64,000 bases of DNA, from the NCBI GenBank assembly GCA_015062525.1, contig SUUM01000001.1:132931-196930 (forward strand), given 5' to 3'. Made by a program: the position numbers and the translations under genes. Shown here one piece after another: positions 1-64,000 of this stretch. The DNA comes from Alphaproteobacteria bacterium. GTDB taxonomy: Bacteria > Pseudomonadota > Alphaproteobacteria > Rs-D84. Below the pieces are notes generated by a model. That model did not search any database and was not told the DNA's origin. It saw nothing but the letters and a program-made list of their open reading frames with translations. Within the stretch, counting starts at the first letter, position 1. Each line of letters opens with the position of its first letter.

Positions 1-304
1 TTCATTGATATCCGCCCCTACATTACAACAACCAATATTAACCGCAGTTGGTCTAATCAGCCTGCAAATATTATTCGGCAATATTATTGAACCAAAATTA
101 ACAGGCAAAACATTAAACCTGTCAACCTTGGCCATATTGATAAACCTGGTTGTATGGGGAATGATTTGGGGGATTGCCGGCATGTTTTTCAGTGTACCAT
201 TACTGGTTGCAATCTATATTATATGCGCACAATTTGATTCAACCCGTTGGGTTGCAGTTCTGCTGTCTGCCGACGGGCAAATCCCTGACAAGGACGAAGA
301 ATAA
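1..304 (+). CDS. AI-2E family transporter (PerM/YhhT-like), C-terminal fragment; 5' end lies outside the window
   Basis: The C-terminal TM helices and the NIIEPKLxGxxLxLS / WGxxG...PL pattern are typical of AI-2E permeases. The ORF runs off the left edge. Confidence 0.55.
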   Translation, partial: SLISAPTLQQPILTAVGLISLQILFGNIIEPKLTGKTLNLSTLAILINLVVWGMIWGIAGMFFSVPLLVAIYIICAQFDSTRWVAVLLSADGQIPDKDEE

Positions 305-326
305 AAAAACGCGCTATACGCATAAA

Positions 327-348
327 AACCGGGGTTTTAACCCCGGTT
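327..348 (-). terminator. Rho-independent terminator hairpin at the ruvX 3' end
   Basis: AACCGGGGTT..AACCCCGGTT is a perfect inverted repeat. On the minus strand it is followed by TTTTT. Confidence 0.45.
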
Positions 349-786
349 TATCATTGCAATTGCATTTTCAAGTATTACACGCGCAGATTCAGAATCTAAC
401 CTTTCTTTTAATTCCCGCACACGAACACGTCCCATATTTTCTTGGGCAGTCGCCGACGTCAAATTTTCTTCTATCATACAAATTGGCAAATCTGTTTTTA
501 TCGCCAACTTCGCCACGAAATCATGCACCATTTTTGTTGTATCCGATACGCCACCATCACCACGCACGGGCACCCCAACAATAATCCCCACAACATTTTC
601 AGAACGCGCCACATCCGCAACCAAATCGGCATGATTTTCCGCCCCACGCGGCACAGAAATAACATCACGCACAAACACAAATTCGCGCGATGGGTCTGAT
701 ACTGCAACACCAATTCGGCGCAGTCCCCAATCAATACCCAAAACACGTCCATCACGCGGAAAAACCTTGAAATCTGGCAAAATCAT
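337..786 (-). CDS. ruvX: Holliday junction resolvase-like protein YqgF/RuvX
   Basis: It has the N-terminal GIDWGxRRIGVAVSD motif, a size of 149 aa and a C-terminal DExxTS-like segment. Confidence 0.85.
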   Translation of the reverse strand: MILPDFKVFPRDGRVLGIDWGLRRIGVAVSDPSREFVFVRDVISVPRGAENHADLVADVARSENVVGIIVGVPVRGDGGVSDTTKMVHDFVAKLAIKTDLPICMIEENLTSATAQENMGRVRVRELKERLDSESARVILENAIAMINRG

Positions 787-823
787 TGTATAATCCCTTT
801 ACTTTGTAAATATAGGATTGAAA

Positions 824-1120
824 ATGGCATTTAGCAAGCAACAATTACAAAAATTCGCGGACCTAATAAAAATCGAAATATCGGATGAAAAATTGGCCGA
901 AATGAATATTGACTCGGTTATTGAATGGCTGGACAAACTGCAAAAAATCGACACCCACGGCGTTGAACCATTACTAAACCCATCTGAACACGATTTACCG
1001 ATGCGCGATGACGTGGTAACCGATGGCAACATTCGCGATTTAGTATTGGCGAACACACCCGATAACGCCGGCGTTTCACGTGGTTATTTTGCGGTACCAA
1101 AGGTTATGGATGGTGAATAA
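824..1120 (+). CDS. gatC: Asp/Glu-tRNA amidotransferase subunit C
   Basis: About 98 aa with a GatC-like sequence (HGVEPLLNP...YFxVPKV). I prefer the ATG at 824, which has AGGA 6 nt upstream, over the TTG at 818. Confidence 0.85.
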   Translation: MAFSKQQLQKFADLIKIEISDEKLAEMNIDSVIEWLDKLQKIDTHGVEPLLNPSEHDLPMRDDVVTDGNIRDLVLANTPDNAGVSRGYFAVPKVMDGE

Positions 1121-1121
1121 A

Positions 1122-1553
1122 ATGCCAGACCCAGAAAAAAACATTCCCGTAAATTTTGTTCAATATGAACCATATGAACATTTCCCAAATCACATTGTGT
1201 CATTGGGCTGTCTTACACGGTGTGAACTTGATACTTTGATGGAAAAACTATCTACATCAAACGTTGCTGTCAACGCCTGTATAAAAAACCTAAATCTTGA
1301 ATACACGGAAAGCACGGGATTTGGTCGTGCCATCGGGGGCAACAAACGTCGTCGTTCACTATCTATTGACGGGATGTTTTATTTTGACCAATACCCACAA
1401 TGCGGCAAACAAAATTGCAACCTGGACGAAGAAGCGAAAATAAAACGTTGCGCACGCAATTTGAAAAATGGCAAATGCCAGGACGAATTTATCCGCAACA
1501 CATTGGGTGCAATTTTATACCCACACCACTATGCAAAAGATAAACAAAAGTAA
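1122..1553 (+). CDS. Hypothetical cysteine-rich protein inserted between gatC and gatA
   Basis: A 143-codon ORF starts 1 nt after the gatC stop and ends 12 nt before gatA. It has eight Cys residues, no signal peptide and no family I recognise. Confidence 0.45.
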   Translation: MPDPEKNIPVNFVQYEPYEHFPNHIVSLGCLTRCELDTLMEKLSTSNVAVNACIKNLNLEYTESTGFGRAIGGNKRRRSLSIDGMFYFDQYPQCGKQNCNLDEEAKIKRCARNLKNGKCQDEFIRNTLGAILYPHHYAKDKQK

Positions 1554-1565
1554 GAGAAACAAAAT

Positions 1566-3032
1566 ATGATTAACCTGACACTAAGCGAAGCATTACAAAA
1601 ATTAAATACCGGCGAAATTTCCGCTGTGGAATTAACACGGTGCTATTTGGACCGTATTGAAAAATATGGCGCGGACCTAAATTGCTATATCACAACGACC
1701 CCTGAACGCGCCATGGCGGACGCGGCCGCATCTGATGCACGCCGTGCGGCGGGTGACGCCCTGCCCATGGACGGTGCACCAATCGCGATGAAAGATTTAT
1801 TTGCCACACGTGGTATTCGCACAACGGCGGCATCACGCATGCTGGAAAACTTTGTACCCGAATACGAATCAACCGTTTCCCAGAAATTAATTAATGCCGG
1901 CACGGTTTTATTGGGCAAAGCCAACCTGGACGAATTCGCCATGGGTACATTCAGCAAAACGTCTTACTTTGGCGCACCAATTAACCCTTGGCAAATAGAA
2001 AAACATTTAACCGCTGGTGGTTCATCGGGCGGTTCCACATCTGCGGTTGCGGGGGGACTGGCGATTGCCGCGACTGGCACCGACACAGGTGGTTCAATTC
2101 GATTCCCGGCGGCTATTACCGGTATGGTTGGAATGAAACCAACATACGGGCTGTGTTCCCGTTGGGGTTGCGTCGCATTTGCATCCAGTCTGGACACCCC
2201 CGGCCCAATCACACGCACGGTTGACGACGCAGCATTAATGCTGGCCGCCATGGCGGGACATGACCCACTGGATTCGACCAGTGCCACAAACGGCTTTACA
2301 TGCACCGCGCCATTGGAACCAATCCTGGGCGACGGCAAAAAATTACGCGTTGGTATAATCAAAGAATTTTCAGATGTCAAAGTTTCTGATGACATGAAAA
2401 CATTATTTGAAAAACGTATTTCTGATTTGAAATCCATGGGCGCAGAAATTGTTGAAGTGTCTATTCCAAACATACTGGACGCATTGGCGGCATATTACAT
2501 CATCGCCCCGGCCGAGGCATCTTCAAACCTGGCACGCTATGATGGCATGCGTTATGGTCTGCGTGTCGAAGGCACAGACTTAATCGACACATACAAAAAG
2601 ACACGCGCAGCGGGCTTTGGCGACGAAGTACAACGTCGCATGATTATCGGCACAGCGGTACTCAGCAGCGAATCATACGATGTATATTTTATGCAGGCCG
2701 CACGCGTCCGTCGCATGATTGCGGACAGCTTTGCGTCTGCCTTTGAACAATGCGATTTGATTGTATGTCCATCCAGCGCTGGCACCGCCATGCCATTGGC
2801 ATCCGATTTATCACCATTAGAATATTACGCATTGGATTTATTCACGGTCGCTATGAATCTGGCGGGTGTACCTGCGTGCAGTGTTCCATGTGGCCTGGCA
2901 CAAAATGGTCTGCCACTGGGGATGCAGGTGGTTGGCCCACGTTTTGACGACAAGCGCGTTCTGCAATTGGCAAAACATATTGAAACGGCGGCCGACATTG
3001 ACAACCGCCCAACAACAATCATGGGGAAATAA
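1566..3032 (+). CDS. gatA: Glutamyl-tRNA(Gln) amidotransferase subunit A
   Basis: It carries the amidase signature GGSSGGS and is GatA-like over its full 488 aa. Confidence 0.95.
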   Translation: MINLTLSEALQKLNTGEISAVELTRCYLDRIEKYGADLNCYITTTPERAMADAAASDARRAAGDALPMDGAPIAMKDLFATRGIRTTAASRMLENFVPEYESTVSQKLINAGTVLLGKANLDEFAMGTFSKTSYFGAPINPWQIEKHLTAGGSSGGSTSAVAGGLAIAATGTDTGGSIRFPAAITGMVGMKPTYGLCSRWGCVAFASSLDTPGPITRTVDDAALMLAAMAGHDPLDSTSATNGFTCTAPLEPILGDGKKLRVGIIKEFSDVKVSDDMKTLFEKRISDLKSMGAEIVEVSIPNILDALAAYYIIAPAEASSNLARYDGMRYGLRVEGTDLIDTYKKTRAAGFGDEVQRRMIIGTAVLSSESYDVYFMQAARVRRMIADSFASAFEQCDLIVCPSSAGTAMPLASDLSPLEYYALDLFTVAMNLAGVPACSVPCGLAQNGLPLGMQVVGPRFDDKRVLQLAKHIETAADIDNRPTTIMGK

Positions 3033-3065
3033 AAAATGAACAACCGCACCATCTTCTTTTCAGAG

Positions 3066-3091
3066 AATAAAAAAATCGACCACGCGGTCGA
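3066..3091 (-). terminator. Terminator downstream of tRNA-Phe
   Basis: The hairpin TCGACC-ACGC-GGTCGA is followed on the minus strand by a T7 run. It has the same CGACC..GGTCG design as the two terminators near tRNA-Lys. Confidence 0.6.
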
Positions 3092-3108
3092 ATTCAGAAA
3101 GGAGATGA

Positions 3109-3184
3109 TGGTGGCTAGGGACGGAATCGAACCGCCGACACAGGGATTTTCAGTCCCTTGCTCTACCAACTGAGCTACCTAGCC
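3109..3184 (-). tRNA. tRNA-Phe (anticodon GAA), CCA encoded
   Basis: The reverse complement folds as a 76-nt cloverleaf: acceptor GGCTAGG/CCTAGCC, D arm GCTC-AGTTGGTA-GAGC, anticodon loop CTGAAAA and T loop TTCGATT. Confidence 0.93.
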
Positions 3185-3196
3185 AACGCGAGGACA

Positions 3197-3225
3197 ATAA
3201 TAAGATACGAAAAATAAAAAAGCAA
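3197..3225 (-). promoter_or_regulatory. Sigma70-like promoter for tRNA-Phe
   Basis: The minus strand reads TTGCTT-N17-TATTAT. The -10 element ends 12 nt upstream of the tRNA 5' end. Confidence 0.5.
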
Positions 3226-3239
3226 GGGAAAAAGATAAA

Positions 3240-4760
3240 ATGTTCACAATAAAAGGCAAAACATGTGATTGGGAATTGGTAATCGGTCTGGAAACCCATA
3301 TCGAAGTACTGTCCGAATCGAAATTATTCAGTGGCGCATCTGCGGACTATAATCCAACCGTCGCCCCCAACACCCAGGTTTCTATGGTAGATGTCGCGAT
3401 GCCGGGCATGTTGCCGGTATTAAATAAATACTGTGTTGACCAGGCAATTAAATTCGGCTTGGGAATTAACGCTGAAATTTCACGCCACAGTCGTTTTGCC
3501 CGCAAACAATATTTCTATCCCGACCTGCCCCAGGGATACCAGATTTCACAACCCGCCGACGAAGCACCCGTTGTTGGTCGTGGCTGGGTTGAAATTATGG
3601 GCGATGACGGCAACCCTAAAAAAATATTTATCGAACGCGCACATTTGGAACAGGACGCCGGCAAATTAAAACACGACGTTCATCCAACAAAATCCTTTGC
3701 TGACTATAACCGCACGGGCGTTGCGCTGCTGGAAATCGTCACATACCTGGATACAAAAAATCCAGAAAACAATTCGTACATTTCATCCCCTGACGAAGCC
3801 GAACGTTATCTGCGCGAAATCCGCGAAATCGCCCGCGCGCTGGGTGTGTCCAAGGCAAATATGGAAGAAGGCTCTATGCGTGCTGACGTAAATGTATCGG
3901 TTCGTCCGGTGGGTTCTAATGAATTTCGCACACGTACCGAAACAAAAAATATGGTGTCATTTAAATTTATTAAATCCGCCATTGAATTTGAGGCACGTCG
4001 TCAAATCGAAATCTATGAAAATGGTGGCACCGTTTCCCAGGACACAATGCGCTATCACCAAGATGACGGCACAACATCCGTAATGCGCAGCAAAGAAGAC
4101 GCGCTTGATTATCGTTATTTCCCGGACCCAGATTTGTTGCCAATCGTGATTACAGACGAACAAATTGAACGTATCCGCCGCACTATGCCGGAATTACCAT
4201 CCGCAACCCGCACGCGCTATACGCATGAATTCGGGCTGTCTGAATATGATGCTGCGCGCTTAACCGAAACGGTTGACATTTCACATTGGTTCGATTCCGC
4301 AGTGAACGGAAAAAAAGACAACGCAAAATCAATTGCCAACTGGATGATTTCCGAACTGTTTGCACACCCAGAAAATTGGGACGTAAAAAATGAAAAATCC
4401 GGGATTGTGGACGACATGCGTATCATCACACCATCTGATTTGTCAGAATTGGTTGATATGATTGGCGAAAACACAATCAACGGCAAACAGGCCAAAGAAA
4501 TCTTTATCAAAATGTTGGATGGGGAATCCGGCACACCACGCGAAATCGCAGATAAATTCGGCATGAAGCAGATGACCGACACCGCCGCAATCGAAGGCAT
4601 TGTTGACGAAGTCATCGCCGCCAACCCCGCCCAGGTTGAACAATATAAATCTGGCAAGGTGGGATTACTGGGCTTCTTTGTAGGTAACGTTATGAAGAAA
4701 ACCGGTGGCACCGCCAATCCCGCCGTTGTAAATGAAATTTTAAGAAACAAACTTGCATAA
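3240..4760 (+). CDS. gatB: Asp/Glu-tRNA amidotransferase subunit B
   Basis: It is GatB-like over the full length (WELVIGLETHxxL, C-terminal YqeY-like tail), 506 aa. Confidence 0.95.
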   Translation: MFTIKGKTCDWELVIGLETHIEVLSESKLFSGASADYNPTVAPNTQVSMVDVAMPGMLPVLNKYCVDQAIKFGLGINAEISRHSRFARKQYFYPDLPQGYQISQPADEAPVVGRGWVEIMGDDGNPKKIFIERAHLEQDAGKLKHDVHPTKSFADYNRTGVALLEIVTYLDTKNPENNSYISSPDEAERYLREIREIARALGVSKANMEEGSMRADVNVSVRPVGSNEFRTRTETKNMVSFKFIKSAIEFEARRQIEIYENGGTVSQDTMRYHQDDGTTSVMRSKEDALDYRYFPDPDLLPIVITDEQIERIRRTMPELPSATRTRYTHEFGLSEYDAARLTETVDISHWFDSAVNGKKDNAKSIANWMISELFAHPENWDVKNEKSGIVDDMRIITPSDLSELVDMIGENTINGKQAKEIFIKMLDGESGTPREIADKFGMKQMTDTAAIEGIVDEVIAANPAQVEQYKSGKVGLLGFFVGNVMKKTGGTANPAVVNEILRNKLA

Positions 4761-4775
4761 AAAAAGGACACAAAC

Positions 4776-4958
4776 ATGCATAAAAAAGAACACAAAATAG
4801 TAAAAATGATTGAAAACGATCCAATCACCGGCGTAAAATACGCTGCAGTCGAAGCACCAGAAACACAGACTGGAATCAAATACGCACAGAAACAATATAA
4901 AAACGCACGAAATGTATACAACCAAAAAATTCGTAACGAACGTATAAAGAACAAATAA
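4776..4958 (+). CDS. Small basic hypothetical protein (60 aa)
   Basis: The ORF has AAGGA upstream and sits in the gatB-miaB gap. There is no recognisable domain. Confidence 0.25.
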   Translation: MHKKEHKIVKMIENDPITGVKYAAVEAPETQTGIKYAQKQYKNARNVYNQKIRNERIKNK

Positions 4959-4959
4959 A

Positions 4960-5130
4960 ATGTACACATCGATAAAGCGCACTTTACGCGAAATGGCGCA
5001 TTCCGAAGCCATGTCAAAAATTCATTCCCAAGAATGGACCGAACGCATGCGCGCATGTCGCCATGCATTTGACACGGCAACCACGCGCCAAATAAAGCGC
5101 CTGCGCAATGAACACACCAAGCACAAGTAA
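4960..5130 (+). CDS. Small basic hypothetical protein (56 aa)
   Basis: I found this ORF by hand translation (MYTSIKRTLREMAHSE...). It starts 1 nt after the previous stop and ends 7 nt before the miaB ATG at 5138. Confidence 0.2.
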   Translation: MYTSIKRTLREMAHSEAMSKIHSQEWTERMRACRHAFDTATTRQIKRLRNEHTKHK

Positions 5131-5137
5131 GACAAAC

Positions 5138-6436
5138 ATGAAAAAATTCTTTATCCAAACCTTTGGTTGTCAAATGAATGTTTATGATGGCTGGCGCATT
5201 GCTGCGATGCTGGAACACCGCGGTATGGCGCGTACAGACGATGTTTCCGATGCAGACATCATCATTCTGAACACCTGCGCGGTTCGCGCCAAGGCAACGG
5301 ATAAAGTCTTTTCTGCCCTGGGGCGCATACGGCGCGCGAAAAAGCCAACCGCCCTGTTCGGCATTGTTGGTTGTGTCGCACGCGAATCGGGCGCAGACGC
5401 ATTTCGTCGCATCCCCGATTTGAACTTTGTCTTGGGACCGCAAAGCTATCACAAATTACCAGACATCTTGGAAAACCCAGATGCCCGCTTGTTAAACATT
5501 GACCTGGGCGGCTTGGAAAAGTTTGATTCCCTGCCCCAAATGGAAAAATCACCACGCGTTGCGTACATCCCAATCCAAGAAGGTTGCAACCACGTCTGCA
5601 CATATTGTATTGTTCCATACACACGCGGACGCGAAATTTCACGTTCATTCGAATCGGTTATGGCGGAAACTTTGCACGCTGCAAAAACCGGCGCAATTGA
5701 AATTTGTTTTTTGGGACAAAATGTCAACGGCTATAAATACACCGACGAAAACGGCACGATTTATCGCCTGTCTGATTTAATTCGTGAAACCGCAAAAATC
5801 CCAGAAATCATGCGTATACGCTTTACATCCAGTTATCCAACCGAAATGACAGATGACCTGATTGACATGTTCAAGACGGAACCAAAATTACTGCCATTTT
5901 TGAACATGCCAATTCAAAGTGGCGCGCCCACTGTGCTGACCCGCATGAATCGTCCATACAGTTTGGAATTATACACCGACATCATTCGCAAATTAAAAAT
6001 CGCACGTCCCGACATTCAAATTTCATCGGACTTTATCGTTGGTTTCCCCGGCGAATCGGACCAAGATTTTGAACAAACAATGCGTATTGCGGAACAAATA
6101 AAATATATCAATTCATACTCATTCAAATATTCACCGCGCCCACATACCGTGGCGGCATTAATGCCGGACCAGATACCCGAGAATATCAAGGCCGCACGTC
6201 TGGCACGACTGGACACACGCCTGAATGAAATTCAGCGCGACTTTAATGAATCTTGTATTGATAAAACATTATCCTGCCTGCTGGAAGGGTCTGACAAAAC
6301 CGGACGCCACCTGGTATATCGCACACCATTCATGCAACAATGCATTGTGGAATTCCGCGACAACGCGCCAGAACTGGCGGATATAAAAATTACTGCCGCG
6401 AACAAGGCATCCCTGCGCGGCAAGTTTATCGATTAA
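5138..6436 (+). CDS. miaB: tRNA-2-methylthio-N6-dimethylallyladenosine synthase
   Basis: It has the UPF0004 motif FGCQMN, the radical-SAM motif CNHVCTYCIVP and a TRAM-like C-terminus. I chose the start at MKKFF. Confidence 0.9.
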   Translation: MKKFFIQTFGCQMNVYDGWRIAAMLEHRGMARTDDVSDADIIILNTCAVRAKATDKVFSALGRIRRAKKPTALFGIVGCVARESGADAFRRIPDLNFVLGPQSYHKLPDILENPDARLLNIDLGGLEKFDSLPQMEKSPRVAYIPIQEGCNHVCTYCIVPYTRGREISRSFESVMAETLHAAKTGAIEICFLGQNVNGYKYTDENGTIYRLSDLIRETAKIPEIMRIRFTSSYPTEMTDDLIDMFKTEPKLLPFLNMPIQSGAPTVLTRMNRPYSLELYTDIIRKLKIARPDIQISSDFIVGFPGESDQDFEQTMRIAEQIKYINSYSFKYSPRPHTVAALMPDQIPENIKAARLARLDTRLNEIQRDFNESCIDKTLSCLLEGSDKTGRHLVYRTPFMQQCIVEFRDNAPELADIKITAANKASLRGKFID

Positions 6437-6437
6437 A

Positions 6438-7970
6438 TTAAAACCAAACCCGACCACCAACTGATATTTTATACGAATAAATATCAAACATGCGCGATAC
6501 AGCAAAACCTATGTTTGCCCCCGCCCCGTCATATTCCGACCAAACCCCAGCACGCGCATTAACCATAATTTCATTATCTGAATTTGCGTTAACACCAACA
6601 CCATAATCATAACTTATTCCCAACATTTGATATGCATACCCCACATCCACACCAACACGACCACGAATATCCACGTCCGACACATCTGCCACAATCGTCC
6701 CAACCGTATCCAGACCAACAAACGGCGCAACATAAAACGAATCGGAAAATTCATGCCTATACCCAAAATCCGCCACACCACCAACATAGACCGCAGATGG
6801 ATTATTTATAATTTCACCATCATAAAATACATTTCCCACATCAAAATCAAACCGAATTACATTTGCCATACCGTACACAAACAGATTGCGTTTCATCAAA
6901 TAATTTGCACTTAAATTCAATCCATAATACAACCCATTAAAACTATCTAATTCAGATTCATATTCCATATCGCCAAAATGCAAACCTATTCTAAATTCAA
7001 GTTTCTCAAAATTTCCACCAATGCCGGCACCCATACCATACGAATAAAAATTATCAGAAAACACAATATCAAAATCCGCATCAATGCCCGTTCCCCCACC
7101 AGTCGTAAATTTATTAAATTCACCTAACATACGAACCGGCCTTAATAATAATTCCGGATTCATACGCACAGACCGCGCCATAACTCTATGCAGGGCATCC
7201 ATATCTGGCGCCACGTCCAATGCACGAACCAAACCATCATCTGGACGTTGGACCCGCAAATTGTTCAGGAACACCCCCATATCATTATCAAAAATCTTTT
7301 TATAATCCGTTTCACGAACACGCTTTACAAATAATTGATTATCAACCAAATAGCTAACATCTGCGTACAAAGGATTTTCGTTATTGGACACAATCCGCAC
7401 ACGTCCATCGCCTGAAACATTACCGATTATCGGCATATCATACAGTCCACCTAAATCATCGGCCATCAATACAATATCACCCCGCAAATCTATATTTACC
7501 CCACTCATCAAAATAACATCAGATATATTAAGTACAGAATCCTTCAAAATTATATTATTCAGCGAATCGCCATTAAGCCCATTCCCCAGGTTCAATCCAT
7601 CCACCCCATCAATCATTAACGTGTATTTGACATCCGCATCTATTGGCTTCCATTCATCTGCACCGGCCACAACCTGAATAACCCTTGAATTATTCCCAAG
7701 ACTAAAATCTGCAACAAAATCACCACTGTTATGAATAAAAATCTGACATCCATCACAAATCGAAAACATGGTATTAACACGACCATTATTTACAAAATCA
7801 AGTGTATCATTAACATTCACTACCCCCGGCCGAAACATTACATTTTCATACACCACACTATCCGTTGAGATATCGACATTGGCACTAAATTCATCCCCTA
7901 TAAACGAATCGGCAAACGCGCTAGATATGCACGCAACCCATCCCCATAAAGCAACGAAAAACAATTTCAT
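6438..7970 (-). CDS. Autotransporter-type outer membrane protein
   Basis: It has a signal peptide, a repetitive Asn/Gly/Asp-rich passenger and a C-terminal beta-barrel with alternating aromatic residues that ends in W-F. Confidence 0.6.
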   Translation of the reverse strand: MKLFFVALWGWVACISSAFADSFIGDEFSANVDISTDSVVYENVMFRPGVVNVNDTLDFVNNGRVNTMFSICDGCQIFIHNSGDFVADFSLGNNSRVIQVVAGADEWKPIDADVKYTLMIDGVDGLNLGNGLNGDSLNNIILKDSVLNISDVILMSGVNIDLRGDIVLMADDLGGLYDMPIIGNVSGDGRVRIVSNNENPLYADVSYLVDNQLFVKRVRETDYKKIFDNDMGVFLNNLRVQRPDDGLVRALDVAPDMDALHRVMARSVRMNPELLLRPVRMLGEFNKFTTGGGTGIDADFDIVFSDNFYSYGMGAGIGGNFEKLEFRIGLHFGDMEYESELDSFNGLYYGLNLSANYLMKRNLFVYGMANVIRFDFDVGNVFYDGEIINNPSAVYVGGVADFGYRHEFSDSFYVAPFVGLDTVGTIVADVSDVDIRGRVGVDVGYAYQMLGISYDYGVGVNANSDNEIMVNARAGVWSEYDGAGANIGFAVSRMFDIYSYKISVGGRVWF

Positions 7971-8015
7971 TTTCTACCTTTCTCGAAAGATAGCACACAG
8001 GAATATATTCCAAAA

Positions 8016-8052
8016 GAAAAAAAATAAAAACACCCCGGTATAACTACCGGGG
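8016..8052 (-). terminator. Terminator after the lipoprotein gene
   Basis: CCCCGGTA-TAAC-TACCGGGG forms an 8-bp stem. On the minus strand it is followed by a T-rich run. Confidence 0.65.
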
Positions 8053-8078
8053 CTTAGACATCTGTTATTTATGCAAGA

Positions 8079-8636
8079 TTATTTTTCCAATTTGCCCCAT
8101 CCGGCCTTATAACCACCATCACGTTCCAGATAGATATTTGCACCATTCAACTGCGCCGCACTTAATCCCTGAATCATATAAGTCTGATTCAAATGACGGC
8201 TTTCGCCTGTCTGCAACATAGGCAATTGAATATTTACTTTTTTAGAATTATTGCAACACGCTGCATCATTATAGCATGCACTGCACTGATACATTTTTAC
8301 AGTATATGGCACACCCGGACGCAAGTCTTTCAAATCAACCATCATTTTCAGACCATTATCTGTGTCTTTGAATTTAATGTGTCCCATTTTTGATTCACCA
8401 CCACGGCTGCTGTGGGTGTACATTTTTGCATAAACATGATTTACATCAGCATCTTCGTATGTCTGATAAACAACAATGGCATCTGTTTCTTCTACAACCG
8501 CCACAGGTTGAACACGCTGTACCGGTTTATGATGACGCGCCTTTTTATTTGGACATTCCATCATACAACCAGATAGCAGTACCGCCGCACCCAAAACAGA
8601 TGCAAACATAAATAATTTTTTGGTCAAGTTTTTCAT
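8079..8636 (-). CDS. Lipoprotein, hypothetical; possibly a Cu/Zn-SOD-like beta-sandwich that lacks the metal ligands
   Basis: It has the lipobox LLSGC. The segment GHIKFKDTDNGLKMMVDLKDLRPG...LPML...L.GANIYLE follows the spacing of SodC strands, but the His ligands are absent. Confidence 0.4.
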   Translation of the reverse strand: MKNLTKKLFMFASVLGAAVLLSGCMMECPNKKARHHKPVQRVQPVAVVEETDAIVVYQTYEDADVNHVYAKMYTHSSRGGESKMGHIKFKDTDNGLKMMVDLKDLRPGVPYTVKMYQCSACYNDAACCNNSKKVNIQLPMLQTGESRHLNQTYMIQGLSAAQLNGANIYLERDGGYKAGWGKLEK

Positions 8637-8710
8637 ATTATTTTCTCCTTTTGTTCCGTGTATTTACACACAATAAATATAGCACGCAAAAACCCAATTT
8701 ACCCCAGGTT

Positions 8711-8737
8711 TGATTTCCCAGGAATTCCCAGAAATCA
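8711..8737. promoter_or_regulatory. Nested palindrome, candidate operator in a divergent promoter region
   Basis: The sequence is TGATTTC-CCA-GGAATTCC-CA-GAAATCA, which also contains the direct repeat TTCCCAG. It lies between the divergent genes 8079-8636 and 8829-9185. Confidence 0.3.
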
Positions 8738-8828
8738 TGCGTATAGCGCACTATGAAACCACTCCTATAACAATAAAAATTTCTTTCTGATATTTTGATA
8801 TACATACAATAAATCCAAGGGGGGGAAC

Positions 8829-9185
8829 ATGTATATATTAATGCAACACTTAATCGCGTTCAAATACGCATGTAAAATAAATCATTGGTCCACAGACAGT
8901 TATTCAAAACACCTGTTGTTCGACCGTCTGGCTGAAGACATCGACACCTGGGTCGATTCGATTGCCGAAAATTATTTTATGGCAGATGACAATAAAAAAG
9001 TATTCAAGCCGGACATCTTGAACCCAAAATTAATCAATCGGGATTTGGTAAAAATGTCTTTAACAATAATATCGCACCTTGAAGAATTACAAACCGACGG
9101 CGAAACGAACGAAGGCTTAAACTCGATGCTTAGCGCAATCGAAGAAGACTTCTTAAACAAACTTGCCCTTGCAAAACTTGCGTAA
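8829..9185 (+). CDS. Hypothetical protein, short ferritin/Dps-like helical protein
   Basis: HWSTDSYSKHLLFDRLAEDIDTWVDSIAE resembles the Dps HWNVxG..F..LH..FEE....D.IAER region. The protein is only 118 aa. Confidence 0.35.
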   Translation: MYILMQHLIAFKYACKINHWSTDSYSKHLLFDRLAEDIDTWVDSIAENYFMADDNKKVFKPDILNPKLINRDLVKMSLTIISHLEELQTDGETNEGLNSMLSAIEEDFLNKLALAKLA

Positions 9186-9216
9186 ATCCCCCCCGCATAC
9201 GCGGGGGATTTTTTTC
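9186..9216 (+). terminator. Rho-independent terminator
   Basis: The GC hairpin TCCCCCCGC-ATAC-GCGGGGGA is followed by T7. Confidence 0.7.
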
Positions 9217-9227
9217 AACAATTGAAA

Positions 9228-9262
9228 TTTGCTATTTGCGCTTTGCTATTTGCTCATTGATA
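9228..9262 (+). repeat. Heptanucleotide array (WTTGCNC x5), intergenic copy
   Basis: The units are TTTGCTA TTTGCGC TTTGCTA TTTGCTC ATTGATA. Confidence 0.7.
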
Positions 9263-9286
9263 AAAAATCCCCCAAACGGGGGATTT
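9262..9286 (-). terminator. Terminator of the OMP gene
   Basis: The hairpin AATCCCCC-AAAC-GGGGGATT has a T-run on the minus strand. Confidence 0.65.
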
Positions 9287-9289
9287 TCT

Positions 9290-9904
9290 TTAGAACATAA
9301 ATCTGATACCGATATCACCACCAAAGTTATGCAACCCTGACTGGATATCAACATAGGTATAACGTGCTGCGACATCAACCGCAAAGCGTTCCATATCAAA
9401 CGTTACACCCAATGTTCCCATACCGGAAAAGCGTGTCTTGCTTTCACTTTGACGTGGAACCAAATCACCGCTGCGTTTAACATCTGTGAATGCCATACCT
9501 ACACCCAGACCTGCGAACGGACGTACAATTTTGTAATGTCCAAATTCCCAATAGTTGTTCCACAACAAAGTCTGCATTTTGGTTTCTACATCAATACCAC
9601 CGATGCCGGCACCAAAATTTTCACTATCTGACATTCTGCCAAAATAAGACCATTCGATTTCCGAACGGACGGTATCACAAACTTCTAAACCCAATGCTGC
9701 ACGACCCTGGAAAATATAATCAGTCATAGATTCCTTGTTGCCGTCATATTTATAGTTCAAGTTTGTATAACTCATACCACCACGCAGACCGATATAAGGG
9801 TCCATACCCCACATCTGCCAACTGCTGCCCTGGTCTGGATGATTCATCGCAAACGCCGGACACGCAATCAGCACAGCCAGTGTTGAAATTGCTAATTTTT
9901 TCAT
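9290..9904 (-). CDS. Small outer-membrane beta-barrel protein (OmpA-like/OMP_b-brl type)
   Basis: It has a signal peptide, alternating hydrophobic beta-strands and a C-terminal ...IGIRFMF. Confidence 0.65.
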   Translation of the reverse strand: MKKLAISTLAVLIACPAFAMNHPDQGSSWQMWGMDPYIGLRGGMSYTNLNYKYDGNKESMTDYIFQGRAALGLEVCDTVRSEIEWSYFGRMSDSENFGAGIGGIDVETKMQTLLWNNYWEFGHYKIVRPFAGLGVGMAFTDVKRSGDLVPRQSESKTRFSGMGTLGVTFDMERFAVDVAARYTYVDIQSGLHNFGGDIGIRFMF

Positions 9905-10011
9905 TTTTTCTCCTTTTTGTATTTTTTGTGTTTCAAAGTTTCATGTCAACACCCATATTCTATCAAGGGAATATAAATATTTACATAGGTATGAATCCCT
10001 TATTGGATCTA

Positions 10012-10039
10012 GAAAAAAAATCGACCACATTTGTGGTCG
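10012..10039 (-). terminator. Terminator (copy 1 of the duplicated CGACCAC..GTGGTCG hairpin)
   Basis: CGACCAC-ATTT-GTGGTCG is followed by T8 on the minus strand. Confidence 0.65.
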
Positions 10040-10047
10040 TTTATTTC

Positions 10048-10200
10048 TGGTGGACTTTGCTTGGGACTGTATATTCCCATGTTCGTTTTCACTCCATGGG
10101 CCCCTTTCACTACGTAAGACTCGAACGGCGCAAAGCTTGTTCTCGTCAACTGGCGTTCCGAACCCTTTTACGGGTTCTCGTCCGCTTGGTCCATACCATA
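10048..10200 (-). ncRNA. Unclassified tRNA-like segment: candidate small RNA or tRNA-derived relic
   Basis: It ends in GTCCACCA like tRNA-Lys and has a degraded T-arm-like 3' end, a GTTCGAGTC motif and the hairpin GAACCC-GTAAAA-GGGTTC. A tRNA-type terminator brackets it on each side. I could not draw a cloverleaf. Confidence 0.25.
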
Positions 10201-10223
10201 AAAAACGACCACGAATGTGGTCG
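10199..10223 (-). terminator. Terminator of tRNA-Lys (copy 2 of the duplicated hairpin)
   Basis: CGACCAC-GAAT-GTGGTCG is followed by T5 on the minus strand. Confidence 0.6.
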
Positions 10224-10231
10224 TTTATTTC

Positions 10232-10307
10232 TGGTGGACGCGCAGGGACTCGAACCCTGGACCCACTGATTAAGAGTCAGTTGCTCTACCAACTGAGCTA
10301 CGCATCC
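10232..10307 (-). tRNA. tRNA-Lys (anticodon CUU), CCA encoded
   Basis: The reverse complement is GGATGCGTAGCTCAGTTGGTAGAGCAACTGACTCTTAATCAGTGGGTCCAGGGTTCGAGTCCCTGCGCGTCCACCA. It folds as a canonical 76-nt cloverleaf. Confidence 0.93.
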
Positions 10308-10325
10308 AGAACTGCAACGGGGAAC

Positions 10326-10354
10326 ATTATAGACATAAAATCCACAAAATGCAA
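10326..10354 (-). promoter_or_regulatory. Sigma70-like promoter for tRNA-Lys
   Basis: The minus strand reads TTGCAT-N17-TATAAT, 18 nt upstream of the tRNA 5' end. Confidence 0.55.
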
Positions 10355-10362
10355 GCATTTGT

Positions 10363-11565
10363 TTATAATTCGCCACATCGCACCGTCATGCATTGCGGAC
10401 GCAATTCTATACGTTTAATTTCATCCACAGTCTGCGCACCCGCCAACCACATAACACGTTGCAAATCGGCCTGCAAATACTCAAACACAGATTCCACCCC
10501 GCGCCATCCACCCAATGCCAACCCATATATCACAGGTCGCCCAATGGCAACAACATCTGCGCCACTTGCAATTGCCTTGAAAATATGCTGACCACGTCTT
10601 ACACCGCTATCAAAAATAATCGGCACACGTTTATTCACACGCACCGCAATTTCCGGCAGAACTTCAAACGCGGCCGGTGACCCATCCAATTGTCGCCCAC
10701 CATGATTCGACACCCAAATCGCATCAGCCCCGGCGGCAATGGCAATTTCTGCATCATCTGGATGCTGGATTCCCTTTACAATCACGGGCAAATCCGTCAT
10801 TGATTTAACCCGCATAACGTCATACGGTGTTAAATCATTTTTCGCCTCAGCGAATATAGCCCCAATCCCCTTGCCACCTGAGCGTGGAACATTCGGCAAA
10901 TCCAACGGGAACCTGAAATCATTACGCGCATCACGAACACGATTTCCCCCAATTGGCGCATCCACGGTCAGTATTATCGCACGATACCCCAAATTTTCTG
11001 CGGACTTTATTAACGCCCGATTCGTTGCATCATCCTTGGTCAAATATAGTTGGAACCATTGTGGTGCACCATTACCCGCCCCCGCTATTTCCGCCAAAGT
11101 TGAACTGGCATAGGTACTAACACTCATAATGGTACCAGCCGCTGCAACACCACGCGCACTGCCGGCCTCGGCCGACACATGCGCAAGGCCATGCGCCGCC
11201 GCCGGCGCTGCAATTATTGGCATAGAAATATCAACCCCCAATATACGCGTTCGCGTATCAGGATTATCCACCCCCGTCATCACACGCGGATAAATATCAA
11301 CAGAATCAAATGCCGATTCGTTTCGTCGCAGTGTATTTTCCGTTTCCGCACCACCGCGAATATAATCAAATCCGCCAACGGGTATAATTTTTGCGACTTG
11401 CGCTTCTAAATCATCTATATCATAAATTGTAATTTTTTCATCACGCGTGGACGCCTGATATCCACTACCACTTGGCACAGTTTGTCGATGTGTGCGCCCC
11501 AGCAGCCATATAATCAACAGCACCACCAAAACAACAGATAAAATAAAAATCATTTTTTTTATCAC
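10363..11565 (-). CDS. FMN-dependent alpha-hydroxy-acid oxidase/dehydrogenase (lactate oxidase/LldD-like) with an N-terminal TM segment
   Basis: It shows the FMN_dh pattern (QLY...TVD...RxxD...VKGI...SNHGGRQLD...DSGVRRG). The N-terminus MIKKMIFILSVVLVVLLIIWLL is hydrophobic. Confidence 0.75.
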   Translation of the reverse strand: MIKKMIFILSVVLVVLLIIWLLGRTHRQTVPSGSGYQASTRDEKITIYDIDDLEAQVAKIIPVGGFDYIRGGAETENTLRRNESAFDSVDIYPRVMTGVDNPDTRTRILGVDISMPIIAAPAAAHGLAHVSAEAGSARGVAAAGTIMSVSTYASSTLAEIAGAGNGAPQWFQLYLTKDDATNRALIKSAENLGYRAIILTVDAPIGGNRVRDARNDFRFPLDLPNVPRSGGKGIGAIFAEAKNDLTPYDVMRVKSMTDLPVIVKGIQHPDDAEIAIAAGADAIWVSNHGGRQLDGSPAAFEVLPEIAVRVNKRVPIIFDSGVRRGQHIFKAIASGADVVAIGRPVIYGLALGGWRGVESVFEYLQADLQRVMWLAGAQTVDEIKRIELRPQCMTVRCGEL

Positions 11566-11632
11566 TTCTTCCCCCTTTTTATAAACAGAATATCAAAAGC
11601 AATAAAAAAATCTGATTTGACAGTATTCACAA

Positions 11633-11657
11633 TAAAAAACGCCACACATGTGGCGTT
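11633..11657 (-). terminator. Terminator after the nlpD-like gene
   Basis: The hairpin ACGCCACA-CA-TGTGGCGT has a T-run on the minus strand. Confidence 0.6.
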
Positions 11658-11659
11658 AA

Positions 11660-12850
11660 TTACTTTTTCAAATAACTTGTCGGATTATAAGCCTTGGTCC
11701 CCTTGCGAATTTCAAAGTGCAATTGTGGGCTATCCACCTTGCCTGTTTTACCAACAGTACCAATTTTTTGTCCAACGCTAACACGCGCACCACGTCGCAC
11801 AACCATAGAATCCATATGCGCATAAACCGTCATCCACCCCCCATCATGTTGAATGATAATCAGGTTTCCCATACCCTTAACCTCGTTCCCGGCATATGCA
11901 ACCACGCCATTTTCCGCGGCACCGACCACCGCCCCGCGCGTTGCACCAATATTTATACCATCATTAAACAACCCATTGTTTTTCGCACCATAATTTGACA
12001 ATATTTTCCCGCGCACAGGCCACGAAAACTTAGACGAAGAACGCGCATTAATTTTCGGCAATTTCTTGGACGGGTCAGACGAAATCTTTTTTTCAGACCG
12101 CTTTGTGACAACCTTAGCCTCGGACTTCTTCGCGTTCGCTTTTTTTTGTACGCTTTTGGGCTCTACGCTGGATTTCTTAGATTTTTCAACAACCTTGACC
12201 GTTGTTTTCCCCGTTGATTTCACCGCCACACGCGCCAGGTTTGGCACACGAATCTTTTGCCCAACCTTCAAAATAAATGGTGGTGTTAATTTATTCATAA
12301 CCGCCAAATCATTAACCGGCACAGAATATTTTCGCGACAAAGAATACAACGTATCTCCACTTGCCACCACAACCTCGGTCAAATCAACACGTGTTGTTTG
12401 TTGCACACCAACATTTGGCTTGCGAATGGTCAGCACATCATCTGTTTTAAATTCTGCGCGCCTTGCACCCGTGTCCCCATACATTGGCACCAAAATATAA
12501 TCATCAACCGTTACCACAGTCGCATCTTTCTGCGCGTCTTCTTCAATAATTTCCGCCCCCACATCAGGATTTATTATTTGTGGTGGAACAATATAATCAT
12601 CAACCGACGCATACATTACATAGTCATTTGTTGTATCTGTTCCATATAACTCTGGCGCGGCATACACGCCATAATCCGTTGCTGCTGAATTATAAATCTC
12701 GGGAAATTTATCTGGGTCCGCCAATAACGCTGGATAACGCGCTGAAATAAAATCCCCAACAGAATCGGGAAACGACACCACCTTGGGTTGCAAATCACAC
12801 CCAGTTTGTGTCAACAATATCCCTGCAAAAATCAACATGATTTTTTTCAT
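11660..12850 (-). CDS. nlpD: LysM-domain M23 metallopeptidase lipoprotein (NlpD-like)
   Basis: It has the lipobox TQTGC, a LysM domain (GDTLYSLSRKYSVPVNDLAVMN) and a C-terminal M23 domain (HDGGWMTVYAHM...LHFEIR). Confidence 0.85.
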   Translation of the reverse strand: MKKIMLIFAGILLTQTGCDLQPKVVSFPDSVGDFISARYPALLADPDKFPEIYNSAATDYGVYAAPELYGTDTTNDYVMYASVDDYIVPPQIINPDVGAEIIEEDAQKDATVVTVDDYILVPMYGDTGARRAEFKTDDVLTIRKPNVGVQQTTRVDLTEVVVASGDTLYSLSRKYSVPVNDLAVMNKLTPPFILKVGQKIRVPNLARVAVKSTGKTTVKVVEKSKKSSVEPKSVQKKANAKKSEAKVVTKRSEKKISSDPSKKLPKINARSSSKFSWPVRGKILSNYGAKNNGLFNDGINIGATRGAVVGAAENGVVAYAGNEVKGMGNLIIIQHDGGWMTVYAHMDSMVVRRGARVSVGQKIGTVGKTGKVDSPQLHFEIRKGTKAYNPTSYLKK

Positions 12851-12869
12851 GATACAATTATATCATAAA

Positions 12870-13577
12870 TCAGTCGCGACGCATAAATAAAATACTGACT
12901 TCAAACAAAGCCCACATTGGCAACGCCAACAAAACCTGACTTACCACATCAGGCGGCGTCAGAACAGCCGCCGCAATTATAATAAAAACAACCGCATATC
13001 GACGCATTTTCAGCACACGCGTCCGCCCCAGCACACCAATACGATTTAACAAAATCAATACCAACGGCAATTGGAATGCAATACCAAAGACTTTTAATAA
13101 ACCGATTGCAAACGTCAAATAATCACGCGCTGCGGGCAACAATACCGCCGGAACCGGCGCAGCCTTATTTAATTCCACAAAAAATTTAAATACAACCGGA
13201 AACAGAAAATAAAACGCAAAACCCGCCCCCAACAAAAACAAAACTGGTGACATAATTAAAATAGGCAATATAACGCTACTTTCATTTTGCTTTAACCCCG
13301 GCGCAACAAAAGCCCACACATGCCACAACACCACTGGTGCAATAACAACCAATGCAAATAACATCGCCAACGAAAACTGAATCATCAAACCATCGGTCAA
13401 CCCCGTATAAATCAATGCGCCATCACCCCAAACCGACAACAAAGGCCCGGTCAAAAATTCTTGTAATTCAGGCGCCACATACCACCCACATACAAACGCA
13501 CATACAAAAATTAACGCCACCCATAAAATGCGACGACGCAATTCAGAAAAATGTTGCAACAATGTCATCTGCTTCAT
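12870..13577 (-). CDS. tatC: Twin-arginine translocase subunit TatC
   Basis: It has six TM helices and a TatC-like N-terminus (HFSELRRRIL). Confidence 0.9.
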   Translation of the reverse strand: MKQMTLLQHFSELRRRILWVALIFVCAFVCGWYVAPELQEFLTGPLLSVWGDGALIYTGLTDGLMIQFSLAMLFALVVIAPVVLWHVWAFVAPGLKQNESSVILPILIMSPVLFLLGAGFAFYFLFPVVFKFFVELNKAAPVPAVLLPAARDYLTFAIGLLKVFGIAFQLPLVLILLNRIGVLGRTRVLKMRRYAVVFIIIAAAVLTPPDVVSQVLLALPMWALFEVSILFMRRD

Positions 13578-13864
13578 TTTTTTCGCGTCCCCCGACGATT
13601 CGTTTTCTTGGGTCTTTTTATTGCGGTCGAAATCGTATCAAGGACATCATTGGTCGTCCCTTGAATTAAATCATCAATTGGTTTTTCTAATTCTATCTGG
13701 GTTTTAAGATTTTCTGACGCATCTGTAATTTTCCAAATAATTCCGCGCACAAACTTAACCACCCGGGCCAAGAATCGCGCCACATCCGGCCAACGACGCG
13801 CCGGTATCACAATGACACCAACCAATACAATTACAAAAAATTCACCCCAACTAATCCCAAACAT
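13574..13864 (-). CDS. tatB: Twin-arginine translocase subunit TatB (TatA/B family)
   Basis: MFGISWGEFFVIVLVGVIVI has the conserved Glu and an amphipathic helix. The gene overlaps the tatC start by 4 nt. Confidence 0.7.
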   Translation of the reverse strand: MFGISWGEFFVIVLVGVIVIPARRWPDVARFLARVVKFVRGIIWKITDASENLKTQIELEKPIDDLIQGTTNDVLDTISTAIKRPKKTNRRGTRKK

Positions 13865-13871
13865 ATTTTAT

Positions 13872-14486
13872 TTAATCATAGTAATCATCACCACCGCTGG
13901 TACTGACAGTCTTGTGTCGTTGAATCTGGAAATAGTTTTTAGCAAAATTATTTTTTTCCTTTAACCCATGAAATGCGACATCTGTTTTCGCACCCGTCGC
14001 ATCAACGACCGACCAAGAATTTAATTTCACCGGTGACTTATCAAAAACCACCGTCATATACCCCAAACCTTCTTGCCCCCTCAGGTTCATTTTTAATGCA
14101 AAAGAATTTTTCCAATCTGTTGTTTCCACAACATTAATATCCGCATTTTTCAAATCGATATTCTTTCGCACCAATATCCCGGCGGGCGTACTGGTAATAG
14201 GCACAGTTGTAATCTGATCCAATGATTTGTCAAAGAAATATAAATCACTGCCATCCGCAATTAATTGCACCGGCATATCATCATAGTCCAAACGCACGCG
14301 CCCCGGACGCAACATAGCAAAATCACCATTTTGCTGTTTTCCATTTGCAGTCTGAACAAAAGTCCCCGCCAGACCCGTAATAGAATTCAGATACTTTTCG
14401 GCATTTTTCACCAACGCATCATCCACCGCTGCATTTGCATTTAATGAAATCAAAGCAGCAAACAATACAAATAACTTTTTCATCAT
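13872..14486 (-). CDS. lolA: Outer-membrane lipoprotein carrier LolA-like protein
   Basis: It has a signal peptide (MMKKLFVLFAALISLNANA) and a LolA-like core (FxQ...GDFAMLRPGRVRLDY...ADGSDLYFFD). I trimmed the start from the 14642 ORF start. Confidence 0.7.
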   Translation of the reverse strand: MMKKLFVLFAALISLNANAAVDDALVKNAEKYLNSITGLAGTFVQTANGKQQNGDFAMLRPGRVRLDYDDMPVQLIADGSDLYFFDKSLDQITTVPITSTPAGILVRKNIDLKNADINVVETTDWKNSFALKMNLRGQEGLGYMTVVFDKSPVKLNSWSVVDATGAKTDVAFHGLKEKNNFAKNYFQIQRHKTVSTSGGDDYYD

Positions 14487-14490
14487 TCCC

Positions 14491-15441
14491 CTATTCCCCC
14501 TTGAATAATTCCAAAACACGTGCACGCACATTTTCCAAGGTATCGCGCACAATTGCACCGGCGGCACGTTCATGTCCACCGCCACCCAACGCCACCGCAA
14601 TTTTATCAATCGGTTTTTTACGGCTGCGAATCGAGATACCAATTTGTTCGGGCTTTTGTTCCTTTAACAGAACAATATATTCAACACCTGAAATTTGCCC
14701 CAGCAAACTTAGCACCATTTCCCCACGTCCATCCAGATACTTATAATCCTTTTTAACAATGGTTGCCAATGCCAAACGTCCATGATAGAAAAATTCAGCA
14801 TTCGCCGCCGTACGTGCCTCTAACTGTACAGCCTTGCGCGGTTTATTATTCATCAATTCAATTAAACTACGAATATTTACCCCCGCATCAACCAGGTCCG
14901 CCATAATACGCAACGCATCACCATTACGTGCAAACTTAAAATTCCCAGTATCGGTTAAAATCGCCAACGCCAACAAATCTGCCGTACGCGCATCCATGGT
15001 CAATCCGCCCATACGCATAATCCGATATACAATCACAGCCGTTGCCGCCGCAGCATCATCATTTATACACAACTGCCCAATAGGATTTTCATTTTTATGA
15101 TGATCAATTTCGATAACAAACTTCGCATTATCAACCACGGGTCGCGGTCCCCCAATATGAACCGGATTTCCATAATCCATAACAATTGCTAAATCAAACT
15201 GTTCCGATAAATCCACGCGTTCAAAGTATTTAATCCGTGGTCGCAACGGAACATTTGACAAGTTTTCAGGAATATTACCATCATATAAACAAACAGGACT
15301 AATTCCAAAGTTTTCTTCAATCAAATGCGCCAACGCCAACACACTGCACAAAGAATCGCCATCAGGATTTTTATGTCCCATTATTGCAATTGACTTTGCC
15401 CCACGCACACGTTCAAAAAATTCTGTTATCTTTTGTTCCAT
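14491..15441 (-). CDS. nrnA: DHH/DHHA1 phosphoesterase (NrnA-like oligoribonuclease/pAp phosphatase)
   Basis: It has the motifs DGDS, IDHH and GGGGHERAAGA. Confidence 0.8.
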   Translation of the reverse strand: MEQKITEFFERVRGAKSIAIMGHKNPDGDSLCSVLALAHLIEENFGISPVCLYDGNIPENLSNVPLRPRIKYFERVDLSEQFDLAIVMDYGNPVHIGGPRPVVDNAKFVIEIDHHKNENPIGQLCINDDAAAATAVIVYRIMRMGGLTMDARTADLLALAILTDTGNFKFARNGDALRIMADLVDAGVNIRSLIELMNNKPRKAVQLEARTAANAEFFYHGRLALATIVKKDYKYLDGRGEMVLSLLGQISGVEYIVLLKEQKPEQIGISIRSRKKPIDKIAVALGGGGHERAAGAIVRDTLENVRARVLELFKGE

Positions 15442-15453
15442 AGTACCCTATCT

Positions 15454-17232
15454 TTATATCGCCACATCTTCTACAAAGAATTGTGCATTAACGCGACCAT
15501 TATATTCGTTTTCTTTTAACCTGCCCAGCAACATTATTTTAGTATTTACATTCACATCGTCCAGCAAAAAATCACCAACCGGTGTCCCCACCAAATTAAA
15601 TCCAACAAATGCCAATTGTGTACCCGCACTGGTGGAAATACTGCCACGCAAATGCGCCCCCCCACCCATCACAGATGCATACCGCAACACACCACCACGC
15701 AAAACCAATGTTGGTTCTGGATTACCCTGGCCAAACGGTGCCAATCCCGCCATTTTTTTAATCAAACGCATATTTGCCGCGCCCGCATCAATTTCAGCAT
15801 CTACAATCAATTCAGGCGATGGTTTTTCACCATTTAATTGTTCTTTGACTGCATTTTCCAAAAATTCACAGAACGCATTTTCATTTTCTTGCACCAATGA
15901 AAACCCCGCCGCTGCGGCATGACCACCACCTTCGCTGACAATACCCGCCGCCAACGCGTCATGAATAATTTTACCTAAATCAACCCCCGGAATTGAACGG
16001 CCAGAACCATTTATCACACCGTCTGATTTTGTTGCGACACACGACGGCAAATTATATTTATCCTTTAATCGTCCGGCAATAATCCCCATAACACCGCCGT
16101 GCCAATGGTCGCCACATACAAATAAACTGACACGCCCTGCGGCACAATATTCTTCGGCCATTTCACATGCCCGCAACATAATCGCATTTTGAATATCAAT
16201 GCGTTCCTGGTTCATCAGATGCAATTTATTCGCCAAATCATTTGCAATCAGGGGATTATCCGTCAACAACAAATCCAGCGCAGGCGCCGCCGAATCAAGA
16301 CGCCCCGCCGCATTCAATCGTGGCCCCAACGCAAACCCCGCCGCATATACGGACGGCTGTCTAATACCAGCAACATCCATCAACACACGCAACCCCAGAT
16401 TCTGGCGCAATCCCAAAACTTTTAGTCCCGTTGCAACAAACGCGCGATTAAGTCCAATCAATGGCATAGTATCGCAAATCGTCCCCAATGCCACCAAATC
16501 CATAAAGTTCATCAATTCTGAATTATCAAGTCCCAACCCAAGACTTTTCAATTCGCGGTTCAGCGCAACCAAAGTCAAAAACGCAACACCAACCCCCGCC
16601 AGATATGTAAGACCCGACGTATCATCCACGCGTTTTGGGTTCACAACCGCATCGGCATCTGGCAATACATTATCGGGCGAATGATGATCCGTCACAACAA
16701 CACGCAAACCACGCGCGCGGGCGTGTGCAACCTCGCCCACACCACTTATACCACAATCAACGGTAACCAACAACCGGGCACCATTGTTTGCGATTTCATC
16801 TATCGCTTCGTTATTCAGCCCATACCCTTCGCCCTCGCGCGTGGGCAGGTGCCAAATAACATCCGCGTTTATCGCACGCAGATATTTCACAAAAATCGCG
16901 GTGGACGTAATCCCATCAACATCATAGTCACCATAAATTGCAATTTTTTCACGTCTTTGCACAGCATCTGCAATTATACGCGCGGCCACGTCCACATCCG
17001 TCAAAACGGATGGATTTGGCATATATTCCTTGATTGATGGATTAAGGAACCTTTTTACCTCAGCTTCATCAGAAATACCCCGCCCGGCCAAAATTTTTTT
17101 GACCAGGTCGTCTGAATTTACATTATCTATACCATCTGCCAACACCCATGCTTTACCCAGCATGGATTTCTCTACTATTCTACTACTCAACGCACTTCTC
17201 TTTTTTTTATTATCAAGTGCATTATAATTCAA
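15454..17232 (-). CDS. recJ: Single-stranded-DNA-specific exonuclease RecJ
   Basis: It has the motifs DYDVDGITS, TDHH and GGGHAAAAGF, and is 592 aa. Confidence 0.92.
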   Translation of the reverse strand: MNYNALDNKKKRSALSSRIVEKSMLGKAWVLADGIDNVNSDDLVKKILAGRGISDEAEVKRFLNPSIKEYMPNPSVLTDVDVAARIIADAVQRREKIAIYGDYDVDGITSTAIFVKYLRAINADVIWHLPTREGEGYGLNNEAIDEIANNGARLLVTVDCGISGVGEVAHARARGLRVVVTDHHSPDNVLPDADAVVNPKRVDDTSGLTYLAGVGVAFLTLVALNRELKSLGLGLDNSELMNFMDLVALGTICDTMPLIGLNRAFVATGLKVLGLRQNLGLRVLMDVAGIRQPSVYAAGFALGPRLNAAGRLDSAAPALDLLLTDNPLIANDLANKLHLMNQERIDIQNAIMLRACEMAEEYCAAGRVSLFVCGDHWHGGVMGIIAGRLKDKYNLPSCVATKSDGVINGSGRSIPGVDLGKIIHDALAAGIVSEGGGHAAAAGFSLVQENENAFCEFLENAVKEQLNGEKPSPELIVDAEIDAGAANMRLIKKMAGLAPFGQGNPEPTLVLRGGVLRYASVMGGGAHLRGSISTSAGTQLAFVGFNLVGTPVGDFLLDDVNVNTKIMLLGRLKENEYNGRVNAQFFVEDVAI

Positions 17233-17234
17233 AT

Positions 17235-18866
17235 TTATTCAAATAGCAACGGCAGTATGCCATCCAGAATTTTTCCCGTTGTCGGCACCGCATTCCACGC
17301 AGCCGTACGCCACCCCCACGATTCTTTGGTTCCCTGGGGTTCGTCCAACACCACCATAATGGTATATTGCGGTGCATTAACTGGGAATATTCCCACAAAC
17401 GCCGTAATATTTTTCTTTCTGTCAATTTTTCCATTGATAACTTTTTCAGCGGTTGCTGTTTTCCCACCAATTTCAATACCCGCGACCCTAGCCTGCTTGC
17501 CACTGGTTTCTTCGGCAACACGCAACATAATTGGGCGCAACTTGGCTGAAATTTCATCTGTCAATACGCGTTCCCCACGCACCACGCCAACACTACGTTT
17601 TTGCAAAGTCGGATAAATATAAATCCCCCCATTCGTCACTGCATTTACCGCCAACATCAAATGCATCGGTGTCACAGCATATCCATGACCAAACGACACA
17701 GTAGCCCGTTCAACCTGTCCCCATTTACGTTGCGGAATACTATTTTCCGTACGTCCAAATTCCAAATTTAACGCCTTGTCCATATGCAAACGTTCAAAGA
17801 ATTCCTTTTGTGCCCCATCTGGTAAATCCAATGCGATTTGTGCACTGCCGACATTACACGAATGCACCATAATTTCCTCGACTGTCAAATGTGGCCGTGG
17901 TGGCTTGAAGCTACGCACATCGTGAATTGTTGTTGCAACACGTCCAAACTTATCTAAAATCTTAAAAGGTTCTTTTACGTAATACTCTTTATCGATTCCA
18001 TTTTCCAACGCCAATGCTGTATTAAATATCTTGAAAATAGACCCCATTTCATAAACACTTCGCATTGGCTTAAACAAACGATTTCCGACCGGATCAGCCG
18101 ACAGATTTTCTGGGTCATAGTCCGGCAAAGACACCATCGCGATAATCTCGCCCGTACGCGAATTCATCAGCATTCCCATCGCCGCGCGCGTTCCATATTT
18201 TTGCATTGCGAACGACAACTGGTCATAGAATACCGATTGCACACGCGAATCAACAGACAATCGCAAAGGGTCCTTGTTCTCGGTTAAATATTCTTCATAG
18301 ATTCTCTCTGCCCCTTCCAGCCCATGACCTTCGGCGCCAACAAATCCAACAATATGCGAAAACAATCTACGCTTTGGATACTTTCGTGTCTGAATTTTTT
18401 CAACTTCTAACCCCTCTAACCGCGCATTTTGAATAATTTCACGTTGTGCATCACTTGCATACTTTTTTAGTCTAATAAACCGTCTGTCTGAATTTACCAG
18501 CGCAATAGCATCCGCCAACGAATATTCATACGGCAACGCCTGATGTATTGTCTGGGCAACCGCATCCCTGTCCTGGGGGCGTACCGCACGATTTCGCAGA
18601 ATAATATGCCCCGACGCGACATTTTTCGCCAAAATATCACCATTTCTGTCCACGATATCGGCACGTTGCACATTCCATTCACCATCCGCCCCCGCCAAGC
18701 GTGCACGGTCTGTTCCCTGAATACCCAACTGTAAAGTTCGCCCGATAAATATCATAAAAGCAATAAAAAACACCGTGTACATCACACGCAGACGTTTGCG
18801 CCCAGTTGCCTCGCCACGAACACCCGAAAAACCGTATTTAAAAATATCTTTACCTACTTCGAACAT
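17235..18866 (-). CDS. ftsI: Peptidoglycan D,D-transpeptidase FtsI (class B PBP)
   Basis: It has an N-terminal TM anchor and the motifs SIFK (SxxK), SCN (SxN) and a KTA/KTG-like motif. It lies directly downstream of an ftsL-like gene. Confidence 0.85.
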   Translation of the reverse strand: MFEVGKDIFKYGFSGVRGEATGRKRLRVMYTVFFIAFMIFIGRTLQLGIQGTDRARLAGADGEWNVQRADIVDRNGDILAKNVASGHIILRNRAVRPQDRDAVAQTIHQALPYEYSLADAIALVNSDRRFIRLKKYASDAQREIIQNARLEGLEVEKIQTRKYPKRRLFSHIVGFVGAEGHGLEGAERIYEEYLTENKDPLRLSVDSRVQSVFYDQLSFAMQKYGTRAAMGMLMNSRTGEIIAMVSLPDYDPENLSADPVGNRLFKPMRSVYEMGSIFKIFNTALALENGIDKEYYVKEPFKILDKFGRVATTIHDVRSFKPPRPHLTVEEIMVHSCNVGSAQIALDLPDGAQKEFFERLHMDKALNLEFGRTENSIPQRKWGQVERATVSFGHGYAVTPMHLMLAVNAVTNGGIYIYPTLQKRSVGVVRGERVLTDEISAKLRPIMLRVAEETSGKQARVAGIEIGGKTATAEKVINGKIDRKKNITAFVGIFPVNAPQYTIMVVLDEPQGTKESWGWRTAAWNAVPTTGKILDGILPLLFE

Positions 18867-19160
18867 TTACAATTCTTTTTTGAACTCTATTTCATTCACC
18901 GCAACTGATTTCTTAAAACTGACCACTTCTGACTTTGGCGCAATACTTACCACCAAATTACGCAAAATTTCAGGACGCACATATGATGCAAAGTTTGCCT
19001 CGGCAACGGCAATTTGCTGTTGCGTGGCAACAATTTCACGTCTGACACGATTTAACTGACGATTTTGTGTACGAAACGCCACCTGCAATATTACCGATAT
19101 CAGCAACACCACCCCAACGGACCACACACCAATTTGAAACATTTTTTCATCATCCTGCAT
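18867..19160 (-). CDS. ftsL: Cell division protein FtsL-like
   Basis: It is 97 aa with a single TM helix followed by a coiled coil, and it abuts ftsI. Confidence 0.6.
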   Translation of the reverse strand: MQDDEKMFQIGVWSVGVVLLISVILQVAFRTQNRQLNRVRREIVATQQQIAVAEANFASYVRPEILRNLVVSIAPKSEVVSFKKSVAVNEIEFKKEL

Positions 19161-19200
19161 ATATCGCCCCCCATCTCAGATATGCTTTAACGGCATTTTA

Positions 19201-19563
19201 TCATAAATTCTGTAAAAAACGAATCATAGAATTTACACCATTTAACCGCCCCGCCCCCAGGTTCAGTTTCAACGACGAAAATTCCCCCGATAAATCCATT
19301 TGTTTTATCTGTTCCGGTGTTTTGCCATTAACCAAAGCCAATATAACCGCCACAATTCCACGCACCAGCCCCGAATCCGCCACACCAAAGAACTGATTAC
19401 CGCGACGGCAAATCTGAACGAACGACGCACACCCAACTATTTCATGACATTCTGCCCCATCTGGCACAGGCTCTAAAATCCGTCCAAAATCCATCAAGAT
19501 TTCCAAACGCATTGCCGGGTCATCGACCGTCATCAGCATATTTTTCATATCTTCATACGTCAT
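19201..19563 (-). CDS. sufE: Cysteine desulfuration protein SufE
   Basis: It is 120 aa and SufE-like, with GCASFVQ containing the conserved Cys. Confidence 0.8.
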   Translation of the reverse strand: MTYEDMKNMLMTVDDPAMRLEILMDFGRILEPVPDGAECHEIVGCASFVQICRRGNQFFGVADSGLVRGIVAVILALVNGKTPEQIKQMDLSGEFSSLKLNLGAGRLNGVNSMIRFLQNL

Positions 19564-19566
19564 GGA

Positions 19567-19881
19567 CTACCACCCCTCGTTCGTTAAATCCAATTCCAAA
19601 CGCGCCGCATCCGACATACGCGACAAATCCCATGGTGGATCCCACACCAAATCAACGCGCACAGGCACATTTCCTGCAATTGATTGGGCGGCACCCCTTA
19701 CCTGTTCCAATAACTCTTCCATCATCGGACATGTAGGACTGGTAAAAGTCATTTTTATAACAACCGCCGCCTCACTAATATCAATATCATAAATCAAGCC
19801 CATATCCCAAATATTTACTGGAATTTCCGGGTCATAGATTGTCTTTAGTGCATTTACAATATCATCTTTGGTAAAATTCAT
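19567..19881 (-). CDS. sufT: Fe-S assembly protein SufT (DUF59/MIP18 family)
   Basis: It has YDPEIPVNIWDMGLIY and the TSPTCP motif. Confidence 0.8.
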   Translation of the reverse strand: MNFTKDDIVNALKTIYDPEIPVNIWDMGLIYDIDISEAAVVIKMTFTSPTCPMMEELLEQVRGAAQSIAGNVPVRVDLVWDPPWDLSRMSDAARLELDLTNEGW

Positions 19882-20966
19882 TTTATAACATCTTTTATTA
19901 TCTGAACCGCCTGTTTTGCGTCATCGATTGTATTGTACGCGCCCACCGACAAACGAATCGACCCCAACACCCCCAGCGCCTGATGCGCCCACGTTGCGCA
20001 CATATTTCCAACACGCAGACACAACCCACGTGCCCCCACTAACGCCCCAAAATCCAACACATGCATATCATCAACAACAAATGTCAACACAGATGCATCC
20101 CGCGCTGACAAAATCTTAACACGCGGCACAGTTTTTAATTCATCATACATATACTTAATTAAATCTAAATTCGGGCGATTTTTTTCCAACCCATCAATAG
20201 CAACATTCAATCCCGCAATCTGTGTCAGGGGTTGGGTCCCTGCCTCGAACTTTTCGGGTCCCGCCACCAACAGCAAATCATTTTCAATGATTTTATTCAC
20301 CATTCCACCGCCAAAAATTACTGGTTCCCACAAATCTGGATTTTTTACATACATGACCCCCAGTCCTGTATCCGCCCCAATTTTGTGCCCCGACCACACA
20401 ACAAAGTCAGCATCCCAATCAACCACATCAATCTTATCATGTACAACATATTGCGCTGCATCTACAACGACCACGACATCTGGATTTTTATCACGCGCCA
20501 AACGCACTATTTCCGCAACATTTTGCGCACGTCCAAAAACATTAGACATGGCGGTTATCACCATAACATCTGCATACGGAACATTATTTACATCAATATT
20601 AAAGTGCGCATCCAACGGCATAACAACCATTTTTGCCATACTTTGTTCGAACGGCAATCTGGCACTGTGATGGTCCAAATCTGACACCGCTACAATTTTA
20701 TCGCCGGCTAAATTCAGCATACGCGCAATCATATTCATGCCCCCTGTCGTCCCCGACGTGAACACAATTTGATTTTCATGTGCCCCCATAAAGCGCGCCA
20801 CACGTTGCCGCGCACCCACCACCATATCATCAACGTATGTCGCACGCGCACAAATACCACGTCCCGCATTTGCATAATGATTACGCAAAAAATCGACCTG
20901 AGCCTGAATAACAGCATCTGACTTTTGATATGTTGCCGCCGCGTCTAAGTATATGATTTTATTCAT
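19878..20966 (-). CDS. sufS: Cysteine desulfurase (class V aminotransferase, SufS-like, short form)
   Basis: It has the PLP-Lys motif SGHKIG and a catalytic Cys region (GNMCATWAH). At 362 aa it is shorter than typical SufS proteins. Confidence 0.8.
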   Translation of the reverse strand: MNKIIYLDAAATYQKSDAVIQAQVDFLRNHYANAGRGICARATYVDDMVVGARQRVARFMGAHENQIVFTSGTTGGMNMIARMLNLAGDKIVAVSDLDHHSARLPFEQSMAKMVVMPLDAHFNIDVNNVPYADVMVITAMSNVFGRAQNVAEIVRLARDKNPDVVVVVDAAQYVVHDKIDVVDWDADFVVWSGHKIGADTGLGVMYVKNPDLWEPVIFGGGMVNKIIENDLLLVAGPEKFEAGTQPLTQIAGLNVAIDGLEKNRPNLDLIKYMYDELKTVPRVKILSARDASVLTFVVDDMHVLDFGALVGARGLCLRVGNMCATWAHQALGVLGSIRLSVGAYNTIDDAKQAVQIIKDVIK

Positions 20967-21040
20967 TTATGATTTCTCTTGCATTTTGGACGGATTATAA
21001 TACAATTCCGCCGAATATCAATAACAGAAAGGAGAAAAAC

Positions 21041-21358
21041 ATGGCAATCACACATGCTAATGATTCAACAATTGACACAATTATCGGTGATGGTATTACA
21101 TTGGTTGATTTCTGGGCATCATGGTGCGGTCCATGCCGTATGTTTGGCCCAATTTTTGAATCTGCATCTGAAAAGACATCTGATGCAAAATTTGTAAAAT
21201 TCGAAATTGACGAAACGAATCGCCGTACACCCGCCAAATATGGCATCCGCAGCATTCCATCGGTCCTGGCATTCAAAAATGGCGAATTAGTCGAGGCACG
21301 CACAGGCCTGATGGACGAAGAAACGGTACTTTCGTGGATTCAGGAATTAAAGGGTTAA
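21041..21358 (+). CDS. trxA: Thioredoxin
   Basis: It has the WCGPC active site, with AGGAGA upstream of the ATG at 21041. Confidence 0.93.
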   Translation: MAITHANDSTIDTIIGDGITLVDFWASWCGPCRMFGPIFESASEKTSDAKFVKFEIDETNRRTPAKYGIRSIPSVLAFKNGELVEARTGLMDEETVLSWIQELKG

Positions 21359-21362
21359 AGAA

Positions 21363-21797
21363 ATGGCGACCAAAGACGATTACAAGACACTTGAATTGCC
21401 TGCGAATTACAAACCCAAGAAATCGGAACCATATATGTGCCCGATGCAGTTGGCGTACTTTTATAACATATTGAACAGCCAACGCGAAGAATTGCAAAGC
21501 AACAGTGATTCTGTATTAAATGCAATTCGCCTGGCGGATAAAACCGAAGCGGTCGGTGTCGGCGACGAATCGGACAACGCAACATATAACCAGGACATTA
21601 CAATGGACCTGCGCATGTCTGACCGTAATAATAAATTATTACAAAAGGTCAACGCCGCCCTGGACCGCATTGCCAATGGCACATATGGTTTCAGTGTTGT
21701 ATCCGGCGAAGAAATCGGGATTGGACGCATGATGGCACGCCCACTGGCCACCATGACCGTCGAAGAACAAGAAGAATACGAATCCCGTCGCGGCTAA
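21363..21797 (+). CDS. dksA: RNA polymerase-binding regulator DksA (cysteine-less variant)
   Basis: It has a coiled coil with the DxxDxA tip (DESDNA). The C-terminal region aligns with the DksA zinc finger, but all four Cys are replaced. Confidence 0.8.
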   Translation: MATKDDYKTLELPANYKPKKSEPYMCPMQLAYFYNILNSQREELQSNSDSVLNAIRLADKTEAVGVGDESDNATYNQDITMDLRMSDRNNKLLQKVNAALDRIANGTYGFSVVSGEEIGIGRMMARPLATMTVEEQEEYESRRG

Positions 21798-21832
21798 ACA
21801 AAAAAATCCCACCAAACGGTGGGATTTTTATT
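21798..21832. terminator. Bidirectional terminator
   Basis: AAATCCCACC-AAAC-GGTGGGATTT is flanked by A-runs and T-runs. It lies between the convergent dksA and hemolysin III genes. Confidence 0.7.
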
Positions 21833-22569
21833 TATAAATCCAAGATACATCCAAATAACACAGCAAAAAAGAAACAAACCGTCCCACCAATCACAAACAT
21901 GTGCCAAACACCATGTGAAAATTTCATCCGTCGCCACAGATAGAATATCACACCAATTGTATAAGCCAATCCCCCCGCCAAAATAAACCACAATCCGCGT
22001 TCTGGAATACTGCGAATCATTGCCGGTAAAATGAACAATAATGTCCACCCCATCGCAACATATAAACCAACCATCCACTTTGGTTGTTGCCTTGGGTTTT
22101 TAATCTTCATATATGCCCCAAACAACACAATCGCCCACAAAATTCCAAACACCGTCCAACCAATCAGCCCACGCAGATTCACCAACAAAAACGGTGTATA
22201 AGTTCCCGCAATCAACGCATATATGGCGACACTATCCCACACCTCGAAAAAGCATTCATGTTTTTTCCCAATCGTCGCATGACACATTGTTGAGCCAAAA
22301 TACAGCGTTATCATCGTGATGCCAAAAACAGCACACGAAACAATTGCCCACGGATCACCCTTTAACCCCGCGAACACAACCAACAGCGTCAACGCAGCAA
22401 TTGCCAAACCAATCCCAATTCCATGCGTTAAAATATTTACAATTTCTTCGGCGTGTGTTGACGGTTTTTCCCAACGGAACAACCCCGTTGCCCGCAAAAC
22501 CTTTAATAACTTTGAAGCATGTTCATCTTTTTTGACCGCACGAATGCGCGCTTTTTTTTCCTTGGTCAT
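21832..22569 (-). CDS. Hemolysin III / PAQR family membrane protein
   Basis: It has seven TM helices and conserved His motifs (HxxGxG near the N-terminus, SHGVWH near the C-terminus). Confidence 0.8.
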   Translation of the reverse strand: MTKEKKARIRAVKKDEHASKLLKVLRATGLFRWEKPSTHAEEIVNILTHGIGIGLAIAALTLLVVFAGLKGDPWAIVSCAVFGITMITLYFGSTMCHATIGKKHECFFEVWDSVAIYALIAGTYTPFLLVNLRGLIGWTVFGILWAIVLFGAYMKIKNPRQQPKWMVGLYVAMGWTLLFILPAMIRSIPERGLWFILAGGLAYTIGVIFYLWRRMKFSHGVWHMFVIGGTVCFFFAVLFGCILDL

Positions 22570-24143
22570 TTTATCACCCCTTCGATTCGTTTAATAACAC
22601 GTTCCCCGCCCATAACAGACATAATTGAATACAAGTCCGGCGTATTTGTACGACCCGCCAATGCCACACGCAGGTTCATTGCCACATCACCATTTTTAAC
22701 ATCACATTTTTCAGCGACCGCAACGATTTTTGCCCACCATGTGTCTTTATCATCCGATTCGTCATACGTTTCCAAAAACTCACGCAACGCGTCCATATTA
22801 AATTCGTATTCAGAATTCGGCACAAACAATTCATCCCAGAAAAACGCAACATTTTCCAATGTCTGGGACCATGTGATAAAGTCTTTACGCACACGCTTGG
22901 GATTATCACGTTCAATACTTAAAACTGACGTTAAATAACTTTGCTCTTTGCACATTGCTCTTTGCGCATTGTTTCCATATTCATTGGCCCAGCGCACAAC
23001 ACGATTAACCAATTCCGGCACAGGCAACGAACCAATGAACTCTTTCGCCCACCATTCTAATTTTTTCATATCAAACAACGCACCCGACATAGGAATCTTT
23101 TTTGCGCGCATTTCATAATCCCAGAATGATTTAACCTGCCCTTTCATCTTGGCTTCTTCATAACCCGACGCCGCTATATTGCCCAGATATTCAATTACCG
23201 CCTCGACCGGCCACCCCGCCTCCAGGAAGAACGCAACATTTGCCTCGGGGTCTTTGCGTTTTGACAGTTTGCGTTGCTTGCCTGACTCTTCATCAATTTT
23301 ATCAATCGTTGATGTATGAATATACAGCGGTGCACGCCAATCCATCATACGGAACAATTGCACATGCAACGGCAACGATGGCAACCATTCTTCCCCACGA
23401 ATAACATGTGTTGTACGCATAAAGTGATCATCACATAAATGCGCGAAATGATACGTTGGCAACCCATCGTTTGATTTAATTAAAACAATATCTTCGTTAT
23501 TTTCCGGGAAACCAATTGACCCACGCACCGCATCCTTGCAGAAAATACGCTGTTCTGGATTACCGGTCGAATACAAACGAATCGACGGCACCAGACCTTT
23601 ATCTAAATTCGCGATAATTTCATCTTCACTTAAATTTCTGTCGCGCGCAAATTCACCATAGATACCCGTTGCAAAACCCGCCGCCTTTTGATTTTCACGA
23701 ATTTCTTCCATATCTGCCGCCGACAGGAAACAAGGATACGCCAACCCATTTTCCAACAAGTGCGCAACAACACTGTGATAAATATCTTTGCGTTGCGATT
23801 GATAATACGGCCCATATTCTGGCACATTATTGTATTTCAAACCGAATCGGTCCATAGATTCATTAATAATTTGCACGGCATCTGCAACCTCGCGCTTGGT
23901 GTCTGTATCTTCGATTCGCAGCATAAACACCCCACCCGATTGCTGGGCCAATTTACAGTCAATCAACGCACCATACAGCCCACCAATATGCATATATCCC
24001 GTTGGACTGGGCGCAAAGCGTGTAACAAACGCCCCATCTGGTAAATTGCGTTGTGGGAATTTTTCTTCTAACTGTTGAATTGTATATTTCGGTGCACCAC
24101 CCAAAACCCGAGCTATTAAATCTTTTGATAAGCCTGTTCTCAT
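22566..24143 (-). CDS. gltX: Glutamate--tRNA ligase
   Basis: It has a HIGH-type motif (YMHIGG) and a KMSKS-type motif (KLSKRK). At 525 aa it has an extended C-terminus. Confidence 0.9.
   Translation of the reverse strand: MRTGLSKDLIARVLGGAPKYTIQQLEEKFPQRNLPDGAFVTRFAPSPTGYMHIGGLYGALIDCKLAQQSGGVFMLRIEDTDTKREVADAVQIINESMDRFGLKYNNVPEYGPYYQSQRKDIYHSVVAHLLENGLAYPCFLSAADMEEIRENQKAAGFATGIYGEFARDRNLSEDEIIANLDKGLVPSIRLYSTGNPEQRIFCKDAVRGSIGFPENNEDIVLIKSNDGLPTYHFAHLCDDHFMRTTHVIRGEEWLPSLPLHVQLFRMMDWRAPLYIHTSTIDKIDEESGKQRKLSKRKDPEANVAFFLEAGWPVEAVIEYLGNIAASGYEEAKMKGQVKSFWDYEMRAKKIPMSGALFDMKKLEWWAKEFIGSLPVPELVNRVVRWANEYGNNAQRAMCKEQSYLTSVLSIERDNPKRVRKDFITWSQTLENVAFFWDELFVPNSEYEFNMDALREFLETYDESDDKDTWWAKIVAVAEKCDVKNGDVAMNLRVALAGRTNTPDLYSIMSVMGGERVIKRIEGVIK
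22940..22974 (+). repeat. Heptanucleotide array (WTTGCNC x5) inside the gltX coding sequence
   Basis: The units are TTTGCTC TTTGCAC ATTGCTC TTTGCGC ATTGTTT. gltX on the opposite strand reads through them in frame as ...NNAQRAMCKEQS... Confidence 0.7.
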
Positions 24144-24189
24144 CTATATATTCCTTGTGTTTTTAATTACTCAATTCTATACTAAAACT

Positions 24190-24810
24190 ATGGAAAAACA
24201 AGAAATAAGAACATTTGGTCGTCGTCACGGCAAAAAATTATCCACCCGTCAACAAACATTGATTGACACAGTTTTGCCAACATTAAAACCCAAAACCGGC
24301 GACATTTTGGAAATTGGCTTTGGTGCGGGCGAACATGTACGCGCCCTGGCGCGCGCAAATCCGGACAAAATTATTATTGGGGCCGAACCATTTATGAATG
24401 GGGTCGCATCCCTGCTGTCTGCAATAACCGATGAAAAAACGAATCGAATTTTGGACGAATATTCGGGCATTCGTATTTGGGCGAACGACGTGCGTGATTT
24501 CCTGCGCGAAACCGATTCGCAATTCGAACAAATCTGGATTTTACACCCCGACCCCTGGCCGAAAGCCCGCCATGAAAAACGTCGCCTGCTGTCTGCGGAA
24601 TTTTTAAATACATTATCAAAATATTTAACCGCCAACGGCGAAATCATCATTGGCACCGACCATTGGGAATATTTTGATTGGATACTGGAACAGATTAAAT
24701 CGACAGATTTAACCGCCACAATCCCAGATATGGAAATAATTCAAACGCGCTACCAGCATAAAAACAAGGCTGGCACAGACACCCCAAAATATTTGATACT
24801 TAGGCATTAA
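24190..24810 (+). CDS. trmB: tRNA (guanine-N7)-methyltransferase
   Basis: It has the SAM-binding motif EIGFGAGEH and a TrmB-like core (HPDPWPKxRHxKRR). I chose the ATG at 24190. Confidence 0.88.
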   Translation: MEKQEIRTFGRRHGKKLSTRQQTLIDTVLPTLKPKTGDILEIGFGAGEHVRALARANPDKIIIGAEPFMNGVASLLSAITDEKTNRILDEYSGIRIWANDVRDFLRETDSQFEQIWILHPDPWPKARHEKRRLLSAEFLNTLSKYLTANGEIIIGTDHWEYFDWILEQIKSTDLTATIPDMEIIQTRYQHKNKAGTDTPKYLILRH

Positions 24811-25474
24811 TCCAAAATCGCAACCCATCCATCAAATTGGGTCGCATCTGTTGCACCAAACGCATAGCCTGCTCTATACGCAGTAAATTCAGGCCAAACG
24901 CAAATTGCAAACTAAATTTATTTTCCACATTCCACGCATTCAGCATACCATACAACCGCCCCACAAAATCTGATTTATCGCCCGTATCACGCGCGAACAC
25001 AAATATCACAGACGACGCATTTATTTTACGCAGACTTTCAAAAACATCGGTCCAATCGAATGGGCCAATTTCATCAACATCCATTCCAATTGATAAATCC
25101 TTGTTAAAGAACAAATCATCACGCACAACATGCGTCTGTTCAACCAATCCCGCCAACGCATCATACGACAAAAAAATCTGGGCACCATTTGCCCCCTGGC
25201 GCAGGCTTGTATTAATTCGTACTGTAATATCAGAAATCTTATCTTCTGTGATTTTCTTGCCATCCAGATAAAACCGCGACATTATCTTAATATCGCCACC
25301 TTCCATCCATGGCCACACGGTCTGTACCACATTTGGAGCAACAGAAATCACCGGCACCTTTTGCACATCCGCAACATGCACAGCATCCGCTAAATCCGTG
25401 GCATCCATATCCGCCCCGCACCACAGTCCCGCTTTTGTTCCAACCAAATCAAAAATCACACTTTTATCAATCAT
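24800..25474 (-). CDS. Hypothetical protein
   Basis: This is a long ORF with no recognised motif. It weakly resembles a DeoC-like TIM barrel. The start is uncertain (25474 or 25507). Confidence 0.4.
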   Translation of the reverse strand: MIDKSVIFDLVGTKAGLWCGADMDATDLADAVHVADVQKVPVISVAPNVVQTVWPWMEGGDIKIMSRFYLDGKKITEDKISDITVRINTSLRQGANGAQIFLSYDALAGLVEQTHVVRDDLFFNKDLSIGMDVDEIGPFDWTDVFESLRKINASSVIFVFARDTGDKSDFVGRLYGMLNAWNVENKFSLQFAFGLNLLRIEQAMRLVQQMRPNLMDGLRFWINA

Positions 25475-25518
25475 AACGCTTTTTAGTTTACCATAAATAT
25501 GATACAATTAAAAATGTT

Positions 25519-26412
25519 ATGAGGGATAAATTAGACAACTTTTTACTTGCAACCCTGTGGATATTTGCATCAACACTGGGGGTATGTTTTTGGTTTAACA
25601 TCCGCTTTGGGTTCAATATATTTTCATCCGCCCATTGGCATCACCTGGCATATATGCAGGCGTCCCAAAACCCGGTCAGTCCCGCTTTTTATATTTCAAT
25701 GGTAATTTCCGTTATTGTGGTTATTTGTGGTCTGTACCTGTTGATACGCCCACGTTTCAGAAAATTCAAAATCCCAGTTCGTGAAACACACAATCCATCG
25801 CCAAATATTCAGTCGCAACACATCGCGCCACAACCCGCGCCAATTCAAACACCAACGGTTGCACAGACACCTGCACCAACATCCGAACCAGAACCCGTGT
25901 CAACGGCCCCAACATTAACACGACCACCACGATTAAACATTGCGGTTACGCCTCAATTACACAGCACGCCATTACCGCAACAGACAATTCAAACACCATC
26001 GATGGCATCTGAACTGCGTGAAATTTTCCATGGCGCCGGTTATACTGTAAAAAACAACCCGCGCATTGGCACGACACAAACCGAACTGTTTGCCATCGGC
26101 ACGAACGAGGTTTTGTGGATTGGCGCAGTTGGCATTCCAACCACCGACCTGCAACGCGCAATTGATACGGTCAATCAGATATTTTCTGACACACTGGATG
26201 ACATAATAATAAACGTCAACGGATTTGTTATTTCGGCCCCTGATGCAAACGCTCCCGGCGCACCAGACATATTAACATTTGACAAAATTGATACTCTGCG
26301 TCAATATATGAATGAACACAAAAATCCACCATTGGGCGAAGATGACAATGGAAACTTTGACGCATTTTCGGCCTATATATCAACAGTAATAGATTATTTG
26401 GGTAAGATTTAA
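25519..26412 (+). CDS. Hypothetical membrane protein: two TM helices, a Pro/Gln/Thr-rich linker and a C-terminal globular domain
   Basis: The hydrophobic segments are FLLATLWIFASTLGVCFWF and FYISMVISVIVVICGLYLLI. A low-complexity P/Q/T linker of about 80 aa follows. The gene is first in a four-gene operon. Confidence 0.55.
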   Translation: MRDKLDNFLLATLWIFASTLGVCFWFNIRFGFNIFSSAHWHHLAYMQASQNPVSPAFYISMVISVIVVICGLYLLIRPRFRKFKIPVRETHNPSPNIQSQHIAPQPAPIQTPTVAQTPAPTSEPEPVSTAPTLTRPPRLNIAVTPQLHSTPLPQQTIQTPSMASELREIFHGAGYTVKNNPRIGTTQTELFAIGTNEVLWIGAVGIPTTDLQRAIDTVNQIFSDTLDDIIINVNGFVISAPDANAPGAPDILTFDKIDTLRQYMNEHKNPPLGEDDNGNFDAFSAYISTVIDYLGKI

Positions 26413-26915
26413 TGCAACTGAACGCAGGCACCGCAGAAAAATTAATTTCAGATATGGGTATGTCAGACCTGCCCCTGGTTGAAATCCGCCCAACACCATC
26501 CACGGTTGCGCCCGATTGGTTTTCCAAATATAAACAATTATGCCATGAATTTATGGCGTCCCTGACTGATTCCGCCGAAACACTGGCGTTTATGAACCTG
26601 TCCCAGGACGAATTTATGAACATCATCATGGGACGCGAGCCACCACAAAACATATCATTTCGTTTTCGCGTGCCATTGGTATGGGGTGGCAAACTGGAAA
26701 TTGATAATTTATTTATGTGCTGGACGTTTCCGCATTCATATAATATGGACCGATTTATAATGTCGCAGATTGGCGCACAAACCATATGGTTGCCCAATCC
26801 CGCAAAAAAGATTTACCTGCCGGCACATACCGCCGGCGGTGGCGACGGTGGCAACGCAACCGAAGACAGACTGGCCCAAATTGGCGCACAAATTGCGGCG
26901 GAACGTGATATGTAA
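26412..26915 (+). CDS. Hypothetical protein; weak, speculative resemblance to a degenerate HNH/EndoVII-fold module
   Basis: A TAATG overlap couples it to the upstream gene. VPLVWGGKLEIDNLFMCWTFPH recalls the HNH pattern ..P...GG....NL......H, but the leading His is missing. Confidence 0.45.
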   Translation: MQLNAGTAEKLISDMGMSDLPLVEIRPTPSTVAPDWFSKYKQLCHEFMASLTDSAETLAFMNLSQDEFMNIIMGREPPQNISFRFRVPLVWGGKLEIDNLFMCWTFPHSYNMDRFIMSQIGAQTIWLPNPAKKIYLPAHTAGGGDGGNATEDRLAQIGAQIAAERDM

Positions 26916-26931
26916 TTTCGGGGGAATAAAT

Positions 26932-27366
26932 ATGACGAACCAAGAATTTTTATCATATATAAAATCCCGCGGGGCATACTTTGCCGCGCCAATTGCCCCA
27001 AATCAAATTGCACTAACTAACACCGCCCTGCAACAACGGCGACGTGCCATGTTGCCCGCGTTTATGTCTGAACTTTATACCAAGACGGGCGGGATTATTC
27101 TGGGCAACGGCTATATATTTGGACCCAACGAAATCCCCCAGGGTCTGCGCTTTCCCGTACCCACAATTATAAAAATTAATGAAGATGTTTCTAACCTGCC
27201 CCAAACAATTGGCAAAACAATATTTGGTCGCAACGACCTGTTTTGGTTTGCATTTGACGCATTTGGCACGTGCTTTATGCTGGATAACTTGACATTATCC
27301 CCACTTCGTCGCTATGATGACCCGCACCGCGCATTAATTGATTGCTTACTGGGGGGCAAAATATAA
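26932..27366 (+). CDS. SMI1/KNR4 (SUKH)-like protein, putative immunity-type protein
   Basis: It is about 144 aa. LPAFMSELYTKTGGIILGNGYIFG resembles the SUKH signature LPxxYxxFLxxxNGG. The ATG at 26932 has GGGGGA upstream. Confidence 0.4.
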   Translation: MTNQEFLSYIKSRGAYFAAPIAPNQIALTNTALQQRRRAMLPAFMSELYTKTGGIILGNGYIFGPNEIPQGLRFPVPTIIKINEDVSNLPQTIGKTIFGRNDLFWFAFDAFGTCFMLDNLTLSPLRRYDDPHRALIDCLLGGKI

Positions 27367-27371
27367 AAACC

Positions 27372-27590
27372 ATGAAAAAAATTTCTGTATCCTTATCCGG
27401 TCATCAAACCAGTATCACATTGGAACCAGAATTTATTGATGCCCTGCACGCATTGGCGGCACGCAACAACAAACCCATCGCCCAGATAATAAATGAAATT
27501 GACGGCGCGCGCGCACCTGACACAAACCTGTCATCCGCGGTCCGCGTATGGGTATTGAACCAGATGATTCTGCGCCTGGGCGGAAATTAA
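27372..27590 (+). CDS. Ribbon-helix-helix protein (RHH_4 type)
   Basis: SLSGHQTSITLEPEFIDAL...NLSSAVRVWVL matches the RHH_4 pattern that is common in alphaproteobacteria. Confidence 0.55.
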   Translation: MKKISVSLSGHQTSITLEPEFIDALHALAARNNKPIAQIINEIDGARAPDTNLSSAVRVWVLNQMILRLGGN

Positions 27591-27615
27591 AAACACCCGC
27601 CATGCGGATGTAAAT

Positions 27616-28356
27616 TTATTGTTTTTTCATTTGCTTTTGCGAATTGTTATACGCACGATATTGATTCTGCAAACAAGCCCGCATATCATCTATCATATTT
27701 CTAAACTGTTTTTTATCCAATGTCTGTGCTTTTTCATTTCCATTACAATAATTATTCCAATTATCTGTACTACACCCTTTTCCTTCACCGATATTCTGTC
27801 CTGCTAACTTACAAAAATCTTGAACCAACTGTTTTTTCAGTTCGGAACTGACACTATCACCATTACCAGACATATTTACAATCATGTTCAGATTATCTTC
27901 ATAACACTTTAATATTTCAGAATCCTGGTAATAATTCAGGCAATTCTTAACCCCCGCCATATGAATATTTCTGTCATCCGACTTAAACGACGAACCGCCC
28001 GATGACGAAGACGAACCCGACGACGATGCGCCCTTGGCCTCTAACCCTGTGGTCAACACCGCCTTTTCCAATTGGGTCTTTAACCGTCGCAACATTGATT
28101 CCATCTGTTCATATTGGCGATACATCTGTTGGGTAATCAGCGTTGTTTTCATTGCGATAACATCGCGCATTAATTCTTTGTCCGCGCCCGTTGGGTTTTC
28201 TGTTTTACCAATATTATATGCGTGCGTGGAACACAGCGCCAATTCCGCCACAATCGCATCATTATCGTCATTTTCACACCCATTGTCCGCCACCGCCGGC
28301 ACACACACCACCAGCGCAACCAACACCCCACAAAAGATACTTTTTAATTTTTTCAT
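27616..28356 (-). CDS. Secreted cysteine-containing orphan protein (246 aa)
   Basis: It has a signal peptide, a coiled-coil segment, a Ser/Gly-rich linker and eight Cys in the mature part. It overlaps the upstream gene by 4 nt. Confidence 0.55.
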   Translation of the reverse strand: MKKLKSIFCGVLVALVVCVPAVADNGCENDDNDAIVAELALCSTHAYNIGKTENPTGADKELMRDVIAMKTTLITQQMYRQYEQMESMLRRLKTQLEKAVLTTGLEAKGASSSGSSSSSGGSSFKSDDRNIHMAGVKNCLNYYQDSEILKCYEDNLNMIVNMSGNGDSVSSELKKQLVQDFCKLAGQNIGEGKGCSTDNWNNYCNGNEKAQTLDKKQFRNMIDDMRACLQNQYRAYNNSQKQMKKQ

Positions 28357-30239
28357 TTTTTATTTACAATCTGTCCATTGTTACATTTCTTTTTTACAGG
28401 ATCGACTTTTTGTACAAAACCAGGATTGCAATAACAATTAGAGTCACTACCATTAAAATATCCGCCAACATCCAGACATTGCAATCTAAGTTTATCTTTC
28501 TCATCTATTTTTTTTACAATCCAGTCACCTTCTTCATTTATAGTAAAAATCCAATCAGAACCTTGTATCTTACAACGATAGACACCTGATTCTTCTATCC
28601 ATTCTATATTTGCACCTGAATGTAATCCAGCCCATCCGGTACATTTTTCTTCGGTATCAACAGGAATAATTTTATTGTCCAAACCACTTCTATACGTCGT
28701 CTCCGCAATCGGACCGCCCAAACGCCACGTCGGCGCCAATGATTCATTTGAAACACAAACCTTTTTCGGTAATTTCTTACTTTGCACCGCCGTCAACAGA
28801 CTTTGATACCCCGTTGGGGTCAACGCACAATACTTTAACCTTTCGGTATCTGCATCGCTATTGCTTTGTGAATAACGATTAGCCCCCGCATAATCCGGCG
28901 CATCCTGTAAAATAATCCGTTCCAATGTATCTAGATCCAACGTCGCGCCTTTTTTACTGCTACGACGACCAAATATCGCAATTGATTCCAATGCCGATGT
29001 CGCACATCCAACACGAACCAGACGGTCACCCTCGTAATTTTCATCCAGCCATTCACGCAACACTTCGTCATTATCACCCGCCCCACCAATTAACTGGGTA
29101 ACGGTACACCGGGTATCATCCTGGGGCGGAATCGCCATTTTAACGACACATTCCTGGCCACCCTTAACCACTCCATGCTTTACCGACCGACCATTTATAC
29201 AATTTTCATCGCTATAAGACTCAACTTTGTGCTTTTCATCAATTCCCGTACACAGGAATTTACCCCACTGATTACACGCACCACTTAACATCATAATAAC
29301 GTCGGACACATCCACACCAACCGCCAACGCCATCTCTAATGCTTCGTACGCTTCGTCCACAATTTCATCATAGGGTTCAAAAAACGCATGCGCTTTTTCC
29401 TTGAAAATCTTGACACGTTTTGGTCCCGCACAGTTATTCCCACGCCCATCACAACCCGCATAGACAAACGCCGTATCCATTGTTGCCTTTAATTTTTTAA
29501 GGGCCACCTCGGCATTTTCAATTTTCGACAGAATCTGACCCGAAATCTGTTTGCGCGCCAACAGGTCTGCATCAACCCCCTTTTCCGCCGCTGCAACCAT
29601 CTCGTCCGTCAAAGCGCCATTACCCGACGCCACGGGTGCGGACACCTCGGGCTGTTTGGTGGCCTGTTCCATCGCTGCGGCCGTCAATGCCTTTTGTTCA
29701 TCCAGCGCGGCCTGCATCTGGGCCATTTGTTGGGCATTTTGCTGTTGCATTTCATATTGCATTTGTTGCATCTGCGCCTGCATTTGTTGCAATTGCGCAT
29801 TACTTTGCGTGGCCGCCGCCTGGGCCGCCGCGGTTTGCGCTGCGATTTGGGCCTGTTGCGCCTTGTTTGTTGCATTAGACACCAACTGCGCAGAAATAAA
29901 TTCAATTAAATCATCGCCATATTTTTTGCATGCTGCATTACTGTTCACACAGCCCGCCACAATCGGACGCGCCAAATCCAATGTATTACACCCCGCACAC
30001 TTTGGCTGGGCACAACGCAAAATCAACGAATTACAGTTTCCAAAATCAGCCGTCGCCCCACCGCCACCACCCGCCATGGCGCGACTATTCATCATCTGAT
30101 TCCAGTTATTATTATTTGTTGCCCCAGAATTTCCATTCCATGCGGTTAAATTACTGCCCGCAGTGGTTGCGATTTGCCCCTGCGCAAACGTTGGAATTGC
30201 GCACAAACACAGCAATAAAAATCGCTTAAATAATTTCAT
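28353..30239 (-). CDS. Secreted cysteine-rich orphan protein with a Gln/Ala-rich coiled coil (about 628 aa)
   Basis: It has the signal peptide MKLFKRFLLLCLCAIPTFA, roughly twenty Cys and a long Q/A/M low-complexity helix. I trimmed the start to the ATG at 30239. Confidence 0.55.
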   Translation of the reverse strand: MKLFKRFLLLCLCAIPTFAQGQIATTAGSNLTAWNGNSGATNNNNWNQMMNSRAMAGGGGGATADFGNCNSLILRCAQPKCAGCNTLDLARPIVAGCVNSNAACKKYGDDLIEFISAQLVSNATNKAQQAQIAAQTAAAQAAATQSNAQLQQMQAQMQQMQYEMQQQNAQQMAQMQAALDEQKALTAAAMEQATKQPEVSAPVASGNGALTDEMVAAAEKGVDADLLARKQISGQILSKIENAEVALKKLKATMDTAFVYAGCDGRGNNCAGPKRVKIFKEKAHAFFEPYDEIVDEAYEALEMALAVGVDVSDVIMMLSGACNQWGKFLCTGIDEKHKVESYSDENCINGRSVKHGVVKGGQECVVKMAIPPQDDTRCTVTQLIGGAGDNDEVLREWLDENYEGDRLVRVGCATSALESIAIFGRRSSKKGATLDLDTLERIILQDAPDYAGANRYSQSNSDADTERLKYCALTPTGYQSLLTAVQSKKLPKKVCVSNESLAPTWRLGGPIAETTYRSGLDNKIIPVDTEEKCTGWAGLHSGANIEWIEESGVYRCKIQGSDWIFTINEEGDWIVKKIDEKDKLRLQCLDVGGYFNGSDSNCYCNPGFVQKVDPVKKKCNNGQIVNKK

Positions 30240-30297
30240 ATTCTCTCTTGGCTTTAATTTTAACACAAAAAAGGAATATATAAAAGACAATTTTTAT

Positions 30298-32295
30298 TTA
30301 ATCTTTATCAATTCTGCGAACAGTCAAAATCCCCAGTATCGACACAATCAAAACAACAATCATCCAACCATTTAATCCAATCGCGCGATATGGTGTTTCA
30401 TGCGCCCCCCAAACAAATCCATCCAACACACCCGTTGCCCCAATCGGCAACATTGACTCAACAGCACCATCCGCGCCAACAAACGCACTAATTCCCGAAT
30501 AATTCGCACGCACAATCGGCAAGCCTGATTCAATTGCATATCGACGCACCATGTCCAGATGTTGATACGTACCCGGTGTATTTCCGAACCAATTATCATT
30601 GGTTAAATTTACAATTGCCGAAACCCCCGTCGCATCATCTGGCAACAACGAATCAGAAAAAATCACTTCATAACAAATTGCGGGTGCAAAGACAAAATGT
30701 CCAATCGACAAAATTTCTGGCCCAGCACCTGGCACTAAATCCACCGGCGCGGGCAATACCCCCAACGGTCTGTATTCTCCAAATGGCACCAAATGTGATT
30801 TACTGTAAATTTTTTGGATTACACCATCTGCACCAACAACAACCATGGAATTAGACACACCTTCTGCACTAATTGTATTCGCCCCAATAATAACCGAACG
30901 CCCCAACATCCGGACAAATTCAAAATCATCATTCGGCATTACGGCAAATGGGTATGTAGTTTCCGGAAACACAATAATATCCGGATTGCCGGGCTGGGTT
31001 GCAAGCATCATCAGATTTTGCAAATTATATTCCGCACGTGCCAAGGCCTCTTCTCGACTATGCGTTGCCTTGTCCGATTGCGATTGACCGGGTTGAACTA
31101 TACGAATCATATACCCAGACGCATTTGCCCCCGCATCTGCACGTTGCATATTTTTATAACCAAAACACGCACCACCCACACCCATCGCACAGAACAGCAA
31201 CATCACAACCCAACACGATACAGACTTTTTATTGCGCAAAACCTCGACCAAAGTGGCACACAACCCAACCAAAACAAAAGTCAGTCCCAACGCCCCCCAC
31301 AACGACATAGAATTTGCCAACATCGGCCACGGCATAGTGATATTTGCAATCGGATTCCACGGGAAACCTGTGAACATCCATTCGCGCGCCCACAGAACCA
31401 AAGTCCATACACACGCGAACAATATCGCACGCCCTGCGCCACGACGACATGCCACCGCAACGAACGGCCATGAAAATATAAGTGCACCCGCAATCGCCAA
31501 TCCAATCAGACCCGGAATCGTCCAAATTGCAAACTGTTGAGTTAATTCCGGCACCACATAGATGGAATGAAAAACCCACCAAAAATTCGCCACCGCATAC
31601 ATCGCACCAAATGGCGACACACGAATAAACGTACGCCAAAACCCACCCATATTTTCATTACGAACGGTCAACCAATACGCCCCCATAATACCAATTATCG
31701 TCCACCACCAATGATAGAACGGCGCAAAACCAAAACTCGCAACCCCGCCAAACAGTGCGTACAGCGCATATTGCCAAAATCCATTTTCACGAATTTTGAA
31801 ACTTTTCATCCACGACACAAAACGTCCCCCCGGACAGCAACTGGCGTCTTTACACACAACAACATTTTCATCAGCATACGGATTTTTTATTCCCATTTTT
31901 TTCAGCACCTTGATTTCCTTCATCTCCATCAGCATCGCTTCTTGGTCATTCAAATGGTCATACCCCAGCAAATGAAACATCCCATGCACAACCATATGTG
32001 CCACATGGTCATGAAATGATATTTTTCCATCTTTTGCTTCGCGCATTACTGTATCATATGAAATATAGATATCACCCAACAACACATCATCACCCAATTC
32101 AAACGACAAAACATTTGTTGGTTTATCTATATTGCGATAAATACGATTGATTTCATGAATTTCCGCATCATCGGTCAGAATTATTGACACCTCGGCATTT
32201 TTATATTTTGCCCCCACCACCATATTCGCGATTTTTTCAAAATCGATTTTATGTTTGTCCCAACGTTTATCATGAACATCAACATATACTTTCAT
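30298..32295 (-). CDS. lnt: In-frame fusion of YbeY endoribonuclease and apolipoprotein N-acyltransferase (Lnt)
   Basis: Residues 1 to about 140 carry the YbeY metal motif HGMFHLLGYDH. From about residue 165 onward there is a multi-TM Lnt with a C-terminal nitrilase-type domain. The ORF is a single 665 codons with no stop. Confidence 0.8.
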   Translation of the reverse strand: MKVYVDVHDKRWDKHKIDFEKIANMVVGAKYKNAEVSIILTDDAEIHEINRIYRNIDKPTNVLSFELGDDVLLGDIYISYDTVMREAKDGKISFHDHVAHMVVHGMFHLLGYDHLNDQEAMLMEMKEIKVLKKMGIKNPYADENVVVCKDASCCPGGRFVSWMKSFKIRENGFWQYALYALFGGVASFGFAPFYHWWWTIIGIMGAYWLTVRNENMGGFWRTFIRVSPFGAMYAVANFWWVFHSIYVVPELTQQFAIWTIPGLIGLAIAGALIFSWPFVAVACRRGAGRAILFACVWTLVLWAREWMFTGFPWNPIANITMPWPMLANSMSLWGALGLTFVLVGLCATLVEVLRNKKSVSCWVVMLLFCAMGVGGACFGYKNMQRADAGANASGYMIRIVQPGQSQSDKATHSREEALARAEYNLQNLMMLATQPGNPDIIVFPETTYPFAVMPNDDFEFVRMLGRSVIIGANTISAEGVSNSMVVVGADGVIQKIYSKSHLVPFGEYRPLGVLPAPVDLVPGAGPEILSIGHFVFAPAICYEVIFSDSLLPDDATGVSAIVNLTNDNWFGNTPGTYQHLDMVRRYAIESGLPIVRANYSGISAFVGADGAVESMLPIGATGVLDGFVWGAHETPYRAIGLNGWMIVVLIVSILGILTVRRIDKD

Positions 32296-32321
32296 ATTTT
32301 CCCCACCTTTCTAACAGGAAC

Positions 32322-34208
32322 CTATGCCATATTTCCTTTGAATTCTTGCCCATACAGCAACAAATCAGACTTAGCATTCTTTTGATGAATCTGCTTTATA
32401 CCGGAATTGAATGCGACCTTTTTATTACCAGCCCGCTTTAACTTTTCGGACACACGTGTAATATCTTTCTGCACACGTCGATTTCCGTTTGCCAGCGCCA
32501 ACTTATAATTTGCCAATGCTTTTTGTAAATTCCCCAGTTGTTCGTACGCAAATCCAGCGTTATATTGCGCAGCGCCATATTGTGATTTATCACCAATACG
32601 CTGGACAACCTCGCGCGCTTGGGCAATTGCATCGTTATACCGCCCCAGTTTATTGTAGGTTGCCGCCAAATCATTTCTCAACAATGCATTATCAGGATAT
32701 TGTTCAATCATTTTCTTGTATTTATCTGCGGCCAACTGATAGTCACCCGCCCGATATGCGCCAACCGCGTCGGCATACAGTTCATCATACCCCAGTACAT
32801 ATGTCTTAATCTTGACCTGTTCTTCCTTTACTTCTTGTTTTTTCTTATCAGCCCGCTTTACCATATCCCAAAAACTTGGCTGTACCGCAACCTCGCACTT
32901 GCCTGCGCGACACGCCTCCGCCACATCTTGTGGCAACCAATCCCCCGCAGGTTTCCACCGACTTCCCGTCAGTTTATTTCCCCTTCTATCCACTGGATTT
33001 TCCAACCATTTGTTAAATTTTTCCAACGTCTTATTATTTACAAATCTTTTCCTATTTTTTTCTACAAACCAATTTTCACGTTCATCACCGATTATTTTAA
33101 AGAACTCTGGCATTCCACCAACTGGAATTTTCAAAAATACTTCTGGTTTAATTCCACCCCTAAGCACCTGTGCTTCTAACCACCTGCGCCATTTCAAACC
33201 ATTTCCTCCCTTCAAAAAACGCCCCAACGAATCTGCAACCACTTCTTTATTTGCGCCTGTCAACCACACCTGTCCAACAGGCGTCATATGTTCCACAGGA
33301 TACTTTTCAAACACCGCGCGCACTTGTTCCGCCGTTATTGCATTGCCGTATTCTTTGTACAGTTTATTCAATTCTGCGAAACGATCCTCATAGTTCTGAT
33401 TTCTCTTTTCATTCACAATTGGCGATTCAATCAAATTAGTTCCCAGATTATATGTTGCGGATGCCAAAGCCACCAACTCGCTGGCACTGTTAACATCCAC
33501 ACCGTCAAATACGACATCATAGCAATACAAGTGGAAAAAAGTCTCTTTTTCTGTAATGTGCCAACAGGCTAATTCATACGCCTGCTGGGTAGTAATTGGC
33601 GGTGTATTTTTATTAACACGTGTTCCATCCTTTAATACGGTTGAACCAAACCCGATTGTCCAAACACCCTGTCCATCCAGATAAGGGATATGCATTCCCT
33701 GGGCATTGACCCTAACCCCCTCTTTGGCTATCAAATCCGCCACCAGATAAGGCAACACAGGCCTCATTTTTTCCAAAAACTCCGCATATGTTCCCGCCTG
33801 GGCACGCTTTATACTGTTTTCTATCTTAACCTCTTCTACCAAATCAGAAATTTCAATCCCCGCCTTAGTTCCACCTACAATTAACATAATCAGCATATAA
33901 TAAATCACATGCGACGATAAATTCGGATGTCGCTTCATAAATTCCTGTAATTTTTTATTTTCACCCTTCTTGTTTTTTTTGACACGCATATCACGCAACT
34001 TTCTTTCACCCGCACGCAATGCATGATTATCCAAAGTAATATATTTAGTTGCCCAGAATAAAAACTGCGCCAATCCCGTCATTGTCATCCCAGCACCCTT
34101 GGCCACTTTACCATACCATTTATCAGGCTGTGTACGCATGATTTCCTGGGTTGCGCGACCAAAAGCCCTGTGTGGAAAGTTAACAATTTTTTGAAATTTC
34201 TCTGCCAT
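32322..34208 (-). CDS. Membrane-anchored GH24 (phage-lysozyme-like) domain protein with C-terminal TPR repeats
   Basis: It has two hydrophobic segments. EGVRVNAQGMHIPYLDGQGVWTIGFGST resembles the T4-lysozyme-type motif EG....Y.D..G..TIGYG. The C-terminus has TPR-like repeats. Confidence 0.6.
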   Translation of the reverse strand: MAEKFQKIVNFPHRAFGRATQEIMRTQPDKWYGKVAKGAGMTMTGLAQFLFWATKYITLDNHALRAGERKLRDMRVKKNKKGENKKLQEFMKRHPNLSSHVIYYMLIMLIVGGTKAGIEISDLVEEVKIENSIKRAQAGTYAEFLEKMRPVLPYLVADLIAKEGVRVNAQGMHIPYLDGQGVWTIGFGSTVLKDGTRVNKNTPPITTQQAYELACWHITEKETFFHLYCYDVVFDGVDVNSASELVALASATYNLGTNLIESPIVNEKRNQNYEDRFAELNKLYKEYGNAITAEQVRAVFEKYPVEHMTPVGQVWLTGANKEVVADSLGRFLKGGNGLKWRRWLEAQVLRGGIKPEVFLKIPVGGMPEFFKIIGDERENWFVEKNRKRFVNNKTLEKFNKWLENPVDRRGNKLTGSRWKPAGDWLPQDVAEACRAGKCEVAVQPSFWDMVKRADKKKQEVKEEQVKIKTYVLGYDELYADAVGAYRAGDYQLAADKYKKMIEQYPDNALLRNDLAATYNKLGRYNDAIAQAREVVQRIGDKSQYGAAQYNAGFAYEQLGNLQKALANYKLALANGNRRVQKDITRVSEKLKRAGNKKVAFNSGIKQIHQKNAKSDLLLYGQEFKGNMA

Positions 34209-34209
34209 C

Positions 34210-34596
34210 TTATTTTCTCCCTAATCCTGATTTTTTTGCAATTTTTGAACGTTTACGTGCATATGCAGGTGCCACAAATGGATAGTCATCTGGCAATCCC
34301 CACTTTTCACGATACTGTTGCGGTGTTAAATTAAACCGACGTTTGATATATCGGCGCAGCATTACATGCCACGTACCATCTTCCAGACATTGAATTTTAT
34401 CTGGCATCACAGAATCTTCTATTTGTTGGGGCGTAATTGATGTTCCGCGTAAAATCTCGCGCGCGTTTTTTACCGCCTCTTCCATGGTTAACTTTGGGTT
34501 TGCATTTATTGCCGCCGCCGCCAGATTTGCAACCGCCAACGTAAATTCAGAATTTTTATTTACCAACTTGCCAATTCCTTTATAATTTAATAACAT
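34210..34596 (-). CDS. mucR: Ros/MucR family transcriptional regulator (zinc ligands not conserved)
   Basis: The C-terminal LTPQQYREKWGLPDDYPFVAPAYARKRSKIAKKSGLG is diagnostic. I chose the start at 34596 so that the gene does not overlap the divergent rarA. Confidence 0.8.
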   Translation of the reverse strand: MLLNYKGIGKLVNKNSEFTLAVANLAAAAINANPKLTMEEAVKNAREILRGTSITPQQIEDSVMPDKIQCLEDGTWHVMLRRYIKRRFNLTPQQYREKWGLPDDYPFVAPAYARKRSKIAKKSGLGRK

Positions 34597-34636
34597 AATT
34601 ATATCACAAATTAACAATAAATAAAAGCCAAGTAAA

Positions 34637-35908
34637 ATGACACGACCACTTGCCGATTTAATGCGCCCCAACACAATTGACCAGGTTATTGGTCAAACCA
34701 CACTGTTGGGCGAAAACGGCCTGGTCCGTCGCATGGTTGACAATAAAAAACTATCTAATTTAATTCTGTGGGGCCCGCCCGGGTGTGGCAAAACCACAAT
34801 CGCGCGCGCCCTGGCAAATTCTGTTGACATGGACTTTGTGCCGATGTCTGCGGTATTTTCCGGAACTGCTGATATTAAAAAGGCAATGGATGCCGCCCGT
34901 ATGAACCGCGACATTGGCCGTGGCACATTGCTATTCATCGATGAAATTCATCGCTTTAACAAAACGCAACAGGACACCCTGCTGCCATATTTAGAAGATG
35001 GCACGGTTGTATTTATTGGCGCAACAACTGAAAACCCCAGTTTTAATTTAAACAACGCATTATTATCGCGTTGTCACATCGGGGTTTTACAACCCTTATC
35101 GACCGAAGACTTATTAACCTTGATGACCCGTGCCGAAGAATTCGTCGACAAAAAATTACCATTAGAAAATGATGCACGCACCCACCTGGCCCAGATGGCA
35201 GACGGCGACGCACGATTTTTACTGAATACTGTAGAATACTTGTTTAATGCAAATTTCAAGAAACCATTATCATCAGACGCCTTGGACAACGCTGTACAGA
35301 AGCGCGCCCCCCTGTCGGACAAGCATGGCGACGAACACTATAATTTAATATCTGCGGTTCACAAATCCCTGCGGGCAAGTGATACGGACGCGGCACTTTA
35401 TTGGACGGCGCGCATGATGACATCGGGCCAAGACCCCATGTATATTTTCCGCAGGCTTACCCGCTTTGCGGTCGAAGATGTGGGACTTGCCGACCCAAAC
35501 GCCCTGCAGATTGCAATTGCCGCCTGGTCTGCGTATGAAAGATTGGGCAGTCCCGAAGGCGACCTGGCACTAACACAACTTGTTATCTATCTGGGGACCG
35601 CCCCAAAAAGCATTGGCAATTACCGCGCGCAAAAGGCCGCATATGCGTGCGCCCGCGAAACGGGCAGTTTAATGCCACCCAAGAATATTCTGAACGCGCC
35701 AACAAAAATGATGAAAAATCTGGGTTATAATGCGGGCTATATTTATGACCCCGACACCGCGACCGGCTTTTCCGGTCAGAACTGTTTCCCAGAATCAATG
35801 GGGCGTAAAAAGTTTTATGAACCGGTCGAACGTGGATTTGAACGTGAAATAAAAAAACGTCTGGAATATTGGGACGCATTACGCGAAAAAATGAATAAAA
35901 CCACTTAA
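34637..35908 (+). CDS. rarA: Replication-associated recombination protein A (AAA+ ATPase)
   Basis: It has the Walker A motif GPPGCGKTT, the Walker B motif DEIHRFNK and a MgsA C-terminal domain. Confidence 0.92.
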   Translation: MTRPLADLMRPNTIDQVIGQTTLLGENGLVRRMVDNKKLSNLILWGPPGCGKTTIARALANSVDMDFVPMSAVFSGTADIKKAMDAARMNRDIGRGTLLFIDEIHRFNKTQQDTLLPYLEDGTVVFIGATTENPSFNLNNALLSRCHIGVLQPLSTEDLLTLMTRAEEFVDKKLPLENDARTHLAQMADGDARFLLNTVEYLFNANFKKPLSSDALDNAVQKRAPLSDKHGDEHYNLISAVHKSLRASDTDAALYWTARMMTSGQDPMYIFRRLTRFAVEDVGLADPNALQIAIAAWSAYERLGSPEGDLALTQLVIYLGTAPKSIGNYRAQKAAYACARETGSLMPPKNILNAPTKMMKNLGYNAGYIYDPDTATGFSGQNCFPESMGRKKFYEPVERGFEREIKKRLEYWDALREKMNKTT

Positions 35909-36870
35909 CGCGACTTAACCATTATATCACCAATCTCGCTTAATACCGCACGCACATTTGTCGCAGTATCTGTTTGACAGGCGGCGCACCCAACATTCGC
36001 ACGCTTAATCATCCCCGTCAACGTACGTCCAGGTCCCAATTCATATGCACGTGTAATATTATATGTCGGGAATGTTTCCATTATATCCAACCAACGCACA
36101 CCATGCGTCATTTGATTACACAAGGCATCACGAACATCACGTGGATTAGACATAAATTGTGCGGTCTGATTTGAATACCAATTTGTTTTTGGCGCATCAA
36201 ATTGAATCTTTTCCATACGCGCCCGCAGTAATTTTTCAGCACCACTCATCAACGCACAATGCGCCGGCACAGACACATTTAATCGTTTTGCGATACGCGC
36301 ACCACGACGGCGTGCCGATTCCACAATCGCATCCAAAGCCGCGTTATGCCCGCTTATTACGAATTGATCCGCCGCATTATGATTTGAAATTTGCGCATAC
36401 CCCAATCCTGCGGCTTCAACCATACATTGTGCAATTTCATCCTTGGACAACCCGACAATTGCCGCCATACCACCGGCACCTGCAACATCTTGCATATAAG
36501 CGGCACGCGCCGCCAACATTTGAACAGCATCATCCATTTTCATACTGCCCACGCAATGCAACGCAGAATATTGCCCCATTGAATGTCCCGCCATAGCATA
36601 TGCAAGTGTGTGCAATGGCACGCCATACTCGCTTTCAATAATGTTCGCAATTGCAACTGAATGCGCAAACGTTGCAAGTGATGTATTTTCTGGTTTATTC
36701 AGTTCATTCTGCGAACCATTAAAACAAATTTTGGTCATATCACGCTTTGCAATATCAGACACCTGTTCAAAAACATAGCGTGCCGTTGCAAAATCACGAA
36801 ACAAATCTGCGCCCATACCAACGTATTGCGCACCTTGACCCGGAAAAACAAAAATTATTTTATCTGACAT
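35905..36870 (-). CDS. fabD: Malonyl CoA-ACP transacylase
   Basis: It has the motifs FPGQGAQ and GHSMGQYSA. Confidence 0.92.
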   Translation of the reverse strand: MSDKIIFVFPGQGAQYVGMGADLFRDFATARYVFEQVSDIAKRDMTKICFNGSQNELNKPENTSLATFAHSVAIANIIESEYGVPLHTLAYAMAGHSMGQYSALHCVGSMKMDDAVQMLAARAAYMQDVAGAGGMAAIVGLSKDEIAQCMVEAAGLGYAQISNHNAADQFVISGHNAALDAIVESARRRGARIAKRLNVSVPAHCALMSGAEKLLRARMEKIQFDAPKTNWYSNQTAQFMSNPRDVRDALCNQMTHGVRWLDIMETFPTYNITRAYELGPGRTLTGMIKRANVGCAACQTDTATNVRAVLSEIGDIMVKSR

Positions 36871-36947
36871 ACTATCATAAAATTAACACAAAATAAATTA
36901 TTGTCAAATAAAATCAACCCTACCCGGCCCCTTGCTTGGTAAAAAAT

Positions 36948-37043
36948 AAAAGATAATGGTATAGATATGGACAGTGCCGCCCCCGTAGTGTACAGACGCT
37001 ACATAAGGGGACGGCACCGTTCATAGATATGCCATTAGATTTT
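36948..37043 (-). repeat. Long-hairpin repeat family, copy A
   Basis: It has the left flank AAAGATAATGGTATAGATA, a stem pairing GTGCCGCCCC with GGGGACGGCAC, the core GTAGTGTACAGACGCTACATAA and the right flank TAGATATGCCATTAGATTT. Confidence 0.8.
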
Positions 37044-37065
37044 ATTGAAAATAAATTAGAATGTG

Positions 37066-37136
37066 CCAGATGCACGCAGTGGGTGTGGCGTAGTGTACAA
37101 GTCACTACATGAGCCACACCCACCGCGTGCAGATGG
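37066..37136 (-). repeat. Long-hairpin repeat family, copy B
   Basis: It has an 18-bp stem (GCACGCAGTGGGTGTGGC / GCCACACCCACCGCGTGC) with one mismatch, the core GTAGTGTACAAGTCACTACATGA and AGAT/AGAT at the base. Confidence 0.8.
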
Positions 37137-37160
37137 ACCGTTATAATTTATTTATATTTT

Positions 37161-37901
37161 TTAGAACAAGATATTTATCTTGAATCCTACCTGTGCATCA
37201 TCTGATTCAAATTCATAGTCAATATGCCCTACATACTGTGTACGCCCATATTGACGAACCAATTTCATATGCAACCATTCCTGATCATAGTCTTTGCCAG
37301 TTTGCATATCCTTATGCGTCGCCTTACGAATTGTCAACCCCGCACCAATTCGCCAGTCTGGTGCAATACGAAAATATGATTCAGGGGTAAAATCTAATAA
37401 CGCCATACCACGCAAATCATCAAACACCCATGTTGATTTAATTGTCGCAGCCAATGTCATACCCGCCCATTGACGCCCCATACGCAACCCAACATAGTAC
37501 GTAGAATCAGCATAATCCGGCGTACGCACGCGATGACTGCCCCCAAATTTGAATCCAAACAACACATCCGATATTTTACGTGATTTTTTACCATTGGCCA
37601 TCCCCACACGATAAACACCACCCAAATCAATCGCGGCAAAACCATCTTCGGGTCCATTAAAGTCATGCTGATATCGAACATTTGCACCAATCGCCAAACG
37701 ATTATTCATTCCATATGACAACGATTGACCCATGCCCAAAATATGATCCCAATAAGAAATCGAAGACTGTGTCAAAATCTCTTCTATGCTCTGCAAGAAC
37801 AATGGATCCGACGTATCAGTTGAAACTTCATTTGCACGCGCAAATGATGGCGTTGCCATCACCCCCAACAAACCCAAAACCGATAAAAATTTACGCATCA
37901 A
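37161..37901 (-). CDS. Outer-membrane beta-barrel protein, hypothetical
   Basis: It has a signal peptide, amphipathic beta-strands and a C-terminal ...FKINILF. Confidence 0.55.
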   Translation of the reverse strand: MMRKFLSVLGLLGVMATPSFARANEVSTDTSDPLFLQSIEEILTQSSISYWDHILGMGQSLSYGMNNRLAIGANVRYQHDFNGPEDGFAAIDLGGVYRVGMANGKKSRKISDVLFGFKFGGSHRVRTPDYADSTYYVGLRMGRQWAGMTLAATIKSTWVFDDLRGMALLDFTPESYFRIAPDWRIGAGLTIRKATHKDMQTGKDYDQEWLHMKLVRQYGRTQYVGHIDYEFESDDAQVGFKINILF

Positions 37902-37911
37902 TCCCCCCCTA

Positions 37912-37947
37912 AGAAAATAAATACTGTCCCCGATTACACCGGGGACA
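37912..37947 (-). terminator. Terminator after the OMP gene 37960-39234
   Basis: The hairpin TGTCCCCG-ATTACA-CCGGGGACA has a T-rich tail on the minus strand. Confidence 0.45.
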
Positions 37948-37959
37948 TTTAATCAGAAA

Positions 37960-39234
37960 TTAGAACTGGAACATTACCTGCAAACCAATTTTTGTTTCTG
38001 CATAGTTATCCAATTCAACCGTACCAATCTTGGTCAAAGAATCCAGATAAAACTCTGTACCGTCTGCCGCCTGGGCCTTAATGTTTGGTTCCATCCAGTA
38101 CAAATCTAAATTCTTGCCATCGACACTGTCATAAAACGCCACCTTGGCATATAAATTCAATGCGAACAAATCATTTGGTTGCCACCCAATAGCACCCTTG
38201 ATATTCGCCTGGTTATGCCAATCATAATCACCGAAAACGGCTTCTACATTCAATGTCCAATCTTCGTTCAGCACGCTGAAGACACCTAACCCAGCCTCCA
38301 GATACGTAACATTGCTGTCCCCGACCTGATATGGGATGTACATCATGGCATCACCATCAATACCATTACCATATGTATTGCCATCCAGGTCCAAATACCA
38401 ACCGCGTGCCAAACCATAAATAGTTGATTTTGACACCTTGTACCCACCCTTTAATTCGATCAAGAAGTTATTGGAAATATCTTTCTGGTGCTGGAAGTAT
38501 GCCGACGCAGTTGCAATCCATTCATCTGTATCAACGAAACGCCACTGTGGGCCAAACCCAAACAGATTCAAACCATCGTCATCCATTTTATCATCTGGCC
38601 AATTACCATCCCATTCAAACTTGTATTCATTCATATCATACTGCAACATCCCCAAAATGGCGACGCGATCTGTAATACCATAACTGAAATCTTCTTTGAT
38701 TGAAAAACCGGTTGTATCCCATTTTCCACCCAATCCATTAAATATATTTTGATATTCCGACGCATTTTTATTCCACACGGGCAATGTCTGACTAATTGTA
38801 AAATCATACGAACTGTTATTATAAGACAAATCAGTATGCGACCCGAACATCCCACCCAGTGGCTGATAGAACGGATGTGCCAAGAAATATTTACGACGCA
38901 TTTTATTCACGATTTTTTCAGAACGTGTTGTACGTTGCGTTGTTTTTGTTACGCGCGCGGACGAAGAATTTGCCCCTTCGTACTGTTTATACAGCGCACT
39001 GCGATTTTGTGGTTTTGTATAATACAAATCACCCGCATCCTTGGATTCATATGTCTTGGTCAGCGTACGTGTCTGATATTTTTCATAGTTAACTTTTTCA
39101 CGAGTCCGCGTAGCGGGCGCGCCCGACAAATCGACACTGGACCCTGCGCGTGTACCCCAATTTGTGGCTGCATCCGCACTTACTGCACCCAACGCCACCA
39201 ACAAACCCACAAAAACTGATAAAGATTTTTTCAT
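37960..39234 (-). CDS. Outer-membrane beta-barrel protein (porin-like), hypothetical
   Basis: It has the signal peptide MKKSLSVFVGLLVALGAVSADA and a beta-strand-rich sequence that ends ...QVMFQF. I trimmed the ORF track start, which overlaps ftsK. Confidence 0.6.
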   Translation of the reverse strand: MKKSLSVFVGLLVALGAVSADAATNWGTRAGSSVDLSGAPATRTREKVNYEKYQTRTLTKTYESKDAGDLYYTKPQNRSALYKQYEGANSSSARVTKTTQRTTRSEKIVNKMRRKYFLAHPFYQPLGGMFGSHTDLSYNNSSYDFTISQTLPVWNKNASEYQNIFNGLGGKWDTTGFSIKEDFSYGITDRVAILGMLQYDMNEYKFEWDGNWPDDKMDDDGLNLFGFGPQWRFVDTDEWIATASAYFQHQKDISNNFLIELKGGYKVSKSTIYGLARGWYLDLDGNTYGNGIDGDAMMYIPYQVGDSNVTYLEAGLGVFSVLNEDWTLNVEAVFGDYDWHNQANIKGAIGWQPNDLFALNLYAKVAFYDSVDGKNLDLYWMEPNIKAQAADGTEFYLDSLTKIGTVELDNYAETKIGLQVMFQF

Positions 39235-39313
39235 AATAAACAACTCCTTTTGGACCAAATTATACCATATTTCCTGCACATAAAAAAGAACAAAAAACCA
39301 TACCCTATCACTT

Positions 39314-41605
39314 TTACAGTATATGTCTTTTATTATTCGCATCAGGCGCAGACACAATCCCATCCTGTTCCATGCGTTCCATAAAGCCCGCAGCCTTGTT
39401 ATAGCCAATCTGCAAACGACGCTGAATATATGAAATGGTTGGCTTTTTATCACGAATAACACATTCTTTGGCGCGTTCATACAGGTCGGCTTCTTTATCC
39501 GCCCCGCCACCGCCCGGTATTGCGCCGGGAATGCCGGCCACATCTGCGCCCGCACCTTCGCCGTCCTCGTCCGTTACACCATCAACATATTCCGGCGCAC
39601 CCTGTGAACGCAGAAAATCACCAATTCGCGTTAATTCATTATCATCAATAAACGCACCGTGTATGCGCACCGGCACGCGTCCTGCCTCGCTAAACAGCAT
39701 ATCACCACACGCCAACAATTGTTCCGCACCACCTTCGCCCAGACATGTCACACTGTCGATACGACTGCGCGCCTGGAATGAAACACGCGTTGGGAAATTA
39801 GCCTTGATAACACCGGTAATTGTTGTTGCGTCTGGTCGTTGTGTCGCCATCACCAGGTGAATACCCGCCGCACGCGCCTTTTGCGCAATACGCTGAACAC
39901 AGGCCTCTACATCCTTGCGCGCCAGGCTCATAAGGTCCGCCACCTCGTCAATAACGATAACGATATATGGAATATCAGACAAATCTATTTCCTGGGTTTC
40001 GAACAATAATTCACCGGTTTCTGGGTCTGTACCCACGGCAACTTGCTTGGTCAATTTTTCGCCCGCCGCGCGTTTTTCAGCCGCTATTTCATTATAACTT
40101 TCGATATTGCGTGCGTTCAGAACCTGCAATTGTTTATAACGTTCTTCCATTTCGCGCACCGCCCATTTCAGTGCGTTCACAGCCGCCGCCGGATCCAATT
40201 TTACAATCGGTGTAATCAGGTGTGGAATATCATCCCAGAATCCAAAGTCCACACCCTTGGGGTCGATAATCATCAACTTGCACTTATCGGGTGTAAAGTG
40301 ATAAACAATCGATGTAATGATTGATTGCACGAACACAGACTTACCCGAACCCGTGCGCCCTGCGATTAACATATGCGGCATTTTTGCCAAATCAAAATAC
40401 ATTGGATTTCCGCCAATATTCACCCCCAACGCCAGCGGGATTTTGTATTTAGTATCAACAAAAGTATCCGATTCCATCAAACTGCGATAACGCACGGTCT
40501 GACGGGTCACATTTACCATTTCGACGCCAATATAACTAGTACTTGGGATATGGGCGATACGAATATTTTCGGTCGCCATGGCGCGTGTCATATCCTTGAC
40601 CGTTTTAGTAATATCCGCAATACGCATACCCGTATCAGGTTCAAATTCATACAGTGTTACAATGGGTCCCGGCTTAATTCCCATAACCCGACCAAAGACC
40701 CCATATTCAGCAAAATGCGTTTCCATATTTCGTGCATTTTGCTTCAATTCCGGCGTTACCGCACATTTACTGAACAAAGATTTTTCCAGCAATTTTGGGT
40801 CCGGCAATTGATATTGAGATGTCGCGCGCACACGTTTTGGTGCCACCGCAACGGGCGCGGGCGTTGCAACCACCGTGGCCTTTTTCGGCGCGCGACGTGA
40901 TAAAAACCCACGACGTTGCTTTTTTGGTTGTTCTGTTTCTTCTTCCTGGCTGTCGTCTTCTGCGACATCTTCTGCCTCATCATATTCCATCGCCGCAACT
41001 GGTGTCGTCAGATGGAATGCCGCCGCCACGGCACGTATCGTACGCCATGCAATCTGCAGCGCGCCACGCACATGCGCCCATTTAATGTGTAATAAACTGC
41101 CCCCCATCCAGAAAAAGCCAACCAAACACAAAATCCCCACGACCAGGGCACCACCACCCATAATCGCCCCCAGGTCATTTGCGACAATTGCCCCAAAAAT
41201 TCCGCCAAACGCACGCGCCGGCATAATCAGTCCAAAACCAGCCGCCCCCAAACACACCGCAATAAACCCACGCAAAAAATTATATTCAGGCGACACATCC
41301 CCACGCAACGCAATCGCGCGCATAAAACCCCAACGCGCCACACACAGAAATACAAACAACCCCGGAACCGCCCCGATTGCGTACCGAACAAAACCAACAA
41401 CATGCCCCGCAACGGACTGGTCGCCGAACGTACCCGACGCCCCAAACCCCGACAAATAAGGGTCATAAAACAGCATTGCGAAAACCGCCCACACACCGCC
41501 CACGCACACCAGCGCACCAAACACGCGCGCCACAAAAGCCTTTAATACGCCGGAAATACTGTCCGGCAAAAATTTATTTGAATTCTTTCCTGCCATAACA
41601 GTCAT
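39314..41605 (-). CDS. ftsK: DNA translocase FtsK
   Basis: It has N-terminal TM helices, a linker, a motor domain with the Walker A motif GRTGSGKS and a gamma winged-helix tail. Confidence 0.95.
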   Translation of the reverse strand: MTVMAGKNSNKFLPDSISGVLKAFVARVFGALVCVGGVWAVFAMLFYDPYLSGFGASGTFGDQSVAGHVVGFVRYAIGAVPGLFVFLCVARWGFMRAIALRGDVSPEYNFLRGFIAVCLGAAGFGLIMPARAFGGIFGAIVANDLGAIMGGGALVVGILCLVGFFWMGGSLLHIKWAHVRGALQIAWRTIRAVAAAFHLTTPVAAMEYDEAEDVAEDDSQEEETEQPKKQRRGFLSRRAPKKATVVATPAPVAVAPKRVRATSQYQLPDPKLLEKSLFSKCAVTPELKQNARNMETHFAEYGVFGRVMGIKPGPIVTLYEFEPDTGMRIADITKTVKDMTRAMATENIRIAHIPSTSYIGVEMVNVTRQTVRYRSLMESDTFVDTKYKIPLALGVNIGGNPMYFDLAKMPHMLIAGRTGSGKSVFVQSIITSIVYHFTPDKCKLMIIDPKGVDFGFWDDIPHLITPIVKLDPAAAVNALKWAVREMEERYKQLQVLNARNIESYNEIAAEKRAAGEKLTKQVAVGTDPETGELLFETQEIDLSDIPYIVIVIDEVADLMSLARKDVEACVQRIAQKARAAGIHLVMATQRPDATTITGVIKANFPTRVSFQARSRIDSVTCLGEGGAEQLLACGDMLFSEAGRVPVRIHGAFIDDNELTRIGDFLRSQGAPEYVDGVTDEDGEGAGADVAGIPGAIPGGGGADKEADLYERAKECVIRDKKPTISYIQRRLQIGYNKAAGFMERMEQDGIVSAPDANNKRHIL

Positions 41606-41623
41606 ATTCTATCACAAATTTAA

Positions 41624-41664
41624 CAAAAAAAACAGGCGATAATCTTATCGCCTGACTTTTTTTC
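41624..41664. terminator. Bidirectional terminator-like hairpin
   Basis: CAGGCGATAA-TC-TTATCGCCTG is flanked by A8 and T7. Confidence 0.6.
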
Positions 41665-41670
41665 ACTCAA

Positions 41671-42114
41671 TTAACGAGTAGGAACTTTTTCATGCACCGC
41701 AAAAGTTTCAGGACGTTGGAACGACTTCACAAATGCACCAAGGACATTACTCGCATTTTCAATTTTCATTTGTTTCAATGCATCCAACAACTTCTTTTGC
41801 GCACCTTCTCGTTCAAAATCAAAATCACTATACAACTTTGGCAGTTCATTAAACATAAACCTGCTATAAAGCAAATAAACTCTATTATTATCCCCACGCA
41901 ACATCAATGCATCGGCCGGCACCACCAAACCATCTTTTTGTCGGATACTATAATCTGCATACTTACGCGGATTTTTTGCCACTGCGCTTACACACCTTAT
42001 AGCCTCATCAACACACTTCAATTCCTCTTTATCCTTTACAGTCTGTCTGCGTTTATTCAAAAACACAATCATTTCCGCAAAGAACTTCTGTAATGTTTCA
42101 TCATAATTAACCAT
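41671..42114 (-). CDS. Hypothetical protein (147 aa)
   Basis: It is an ORF with a terminator downstream and no recognisable motif. Confidence 0.4.
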   Translation of the reverse strand: MVNYDETLQKFFAEMIVFLNKRRQTVKDKEELKCVDEAIRCVSAVAKNPRKYADYSIRQKDGLVVPADALMLRGDNNRVYLLYSRFMFNELPKLYSDFDFEREGAQKKLLDALKQMKIENASNVLGAFVKSFQRPETFAVHEKVPTR

Positions 42115-42264
42115 TTCAAACTCCTTTGGTTCAGTTCAAACAACTCACACCCTTTAATATAGACAAAACACAACAAAATGTCAATACTTTCTCATAAAAA
42201 AGTTGAAAATTCATATAAATAGGTATAACCTATACCGGAAAAACTAATAAAATGGGGCAAACAG

Positions 42265-44097
42265 ATGAAAATTCGCAATATTGCAATTATTGCACACGTT
42301 GACCATGGAAAAACGACCCTGGTTGACAATATGTTAAAACAGGCGGGCACATTCCGCGAAAACGAACGCGTTGATGAACGCGTAATGGACAGTGGCGATA
42401 TCGAACGCGAACGCGGCATTACCATTTCCGCCAAACCAACGTCAATCCAATGGGGCGAATACAAAATTAACATTGTGGACACACCGGGCCACGCCGACTT
42501 TGGTGGCGAAGTTGAACGCATTTTGTCCATGGTTGACGGCGTAGTTCTGTTGGTGGACAGTGCCGAAGGTCCCCTGCCCCAAACAAAATTTGTATTGTCC
42601 AAGGCATTAAAACTGGGGCTGCGTCCAATTGTTTGTATTAACAAGGTTGACCGTTCTGACGCCCGCCCAGACGAAGTATTGTCTGAAACATTCGATTTGT
42701 TTGATAAACTGGGCGCAACGGATTCCCAACTGGATTTCCCATACCTGTATTCTGTTGGTCGCGACGGTTGGGCTGTGCGTGATTTGAACGACGAACGCAA
42801 GGATTTAACCCCGCTGTTCCAGTTAATCGTTGACCACGTCCCGGCCCCTGACTGTAATGGCGCACGTTGCCAATTGGACGCACCATTTACAATGTTGGCC
42901 ACAACACTGGAAGCAGACCCATACGTTGGTCGTATTTTAACCGGTAAAATTGAATCCGGCACCGTGCGCGTTGGCCAATCGGTCAAGGCCATTAACCGCA
43001 ATGGCGAATTTATCGAAAACGCAAAAATCACAAAAATCATTGAACACCGTGGCGTAGAAAAGGTTTCACGCGACACCGCATCTGCCGGCGACATTGTTGT
43101 GATTGCGGGTTTCAGCAAAGCCACCGTGGCGGACACCCTGTGTGATTTATCGGTTAACGAACCAATCCCGGCCATGCCAATTGACCCACCAACCCTGACG
43201 ATGACATTCTTTGTGAACACGTCGCCATTGGCGGGTAAATCGGGCAAAAAATTAACATCACGCATGATTGGCGAACGCTTGTTCAAAGAAGCCGAAACAA
43301 ACATCGCCCTGCGCGTTGAACAAAGTGAAAATAACGAAGCATTCGAAGTATCTGGTCGTGGCGAATTACAACTGGGGATTTTAATTGAAACAATGCGTCG
43401 CGAAGGTTTTGAACTGTCCGTATCACGTCCACGCGTTGTAATGCAATTGGACGAAAACGGAAACCGCCTGGAACCAATCGAAGACGTAGTAATCGACGTG
43501 GACGACGAATTTTCCGGTGTTGTTATTGAAAAAATGACCAAGCGCAAGGCCACAATATCTGAAATGAAGGCATCTGGCGCCGGCAAAACACGCATAGTAT
43601 TTTCTGCCCCATCGCGTGGATTGATTGGTTATCTGTCGGAATTTCGCACCGACACACGTGGCACAGGTATTATGAACCGCGTATTTGATAAATACGATTT
43701 ATATCGTGGCCCAATCCAGCAATATCGCCCGGGCGTTCTGGTATCCATGGAAAAGGGAAATGCCGCAACATACGCGCTGTTTAACCTGCAGCCACGCGGC
43801 ACATTGTTCATCGACCCACAAACCGAGGTTTATTCCGGCATGATTATCGGCGAACACAGCAAAGAAAACGACCTGGAAGTAAATCCGGTCAAGGGCAAAG
43901 AATTAACCAACATGCGTTCTGTTACGGCGGATGAAAAGTTATTCCTGGCACCACCACGTCGCATTTCCTTAGAGGAAGCGCTGTCCTATATCCTGGACGA
44001 TGAATTGGTAGAGGTCACACCCGCCACCATCCGTCTGCGCAAACGTGAACTGGACAGCAACACACGCAAAAAATTAAAGAAACACGTCGAAGAATAA
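42265..44097 (+). CDS. typA: Translational GTPase TypA/BipA
   Basis: It has the G1 motif AHVDHGKTT and the G3 motif DTPGH, and is BipA-like over 610 aa. Confidence 0.95.
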   Translation: MKIRNIAIIAHVDHGKTTLVDNMLKQAGTFRENERVDERVMDSGDIERERGITISAKPTSIQWGEYKINIVDTPGHADFGGEVERILSMVDGVVLLVDSAEGPLPQTKFVLSKALKLGLRPIVCINKVDRSDARPDEVLSETFDLFDKLGATDSQLDFPYLYSVGRDGWAVRDLNDERKDLTPLFQLIVDHVPAPDCNGARCQLDAPFTMLATTLEADPYVGRILTGKIESGTVRVGQSVKAINRNGEFIENAKITKIIEHRGVEKVSRDTASAGDIVVIAGFSKATVADTLCDLSVNEPIPAMPIDPPTLTMTFFVNTSPLAGKSGKKLTSRMIGERLFKEAETNIALRVEQSENNEAFEVSGRGELQLGILIETMRREGFELSVSRPRVVMQLDENGNRLEPIEDVVIDVDDEFSGVVIEKMTKRKATISEMKASGAGKTRIVFSAPSRGLIGYLSEFRTDTRGTGIMNRVFDKYDLYRGPIQQYRPGVLVSMEKGNAATYALFNLQPRGTLFIDPQTEVYSGMIIGEHSKENDLEVNPVKGKELTNMRSVTADEKLFLAPPRRISLEEALSYILDDELVEVTPATIRLRKRELDSNTRKKLKKHVEE

Positions 44098-44102
44098 AAT
44101 AG

Positions 44103-44128
44103 CACCCCTCAATGGGGTGTTATTTTTT
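44103..44128 (+). terminator. typA terminator
   Basis: CACCCC-TCAAT-GGGGTG is followed by T6. Confidence 0.65.
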
Positions 44129-44182
44129 GTTATCGGTGATTTGTTGCAAAATAAAACAAAAACATATACATTATAAATCAAG

Positions 44183-45034
44183 ATGACACAAAAACGTTTA
44201 TTTCTATTCGCCGGCTATAATAAAAATGGCATGATTGACGATGCATTGATTTATTATATTCGCGCACTAAAAAAATTTGGCGACATTATTCTGTGCATGG
44301 ATTCAGACACCCCGAATTCAGAACTGGAAAAAGCCCGAAAATACTGCGTACACACAATCGGCAACCGACACGGCGAATATGATTTTGGTTCATATAAACG
44401 CGCATATATTTGGGCGACTGAAAATCTAAGATTATCCAACTATGATTTTATGTACCTGGTCAATGATTCTGTGTACGGTCCATTGTGCGATATGACATCA
44501 TATTTTGCCCGCATGGAATCATTACCATGTGATGCGTTTGGCATGGCACAAAAGCGGCATAAAACACGCGCCCACATACAATCATGGTTTATCGGTCTGC
44601 GCGCATCAGTATTTCGCACTGAATGGTTTGATGATTTTATGCAAAGTATCACTAAACTGGTCAGCAAGACCCAAATCACAATTGAATATGAACACGGTCT
44701 GTCCCACATGATAACCAATAATGGGCTAAAATGGTGCGGTCTTTATTCGGTATTCAACCGCGACATCTACAACGGCGTAGCCAAGGTATTTCGTGCCGGC
44801 ATCCCTTTTATAAAAAAAGACGCATTCGTTCGCCACAATGGCATACTGGGGTCCCAAATTGTATATGTATTGAAACACACCACCCCACACGCTCGAAATG
44901 CAATTTTGCATTCTGCCCGCGCCCAGTATGGAAACGAATATATTAACTGGCTTTTGACCAAAAATCCGTTTAAGATAATATTCAGGGGCATTAAGCATAC
45001 AACCCAAAAACTGTTCAAACGGGGGCATAAATAA
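44183..45034 (+). CDS. Rhamnan-synthesis protein F (RgpF)-like polysaccharide biosynthesis protein
   Basis: It has RgpF-like motifs (FAGYNKNG..., YDFGSYK, YLVNDSVYGP, HIQSWF). Confidence 0.5.
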   Translation: MTQKRLFLFAGYNKNGMIDDALIYYIRALKKFGDIILCMDSDTPNSELEKARKYCVHTIGNRHGEYDFGSYKRAYIWATENLRLSNYDFMYLVNDSVYGPLCDMTSYFARMESLPCDAFGMAQKRHKTRAHIQSWFIGLRASVFRTEWFDDFMQSITKLVSKTQITIEYEHGLSHMITNNGLKWCGLYSVFNRDIYNGVAKVFRAGIPFIKKDAFVRHNGILGSQIVYVLKHTTPHARNAILHSARAQYGNEYINWLLTKNPFKIIFRGIKHTTQKLFKRGHK

Positions 45035-45035
45035 A

Positions 45036-45866
45036 ATGACCAAACGAATCGCCGCAATCACAATGGCACGAAACGACACATTCTTTTTATCGCGCTGGAT
45101 TGAATATTACGGTCGTGAAATCGGCACTGAAAATTTGTATATTTATCTGGATGGCACGGACCAGGAAATCCCAAAAAACGCGGGCGCGGCCCACATAACA
45201 AAACTACCGCACACCGATATGTCGCGCGCCGCGGGCGACAAATATCGCATTGGAAAAATGTCTGCTTTGGCATCTGACTTGTTCAAGAAATATGACATTG
45301 TCATCGGCTGTGATTGCGATGAATTTTTAATTGTGGACCCTGCCCTGGGTACAACACTTGCGGATTATTTATCACACAAAAAAATAAACACAACATTGTC
45401 GGGCCTGGGGCTAGATGTGGGTCAGCATATGACACACGAAAAATCATTGGACACATCCAAACCATTTTTGACCCAGCGTGCATATGCCCTTTTATCCACA
45501 CGATATACAAAACCCGTTGTAATAAATCGCCCCGTCCGCTGGGGGTCTGGCTTTCACAGCATAAGCGGCCATAATTTCCACATTGACCCGAATTTATATT
45601 TATTGCACTTTGGCGCAGTTGATATGGACATGCTGGTGGCAAAGGCCGCGGCGCGCGGTCCTGACTGGGTCAATCACCTGCGTCGGCGTGGCAACGGCAC
45701 AATAAACGACATTACAAATCGTCCGGCACATGGCGAAAAATGGCTAAAAATTGCCCGCGTTATGCAACGCATATTCCGCCCAATTTACGCATGGGACAAA
45801 CCCGGCATGTTGGGGATAAAACGTATCGTAAAAATTCCGGAACGATTTCAAAAATCGGGGGTATGA
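45036..45866 (+). CDS. Glycosyltransferase (GT2/GT92-like fold)
   Basis: It has MARNDTFFLSRWIEYY and a DxD-like motif (GCDCDEF). Confidence 0.45.
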   Translation: MTKRIAAITMARNDTFFLSRWIEYYGREIGTENLYIYLDGTDQEIPKNAGAAHITKLPHTDMSRAAGDKYRIGKMSALASDLFKKYDIVIGCDCDEFLIVDPALGTTLADYLSHKKINTTLSGLGLDVGQHMTHEKSLDTSKPFLTQRAYALLSTRYTKPVVINRPVRWGSGFHSISGHNFHIDPNLYLLHFGAVDMDMLVAKAAARGPDWVNHLRRRGNGTINDITNRPAHGEKWLKIARVMQRIFRPIYAWDKPGMLGIKRIVKIPERFQKSGV

Positions 45867-46885
45867 ACATGACACCAGAAGATATGAAAATAGATATTGT
45901 GTACCTGTGGGTGGATGATTCCGACAAAAAATGGCGCGCCCAAAAGGATAAATGGCTTGAAATCGTCAAGGGCGAAAAACCCGTCTATACCGATGCCGCG
46001 ATTGAGGCACGTTGGCGCGACAATGGCGAATTTCTGTATTCCTTGCGCAGCGTTGATAAATATGCCCCCTGGGTCAATCACATCTATATCATAACTGGGT
46101 TTAACCAAGTGCCACGTTGGCTAAACACCAAACATCCTAAAATCACAATTGTTCCACATGAACAAATAATGCCACACGACGCCCTGCCAACATTTAACGC
46201 AACCGCGATTGAAATGTGTATTCCGAATATTCCAGGATTATCTGAACACTTTCTATTGATGAACGACGATATGTTTTTCAATCGCGCTCTGTCGCCACGT
46301 TATTTTTATGATACACATGGTCGCGCCCGTGTATTGTTCAGCAATCACACCAAACGTACCAAAAACATTGGCGAATGGATGAAACGCGTTGACGAATACA
46401 CCCAAACATTAATTTTATCTGCCAAATTTATTGAAAAAATATTTGGCAAATCAGTCTATAAATATCGCCCATCACACGGTATTGACCCATATTTGAAATC
46501 CAGTTGGATTGAATGTCGCAACCATCCACTTATTACCGGATTCATAGACTTGCAAATCCGTAATAAATTCCGCACCAATAACGAGGTTCAACGTTGGCTG
46601 TTTAATTTATATGATTTAATCAATGACCGGGCGGTATTTATCCATTCCCGCGCACGCAAACACACACGTCACAAGTTCATAAATCTGATATATAATACAA
46701 TATTTGCCCCATGGATAAAAAATTCACCGGTTGTATGCACGGACACATCGCGCGCCCGTTCTGCCCTGATGCGTTCGCCAATATTTTGCATAAACGATTC
46801 GCGTGATACGGACGAAACAATCCTGCGCGACAATGCAAAATTCATGGCCGAACGCTTTCCCGAAAAATCACAATTTGAAAAATAA
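45863..46885 (+). CDS. Stealth-family capsule polysaccharide phosphotransferase
   Basis: It has Stealth CR1 (DIVYLWVDDSD), CR2 (LYSLRSVDKYAPWVNHIYIITGFNQVPRWL) and CR3 (LLMNDDMFF). An ATGA overlap joins it to the upstream gene. Confidence 0.7.
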   Translation: MNMTPEDMKIDIVYLWVDDSDKKWRAQKDKWLEIVKGEKPVYTDAAIEARWRDNGEFLYSLRSVDKYAPWVNHIYIITGFNQVPRWLNTKHPKITIVPHEQIMPHDALPTFNATAIEMCIPNIPGLSEHFLLMNDDMFFNRALSPRYFYDTHGRARVLFSNHTKRTKNIGEWMKRVDEYTQTLILSAKFIEKIFGKSVYKYRPSHGIDPYLKSSWIECRNHPLITGFIDLQIRNKFRTNNEVQRWLFNLYDLINDRAVFIHSRARKHTRHKFINLIYNTIFAPWIKNSPVVCTDTSRARSALMRSPIFCINDSRDTDETILRDNAKFMAERFPEKSQFEK

Positions 46886-46887
46886 TC

Positions 46888-46913
46888 AGACCGCCAAACG
46901 GCGGTCTTTTTTT
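46888..46913. terminator. Bidirectional terminator
   Basis: AGACCGCC-AAAC-GGCGGTCT is followed by T7. It lies between convergent genes. Confidence 0.65.
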
Positions 46914-47940
46914 ATTCTGCACTGCACGTTTTAATAAAATCACAAATCTGTGCACGCAGTTTTTTCGCCCATTTGAACGGCGGTCGATCCAACGCACCAA
47001 TTCGTTCCAGTTCACGGAAACATTCCTGGGCCGCCACTTTTTCATCATCACTTTGAATATATTTTATTTTTCGGAACGCCCAGTTAATAAAATACCACTG
47101 AAAATTTTCCGACCATTTTTTCATCTGATACGGTGTTGCAGATTCTTGATATTTCAAGAACGCTGTTTTAATCCCCGTGCACAAACTTTGCATAATTCGC
47201 AACTGTTTTGCCGATAAAACAATTCCACCAAAATTCGGGATATAGAAATACAATGGCAGCGGCGCAATTGTTGTACGCGGATTGCGCAACATAACCTGGC
47301 TCCACCAAGGGAAATCTTCGAACAAAATCCCCTTGATAAACGGAATATCTGCAATCAGTTCACGTTTATACAAATTTTTCCACACCTGACAATGCTTAAT
47401 CAGCCATTTTTTCTTTTTCCCCGGTGCATTATGCGTACGTTCAGTCGCATATTCATATATATCATCGGTTATCAGCGTTGGAATTCGCGCCACATTGTAC
47501 TTTTTATGCATACGACGCGGCACAACATTATCGGTATCCATCCCCAAAACATGTCGCACCATCAGTTGTGGCCGATAAATCCTGTCATATGTGAACGACA
47601 CAATATCAGATCCATCGCGCACCGCCAACGTGTGTGCAATTTCCATTGTTTGCGGGTGAATAAAATCATCACTGTCCAGGTACAGAATATAATCGCCACT
47701 TGCAACCGCCATCCCCGCATTTCGCGCATCAGACAGCCCCCCATTTTCTTTATTTACAATTTTGAATCGCGCATCCATTGCCGCATATTCTGCCAAAATT
47801 GCTACACTATTATCTGGACTGCCATCATTTACACAAATCGCTTCCCAGTCTGTAAAAGTTTGATTTTTCACACTATCCAAACATCTGCGTAAATACTTTT
47901 CAACATTGTAAATCGGAATAATAACTGAAATTGCCGGCAT
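46912..47940 (-). CDS. Family 2 glycosyltransferase
   Basis: It has ISVIIPIYNVEKYLRRCLDS...NDGSPD...DSDD. Confidence 0.85.
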   Translation of the reverse strand: MPAISVIIPIYNVEKYLRRCLDSVKNQTFTDWEAICVNDGSPDNSVAILAEYAAMDARFKIVNKENGGLSDARNAGMAVASGDYILYLDSDDFIHPQTMEIAHTLAVRDGSDIVSFTYDRIYRPQLMVRHVLGMDTDNVVPRRMHKKYNVARIPTLITDDIYEYATERTHNAPGKKKKWLIKHCQVWKNLYKRELIADIPFIKGILFEDFPWWSQVMLRNPRTTIAPLPLYFYIPNFGGIVLSAKQLRIMQSLCTGIKTAFLKYQESATPYQMKKWSENFQWYFINWAFRKIKYIQSDDEKVAAQECFRELERIGALDRPPFKWAKKLRAQICDFIKTCSAE

Positions 47941-47960
47941 TACGCCCCCCTTGTGTTTAA

Positions 47961-48857
47961 TTATTTATTCATATCACAAATCGCCTGCGAAAAGGTCCCC
48001 GGTCGTGGTGCATCCGCATAGGCTGTTTTTTGAAAGAACGCCCCCGCGGTCAATTCATCAAACAATTTTTGATCAAATGGCTGAAATTTATATTCATGCC
48101 ACAGCGTATGCGTTGGATATTGGTCAACATGTGGCATTTCGGCAAAGTACTTTTTCGCCCGTTCATCATTCTGCACCAACGTCTGGAACAACATCTGATG
48201 CATAAAATAATCAAAAGATTTATTTTCATGTATCCAGTAATCCAAAATCATCGCCCGCCATGCCCCCAACAGGTATGATCCGCGACGTCCACGTATAAAG
48301 CAATTCTGACAGAACATATACTTTTGCCCTACTTTATCACCAACCAAATACATAAAGAAATCTGTATCAACAATCCACTTTGGTATTTTACCAACCACAA
48401 AATCCGTTGAATCCAACCAGAATCCACCATATTGATACAACAATTCCACCCGACAAATATCTGCAAAATGCGCACGTCTGATTTTACCTGCCTTATACTT
48501 GTCCACAATTACTTGTGGCAAAGTAATATAATCGAAAATATTACTATCATCCAACACCACCAATTCTTGCTTGCAATGTTTTCTGATACTGCGGAAACAA
48601 GACTTTACTAATTCTGGTGCGTTTTCTTCGCCCTGTTGCCAAATTGTAAAAATCTTTTCATTCTTATCATCTTTGATAACGGGACCATCCACCACATTTT
48701 TTACCGCCGGCAAATATCTTTTAAAATATTCAGGCGCAACCCGCGACAACACATTTGTCCGCACATCACGACGATGGTCGCGCGAACGCCACGGCCAATT
48801 AAATACATGCGATTGGAAAAAGATTCTTGTCAGTGCCCAGGCTCTATCTATATTCAT
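47961..48857 (-). CDS. Capsular polysaccharide synthesis protein (Caps_synth-type glycosyltransferase)
   Basis: It has IFTIWQQGEENAPELVKSC...RAHFADICRVELLYQYGGFWLDS. Confidence 0.55.
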   Translation of the reverse strand: MNIDRAWALTRIFFQSHVFNWPWRSRDHRRDVRTNVLSRVAPEYFKRYLPAVKNVVDGPVIKDDKNEKIFTIWQQGEENAPELVKSCFRSIRKHCKQELVVLDDSNIFDYITLPQVIVDKYKAGKIRRAHFADICRVELLYQYGGFWLDSTDFVVGKIPKWIVDTDFFMYLVGDKVGQKYMFCQNCFIRGRRGSYLLGAWRAMILDYWIHENKSFDYFMHQMLFQTLVQNDERAKKYFAEMPHVDQYPTHTLWHEYKFQPFDQKLFDELTAGAFFQKTAYADAPRPGTFSQAICDMNK

Positions 48858-48919
48858 ATTTCACCCCTTTAGTTTTATTATTTACAAATTACCCCAGCCA
48901 CAAAGACCGGGGATTTAAT

Positions 48920-50002
48920 TTACTCTTCAACTTCGCCCATTGAATCATCCGTATCATCAATTGGTCCCGTTGTCATTTCTTCGGCGATACCAGATGCGCG
49001 CGCCATAATTTTATCCAGCAATTCTTTCTGCACATCTTCATGGTCTTTCAACCATTGACGTGCGTTTGCCTCGCCCTGGCCCATACGTTCACTGTTGTAC
49101 GAATAGAAACTGCCCGCCTTTTCAATCAAATCATATTTCACACCCATATCCAAGATTTCACTGATTCGACTAATGCCTTCGCCATACATAATTTTGAAAT
49201 CAACTGTACGGAAAGGTGGCGCGACTTTATTTTTCACAACCTTGACGCGCGTTTCATTACCAACAATATTTTCTTTGTCTTTGATTTGCCCTGTACGGCG
49301 GATATCCAGGCGTACAGACGCATAGAACTTCAGCGCATTCCCCCCAGATGTCGTTTCCGGATTACCAAACATAACCCCAATCTTCATACGAATCTGATTA
49401 ATAAAGATAAGCAACGTATTACTGCGCGAAACCGACCCCGCCAGTTTTTTCAAACTCTGACTCATCAATCTGGCGGTTGTACCAACAAAAGAATCACCAA
49501 TATTGCCTTCTAATTCCGCCTTGGGCACCAATGCTGCGACCGAATCGATAACCACAACATCAACCGCGCCCGATTTAATCAGCGTATCTGCAATTTCCAA
49601 CGCCTGTTCACCGGAATCAGGCTGTGAAATAATCAGATTTGCAACATCAACCCCCAATTTTTTTGCATAACTTGGGTCCAACGCATTTTCTGCATCAATA
49701 TACGCACATGTCCCACCTTTTTTCTGGGATTCTGCCACCGCATGCAGTGCCAACGTTGTTTTACCTGAACTTTCCGGCCCATAGATTTCAACGATACGTC
49801 CCTTGGGATAACCACCGATTCCCAATGCAATATCCAGCCCCAACGACCCCGAAGAAATTGCCTCGATATTCTGTTGCGAGCCATCGCCCATCTTCATAAT
49901 GGCTTCTTTACCAAACTGTTTTTGAATTTGTGCCAACGCAGATTCCAACGCTGGATTTTTTGCGAACAACCCGCTATCTTTTGTGGCTTCTTTTTTTGCC
50001 AT
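48920..50002 (-). CDS. recA: Recombinase RecA
   Basis: It has the Walker A motif GPESSGKTT and is RecA-like over the full length. Confidence 0.97.
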
Positions 50003-50065
50003 AATTTTCCCCTTTATTTCTTAGGAAAATCATACAAACAAACCCCATAAAAATCAATAAATTTC

Positions 50066-51262
50066 TTACTTTTTCTTTTCAACCAACACCAACAAACTGA
50101 ACGCCCCGATAAACACCGTCACCACCCAAACAGCCGCCGTCATCCCAAACAGCGAAATAACCGCCGCCGCCAGCATTGGTGCAATCACATTGGGCAAATT
50201 AACACTGGTCCGAAACACACCATAATATTTTGATTGTTGCGATTTTGTTGTCCCATCAAAGAATAATAAATCATGCACAGATTCCATCAATGCCCCCGAC
50301 ACCTGCCATGCAACAAATATCGCCAACAACGGGATTCCAGTCGCAAACATCGCCGCCGCAGACAGCGCCGCAAACGACCCAAACCCCAGAACCATCCAAA
50401 TCGTCTTACCAAAGCGACGCACAGCGCGCCCCATAAATTCACTTAGAACCAAATACGGCACAATCCCCAACGTTAACACCCAGCCCAACACATCTTTATC
50501 AAAACCAGCCTCTATCACCAAAATCGGCACATACAGAACGCGCATCGCCCGCAAAGAATAATAACCAAAGTTCACCAGATACGCCCGCATCATCCCCTGC
50601 AACTTGAAAAATTCGACCGTATTTTTCCACAATGCTCGCACAGTTTTCCGCGGATTTACTGCGTGCAGACTTTTATCTTCTTGAACAATTCTGAAATATT
50701 TGAATACCGACCATGCAATTAAATAAATCACCGCCGACCCAAAGAACGCCGCCCTGTTTCCAAAATGATTTGCAATCAATACCGCAACCGTCGGCGCAAA
50801 CAAAGCCCCCACATTCAGCCATAAATGATACCGCGAATTCAAACGCGCCATACCGATATTCTTGGAAAAATCAGACATAAACAGCGGTATTAACATGGAA
50901 CTAAGTGTAATCGCGATTCCGGTTGTATAATCCAATATAACAAACGTACGCGGCAGTATTGAAAAACTCATCATCGCATAGCATACCGCCATCATCAGCA
51001 ACGAAAAATAGAATATACGCGCCTTGGAAAACATGCGCAAAATTTCATTTGCGAATAACCCCACAATAAAACAAAACACAGAATAAATCGCGACATAAAC
51101 ACCGACAATCGCGGACGATTTGAAAATTTCCAGAATAACCAACGAATAAACAGCATTATAAACACCGTCTGCGAACCCCGTGAACAACCCCAGGTTTGCA
51201 AACGAAAACCCATTTACCCTTTCTCCAACAGAAATATATCTATCCCCCGCCATATCTGACAC
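50066..51262 (-). CDS. MFS transporter
   Basis: It has about 12 TM helices and is 398 aa. Confidence 0.6.
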   Translation of the reverse strand: MSDMAGDRYISVGERVNGFSFANLGLFTGFADGVYNAVYSLVILEIFKSSAIVGVYVAIYSVFCFIVGLFANEILRMFSKARIFYFSLLMMAVCYAMMSFSILPRTFVILDYTTGIAITLSSMLIPLFMSDFSKNIGMARLNSRYHLWLNVGALFAPTVAVLIANHFGNRAAFFGSAVIYLIAWSVFKYFRIVQEDKSLHAVNPRKTVRALWKNTVEFFKLQGMMRAYLVNFGYYSLRAMRVLYVPILVIEAGFDKDVLGWVLTLGIVPYLVLSEFMGRAVRRFGKTIWMVLGFGSFAALSAAAMFATGIPLLAIFVAWQVSGALMESVHDLLFFDGTTKSQQSKYYGVFRTSVNLPNVIAPMLAAAVISLFGMTAAVWVVTVFIGAFSLLVLVEKKK

Positions 51263-51271
51263 ATTATATCA

Positions 51272-51297
51272 TAAAAATCCCCCAGATGGGGGATTTT
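51272..51297 (-). terminator. Terminator after the PAP2 gene
   Basis: The hairpin AAATCCCCC-AGAT-GGGGGATTT has a T-run on the minus strand. Confidence 0.6.
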
Positions 51298-51982
51298 ATT
51301 TTTTAAGTAGCTTCCATTTCACAATATCAGCAATCACCATACCAATAAATGCCCCCAAAATAACATCACTGGGCCAATGCGCACCAACTGCAATTCGCGA
51401 CACACCAATCACAATCGCCAATGTCCACGTCAACACCTTGTATTTCGGTGCCAACATCCCAACCATAACCAAACCTGCAAAACTGACCGCTGTATGTCCA
51501 GACGGCATAGAATTAAATGCCCAATCAAGTGATGGCGGAAAAAATCCTGTCATATCCAGCGCCTCGAAAAATATTGGTCGCGCACGTCCAATAAATATCT
51601 TTAAAACCCGGACCACAATCCCCGCACCCAAAACGCTACAAAATATTAAAAAAGCATTATTATTCTTTATATTTACTAAAAAATTATGCAAAAATGCCGA
51701 AAACTTCAACCGATTTGCACATTTTATAAAACTACAATCTGTTTTTACACATTTTTTAATACAAAAAACCAGCACAGCAACAAATGAACCAAAAATCCAA
51801 ACCTTGCCATCAAAAATCACATCCAAATATTTCCAGAATCCGCAATCAAATTCCCGCAAGAATAAAAACAGCGGTTTATCAAACCACATGATTCCGCACA
51901 TAACCAACACCGCAGTTATCAATGCCGCCCAACCCATCTTGCGCCATTTTATTTCATTATTTGCTGTTAAAAACATATCCAC
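51296..51982 (-). CDS. PAP2-family lipid phosphatase
   Basis: It has the motifs KxxxxxxRP (KIFIGRARP), PSGH and SRxxxxxHxxxD (SRIAVGAHWPSD). Confidence 0.85.
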   Translation of the reverse strand: MDMFLTANNEIKWRKMGWAALITAVLVMCGIMWFDKPLFLFLREFDCGFWKYLDVIFDGKVWIFGSFVAVLVFCIKKCVKTDCSFIKCANRLKFSAFLHNFLVNIKNNNAFLIFCSVLGAGIVVRVLKIFIGRARPIFFEALDMTGFFPPSLDWAFNSMPSGHTAVSFAGLVMVGMLAPKYKVLTWTLAIVIGVSRIAVGAHWPSDVILGAFIGMVIADIVKWKLLKK

Positions 51983-51999
51983 ACCCCCATGTGATAAAT

Positions 52000-53508
52000 T
52001 TATTCGGCAATCAATCGATTATAAACCTTTTTATCGGTTAAAATCTTAACCGAAACCGCTGTTGCGACGGCATCCTCGTCCGCCCCATTTGTGATTACCG
52101 GGCACCCACGACGAATATCGGCCGGATTTACATCAGGTTCCTGATTAAAATCACGCGCATTAAAGTCATTATTTATAACATTCAAGAAAAACGCATTCTG
52201 CTGTTGATTCGTTCTAATATTCGACAGACACACAATCGGGAAAATTCCCCGTCCGTCAATCATACGTCCCTGCCCCGTTTTTATTGATTTATTCAACAAT
52301 TCCAATGCCCCACCATTACTCAGATCTATTCGCGACGCGATTCGTGCCGCACCCGCCGTTGGCGTCCCAATCAACACACCACGCGCATTTTCATAAAATG
52401 CGGCAACCAATGCCTCGGCTGTGCCACGGGTTTGGTCAGACATCAAAACGACAACCGGCACATCCGTTATTGCATCCCCACCGGGCACAACCTCGACCTC
52501 GTCCGATGCGGTCTCTACAATACGCATAACTGGTTTTTTACCAATAAACAATCCCCCCAGTTTCGCCGCGGCCCTTTCATCATCACCACCCGCCACACGC
52601 AAATCCAGTACAATCCCCGACACATCTGGGTATCGCGCCAAAGCCTCGTTCACAATTGCAACCGCACCATCGGACACATTATGCACAATTATTTCCAGCA
52701 ATCCGCCCGTATCTGGGTCAGGCCTGTGCACAACATCCGCATCTGCCAAAACAATTGTCGCACGACGCAACACAACATCTCGATTTCCGTATGGTGTCAA
52801 CAAATGAATCTTAGACGTCCCCGAATTAAACCCAGTCATCACCGCCGCCAATTCATCATCGGTCATATCCGCAACAAAACGACCATTAATCTGTTCAATT
52901 AAATCCCCCGCACGAATCCCCGCCAAATCGGCCGGCGCCCCCTTGTACACACCATTAACACGAAAATTTCCACGTGCATCGCGTGCACCTTCTACACCAA
53001 CACTGGTTAACAACCGCCCATCTTCGGCAATTTCTGCGGCTTTGGAAAAAACATACCTGCCATTTTCATCGACCCCACGCACCAAACTGTCCACAACCGC
53101 CTGATACATTTCGCTTTCCGACAAGCCACGCAAATTTGGATCATACGCACGCATTTTTAATATCAACGCGGTCGTAATTTCCCCAAATCCGTCCCAGTCA
53201 TGCGCCGCCGGACGCGGGAAATTCGCCACAATATCATCCCCCCACACCAGAACAACCCGCTCATCAGTCGCCGCCACATGCGCAGATTCATTCAAATTTT
53301 CCAGACTTTCAATCGCAATATTCAGATTTTTTCCCGCCCAGTTCACATCATCTAATTTCTGATAAATTTCCGCAAATGTTTTTGACACTTCGAACACGGG
53401 CAAACCGTCCTGGATTGATTCATCTTCGAAAAACAAACCTTCAGCATACGCGCCATGCGCCATCCCCAGGATTATTGTCATAAAAACAAAAAACTTTTTT
53501 ATTCCCAT
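52000..53508 (-). CDS. ctpA: Carboxy-terminal processing peptidase (S41) with a PDZ domain
   Basis: It has a signal peptide, a PDZ domain (GAPADLAGIRAGDLIEQING) and an S41 core. I chose the ATG at 53508, which has GGGGGA upstream. Confidence 0.8.
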   Translation of the reverse strand: MGIKKFFVFMTIILGMAHGAYAEGLFFEDESIQDGLPVFEVSKTFAEIYQKLDDVNWAGKNLNIAIESLENLNESAHVAATDERVVLVWGDDIVANFPRPAAHDWDGFGEITTALILKMRAYDPNLRGLSESEMYQAVVDSLVRGVDENGRYVFSKAAEIAEDGRLLTSVGVEGARDARGNFRVNGVYKGAPADLAGIRAGDLIEQINGRFVADMTDDELAAVMTGFNSGTSKIHLLTPYGNRDVVLRRATIVLADADVVHRPDPDTGGLLEIIVHNVSDGAVAIVNEALARYPDVSGIVLDLRVAGGDDERAAAKLGGLFIGKKPVMRIVETASDEVEVVPGGDAITDVPVVVLMSDQTRGTAEALVAAFYENARGVLIGTPTAGAARIASRIDLSNGGALELLNKSIKTGQGRMIDGRGIFPIVCLSNIRTNQQQNAFFLNVINNDFNARDFNQEPDVNPADIRRGCPVITNGADEDAVATAVSVKILTDKKVYNRLIAE

Positions 53509-53540
53509 ATTCCGTCCCCCCATGACGCACGCGCCCCAGA

Positions 53541-54404
53541 TTATTTATCTGAATCACGCAAATTAAAGTGATACAGCATAATATTAGAAATATAAATACT
53601 GGTAAATGTACCCATAATCACACTAAATGCCATTGCATATGCAAATTCACGCAACATCTGCCCACCAAATATCGCCAAACCAATCATTGCCAACAATGTT
53701 GAAACACTGGTCAACATGGTACGACGCAACATTTCATTAACCGACAAATCAATCAAATCACCCATCGGCATTTTATGATATTTTTTTACATTTTCATCAA
53801 TTCGGTCATAGTTCACAATCTTGTCATTAATTGAATAACCAATACCGGTCAAAATAACCGCAATTGCCGTCTGATTGAATTCCAGTCCCGTAACAGAAAA
53901 GAATCCAAACATCAATACAAAGTCCAAGAACAAGGATACAAACGCCCCCACGGCATACCCCCCCTTGTACCGAATCCAGACATAAATCGCCATCATGACA
54001 AAGGCAAACAGAATCGCCAATATACCGCCACGAACCAATTCCCCACCAATTTTCGGTCCAACAACCTGAATTTGTTCATACGCGACATTATCACCCAAGA
54101 TATTTTTAATCTGGGCCACGCGCGCATTTTGCGCCGCATCTGTCGCCCCACGTGGCAACCCCAAACGAATCAGAATCGCATCACCATCCACCGTTTGCAA
54201 TTCTGGTTTAAATTCTGCCAGGGATTCACGCATTTGTTCAATACCATAATTCTGAACAATGGGTTTAACCTCCATCGCAATACCGCCTGAAAAGTCAATA
54301 CCATAATTCAACCCACGAAATATCAGCGACAACACCGACAGCAAAATCAATGCCCCCGACACGATGTACGATAACTTGCGAAACTTCATAACCTGCAATT
54401 TCAT
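53541..54404 (-). CDS. secF: Protein translocase subunit SecF
   Basis: It has SecF topology and motifs. I preferred the ATG at 54404, with AAGGGG 8 nt upstream, over the TTG at 54422. Confidence 0.9.
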   Translation of the reverse strand: MKLQVMKFRKLSYIVSGALILLSVLSLIFRGLNYGIDFSGGIAMEVKPIVQNYGIEQMRESLAEFKPELQTVDGDAILIRLGLPRGATDAAQNARVAQIKNILGDNVAYEQIQVVGPKIGGELVRGGILAILFAFVMMAIYVWIRYKGGYAVGAFVSLFLDFVLMFGFFSVTGLEFNQTAIAVILTGIGYSINDKIVNYDRIDENVKKYHKMPMGDLIDLSVNEMLRRTMLTSVSTLLAMIGLAIFGGQMLREFAYAMAFSVIMGTFTSIYISNIMLYHFNLRDSDK

Positions 54405-54424
54405 AACACTACCCCTTTGCAATC

Positions 54425-55987
54425 TTATTTTTTACCACCAACAAAGCCAATTTTTTTGTTTTTGCCATTCATGTACCATTCAGCCAACACACGTGTTAAC
54501 CATACACACGTGAACAATGTTGTTAAAATACCAATCGACAATGTCACCGCAAAGCCACGAATTGGACCTGCACCGAATTGGAACAAAACCAACCCACAAA
54601 TCAGCGTTGTTAAATTCCCGTCCAAAACCGCCTTGGACGCACGTTCAAACCCCAGATTTACCGCACGCAACGGTGGCGTTCCGGCACGCATTTCATCGCG
54701 AATACGTTCAAACGGCAATACATTTGCGTCAACCGCCATACCCAACGTCAACACGATACCCGCAACCCCCGGCAACGTTAATGTCGCACCAAACAACGCG
54801 GTCAGCCCCACAATCATGCCCAAATTCACCATCAGTGAAATCATCGCAATCACACCGAACCCGCGATAGACCAGCAACAGGAATATAAAGATAAAGATAA
54901 CGCCCGCAATCGCACCAATTTTACCACCGGCAATAGTGTCCGCCCCCAATCCCGCACCAACGGTACGTTCTTCGATAACCTGTAATGGGGCCGGCAATGC
55001 GCCCGACCGCAACAGCACCGCCAGGTCTTTGGCACCCTGCAATGAAAAACCACCTGAAATCTGACCGCGCCCACCCGGAATTGGTTCACGAATAACCGGC
55101 GCAGACAAAACCTTGCCGTCCAGAACAATTGCAAAACGTTCATTAACATGTTCGGTTGTCAGTTTTGCGAAACGACGCGCACCCGACGCATCAAACACAG
55201 TTGACACAACCGGCATATTATGCTGATCGAAATCCGCCTGGGAATCTTTCAGCGATTCCCCCGAAACCTCGACCCGGCTGTACACCGGAATCACAGAATC
55301 CGGCGCATCAATATATGGCAAAAATTCAGTCCCCGCCGGCGCACGTCCCGACTGAATCTGTTCCATTGACACAGATTCATTTACTAAATGGAACGTCATC
55401 TTGGCGGTCTGCCCAATCAATTCCTTGATACGTTCCGGATTATCAACCCCTGGCAACTGAACCAAGATATATTTACCGCCCTGGCTTTGAATAGACGGTT
55501 CCTTGGTCCCCAGCGCATCAATACGACGACGCACAATTTCAATACTACGCGCCAGCGCATCCTGTTGCATTTCTTCTTTTTGTTTATCAGAATAAGACAG
55601 TATAATCGTTTTACCATCGGATGAAATATCAACAGTATTACCAAACGCGCTTTTCAAACGTCCCTTGGCATCACCAACCTCGTCCTCGTTGCGCACAACC
55701 AAGGACACAACACCATCATGATTACGCAGATTAGAAAAACGAATAACCCCCTTACTTCTATCAATCAGGGCACTACGCGTTTCTTCATACAACTGTTCCG
55801 CCTTTTCCTGGAACATTGTATTGGTGTCCACCTCTAACAACAATTGGGCACCACCCTTTAAATCCAACCCCAGCGGAATCGGTTCAATCCACTTTGGAAA
55901 ATAAGGCGCCAATTTCGGCGACATTGTTGGCACAGCCAACAACACACAAAAGACTGCAATAAAAACAATCGCCAACTTCTTAAACAT
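54425..55987 (-). CDS. secD: Protein translocase subunit SecD
   Basis: It is SecD-like over the full length (LGLDLKGG...). Confidence 0.93.
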   Translation of the reverse strand: MFKKLAIVFIAVFCVLLAVPTMSPKLAPYFPKWIEPIPLGLDLKGGAQLLLEVDTNTMFQEKAEQLYEETRSALIDRSKGVIRFSNLRNHDGVVSLVVRNEDEVGDAKGRLKSAFGNTVDISSDGKTIILSYSDKQKEEMQQDALARSIEIVRRRIDALGTKEPSIQSQGGKYILVQLPGVDNPERIKELIGQTAKMTFHLVNESVSMEQIQSGRAPAGTEFLPYIDAPDSVIPVYSRVEVSGESLKDSQADFDQHNMPVVSTVFDASGARRFAKLTTEHVNERFAIVLDGKVLSAPVIREPIPGGRGQISGGFSLQGAKDLAVLLRSGALPAPLQVIEERTVGAGLGADTIAGGKIGAIAGVIFIFIFLLLVYRGFGVIAMISLMVNLGMIVGLTALFGATLTLPGVAGIVLTLGMAVDANVLPFERIRDEMRAGTPPLRAVNLGFERASKAVLDGNLTTLICGLVLFQFGAGPIRGFAVTLSIGILTTLFTCVWLTRVLAEWYMNGKNKKIGFVGGKK

Positions 55988-56002
55988 AACACAACCCTTT
56001 AA

Positions 56003-56314
56003 CTATTCCACAGATGCAACGGCGTTCTTGGCCACTTCGATAACAACGCCCTTGGCAACTTCTACTTCTATTGTTTTTTCATTGATTTTTTTGATGGTCC
56101 CATAAATACCCGCCGCCATTACACGATTACCCACCTGTAATGAATCCAGCATTTTCTGATATTCTGCCATACGTTTTTTATTTGGGCGTACCATAAACAG
56201 ATAAATAATCCCAAACACCACAACGCAATACAACACCATTCCCCAGAAACCATTCTGTGGGGCAACCTGCGTGGTCTGCACAGCTGTATCAACAACATCG
56301 ATTGTCTGTTCCAT
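56003..56314 (-). CDS. yajC: Preprotein translocase subunit YajC
   Basis: It is 103 aa with a single TM helix, a YajC-like C-terminus and a position upstream of secDF. Confidence 0.85.
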   Translation of the reverse strand: MEQTIDVVDTAVQTTQVAPQNGFWGMVLYCVVVFGIIYLFMVRPNKKRMAEYQKMLDSLQVGNRVMAAGIYGTIKKINEKTIEVEVAKGVVIEVAKNAVASVE

Positions 56315-56430
56315 GTAATTTCTCCTTGTCTTTAATACATGGACAATAGTAAATCAGACCACAAAAGTAAAGGAAAAATAAAGAAAAAACCAATCCTGCG
56401 CAAAACAAATCCCAACCCTACAAATTATCA

Positions 56431-56465
56431 TTTGCTCTTTGCTCTTTGCGCATTGCTCTTTGATA
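56431..56465 (+). repeat. Heptanucleotide array (WTTGCNC x5), intergenic copy
   Basis: The units are TTTGCTC TTTGCTC TTTGCGC ATTGCTC TTTGATA. Confidence 0.7.
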
Positions 56466-56488
56466 AAATCCAAGTCATTGACGGGATT

Positions 56489-58225
56489 TTATCTCTCGAA
56501 CCAGGTATCGATTTCAGTCATCGGGATAAACTTGTACACCGGTCGCCCGTGATTACATTGCCCCGCCCGTTCAGTCCTTTCAATATCGCGCAACAGCGCA
56601 TCCATCTGCATCATATCCAGTTTCTGTCCCGCCCGCACAGAATGGTGGCACGCCCAGTTTGCCAACTTCAAATGCAACCGTTCATTTAACTGTGCTGAAT
56701 GTCCGTGTATACGCACCTCGTCCGCGATTGCATGCAACACATCCGCCCAGTTCATGTCCCAATCGGCGGGCTTTTCAAAAATCGCAATTGCATCCGCCCC
56801 AAATTCCCCGACATGCAATCCAGACGCCTTTAATTCATCTGCAATGGACGAAATCGCCACCACATCCGCATCCCGCATATTCACAACAATAGGTGTCAAC
56901 AGGGGCTGTGTCTTGATTTTATGTGTACGCAGTTTTTCATAGGTTATACGTTCATGGGCGGCATGCTGGTCCACAATAACCATATTGTCATCTTTTTGGG
57001 CAATTATATATTTATTCCCAACCTGTCCCACAACGCGCCCCAACGGCAAATCAATCACAACCGTATTGTCTATGTACGGCTTATTTTCTGAACTCTGCAC
57101 TCTGAACTCTGCACTCTGTTGCATTCCCCGCGGAAATGCGATTTCGTCCCTTACCTGAAAGATTTCCCGCCGAATACCAAAGTCAAATTTTACCGGTTCA
57201 ACATTTGCTCTTTGCTCATTGCTCTTTGCACTTTCCACAAACATTGGTTTTGCCAATGTTTGTGCCAATCTGTCCCGCAGTGTCTTGATAATAAAAGACC
57301 GCACATGATTTGGTTCCAGAAAATGTACCTCGGTCTTAGCGGGCGATACATTAACGTCCACCGCGTTTGTCGGCACCGTCAAATACAGCGCGCACAGCGG
57401 AAATTCACGCGCATGCATAACATCCATATACGCTGCCCTTAACGCACCAACCAAAACCTTGTCCTTGACCGGACGACCATTTACAAATAAATATTGATCA
57501 ACACTTGATGCGCGTCGCAAAGTTGGCTCAGAAATAAAACCGGTCAACCTCATCCCCGCATTACTGGACGACGTTGCATCAACTTCCAGCATTCGTCCCA
57601 CAACATCATCACCCATAACAGACGCAATTCGCGTCATCAAATCTTCATTTTTGTGGAAATGCCACTTGTTATTTAACACAAACCCGACATCCGCACGTGC
57701 CATAGCCAAACGTTTTACCACATCGACCACAGACATCATTTCCGCCCGGTCCCCACGCAAGAACTTTAATCGTGCGGGTGTTTTTGCAAACAAATTCTGC
57801 ACCCGAATCCGCGTTCCACTTTCCCAATTCGAAGGCTTTATCTCTTGGGTATTTGCATCAATCTGCCATCCATTGGTGTCTGCGCCATTACACGTATCAA
57901 TTACCATATCAGATACAGATGCGATTGATGGCAATGCCTCGCCCCGGAAACCCATAAAATTAATATCCAATAAATCATCCGTTGGCAATTTAGACGTCGC
58001 ATGACGCGTAATTGCCCGCGCCAGGTCATCACGCGACATACCCGAACCATTATCAACAATACTAATTAACGTGCGTCCACCATCGACAACATCTATCACA
58101 ATCTGGTCCGCCCCCGCATCCAGCGCATTTTCCACCAGTTCTTTAACCACACTTGCGGGACGTTCCACCACCTCGCCTGCGGCGATTTGATTAATCAGAA
58201 AATCCGGCAAAACGCGAACCGCCAT
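56489..58225 (-). CDS. mutL: DNA mismatch repair protein MutL
   Basis: It has an N-terminal GHKL ATPase (QIAAGEVVERPASVVKELVENALDAG) and a C-terminal dimerisation domain. Confidence 0.95.
   Translation of the reverse strand: MAVRVLPDFLINQIAAGEVVERPASVVKELVENALDAGADQIVIDVVDGGRTLISIVDNGSGMSRDDLARAITRHATSKLPTDDLLDINFMGFRGEALPSIASVSDMVIDTCNGADTNGWQIDANTQEIKPSNWESGTRIRVQNLFAKTPARLKFLRGDRAEMMSVVDVVKRLAMARADVGFVLNNKWHFHKNEDLMTRIASVMGDDVVGRMLEVDATSSSNAGMRLTGFISEPTLRRASSVDQYLFVNGRPVKDKVLVGALRAAYMDVMHAREFPLCALYLTVPTNAVDVNVSPAKTEVHFLEPNHVRSFIIKTLRDRLAQTLAKPMFVESAKSNEQRANVEPVKFDFGIRREIFQVRDEIAFPRGMQQSAEFRVQSSENKPYIDNTVVIDLPLGRVVGQVGNKYIIAQKDDNMVIVDQHAAHERITYEKLRTHKIKTQPLLTPIVVNMRDADVVAISSIADELKASGLHVGEFGADAIAIFEKPADWDMNWADVLHAIADEVRIHGHSAQLNERLHLKLANWACHHSVRAGQKLDMMQMDALLRDIERTERAGQCNHGRPVYKFIPMTEIDTWFER
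57088..57122 (+). repeat. Heptanucleotide array (CTGNACT-type x5) inside the mutL linker
   Basis: The units are CTGAACT CTGCACT CTGAACT CTGCACT CTGTTGC. They are translated on the minus strand as ..QQSAEFRVQSSE.. Confidence 0.7.
57204..57238 (+). repeat. Heptanucleotide array (WTTGCNC x5) inside the mutL linker
   Basis: The units are TTTGCTC TTTGCTC ATTGCTC TTTGCAC TTTCCAC. They are translated on the minus strand as ..VESAKSNEQRANV.. Confidence 0.7.
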
Positions 58226-58234
58226 ATTTACGCC

Positions 58235-58705
58235 CTATTCCTTGAATGACACGGACAAAATTTCGTATTCTTTTTCACCACCGGGCAACCTGACAACACA
58301 CGTATCACCAACACACCGCCCAATCATCGCGCGCCCCACCGGCGAAGTACATGAAATCACCGTACGTCCATCGGATTCAATATCGGACAATATACGGCAT
58401 TGCATTTTATTACCATCTTCGTCTTCGGCAACAACACGCGCGCCAAACACAACACGATTCCCCGTCAGCGAATCCACATCAATCACTGCGGCATTTTCAA
58501 TCACATTTTCGATAAATCTAATACGCGCATCAATCTGGCGTTGCTTTTCTTTGGCTGCACTGTAATCTGCGTTTTCCGACAAATCCCCCAGCGACCGCGC
58601 CCATTGAACAGTCTTTAAAATCTCAGGTCTTTGGTTTTCCTGTAAATCCTTTAATTCTTTAATCAGCGCATCAAACCCAGCGCGTGAAATCGGCTTTTTT
58701 TCCAT
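58235..58705 (-). CDS. greA: Transcription elongation factor GreA
   Basis: It is GreA-like (LSENADYSAAKEKQ...). I chose the ATG at 58705. Confidence 0.92.
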   Translation of the reverse strand: MEKKPISRAGFDALIKELKDLQENQRPEILKTVQWARSLGDLSENADYSAAKEKQRQIDARIRFIENVIENAAVIDVDSLTGNRVVFGARVVAEDEDGNKMQCRILSDIESDGRTVISCTSPVGRAMIGRCVGDTCVVRLPGGEKEYEILSVSFKE

Positions 58706-58797
58706 AACATCTTTCCTATTTTCTATAATTATTGGCAAATTATACGAAATCATTTTAATTTTGCAATTATGAAATTTCGCGTTATACTATACATAAT

Positions 58798-59856
58798 ATG
58801 TTCAGGACTAATATCTTAACCCGCTTTTTATTACGCCGCTTTTTCTCGGGCGTTGGTCTTGTTATGCTGGTCGTATGCGGCATTATATTCGCCGTCACAT
58901 TTGTAGAACGCCTGCCATCGAATCCGACTGCACTTGCGGCATTATATGAATCCTGGGTCCGTTTGCTGGAATACGTACCAATGTTTTTACCCCTGGCGGT
59001 ATTCATGGGTACACTGCTAACATCATACAACCTGACAAAATCTACCGAAAATATTATTATATCCAGTGCGGGCCTGTCCCCGTATCAGTCAACCAAACCA
59101 TTTCTGGTTGGCGCATTTTTAATTGGTGTTTTTGCGACGACTGTTATCAATCCATACTCGGTCAACATTAGTGTTCAAAACATTACCCCCGACAACCTGC
59201 AATTAATTGACGATACAATTTGGTTGCGCGAAGAATCCGAAAACGGATTCATAACAATGAACGCAAAAAACGTACACAAGGCGGGCAACATCCTGATTTT
59301 TGAAAACGCAACTGTATATACCCAAACACCCAACTTCAAATTAATTAATCGCATCCAGGCAAATACAATTACCCTGTCTGACATTGGTCTATCCGCGCAT
59401 AACGCGGTTATCTGGAACGCGGACGGCACAACGATACGTGGCGATTGGAAAAAGCAAACATTAATCACCCCGCAAACGGTTCTGGATCGATACCTACAAC
59501 CAGATCAGATTTCATTCTGGCAATTGCCAGATTTTATCCGGCGCATGGAATCAATTGGTGTACCCGTCCGTGGTCATCGGGTACAACTATGGACATTATT
59601 ATTCCTGCCCCTAACAACAATAGCGATGGCGACATTAGGTGTTGCATTTTCTCAAACAAAACAACGCCGCAATTACAGTTTTGGTATTAAATTCAGTCTG
59701 GGTATCATCACATGTTTTGCGGTATATTTTCTAATAAATATGTTCAATGCATTGGGTGCGACTGGCGCCCTGCCACCGGTATTATCTATTATTGCCCCAC
59801 CACTTATTATAATTGCGGGCGCGGGCATATTTATGAACAGTTTTGATACAATCTAA
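58798..59856 (+). CDS. LPS export ABC permease, LptF/LptG (YjgP/YjgQ) family
   Basis: It has six TM helices with a large periplasmic loop and a family-typical N-terminus. Confidence 0.75.
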   Translation: MFRTNILTRFLLRRFFSGVGLVMLVVCGIIFAVTFVERLPSNPTALAALYESWVRLLEYVPMFLPLAVFMGTLLTSYNLTKSTENIIISSAGLSPYQSTKPFLVGAFLIGVFATTVINPYSVNISVQNITPDNLQLIDDTIWLREESENGFITMNAKNVHKAGNILIFENATVYTQTPNFKLINRIQANTITLSDIGLSAHNAVIWNADGTTIRGDWKKQTLITPQTVLDRYLQPDQISFWQLPDFIRRMESIGVPVRGHRVQLWTLLFLPLTTIAMATLGVAFSQTKQRRNYSFGIKFSLGIITCFAVYFLINMFNALGATGALPPVLSIIAPPLIIIAGAGIFMNSFDTI

Positions 59857-59876
59857 GACATACGGGGTACAAAGAC

Positions 59877-60011
59877 ATGCCATTAAAAAAGAAAAAAAAT
59901 TCCAAATTCCCACGTATTTTAATGTGGATATTGATTGCTATATTGGTCGTATTAATGATTATTTCTTTTGCGCCAACATCGCACATGACAGAAATCGTGG
60001 TGTACCCATAA
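59877..60011 (+). CDS. Small membrane protein candidate (44 aa)
   Basis: I found this ORF by hand translation: MPLKKKKNSKFPRILMWILIAILVVLMIISFAPTSHMTEIVVYP. It fills the lpt-xerD gap almost exactly, and its stop is 1 nt before the xerD ATG. Confidence 0.25.
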   Translation: MPLKKKKNSKFPRILMWILIAILVVLMIISFAPTSHMTEIVVYP

Positions 60012-60012
60012 C

Positions 60013-60864
60013 ATGAATTATATTGAAATATTTTTAGAAGCCCTGTCTGCCGAACGCGGTCGCAGCATAAAAACACTAAGCGGTTATGAATCAGACCTGC
60101 GTCTGGCAAATGACGCCATTGCGGGCGGATTAATTGGCGCGGACGCAAACGCCATACAAAAGTATCTGGCATCTTTGCCGGACAAGCCATCATCAATCGC
60201 GCGCAAGGCATCCGCCCTGCGTGGTTTCTATAAATTTTTAATGATGGAAAAAATCATATCGCACAACCCAACCGCCAACCTTGAATTACCCAAACGAACG
60301 CGCACATTACCAAAATTCTTATCTATTGATGAAATTGAATTATTAATTTCCAGTGCGGGCGACATAAAAAACTCAATACGCCTGCGCGCGATGATTGAAT
60401 TGCTGTACGCATCGGGTCTGCGTGTTTCGGAATTATGTGAATTACCAATGACGGGTGTCCTGGGCGACAAATTACTTATTCATGGCAAGGGCGCCAAAGA
60501 ACGCCTGGTCCCAATGCACGATGCTGCAATACATGCCCTGAATAAATGGCTGGATGCACGTGGCGACAACGAATCCAAATACGTGTTTCCATCGAACGGA
60601 AAAACGGGCCACATCACCCGCGACGGATTTTTCAAGATATTGAAAAAATGCGCTATCTTGGCGGGCATTGACCCAAACCGCGTCAGTCCGCACGTCCTGC
60701 GCCATTCATTTGCATCCCACCTGTTGGCGGGTGGCGCAAACCTGCGCGCAATTCAAACAATGCTGGGACACGAAGACATTTCCACAACCCAGATTTACAC
60801 CCACGTCATGCCACACGAATTAATGGACACAGTCGAGGCACATCATCCCCTGGCCAAGAAATAA
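60013..60864 (+). CDS. xerD: Tyrosine recombinase XerD (XerC/D family)
   Basis: The R-H-R-Y catalytic set is present (ASGLRVSEL, HVLRHSFA, GHEDISTTQIYTHV). It is 283 aa. Confidence 0.8.
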   Translation: MNYIEIFLEALSAERGRSIKTLSGYESDLRLANDAIAGGLIGADANAIQKYLASLPDKPSSIARKASALRGFYKFLMMEKIISHNPTANLELPKRTRTLPKFLSIDEIELLISSAGDIKNSIRLRAMIELLYASGLRVSELCELPMTGVLGDKLLIHGKGAKERLVPMHDAAIHALNKWLDARGDNESKYVFPSNGKTGHITRDGFFKILKKCAILAGIDPNRVSPHVLRHSFASHLLAGGANLRAIQTMLGHEDISTTQIYTHVMPHELMDTVEAHHPLAKK

Positions 60865-60878
60865 AAAAGGTATAAATA

Positions 60879-61382
60879 ATGATAAAAAAATGTGATAAAC
60901 CAGGTTGCACCAAAGCAGGCACATGTCGCGCCCCAAAATCACGAGATTTGCGTGAATACTGGTTTTTTTGCACCGAACATGCCGCCGAATACAACAAAAA
61001 TTGGAACTATTACGCCGACATGACCCCGGACGAGATTGAGGCCGACTGGGAACGCCAGACATTCGGCGAACCATTAAAGGACAAAAACACGGCAAAATCA
61101 GACGCATCCGATTACGCAAAATTTATTAATGATTTTATCATGGGCCGCGGCAAATTCGATAAAATGCCCGCACGCAGTAAATTACCCACCAACGTTGTAT
61201 CTGCATTAAAGGTGTTTGATTTGGGCATATCTGCCACATGGCGCGAAGTTGGGGTAAAATACCGTGCACTTGCGAAAAAGTATCACCCAGATACCGCAAC
61301 CGACAAGAAAAATGCCGCCACCGAATTTGCGCGCATTGGTACCGCATATGAAATTCTAAAAAAACATTTCGGAAAAAAATGA
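60879..61382 (+). CDS. J-domain protein with an N-terminal Cys-rich segment
   Basis: It has a C-terminal J domain with the HPD motif (YHPDTA). The N-terminus CDKPGC...C...FCTEH is typical of small alphaproteobacterial DnaJ-like proteins. Confidence 0.7.
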   Translation: MIKKCDKPGCTKAGTCRAPKSRDLREYWFFCTEHAAEYNKNWNYYADMTPDEIEADWERQTFGEPLKDKNTAKSDASDYAKFINDFIMGRGKFDKMPARSKLPTNVVSALKVFDLGISATWREVGVKYRALAKKYHPDTATDKKNAATEFARIGTAYEILKKHFGKK

Positions 61383-61386
61383 ACAT

Positions 61387-61412
61387 TCCCTGCGTATGCG
61401 GGGATTTTATTT
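61387..61412 (+). terminator. Terminator
   Basis: TCCCTGC-GTAT-GCGGGGA is followed by a T-run. Confidence 0.55.
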
Positions 61413-61484
61413 GGAAAAGATACCTGCTGACCCCACGACTATTTTTTTATAAAATGACAATGAACATAACAATCGGGGGACATA

Positions 61485-62000
61485 ATGCTATTAAAATCAA
61501 AAATTTGTATAACGTCATTAGTTATATATGAAATTATTGCCGTATCAATTTTGCACTTTCAACGCATTTGCGACGCAATATTTACAAGTGCCTTCTGCGA
61601 CAGTTGGTATCGTTATTTTCTGTTTTGCGTGGCGATTCCATTGGTCGCATTATTGATATGGATGTGGATAAGTGAAATCATCCGCGTACACCGCCGGCAC
61701 AAATTCATCCGCCGTGCCAAAAATGCCGCCAGTGGAATACTGTCCAGCATACGTGGACACGTATCTGACAACATATCACACGCAGACATGGAAAAAATAA
61801 TAACCGCGGCCGTATTGATTGGCATCAAGCGCTATGCCGACCGTCATCCAAACCTGCGCAAAAATATAAACAACATCATTGGCATGGCAAATGGCGAAAT
61901 TGACATTGATTTAATGTCCACAGACGATGAAGAACCGGTCAAAAAGCCACGCAAAACGAATAAAAAAAGTGGCACAAAACCCACCAAAAAACGCAAATAA
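61485..62000 (+). CDS. Hypothetical membrane protein with a Lys-rich tail
   Basis: It has two or three hydrophobic helices and the basic C-terminus KKPRKTNKKSGTKPTKKRK. Confidence 0.4.
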   Translation: MLLKSKICITSLVIYEIIAVSILHFQRICDAIFTSAFCDSWYRYFLFCVAIPLVALLIWMWISEIIRVHRRHKFIRRAKNAASGILSSIRGHVSDNISHADMEKIITAAVLIGIKRYADRHPNLRKNINNIIGMANGEIDIDLMSTDDEEPVKKPRKTNKKSGTKPTKKRK

Positions 62001-62034
62001 AGATTCCTGTTCTCACACCCCCAGCAACGGGAAA

Positions 62035-62135
62035 AAATTAAAGATAATTGTATAGATAAACGGGTTGGAAATGGCGTAGTGTACACAAACGTACATGAGC
62101 CATTGCCAACCCGCTTTAGATATGCCACTAGATTT
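62035..62135 (-). repeat. Long-hairpin repeat family, copy C
   Basis: It has the left flank AAAGATAATTGTATAGATA, the stem ACGGGTTGGAAATGGC / GCCATTGCCAACCCGC, the core GTAGTGTACACAAACGTACATGA and the right flank TAGATATGCCACTAGATTT. Confidence 0.8.
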
Positions 62136-62139
62136 AATT

Positions 62140-62313
62140 TTAATCAACTTTCAGATGACCAGAACGCCCACTCTTTAACCATTCCAAAACCGCGATTCTG
62201 GACTCTACACCAATTTTATCCTGCTCAGATTCTGCATCTACTTTTTTCAATTCTTCAATAACCGCATCAATTTTAGCAAGAACATTTTCATTCAAAACTT
62301 TACTTTTTGTCAT
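62140..62313 (-). CDS. Small hypothetical protein (57 aa) flanked by hairpin-family copies
   Basis: The ATG at 62313 has AAGGAG 7 nt upstream. The predicted helical sequence is MTKSKVLNENVLAKIDAVIEELKKVDAESEQDKIGVESRIAVLEWLK... Confidence 0.5.
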   Translation of the reverse strand: MTKSKVLNENVLAKIDAVIEELKKVDAESEQDKIGVESRIAVLEWLKSGRSGHLKVD

Positions 62314-62332
62314 TTCAAACTCCTTTATTAAA

Positions 62333-62416
62333 ATTAAAGATAATGGTATAGCCGAACGCGAACCCGCAACCATAGTGTACAGACGCTACATGAGGGGACG
62401 GCACCGTGCGTAGATG
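62333..62416 (-). repeat. Long-hairpin repeat family, copy D (chimeric, non-pairing left arm)
   Basis: It has the left flank AAAGATAATGGTATAG. Its core and right arm, TAGTGTACAGACGCTACATGAGGGGACGGCACCGT, are almost identical to copy A. Its left arm, CCGAACGCGAACCCGCAACC, is not complementary. Confidence 0.7.
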
Positions 62417-62421
62417 AATTA

Positions 62422-63321
62422 TTATAATTTATTTAAGTACGCGATTGCGTCCATTCCGGCGCTGCACCCCGTCCCCACAGCCGTCGCAATTTGCATCTTT
62501 AATTCGCTGTGCACATCGCCTGCGACATACATACCGGCCGGCAACGCGTCCGGTGCAATACGCCCCAATGCATCACGTTTAACATCCTCGGTCAGATAAT
62601 CTGTATTCGCCTCGTGCCCAATGGCAACAAACAAACCATCGGCAACGATTTGGTCGCCATCGGTTGTTGTGATAATCAACTCGCCATCTTGTGAATCCGG
62701 TTTTGCCGCAATCTTTGCCAAATCTGTATTAAACAGACATTCAATATTATCGCGTGCCTGAACCCGTTCACGCAAAACAGCCTCGGCGCGTGTGAATGCA
62801 GATTTACGATAAACAATTTTAACATTTTTCGCCAAATCAGCCAAATACAACGCATCGTTCAGCGCACTGTTTCCGCCACCCATAACGACGACGTTTTTCC
62901 CACTATAAAAGAACCCATCACACGTCGCACAATACGAAACACCGCGCCCCATAAATTCACGCGCACCTTCGATTTCCAATTTGCGCGGACTGGCACCCGT
63001 GGCGATAATCACAGTTTTACCAACAAATTCTTCATCGTTATCACACAGAACACGATACCCATTTTCCGCATCCCCCGTGATATTTTTTGCACTAATAAAT
63101 TTTACTGTGGCACCAAATGTTTCACATTGTTTTTGCATAAACTGTGCCAATTCAAAACCGGAACCGGCCCACCCCGGATAGTTTTCCAGTGTTGCAATAC
63201 CCGCCATCTGACCACCCAACCGGTCGCCACCGATAACAATCGTCTTTTTATTTGCACGCGCTGTGTACAACGCCGCGGTCAAACCGGCCGGTCCTGAACC
63301 CAATATAATTACATCATACAT
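62422..63321 (-). CDS. trxB: Thioredoxin-disulfide reductase
   Basis: It has the FAD motif GSGPAG and the redox centre CATCDG. Confidence 0.93.
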   Translation of the reverse strand: MYDVIILGSGPAGLTAALYTARANKKTIVIGGDRLGGQMAGIATLENYPGWAGSGFELAQFMQKQCETFGATVKFISAKNITGDAENGYRVLCDNDEEFVGKTVIIATGASPRKLEIEGAREFMGRGVSYCATCDGFFYSGKNVVVMGGGNSALNDALYLADLAKNVKIVYRKSAFTRAEAVLRERVQARDNIECLFNTDLAKIAAKPDSQDGELIITTTDGDQIVADGLFVAIGHEANTDYLTEDVKRDALGRIAPDALPAGMYVAGDVHSELKMQIATAVGTGCSAGMDAIAYLNKL

Positions 63322-63390
63322 GATAACCTTCCTTTATAACTTTACGCGACACAGATTACAAAACAAATGCCACCAACGCAAACGAATTTA

Positions 63391-63419
63391 TTGCAACGCG
63401 ACTTAAAAAGATTTATAAT
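63391..63419 (+). promoter_or_regulatory. Sigma70-like promoter upstream of serS
   Basis: It reads TTGCAA-N17-TATAAT. Confidence 0.55.
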
Positions 63420-63428
63420 CAGAACAAT

Positions 63429-63482
63429 ATGAAAATCGTTTGTGTATTTTTCTCGTCCATCTCATCCCCGTTGGGGGAATAG
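63429..63482 (+). promoter_or_regulatory. Candidate Ser-rich leader mini-ORF in the serS 5' region
   Basis: It encodes MKIVCVFFSSISSPLGE, with 4 Ser among 17 codons. It starts about 10 nt after the -10 element and has no clear RBS. Confidence 0.2.
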
Positions 63483-63571
63483 TTTATCGTACACTTTTTT
63501 GATTTTATAATTGCGAAACATTTCGCACCATAATAACATATATTCCAAATAAAAACCTAAGGAACAAAAAC

Positions 63572-64000
63572 ATGTTGGATATAAAATTTATTCGTGAAAA
63601 CCCAGACATTGTAAAAAACGCCTGCGCGACCAAGGGCATGCCCGACCATACCGATGAAATTTTGGCGTTGGACGTCCGTGTTCGCGAACTTAAAACAATT
63701 ACCCAGTCTAAAACGGCTGAAAAGAATAAAATCACACGCGAAATTCCAACCGCAACGGACCGCGCACCATTAATTGCACGCAGCAAAGCAATCGCAGACG
63801 AAATCGCGGCCGATATGGCGGAATTGGCGGACAAAGAATCCCAGTTAAATGATTTATTACACCGCGTTCCACAAATTCCATCACCCGATACCCCAATTGG
63901 TCGCGATGATACAGAAAATGTGGAAATCAAACGCATTGGCACACCACGCGAATTTGATTTCACGCCACGCGCCCAATGGGATTTATTGGAAATGAACGGT
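63572..64000 (+). CDS. serS: Serine--tRNA ligase, N-terminal part (continues beyond the window)
   Basis: Hand translation gives MLDIKFIRENPDIVKNA..., followed by the N-terminal coiled coil typical of SerS. AAGGAA lies upstream. Confidence 0.85.
   Translation, partial: MLDIKFIRENPDIVKNACATKGMPDHTDEILALDVRVRELKTITQSKTAEKNKITREIPTATDRAPLIARSKAIADEIAADMAELADKESQLNDLLHRVPQIPSPDTPIGRDDTENVEIKRIGTPREFDFTPRAQWDLLEMNG

Follow-up and report, generated by a model that had tools for sequence, protein, structure and literature searches.

A replication-oriented family of long hairpins at gene 3' ends in Rs-D84 Alphaproteobacteria

Correia elements of Neisseria, ERIC sequences and the Rickettsia palindromic elements are intergenic palindromes of ~100-150 nt that can serve as terminators or RNA processing sites, and the last of these are also encountered in reduced alphaproteobacterial genomes. 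They have a conserved full-length sequence, occur in both orientations and carry defined repeats at their ends, which in Correia elements come with a TA duplication. In integron attC sites it is the folded structure with its conserved mismatches and extrahelical features, not the sequence, that defines the site; these sites directly follow ORF stop codons in uniform orientation, with a strand choice that is tied to replication, and attC bottom strands in chromosomal integrons have been reported on the leading-strand template. REP sequences, including BIMEs and REPINs, are abundant extragenic imperfect palindromes at gene 3' ends with variable tandem copy number, in which type-specific positions stay complementary and a conserved GTAG and stem mismatches are needed for recognition (PMC3333891, PMC2817692); they are mobilised by RAYT (TnpA-REP), a Y1 HUH transposase whose gene is flanked by REPs, and it is RAYT that requires the GTAG and the stem mismatch in REP hairpins (PMC3333891). 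Finally, IS200/IS605 elements and their miniature derivatives have palindromic hairpins and a replication-biased orientation, and they act at the lagging-strand template (PMC3333891).

Here we describe a family of non-coding palindromes of ~111 nt, detected in a 64-kb window (the whole stretch of Rs-D84 DNA that was analysed) and in many further loci. The unit consists of an A-tract, a flank, AGAT, an 18-nt arm, the apical module CGTAGTGTAC-N5-7-YTACATRAG, a 17-nt arm, AGAT, a flank and a T-tract. Two to four AGAT boxes, all in direct orientation, are present per element. As the sequence-only reading had described for the copies in the window, both the AGAT boxes and the apical module are conserved: the boxes are invariant across the family alignment, and CGTAGTGTAC together with TACAT.AG is invariant in all 90 sequences. 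Within the inner boxes the A and T are paired in 89 of 90 members while GA/AG stays mismatched, giving symmetric 2x2 tandem G.A loops with no bulge, and the tip helix carries an invariant G.U pair. The A-tract and T-tract border the hairpin on either side, such that T-tracts lie 3' of the hairpin on both strands, and the stem base is AU-rich with mismatches. Specific sequence is needed only in the AGAT boxes and the apical module, and the arms and outer flanks need self-complementarity alone.

The family shares with REP elements the abundance, the extragenic position at gene 3' ends, a copy number that varies between relatives, complementarity at variable positions, conserved stem mismatches and a GTAG, which here is invariant. 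Its unit is much longer than the 20-40 nt of a REP, the GTAG does not immediately precede the hairpin foot but lies 18 nt into the stem, as part of the apical module, the orientation is locked to replication, the arms are far more diverse, and the alternating orientation of BIMEs is lacking, with only one locus holding both orientations. The likeness to attC extends to structure-based definition, position, uniform orientation and replication-linked strand choice; in contrast to attC, the family has no R''/L''/L'/R' boxes (RYYYAAC ... GTTRRRY) but an AGAT/AGAT stem base in AT-rich flanks, its tip is conserved where that of attC is variable, and its copies are dispersed in the genome, without gene cassettes, integron integrase or attI. 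Like the family, the IS200/IS605 system is hairpin-dependent and strand-specific, and neither has classical terminal inverted repeats; IS200/IS605 makes no target duplication, and none was found for the family. The family is a single continuous palindrome, whereas IS200/IS605 elements have a separate subterminal hairpin at the left and at the right end, along with guide and cleavage tetranucleotides, and the better-structured strand of the family is on the leading-strand template. Neither a RAYT nor a TnpA gene was found in the 1.58 Mb of partial-genome host loci that were searched by tblastn with approximate RAYT, IS200 and IS608 TnpA queries. The family differs from the Correia, ERIC and Rickettsia elements in having free arms, AGAT direct repeats inside the unit and a polarity set by replication. 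Ordinary bidirectional intrinsic terminators of the same genome likewise consist of an A-tract, hairpin and T-tract overlapping the stop codon, at the same orthologous positions (for example, those in the window at 51269-51302, 41627-41660, 10014-10047 and 21798-21833 overlap stop codons); these are ~35 nt long, lack any conserved sequence and have a GC stem of 8 bp that reaches the T-tract, whereas the family unit is three times longer, is AU-rich at the base of its stem and has AGAT boxes and a conserved tip. Geometry led us to reject a kink-turn, box C/D or hammerhead-like reading of the G.A motifs; kink-turn and box C/D RNAs have a three-nucleotide bulge before tandem sheared G.A pairs and guide regions that are not mutually complementary, whereas the family has no bulge and its two variable regions form a stem.

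When the window was scanned with a covariance model derived from 90 diverse members of the family, exactly four matches emerged, at 36948-37043 (copy A, 95.3 bits), 37053-37149 (copy B, 82.8 bits), 62039-62136 (copy C, 75.1 bits) and 62335-62430 (copy D, 50 bits). The sequence-only reading of a four-copy family was therefore right in number and place, but copy D proved to be a chimera and not a covarying hairpin: fold z-scores were -11.5 for A, -7.2 for B and -7.2 for C, which are long hairpins, and -0.8 for D, which does not fold. RNA fold energies were -54.3 (A), -49.9 (B) and -39.5 (C) kcal/mol. The exact core GTAGTGTAC-N4-7-TACAT was matched at 36985, 37090 and 62076, with 0 matches expected in shuffles, and reads ATAGTGTAC in copy D. 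Copy B, formerly delimited as 37066-37136, spans about 37053-37149, and the long flanks that had been noted in A and C (type-1) are present there but also in B, where they are of a second type. The features, all on the + strand, are listed below with the evidence on which they rest.

36917-36939, + strand: C-rich CCCCTTGC-type module upstream of copy A (sequence)
36940-37052, + strand: copy A, full palindrome including A-tract and T-tract (model match 36948-37043, fold)
36951-36954, + strand: copy A outer AGAT in the type-1 left flank, opposite 37037-37040 (sequence; unpaired 2x2 G.A/A.G loop in the fold)
36963-36966, + strand: copy A inner left AGAT, opposite 37025-37028 (sequence, fold)
36967-36984, + strand: copy A left arm, 18 nt, ATGGACAGTGCCGCCCCC (sequence, fold, family alignment)
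36985-37007, + strand: copy A apical module, G-TAGTGTAC-AGACGC-TACATAAG (core pattern match)
37008-37024, + strand: copy A right arm, 17 nt, GGGACGGCACCGTTCAT (sequence, fold)
37025-37028, + strand: copy A inner right AGAT (sequence, family alignment)
37037-37040, + strand: copy A outer right AGAT, type-1 right flank ATGCCATTAGATTT (sequence)
37053-37149, + strand: copy B, whole element, type-2 flanks AAATTAGAATGTGCC / GGACCGTTATAATTT (sequence, fold, model)
37068-37071, + strand: copy B left AGAT (sequence)
37072-37089, + strand: copy B left arm, GCACGCAGTGGGTGTGGC (sequence, fold)
37090-37113, + strand: copy B apical module, G-TAGTGTAC-AAGTCAC-TACATGAG (core pattern match)
37114-37130, + strand: copy B right arm, CCACACCCACCGCGTGC (sequence, fold)
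37131-37134, + strand: copy B right AGAT (sequence)
62039-62136, + strand: copy C, whole element, type-1 flanks, convergent genes on either side (sequence, fold, model)
62054-62057, + strand: copy C inner left AGAT, right partner at 62118-62121 (sequence)
62058-62075, + strand: copy C left arm, AAACGGGTTGGAAATGGC, of an arm class common to many other loci (sequence, family comparison)
62076-62099, + strand: copy C apical module, G-TAGTGTAC-ACAAACG-TACATGAG (core pattern match)
62100-62121, + strand: copy C right arm, CCATTGCCAACCCGCTTT, with AGAT box (sequence)
62335-62430, + strand: copy D, recombinant (sequence, fold z-score -0.8, model 50 bits)

The stop codon of a minus-strand gene (ORF 37161-37901) lies 26 nt beyond the right AGAT of copy B. 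The apical module of copy C is the TGTAC/GTACA mini-stem variant that is shared with out-group copies, and this copy is preceded by a C-rich CCCCTTGC-type module at 62014-62031, similar to that upstream of copy A. Copy D combines a left half with a type-1 left flank, the left arm of another class and no left AGAT, a core ATAGTGTAC..TACATGAG at 62372-62394, an A-class right arm at 62395-62411, AGAT at 62412-62415 and a type-2 right flank that contains the stop codon of ORF 62422-63321; its right half is unlike that of locus L119, though the flanks are 99% identical.

The complementarity of stems of different sequence, which the sequence-only reading had described, holds in the wide family alignment. 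Double compensatory changes were found for 22 of 30 pairs, 91.4% of cells are paired as compared with 69.0% in shuffles, and the covariation score of 0.593 falls to 0.18 when partners are shuffled and to 0.09-0.13 when they are slid. A given stem position makes use of all four types of Watson-Crick pair, and the left flank covaries with the right flank. The arms of A, B and C are indeed unrelated to each other and complementary within each copy, but family-wide they do not differ completely: arms form a continuum of stepwise variants, with 128 of 200 in one single-linkage cluster. Selection on structure as opposed to duplication is likewise too simple, as copies do duplicate and exchange arms. 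Such hundreds of paralogous hairpins provide a clean natural test of a structure-only constraint. Mismatches in the arms comprise 91 of the G.U type and 130 of the A.C type, so that there is no RNA-type G.U excess on the + strand; in the flanks of that strand, G.U exceeds A.C by 263 to 40 and G.A/A.G exceeds C.U by 251 to 15. With RNA parameters the + strand is the better-folding one in 195 of 200 copies (mean difference, 9.8 kcal/mol), whereas with DNA energy parameters the strands are near-equal, differing by only 0.5-2.6 kcal/mol.

More than 300 further copies were recovered by pattern scans. The scans matched at least 120 metagenome and at least 117 genome stretches, and at least 312 core matches were present among the matches listed, 228 with AGAT on both sides, from which 213 unique full hairpins result. 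Hosts are mostly Candidatus Enterousia/Rs-D84 gut MAGs, with a few unrelated contigs, and the host genomes are reduced, at under 1 Mb (PMC12306168). Their coding density is about 90%. Hosts of this kind are unexpected for ~111-nt elements that take the place of 35-nt terminators at many gene ends. Two pattern scans of viral contigs gave 0 matches and then a single chance match inside a coding region; the element is not phage-borne. The sequence-only reading had recognised no named family, and Rfam agrees: a gathering scan of the whole window returned two tRNAs only, a scan of the locus at E-values up to 10 gave generic long-hairpin miRNA noise far below the cut-offs, and out-group loci gave rRNA and tRNA only. 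A literature search on the core motif led only to orthobunyavirus genome termini (AGTAGTGTAC), which is a coincidence.

Copy orientation follows replication, not transcription. The strand-neutral component of GC skew is negative on the element + strand in 122 of 123 informative contexts, including 68 of 69 convergent gene pairs and all 6 cases in which the flanking genes are on the element's own strand. GTAGTGTAC is found on the lagging strand, which is rich in C and serves as the leading-strand template, and it is there that the better-structured + strand sits. Although the G-rich strand carries only 64% of the genes, lagging-strand genes (36% of all) own a copy in 0 of 46 tandem and 1 of 69 convergent cases; nearby tRNA genes are on the strand opposite to the element in 13 of 13 cases. 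The single orientation of the window copies and their placement after minus-strand stop codons had been recognised before, and their orientation by replication is a point that had been absent. Hairpin-stability asymmetry was rejected as the source of the polarity: given the near-equal DNA folding of both strands, it is a weak explanation for a 99% bias. A lock of this strength on replication is rare for a non-coding repeat, and it suggests either a replication-coupled mechanism without a known enzyme in these genomes or a strong strand-specific limit on long hairpins.

Copies directly adjoin the stop codon of a gene on the leading strand. This stop codon is inside the flank of the element, and its distance to the 3' AGAT is 5-30 nt for 172 of the 189 cases. 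Of the intergenic regions, 48% of the convergent ones are occupied, as compared with 22% of those in leading-strand tandem, 5% of those in lagging-strand tandem and 2% (3/150) of the divergent ones, and orthologous sites without an element in related species mostly hold ordinary A-tract/hairpin/T-tract terminators. The terminator function that had been put forward as one candidate is consistent with this placement, and position alone suggests such activity; the exception is a copy in the spacer of an rRNA operon, between tRNA-Ile and tRNA-Ala and immediately 3' of tRNA-Ile, for which termination cannot be the role. A terminator consensus scan called nothing at copy A or B, because the GC-rich stem is ~20 nt away from the U-tract, which causes a simple scan to miss the element.

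Copies come and go, as both filled and empty orthologous sites were found. Arms are swapped at the same site between relatives with 93-99% identical flanks, and comparison of loci L236 and L127 revealed a deletion exactly between two cores that yielded a chimera. Moreover, there are head-to-tail tandem arrays of truncated units, ~90-100 nt each and with no ORF between them, in which the core is perfect, a hairpin is impossible and each unit carries the upstream module. These presence/absence sites, truncated arrays, core-to-core deletion chimeras and arm swaps made the REP/MITE-like element the best fitting of the three candidates originally offered. The ends of the element are inverted A-tract/T-tract repeats, and the internal AGAT boxes are its sole direct repeats. 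The possibility that AGAT is a target-site duplication or cleavage site of a mobile arm-core-arm cassette was considered and is unsupported, with only one cassette-less flank-TAGAT-flank remnant and swap breakpoints that vary between flank, AGAT and core; such variable breakpoints fit ordinary recombination and do not speak specifically for an enzyme that cuts at AGAT, and the AGAT-site data are accounted for by slippage or recombination. No outer target-site duplication was found, the filled and empty orthologous sites being too diverged for one to be read. A search for an autonomous parent, with halves split by an insert or an insert in the loop, revealed only decayed copies in 1.6 Mb of loci. 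The earlier remark that no integrase or similar gene is adjacent needs one correction: Pfam gene tables covering nearly the whole window contain no RAYT/Y1 HUH transposase and only a XerD-like recombinase, but the gene of the latter (60013-60864) is located 1.2 kb away from copy C. This enzyme, the sole tyrosine recombinase of the window, scores as XerD/XerC-like; it matches NF001399 at 303 bits, above the cut-off, and looks like an ordinary housekeeping enzyme.

By analogy, the family appears to resemble REP/REPIN elements or integron attC sites and not a dedicated RNA gene. Our leading reading, to which we would assign a probability of roughly 0.45, is that of a structured DNA repeat of the REP/attC kind, with replication-coupled spread or retention, that the genome tolerates at the 3' ends of genes, in the role of the terminators there. 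Coupling would proceed via a single-stranded hairpin intermediate, either through strand-specific insertion as in IS200/IS605 and RAYT/REP or through strand-specific hairpin loss. A putative trans-acting protein may recognise the invariant tip together with the purine-purine mismatches of the AGAT boxes. Copies would survive mainly at gene 3' ends, the A-tract, long hairpin and T-tract taking over the job of the displaced terminator; arm complementarity would be kept because only hairpin-competent copies persist, and ectopic recombination between conserved flank and core segments would shuffle the arms. Several observations count against this proposal. No partner enzyme, outer target-site duplication or autonomous element was found in the loci searched, and the swap breakpoints vary. 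Selfish repeats are usually purged from reduced genomes, and retention of the repeat in genomes under 1 Mb hints at a host function. Furthermore, the + strand, which is structurally the better of the two (tandem G.A mismatches, G.U pairs in the flanks and in the tip helix, better folding as RNA), is on the leading-strand template, whereas IS200/IS605 uses the lagging-strand template. An improbable extension is an undescribed, replication-coupled single-strand-DNA 'hairpin cassette' system, in which a candidate HUH-type or tyrosine recombinase enzyme, host- or element-encoded, would read the folded tip and the purine-purine mismatches and would copy, move or exchange the arm-core-arm segment between docking flanks, so that leading-strand genes, and no others, would receive ends of a standardised structure. 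Downstream of housekeeping genes, the same core and spacing occur in contigs without detectable protein homology to the Enterousia loci, and such a system, if real, would therefore be widespread and not a lineage curiosity.

Much of the positional evidence could be accommodated, though this is on balance doubtful, by an RNA-level element at the end of the upstream mRNA, in the sense CTCATGTAGCG..GTACACTACG, that would act as factor-independent terminator and/or 3'-exonuclease block, offer a site for an RNA-binding protein in its conserved apical and internal loops and spread by duplication and recombination. The copies do follow stop codons in the mRNA sense of leading-strand genes, with A-tract/T-tract on both sides of the hairpin, replace ordinary terminators at orthologous sites, avoid divergent regions and are kept in the reduced genomes, and the A.C excess in the arms of the + strand (130 vs 91) equals a G.U excess on the mRNA strand. 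Near-absence from lagging-strand genes is left unexplained by it, however; the mRNA sense gives U.C/C.U loops and A.C flank wobbles and is the worse fold in 195 of 200 copies, the distance of the GC-rich stem from the U-tract leaves the element uncalled by a simple terminator scan, termination between tRNA-Ile and tRNA-Ala would be harmful, and truncated array units keep a perfect core where no hairpin can form. A folded single-stranded recombination site, comparable to attC or to the CTX phage attP hairpin, at which a Xer-type tyrosine recombinase would recognise the hairpin by its fixed mismatches and exchange or delete segments between sites, is less probable than the hairpin cassette. Conserved structure without conserved sequence, uniform placement after stop codons, a better-structured strand on the leading-strand template, deletions exactly between cores, halves exchanged at the core and the XerD-like gene near copy C would all fit, but no cassette ORFs separate the copies, array units being only ~90-100 nt, R/L-box or dif-like sequences are absent as read from the sequence, the breakpoints vary, and replication slippage yields deletion between 24-nt direct repeats ~100 nt apart without any enzyme. 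The recombinase itself scores as an ordinary Xer, and to our knowledge every bacterium has a Xer enzyme.

The better RNA folding of the + strand and the flank mismatch ratios, together with the invariant G.U of the tip helix, -10-like hexamers (GATAAT/TAGAAT) in the left flank at a fixed distance from AGAT, the T-run after the hairpin and an upstream module in each array unit, would suit independent + strand small-RNA genes with their own promoters (the GATAAT/TAGAAT box with CCCCTTGC upstream), giving an RNA hairpin that would contain tandem G.A pairs and a loop-E-like internal loop (GUA/GA) and end in a U-tail; the arrays would then be multi-gene clusters. We regard this as very improbable, and the stable small RNA among the earlier candidates found no support: a consensus scan called no sigma-70-like promoter at A or B and two near C and D at chance level, the CCCCTTGC module is present in ~15% of copies (35/243) and is thus not a general promoter, 14-15 nt separate it from the -10-like box, and that box is part of a left flank that covaries with the right flank and must therefore belong to the folded molecule. 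Moreover, such genes would be head-on to replication in 99% of cases, the reverse of expressed RNA genes, and nothing similar is present in Rfam. Least credible of all is a replication-polar chromosome-maintenance signal, either a priming or restart hairpin on single-stranded template DNA as in plasmid sso and phage ssi or a carrier of polar G-rich FtsK-type motifs. It would account for the near-absolute polarity (122/123) and the long imperfect palindrome with a conserved apical loop, of which the most common variant, TAGCGT on the lagging-strand-template strand, equals the CS-6 motif of ssoA-type origins; in addition, GGGTAGGG adjoins copy A and all 6 GGGNAGGG matches of the window are on the leading strand. 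Against it, TAGCGT is not conserved, as the loop varies; 6 GGGNAGGG matches are no excess (6 or more in 21 of 100 shuffles) and are all on the G-rich strand, where base composition by itself would favour words rich in G; and the copies are clustered and dispensable at orthologous sites. We know of no chromosomal requirement for signals of this kind.

For annotation, the element breaks assemblies and yields spurious ORFs; a 67-aa ORF (36920-37123) runs across copies A and B, has no protein family match and cannot be conserved, because the arms vary. A covariance model of the family would be a useful addition to annotation libraries, and in Rs-D84 MAGs the element marks gene ends as well as the direction of replication.

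The window contains four copies (A to D) of a palindromic repeat of ~111 nt, hereafter the element, all with the core motif on the + strand. A covariance model derived from 90 diverse relatives recovered exactly these four, the number put forward in the sequence-only reading of hairpins A and B; pattern scans yielded many relatives beyond the window.

36948-37043, + strand, copy A, covariance-model match
37053-37149, + strand, copy B, covariance-model match
62039-62136, + strand, copy C, covariance-model match
62335-62430, + strand, copy D, covariance-model match
35905-36870, fabD, Acyl_transf_1 domain

Hairpins A and B lie side by side between fabD and the minus-strand gene 37161-37901 (earlier a putative 'OMP' gene; no Pfam or NCBIfam match), and their locus is identical at every base across three independent metagenome assemblies. 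The exact core GTAGTGTAC-N4-7-TACAT has three + strand matches in the window, compared with 0 expected. Copies A, B, and C each form a hairpin of ~100 nt, with energies of -54.3, -49.9, and -39.5 kcal/mol and z-scores of -11.5, -7.2, and -7.2, respectively; copy D has no hairpin fold (z = -0.8), leaving three of the four hairpins originally described. Rfam scans of the window and the locus returned no matching family, in agreement with the proposed novelty. A 67-aa GTG-start ORF (36920-37123, minus strand) running through hairpins A and B had no family match; this reading frame almost certainly arises from the palindromes alone.

On the + strand the unit consists of an A-tract (AAAAAT.AA), the left flank, an AGAT box, an 18-nt variable stem half (arm), the apical core CG-TAGTGTAC-N5-7-YTACATRAG, a second arm of 17-18 nt, another AGAT box, the right flank, and a T-tract. 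Left flanks are of type 1 (AGATAATGGTAT) or type 2 (TTAGAATGATTT), and right flanks read ATGCCATTAGATTT or GAATTATTATAATTT; copy B also has full flanks (type 2), which had been ascribed to A and C alone. The AGAT boxes are direct repeats in an otherwise inverted repeat and are therefore opposed as G.A/A.G, and a second AGAT/AGAT pair is present within type-1 flanks.

In an alignment of 90 sequences, comprising 87 of 101 representatives (<90% mutual similarity) plus copies A to C of the window, RNAalifold predicted 30 pairs, 22 of which displayed changes on both sides. Single arm pairs take all four Watson-Crick types (e.g., CG 26, GC 26, UA 23, and AU 8), and CGTAGTGTAC, TACAT.AG, and the two AGAT boxes show little or no variation. 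Paired cells amounted to 91.4% (69.0% in shuffles), double-change cells to 667 (209 in controls), and the covariation score to 0.593, compared with 0.18 after shuffling and 0.09-0.13 with slid partners; the covariation extends to the outer flanks. The earlier view that stem pairing is kept while sequence changes thus holds; the arms are not entirely different, as had also been stated, but form a graded series of stepwise variants (128/200 within one single-linkage cluster) with a semi-conserved CCG/CGG at the arm centre.

The metagenome scan yielded at least 120 matching stretches and the species-representative genome scan at least 117; among the matches listed, named hosts are nearly all MAGs of Candidatus Enterousia or of unclassified Alphaproteobacteria from the gut of ruminants, horses, birds, and humans. 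These lineages correspond to order Rs-D84, with genomes <1 Mb (PMC12306168). The fetched loci (L-numbers) hold 312 core matches; in 228 an AGAT box stands on either side of the core, and unique full hairpins number 213. Orthologous intergenic sites (L029, L148, L175, L112, and L192) carry similarly built hairpins whose cores deviate (e.g., GTACACTCC or GTACACTGCG in place of GTACACTACG); since these hairpins escape the exact pattern, the family is wider than the scans indicate. Moreover, the model found full members in contigs without protein-level similarity to Enterousia loci, and these out-group members retain the core, its spacing, and mostly both AGAT boxes, with unrelated arms and flanks. 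Gene names in the following loci were read from translations.

L128, copy after purC, MAG label Clostridia (binning label only)
L147, copy after a purL-like gene, MAG label Clostridia (binning label only)
L061, copy after guaA, contig of 25% GC
L008, copy after prfB
L083, three tandem copies
L072, 573-943, copy in the 16S-23S spacer, beginning at the tRNA-Ile 3' end and followed by tRNA-Ala

At all six out-group loci the neighbour transcript would carry CTCATGTA..GTACACTACG in sense orientation. The AGTAGTGTAC core also occurs in the literature as conserved orthobunyavirus genome-segment termini, a coincidence that is irrelevant to a bacterial chromosome.

Comparison of relatives with 93-99% identical flanks revealed that the arms at a given site differ in some pairs (L186 vs L123, L109 vs L082, and L036 vs L140), as do copy numbers. 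In L127 the exact between-core segment of two adjacent copies present in L236 is gone, resulting in a chimera. Copy D is a chimera of this between-core-deletion kind; in place of its right half, the related locus L119 (flanks 99% identical) has a different, decayed sequence. Relative to the window, L119 also has ~77 nt extra separating copy C from the + strand gene (62000-62040), resembling an ordinary terminator, and a 29-nt insertion ahead of copy D (62316-62336), so that intergenic indels cluster near elements. In tandem arrays every unit except the last is missing its right-hand arm and flank, and units are joined by a lineage-specific C-rich linker of the CCCCTTGC or CGTGATTAGCG type, which is also found upstream of window copies A and C and with ~15% of all copies. 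The breakpoints of arm swaps vary (flank, AGAT, or core), as expected for recombination between short conserved segments, and one cassette-less remnant, flank-TAGAT-flank, was found.

GC skew averaged over genes of both strands per locus, which cancels coding-strand effects, was negative on the element's + strand in 122/123 contexts (tandem opposite-strand 46/46, convergent 68/69, both neighbours on the element's strand 6/6, and divergent 2/2); the G-rich strand holds just 64% of genes. Only one fetched locus has both element orientations, and nearby tRNA genes are opposite-strand in 13/13. The skew polarity identifies the GTAGTGTAC strand as the lagging strand, i.e., the leading-strand template, and element orientation tracks replication, not transcription. 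In the window, skew on the + strand is negative throughout (~ -0.03 to -0.38), independent of gene direction, which together with two tRNA genes places the window within a single replichore whose leading strand is the minus strand.

3109-3184, minus strand, tRNA gene
10232-10307, minus strand, tRNA gene

The window has six KOPS-like GGGNAGGG octamers, every one on the G-rich minus strand and one of them (36918-36925, minus strand) abutting copy A; their number is no excess (21/100 shuffles reach 6), and G-rich words are favoured by G-rich strand composition alone.

Given the polarity, the element occupies 48% of convergent intergenic regions, 22% of leading-strand tandem ones, 5% of lagging-strand tandem ones, and 2% of divergent ones. 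The gene next to the element's 3' end is encoded on the other strand in 213/227 cases, and the stop codon of this owner gene falls within the element flank, 5-30 nt from the 3' AGAT, in 172/189; genes on the lagging strand own no copies. Ordinary window terminators (A-tract, 5-8-bp GC hairpin, T-tract) also overlap stop codons.

51269-51302, ordinary bidirectional terminator, stop-overlapping, with AGAT as loop and outer tracts similar to element ends
41627-41660, ordinary bidirectional terminator, stop-overlapping
10014-10047, ordinary bidirectional terminator, stop-overlapping
21798-21833, ordinary bidirectional terminator, stop-overlapping

Orthologous gene ends in species without the element mostly carry such terminators, which, together with the stop-codon position, indicates that the element fills a terminator niche. 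Judged from its position it may terminate transcription; the rRNA-spacer copy in L072 argues against an obligatory terminator role.

These data bear out and much extend the initial observation: the hairpin repeats form a widespread family not previously described, their covariation is exceptional, their polarity relative to replication is near-absolute, and the mechanism suggested here is a proposal. The reading we prefer, at a probability of roughly 45%, is a structured DNA repeat with replication-coupled spread or survival through a hairpin intermediate, tolerated at gene ends. The intermediate would couple spread or survival of the repeat to replication, and copies would be tolerated at gene ends, where they are probably useful. 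This reading is favoured by the replication polarity, the gain, loss, array, and chimera behaviour, the rRNA-spacer copy, and arms without RNA-type wobble bias (91 G.U-type vs 130 A.C-type). An element acting at RNA 3' ends would account for the position and leave the polarity unaccounted for; it is a doubtful, albeit the next most probable, explanation. Folded as RNA, the + strand is the more stable one in 195/200 copies (by a mean of 9.8 kcal/mol), because fixed mismatches are G.A/A.G and not U.C/C.U (flanks: 251 vs 15), flank wobbles are G.U and not A.C (263 vs 40), and a G.U in the tip helix never varies; with DNA parameters the two strands fold near-equally. The strand with these designed-looking features runs antisense to the owner gene, on the leading-strand template, a placement that no single hypothesis covers. 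Genes for sRNAs on the + strand appear quite improbable, and a replication-polar chromosomal signal is the least credible of the explanations.

The closest analogues are REP/REPIN elements with RAYT, which requires GTAG and a stem mismatch (PMC3333891), and attC sites. The family differs from the former in size, GTAG position, and uniform orientation, and from the latter by the absence of R/L boxes; a folded-ssDNA recombination site is judged unlikely. No partner gene was found in the searched host loci or in gene tables for nearly all of the window. A 283-aa tyrosine recombinase (60013-60864, + strand), 1.2 kb upstream of copy C, scores XerD/XerC-like (NF001399, 303 bits) and probably serves as the housekeeping enzyme for dimer resolution; the FtsK gene at 39314-41605 encodes a gamma domain. 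The window also encodes, on the minus strand, a 665-aa protein (30298-32295) with YbeY and apolipoprotein N-acyltransferase domains (LNT_N, CN_hydrolase) and a 628-aa protein (32322-34208) with a phage-lysozyme domain and TPR repeats.

Follow-up and report, generated by a model that had tools for sequence, protein, structure and literature searches.

Several described classes of bacterial repeats and sites bear a partial likeness to the repeats that are the subject of this study. The REP, BIME and REPIN elements are interspersed, imperfect intergenic palindromes that occur as singles, tandem dimers and clusters, with mixed dimers and subfamilies; they persist vertically within a lineage, and compensatory changes keep their stems paired. 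A REP measures 20-40 nt and carries a GTAG or CGTC tag at its foot, and its terminus can supply the stop codon of a neighbouring ORF (PMC3733652). A REP that lies no more than 15 nt from a stop codon influences how the gene upstream is translated, and the evidence for ribosome stalling has been summarised (PMC12306157). What a REPIN conserves is its two inverted REPs, the loop being variable. The attC site of integrons is an imperfect palindrome of 57-141 bp, variable in sequence but conserved in structure, which lies directly 3' of an ORF, sometimes over its stop codon, and whose functional fold is antisense to that ORF. The Xer site dif, present in one copy per replicon, has inverted arms of ~11 bp around a centre of 6-8 bp. 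MITEs (Correia/NEMIS, ERIC, RUP and the Rickettsia palindromic elements) are about 100-150 bp long, carry terminal inverted repeats, form one long hairpin near or overlapping gene ends, and are alike over their full length from copy to copy. Bidirectional intrinsic terminators are made of an A-run, a GC-rich hairpin and a T-run (canonically 0-2 nt from the stem), just after a stop codon and often between convergent genes.

The DNA analysed here (the window, a stretch of 64,000 nucleotides) holds four copies of a hairpin repeat, A to D, and a 57-codon ORF lies between C and D next to trxB. The original prediction regarded C, the ORF and D as a cassette-like arrangement, D as a chimera with an A-type copy whose breakpoint is at the conserved core, and the core as similar in architecture to a tyrosine-recombinase site. 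The analysis described below leads us to consider it likely that C and D belong to a lineage-wide family of ~105-bp palindromic units that sit on gene stops, and that D recombined by homology and not through a site-specific system.

Repeat units of the window and their family

An nhmmer profile built from 106 family members and run on the whole window found exactly four units, A, B, C and D, all on the + strand (E-values 3e-26 to 4e-18), so the four predicted copies are real. In the window the left-flank motif had 3 matches against 0.02 expected, and the core motif 2 exact matches against 0.2 expected. The units and the features next to them are as follows; the flank types are described further below.

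36943-37046, + strand: unit A, intact, type-1 flank; distal member of the tandem pair A-B (nhmmer profile and folding)
37048-37153, + strand: unit B, intact, type-2-like flank; 3' element of the outer-membrane-protein gene at 37161-37901 (- strand)
61485-62000, + strand: orf171, convergent on C; variably present across lineages, marking the variable trxB-dnaJ junction
62034-62140, + strand: unit C, intact palindrome, type-1 flank, arms AAACGGGTTGGAAATGGC / GCCATTGCCAACCCGCTTT; 3' element of the small ORF
62140-62313, - strand: 57-codon ORF, with an AAGGAG ribosome-binding site 8 nt before the ATG and its stop codon at 62140-62142
62330-62434, + strand: unit D, non-folding chimera; 3' element of trxB
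62373-62391, + strand: core of D, TAGTGTACA-GACGC-TACAT; the left breakpoint of the patch is within or at the end of TAGTGTACA
62382-62446, + strand: recombination patch of 65 bp (alignment with conspecific contigs)
62422-63321, - strand: trxB (thioredoxin reductase), with its final codons and stop (62422-62424) encoded by the right flank of D

Folding of A, B and C gave -36 to -44 kcal/mol (z -6.6 to -7.8), and C, which had been described as a complete hairpin, proved to be one (z -7.8); D gave -16.9 kcal/mol with a z of about 0 (-0.5). Units A and B sit between the start of fabD and the stop of the outer-membrane-protein gene, both genes being on the - strand; no gene on record has exactly the outer-membrane-protein product, for which a different start-codon call is a possible reason. 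The arm class of C was also present in 17 loci of other genomes among the loci listed. The right flank of C is followed directly by the stop of the small ORF, 22 nt past the right AGAT. The trxB stop lies inside the flank of D, at offset 10, and every other trxB gene that has a type-2 flank ends likewise; the part of D's flank within trxB codes for ...LNKL and the stop codon. A search of the whole window against Rfam at the gathering threshold returned two tRNAs only, and a search of the A-B region at E up to 10 returned only weak matches resembling miRNA precursors, of a kind typical of any long hairpin.

A scan of 185,579 species genomes with the pattern AGAT-N15-24-TAGTGTACA-N5-6-TACATRAG found the family in more than 117 loci at least, and among the matches listed all but one came from Candidatus Enterousia or from gut alphaproteobacterial MAGs (ruminants, horses, humans). 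Viral contigs held no match to the pattern. From the listed loci and the window we gathered ~190 units, of which 119 were intact, ~48 truncated and ~5 true chimeras. The unit is ~105 bp long and consists, in this order, of a left flank (~23 nt, two main types), AGAT, a variable arm of ~18 nt, the core, the complementary arm, AGAT and a right flank. The core, CG-TAGTGTACA-N5-6-TACAT-RAG, is near-invariant over 9 + 5 nt around a spacer of 5-6 nt that varies among copies, and it offers only a mini-stem of 5-6 bp. The left-flank consensus is AAATWAAWKAKAATGRTWTAGAT, and that of the right flank is ATGCCATTAGATTTWATTT for type 1 and GAATTATTATAATTTATTT for type 2, the type-2 motif being also written AGATGAATTATTATAATTTATTT. 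The sequence TTATAATTTATTTA, which had been noticed to follow both B and D, is indeed present at both; it is not a private link between them but the type-2 right-flank consensus, found in roughly half of the units.

The left and right flanks, of 23 nt, form an imperfect inverted repeat that pairs at about 18 of 23 positions besides G-U pairs, and the entire unit is therefore one hairpin, about 105 nt long. When 106 distinct intact units were aligned, the 29 pairs of the consensus were 86% Watson-Crick and a further 10% G-U, as against 27-35% (Watson-Crick only) with shifted partners as controls; at least three pair types occurred at 19 of the 29 pairs, and the apical GUGUA/UACAU stem was essentially invariant. 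In the divergent lineages of L024, L029, L051 and L082 the flanks are quite different and pairing is preserved. The arms fell into 35 clusters with 126 distinct sequences among the loci listed, and their mismatches showed no strand bias (61 G-U versus 59 A-C). We rejected the idea that the arms are guides to genomic targets, as exact 13-mer matches of the 126 arms outside units were confined to unannotated or degenerate units and low-complexity chance matches. The ends of the units fall in A or T runs. The family is described neither in Rfam nor in the listed titles and abstracts of the literature mentioning Enterousia; it appears to be new, and to be a more interesting result than the locus itself.

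When a unit is oriented so that its core reads TAGTGTACA, the gene on its right was convergent in 101 of 106 arrays. The right AGAT and the stop of this gene were 10-31 nt apart in every one of the 101 arrays measured, which puts the stop within the right flank or at its far end; 97 of these stops were TAA. On the gene strand the type-2 flank reads TAAATAAATTATAA, with TAA in each of the three frames. The gene on the opposite side was at a loose distance, and units were situated between convergent genes in 53 of the 90 arrays for which both neighbours were called. Tandem arrays of several units like A-B were common (51, with a spacing of about 87-110 bp and nothing between the units); within them the gene-proximal unit was nearly always intact, and distal ones often ended 5-12 nt after the core. 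An arrangement such as C-ORF-D, with a gene between two units, was seen only once in the sample. Because there is one unit per gene on its stop, C-ORF-D is two consecutive genes each with its own 3' unit, C belonging to the small ORF and D to trxB, and not one cassette bracketed by C and D as had been proposed.

Alignment of 112 regions upstream of units revealed only an A-rich stretch and a loose C-rich or CCCC-N6-8-GGGG feature. A promoter upstream of the units was considered and rejected, since these regions contain no conserved -35 or -10 element and a consensus scan found no common promoter. In several loci an ordinary terminator stands directly upstream of units. Consensus scans for intrinsic terminators on both strands called no unit.

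Of 115 units, 112 folded more stably on the strand that is antisense to the neighbouring gene, with a mean difference of -11 kcal/mol. This asymmetry stems from the flanks and the core, and the conserved G-U pairs and the tandem G·A pairs at the AGAT motifs are formed on the antisense strand only. The polarity and the antisense-favoured fold, which ordinary recombination does not explain, hint at a dedicated single-strand mechanism, and the fold leaves room for spread as single-strand DNA or for the blocking of incoming antisense transcription. We propose that the unit may act as a folded single strand at gene 3' ends, be it as a terminator, as a protector of RNA ends or as a REP-like element.

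Replacement of the right half of unit D

Contigs encoding exactly the same 57-aa protein were retrieved and compared with the window. L128 showed no difference from the window across 4.4 kb, and its type accounted for about 19 of the 24 contigs read. Three further loci, L129-L131, come from conspecifics that are 98-99% identical, and they differ from the window in just two blocks. The first is a 77-bp indel at about 62022, just upstream of C; here L129-L131 carry an ordinary terminator-like hairpin for orf171, which the window is without. The second, the only difference in and next to D, is the 65-bp patch at 62382-62446. Through the left flank of D, its left arm and ...CAACCATAGTGTACA the window is the same as L129-L131; it diverges from the base after TAGTGTACA, and identity resumes from GCGTCCATTCC, inside trxB.

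In the window, the patch contains the spacer of the core (GACGC), a right arm of the A class, a flank of type 2 and the final 8 codons of trxB, and it alters the TrxB C-terminus from AILYLNKN* to AIAYLNKL*. At the same site L129-L131 have a right arm that is cognate to the left one but partly decayed, a flank of type 1 and the trxB tail TTTTTGTTCAGGTACAGTATGG. This arm, flank and tail are those of the nearest species, represented by L075 and L028 (TrxB 94% identical), and the form in L129-L131 is therefore ancestral. D is a chimera that arose by replacement of a 65-bp stretch reaching from the core to the last trxB codons, and the conspecifics keep the unreplaced form; its left flank and left arm are vertically inherited, and its right arm and right flank were replaced. 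The chimerism of D and its core breakpoint, both foreseen in the original prediction, are thereby confirmed and dated within a species.

The core and right arm of D, TAGTGTACAGACGCTACATGAGGGGACGGCACCGT, agree with A (36986-37020) at 34 of 35 bases, and the left arm is unable to pair with the present right arm, as had been noted. The left arm and left foot are degenerate, the AGAT having been lost to TATAGCCGAAC. Folding of the unit at the same site gave -38.5 kcal/mol (z -6.5) for the intact form in L028 and -20 to -28 kcal/mol (z -2 to -3.9) for L129 and L130. The decay of D had begun before the exchange, given that the ancestral form in L129-L131 was already partly decayed; it may reflect relaxed constraint on a unit that now stands between trxB and a co-oriented gene close behind it, and that would belong to a transcription unit of trxB and the small gene.

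In its flank and trxB tail the patch is closest to the ends of trxB in L021 (42 of 44 bases) and in L091, and in its arm to A and to the unit at trxB in L069. No sampled locus had all 65 bp of it; an intact donor would have the arms (A/C)CGCACGGTGCCGTCCCC / GGGGACGGCACCGTGCG together with a type-2 flank. Two metagenome scans for the donor returned nothing, the window's own sequence likewise not being returned. With no single donor for the whole patch, one has to assume either a history in two steps or a donor outside the sample, and the most likely source would be the trxB 3' end of another Enterousia lineage.

Because the patch ends in the core on one side and in conserved trxB coding sequence on the other, homologous recombination or gene conversion is indicated and not site-specific exchange. 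In the explanation that we favour, each unit or short tandem array is placed directly on a gene stop codon in one fixed polarity, the order at this locus being trxB with unit D and then the 57-codon gene with unit C. The right half of D would have been replaced through one crossover on the 9-11 bp of near-invariant core and another on the trxB coding sequence.

Elsewhere the family shows exchanges of a similar kind. At the orthologous loci L114 and L004 the flanking genes share about 98% identity; in L114 a truncated unit precedes an intact one, and L004 has a single chimera, with its junction in CGTAGTGTACA, in which the left arm of the first unit is joined to the spacer and right arm of the second; this equals a deletion between the two adjacent cores of L114. 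Recombination between the conserved parts of directly repeated units would have produced the L004 chimera. The L118 species has contigs that carry a 150-aa gene and contigs that lack it; a rearrangement with the unit core as its boundary separates the two, and in L118 itself the core is inverted within a perfect hairpin. The trxB 3' end bears a unit in all 15 sampled lineages; many of the arms of these units are related (a class like ACGCACAAACCCG) and some are from unrelated classes, which shows both vertical descent with compensating changes and outright replacement. The shuffling of arms that was expected from exchange at the core is found, as chimeras and as exchanges between neighbours (L114 versus L004); the true chimeras number ~5 among roughly 140 units with both feet. 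One point counts against the explanation that we favour: the two resolvable breakpoints, those of the window versus L130 and of L114 versus L004, fall in the same 9-11 core bases, where a site-specific cut would look alike.

The 57-codon gene and alternative explanations

The small ORF at 62140-62313 and its AAGGAG ribosome-binding site were as predicted, and the ORF is a real, conserved gene. Its homologues form eight clusters, each of exactly 57 aa and 67-98% identical, with the invariant C-terminal sequence EWLKSGRxGHLKV. AlphaFold predicts, with confidence, a two-helix hairpin (pLDDT 87), so the product is probably a conserved two-helix protein; the fold had no match in the PDB, and the protein had no informative match in Pfam, PADLOC or the PDB sequences. 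In relatives the gene is the second of a pair, the first encoding an uncharacterised protein of 140-166 aa; a partner of 140-150 aa had no match in Pfam, PADLOC or the PDB sequences or folds. The pair is downstream of trxB in L118-L123, where it ends in an ordinary terminator and not in a family unit, and between asmA and aspS in L124-L127, which are without units. The partner gene is absent from the window locus.

The original prediction had proposed a comparison of relatives for presence or absence of the small ORF, and the gene indeed varies. It is found downstream of trxB in the species of the window and also in the outgroup L118 (TrxB 85% identical), and it is missing in L075 and L028, of which the former retains a C-type unit and the latter a D-type unit. 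The simplest reading is that the gene was present ancestrally and was lost twice independently by recombination between directly repeated units. The same unit-unit recombination as in L004 would leave a different flanking unit in each case. C-ORF-D would then be cassette-like only in a limited sense, through homology and not through a dedicated site.

We considered, as an alternative, that the units are non-autonomous mobile ssDNA elements, in which an HUH enzyme of the RAYT or IS200/IS605-like kind moves the AGAT-bounded arm-core-arm module and the chimeras are aberrant strand transfers. Several features of the family fit such movement: every one of the 106 intact units has the invariant AGAT at its two feet, on one and the same strand; several arm clusters are shared by both flank types, while the left and right flank types stay matched (43 + 58 matched versus 10 mixed); orthologous sites hold different arm classes in different species; and the fold is strand-asymmetric. 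L033 has an empty scaffold of the form flank-AGAT-flank, and REPs too can supply stop codons to neighbouring ORFs (PMC3733652). However, that scaffold is the only one among the sampled loci. No ORF carries an HUH...Y motif in the 0.94 Mb of DNA around the units, and the GTAG tag is not at the hairpin foot. Moreover, the patch in D reaches past the unit into trxB, unlike the transposition of a module, and A and B are identical in all 21 conspecific contigs, which gives no sign of current mobility. We consider this explanation unlikely.

Just as unlikely is the broader idea, drawn by analogy, that the units may be substrates of an attC- or REPIN-like recombination or transposition specific for ssDNA, which would act on units folded on the strand antisense to the gene they follow, recognise the apical core and the AGAT feet and exchange modules and small genes at the core. 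If this idea were true, the gene 3' ends of Candidatus Enterousia would be programmable hot spots of gene gain and loss.

It is very improbable that the units are tyrosine-recombinase sites of the Xer or integron kind, with the small ORF as a mobile cassette and D formed by strand exchange at the core. Like attC, the unit is imperfectly palindromic, varies in sequence but keeps its structure, stands directly 3' of an ORF in contact with the stop codon (101 of 101 arrays), and folds more stably on the strand antisense to the ORF; one breakpoint of D is in the core, the small ORF is present or absent among relatives, and xerD is 1.3 kb from C. But the other end of the patch is in the trxB coding sequence and not in another core or a second site, and the insertion of a circle into a resident core would not give both the cognate hairpin C and the inherited left arm in D. 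The same small gene is unflanked by units in other genomes. The flank consensuses, AAATWAAWKAKAATGRTWTAGAT and AGAT(ATGCCATTAGATTTWATTT or GAATTATTATAATTTATTT), are without the R''/R' boxes RYYYAAC ... GTTRRRY, and the units follow trxB, outer-membrane-protein genes and other genes at scattered loci, housekeeping genes dispersed over the chromosome among them, with no intI, attI or promoterless cassette array. The truncation points of array units also vary by 5-12 nt. The resemblance of the core to a tyrosine-recombinase site does not hold up, as it has 9 + 5 bases around a variable 5-6 spacer and many copies per genome; with four units in 64 kb the family also differs from dif, to which the original prediction saw no sequence similarity in the core. 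The link to Xer, put forward as speculation, found no support: xerD, with XerD-type domains, is the only integrase-fold gene in the 6 kb searched (58000-64000), and it lies in a conserved housekeeping synteny, lptG-xerD-dnaJ, in all relatives.

Least probable is that D is an old copy with arms decayed by point mutation and with a likeness to A through coincidence or shared ancestry; its degenerate left arm and foot and the partly decayed ancestral form agree with this, but the single sharp 65-bp block with identity on both sides, the new right arm from another class and the joint switch of flank type and trxB codons mark D as a genuine recombinant, so that on the aligned sequences decay is refuted for the right half and does apply to the left half.

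Comparison of the family with described repeats

The locus itself is explained by ordinary recombination between repeats, as we prefer to read it, and the repeat family is not ordinary. It is a compact natural system for the question of how palindromic repeats persist at gene ends in reduced genomes, and it bears on the way in which their conserved parts serve as portable homology, through which 3' ends and small accessory genes are reshuffled among strains and species. For annotation it matters that many genes of the lineage receive their final codons and their stop from the repeat.

The units share with bidirectional intrinsic terminators the succession of A-run, GC-rich hairpin and T-run and the position just after a stop, often between convergent genes. 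Unlike those of a terminator, the T-run is about 20 nt from the GC-rich stem and the apical loop sequence is conserved; ordinary terminators coexist with the family, for example next to the L021 unit and after the L118 small gene. The likeness to MITEs lies in the length, in the single long hairpin near or overlapping gene ends and in the terminal inverted repeats, which are present here as flanks that change in compensation in L024, L029, L051 and L082. The difference lies in the interior arms, which differ wholly between copies yet stay complementary, and neither a target-site duplication nor a parent IS was identified for the units in the sampled loci, where no IS was seen; the sole unit-free orthologous site (for window 39231-39316) is not a clean empty site.

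The closest likeness is to REP/BIME/REPIN elements. The units are likewise extragenic palindromes in many copies (4 in 64 kb, and at least the more than 117 loci in relatives), arranged as singles, tandem pairs and clusters with mixed dimers and subfamilies, kept paired by compensatory changes and vertically persistent in their lineage; they too supply stop codons and are within ribosome reach of them. They are ~105 nt long with AGAT feet, and GTAG occurs only inside the apical core, never at the foot. In contrast to a REPIN, the apical core and the AGAT feet are near-invariant and the stems variable; the orientation to the adjacent gene is nearly absolute, and there is no RAYT-like ORF in the 0.94 Mb of flanks. 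The family thus resembles REP/REPIN elements but lacks the defining features of a REP, and it departs likewise from attC, dif, the typical MITE and the canonical terminator. What it unites are features usually found apart: a near-invariant apical loop, hypervariable complementary stems, invariant AGAT feet, near-absolute polarity with stop-codon contact, and a fold that is stabler on the antisense strand.

Core inversion and unit rearrangement

We compared the unit that follows trxB in two contigs from one species:
L118 2351-2420, a perfect hairpin in which the core is flipped with respect to the flanks
L121 2361-2440, a chimera with the core in the usual orientation
The chimera was also found in L120, and in both L120 and L121 a 150-aa gene has been deleted, leaving its last ~35 nt; the core of the unit is the boundary of the rearrangement that separates these two contigs from L118. 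Two further units carry a core inverted relative to the flanks:
L014 about 5150-5260
L094 at about 7270, minus strand
Such core flips are rare, amounting to about 3 in 190 units. A single locus in the 0.94 Mb of unit-flanking DNA sampled has the flanks without the rest of the unit:
L033 2773-2815, an "empty scaffold" in which left and right flanks are joined via a single AGAT, with arms and core absent (AAATAAATTAGAATGATACAGATGCAATTAGATTTTATT)

Sequence bordering the units

Across all loci, most units are preceded by a stretch rich in C and by a short CCCC-N6-8-GGGG motif, e.g. CCCCTTGCAACGGGG, which are located upstream of units and also between units in arrays. The motif additionally forms the junction that follows truncated units in arrays. 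Examples in the window are:
36918-36940
62010-62030
The region between the stop codon of orf171 (61485-62000, plus strand) and unit C differs among conspecifics. Those represented by L129-L131 have an extra 77 bp at window position about 62014-62037, and this stretch forms an ordinary terminator-like hairpin after orf171 (AAAATCCTGC...GCGGGATTTTTATT) that is missing from both the window and the conspecific L128.

A stop codon lacking units

In the window, the following gene end carries no family unit:
39231-39316, minus strand, end of a gene with the C-terminus ...NNKRHIL and TAA at 39314-39316
Orthologues of this gene have one to four units exactly at the stop codon in eight other lineages (L004, L010, L020, L064, L080, L083, L102 and L114), and a C-rich stretch like that found upstream of units is still there in the window. 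The unit array at this position was probably lost secondarily.

A mechanically called 531-aa ORF (37960-39555) covers the same region. A second outer-membrane-protein-like gene probably begins around 39230 (MKKSLSVF...), and the ORF seems to extend beyond this start and to overlap the upstream gene's end at 39314 in a different frame; it should not be taken as a single gene.

The partner of the 57-aa gene

In relatives, the 57-aa gene always has ahead of it the gene for an uncharacterised protein of 140-166 aa with the conserved acidic core DRGxIYVPxDAETVxYTDxDGQxYEV, as at:
L118 2528-2980
L124 2560-2982
The window lacks this partner gene. Because the two genes together were found in two different chromosomal neighbourhoods, the results suggest that they constitute a mobile two-gene module.
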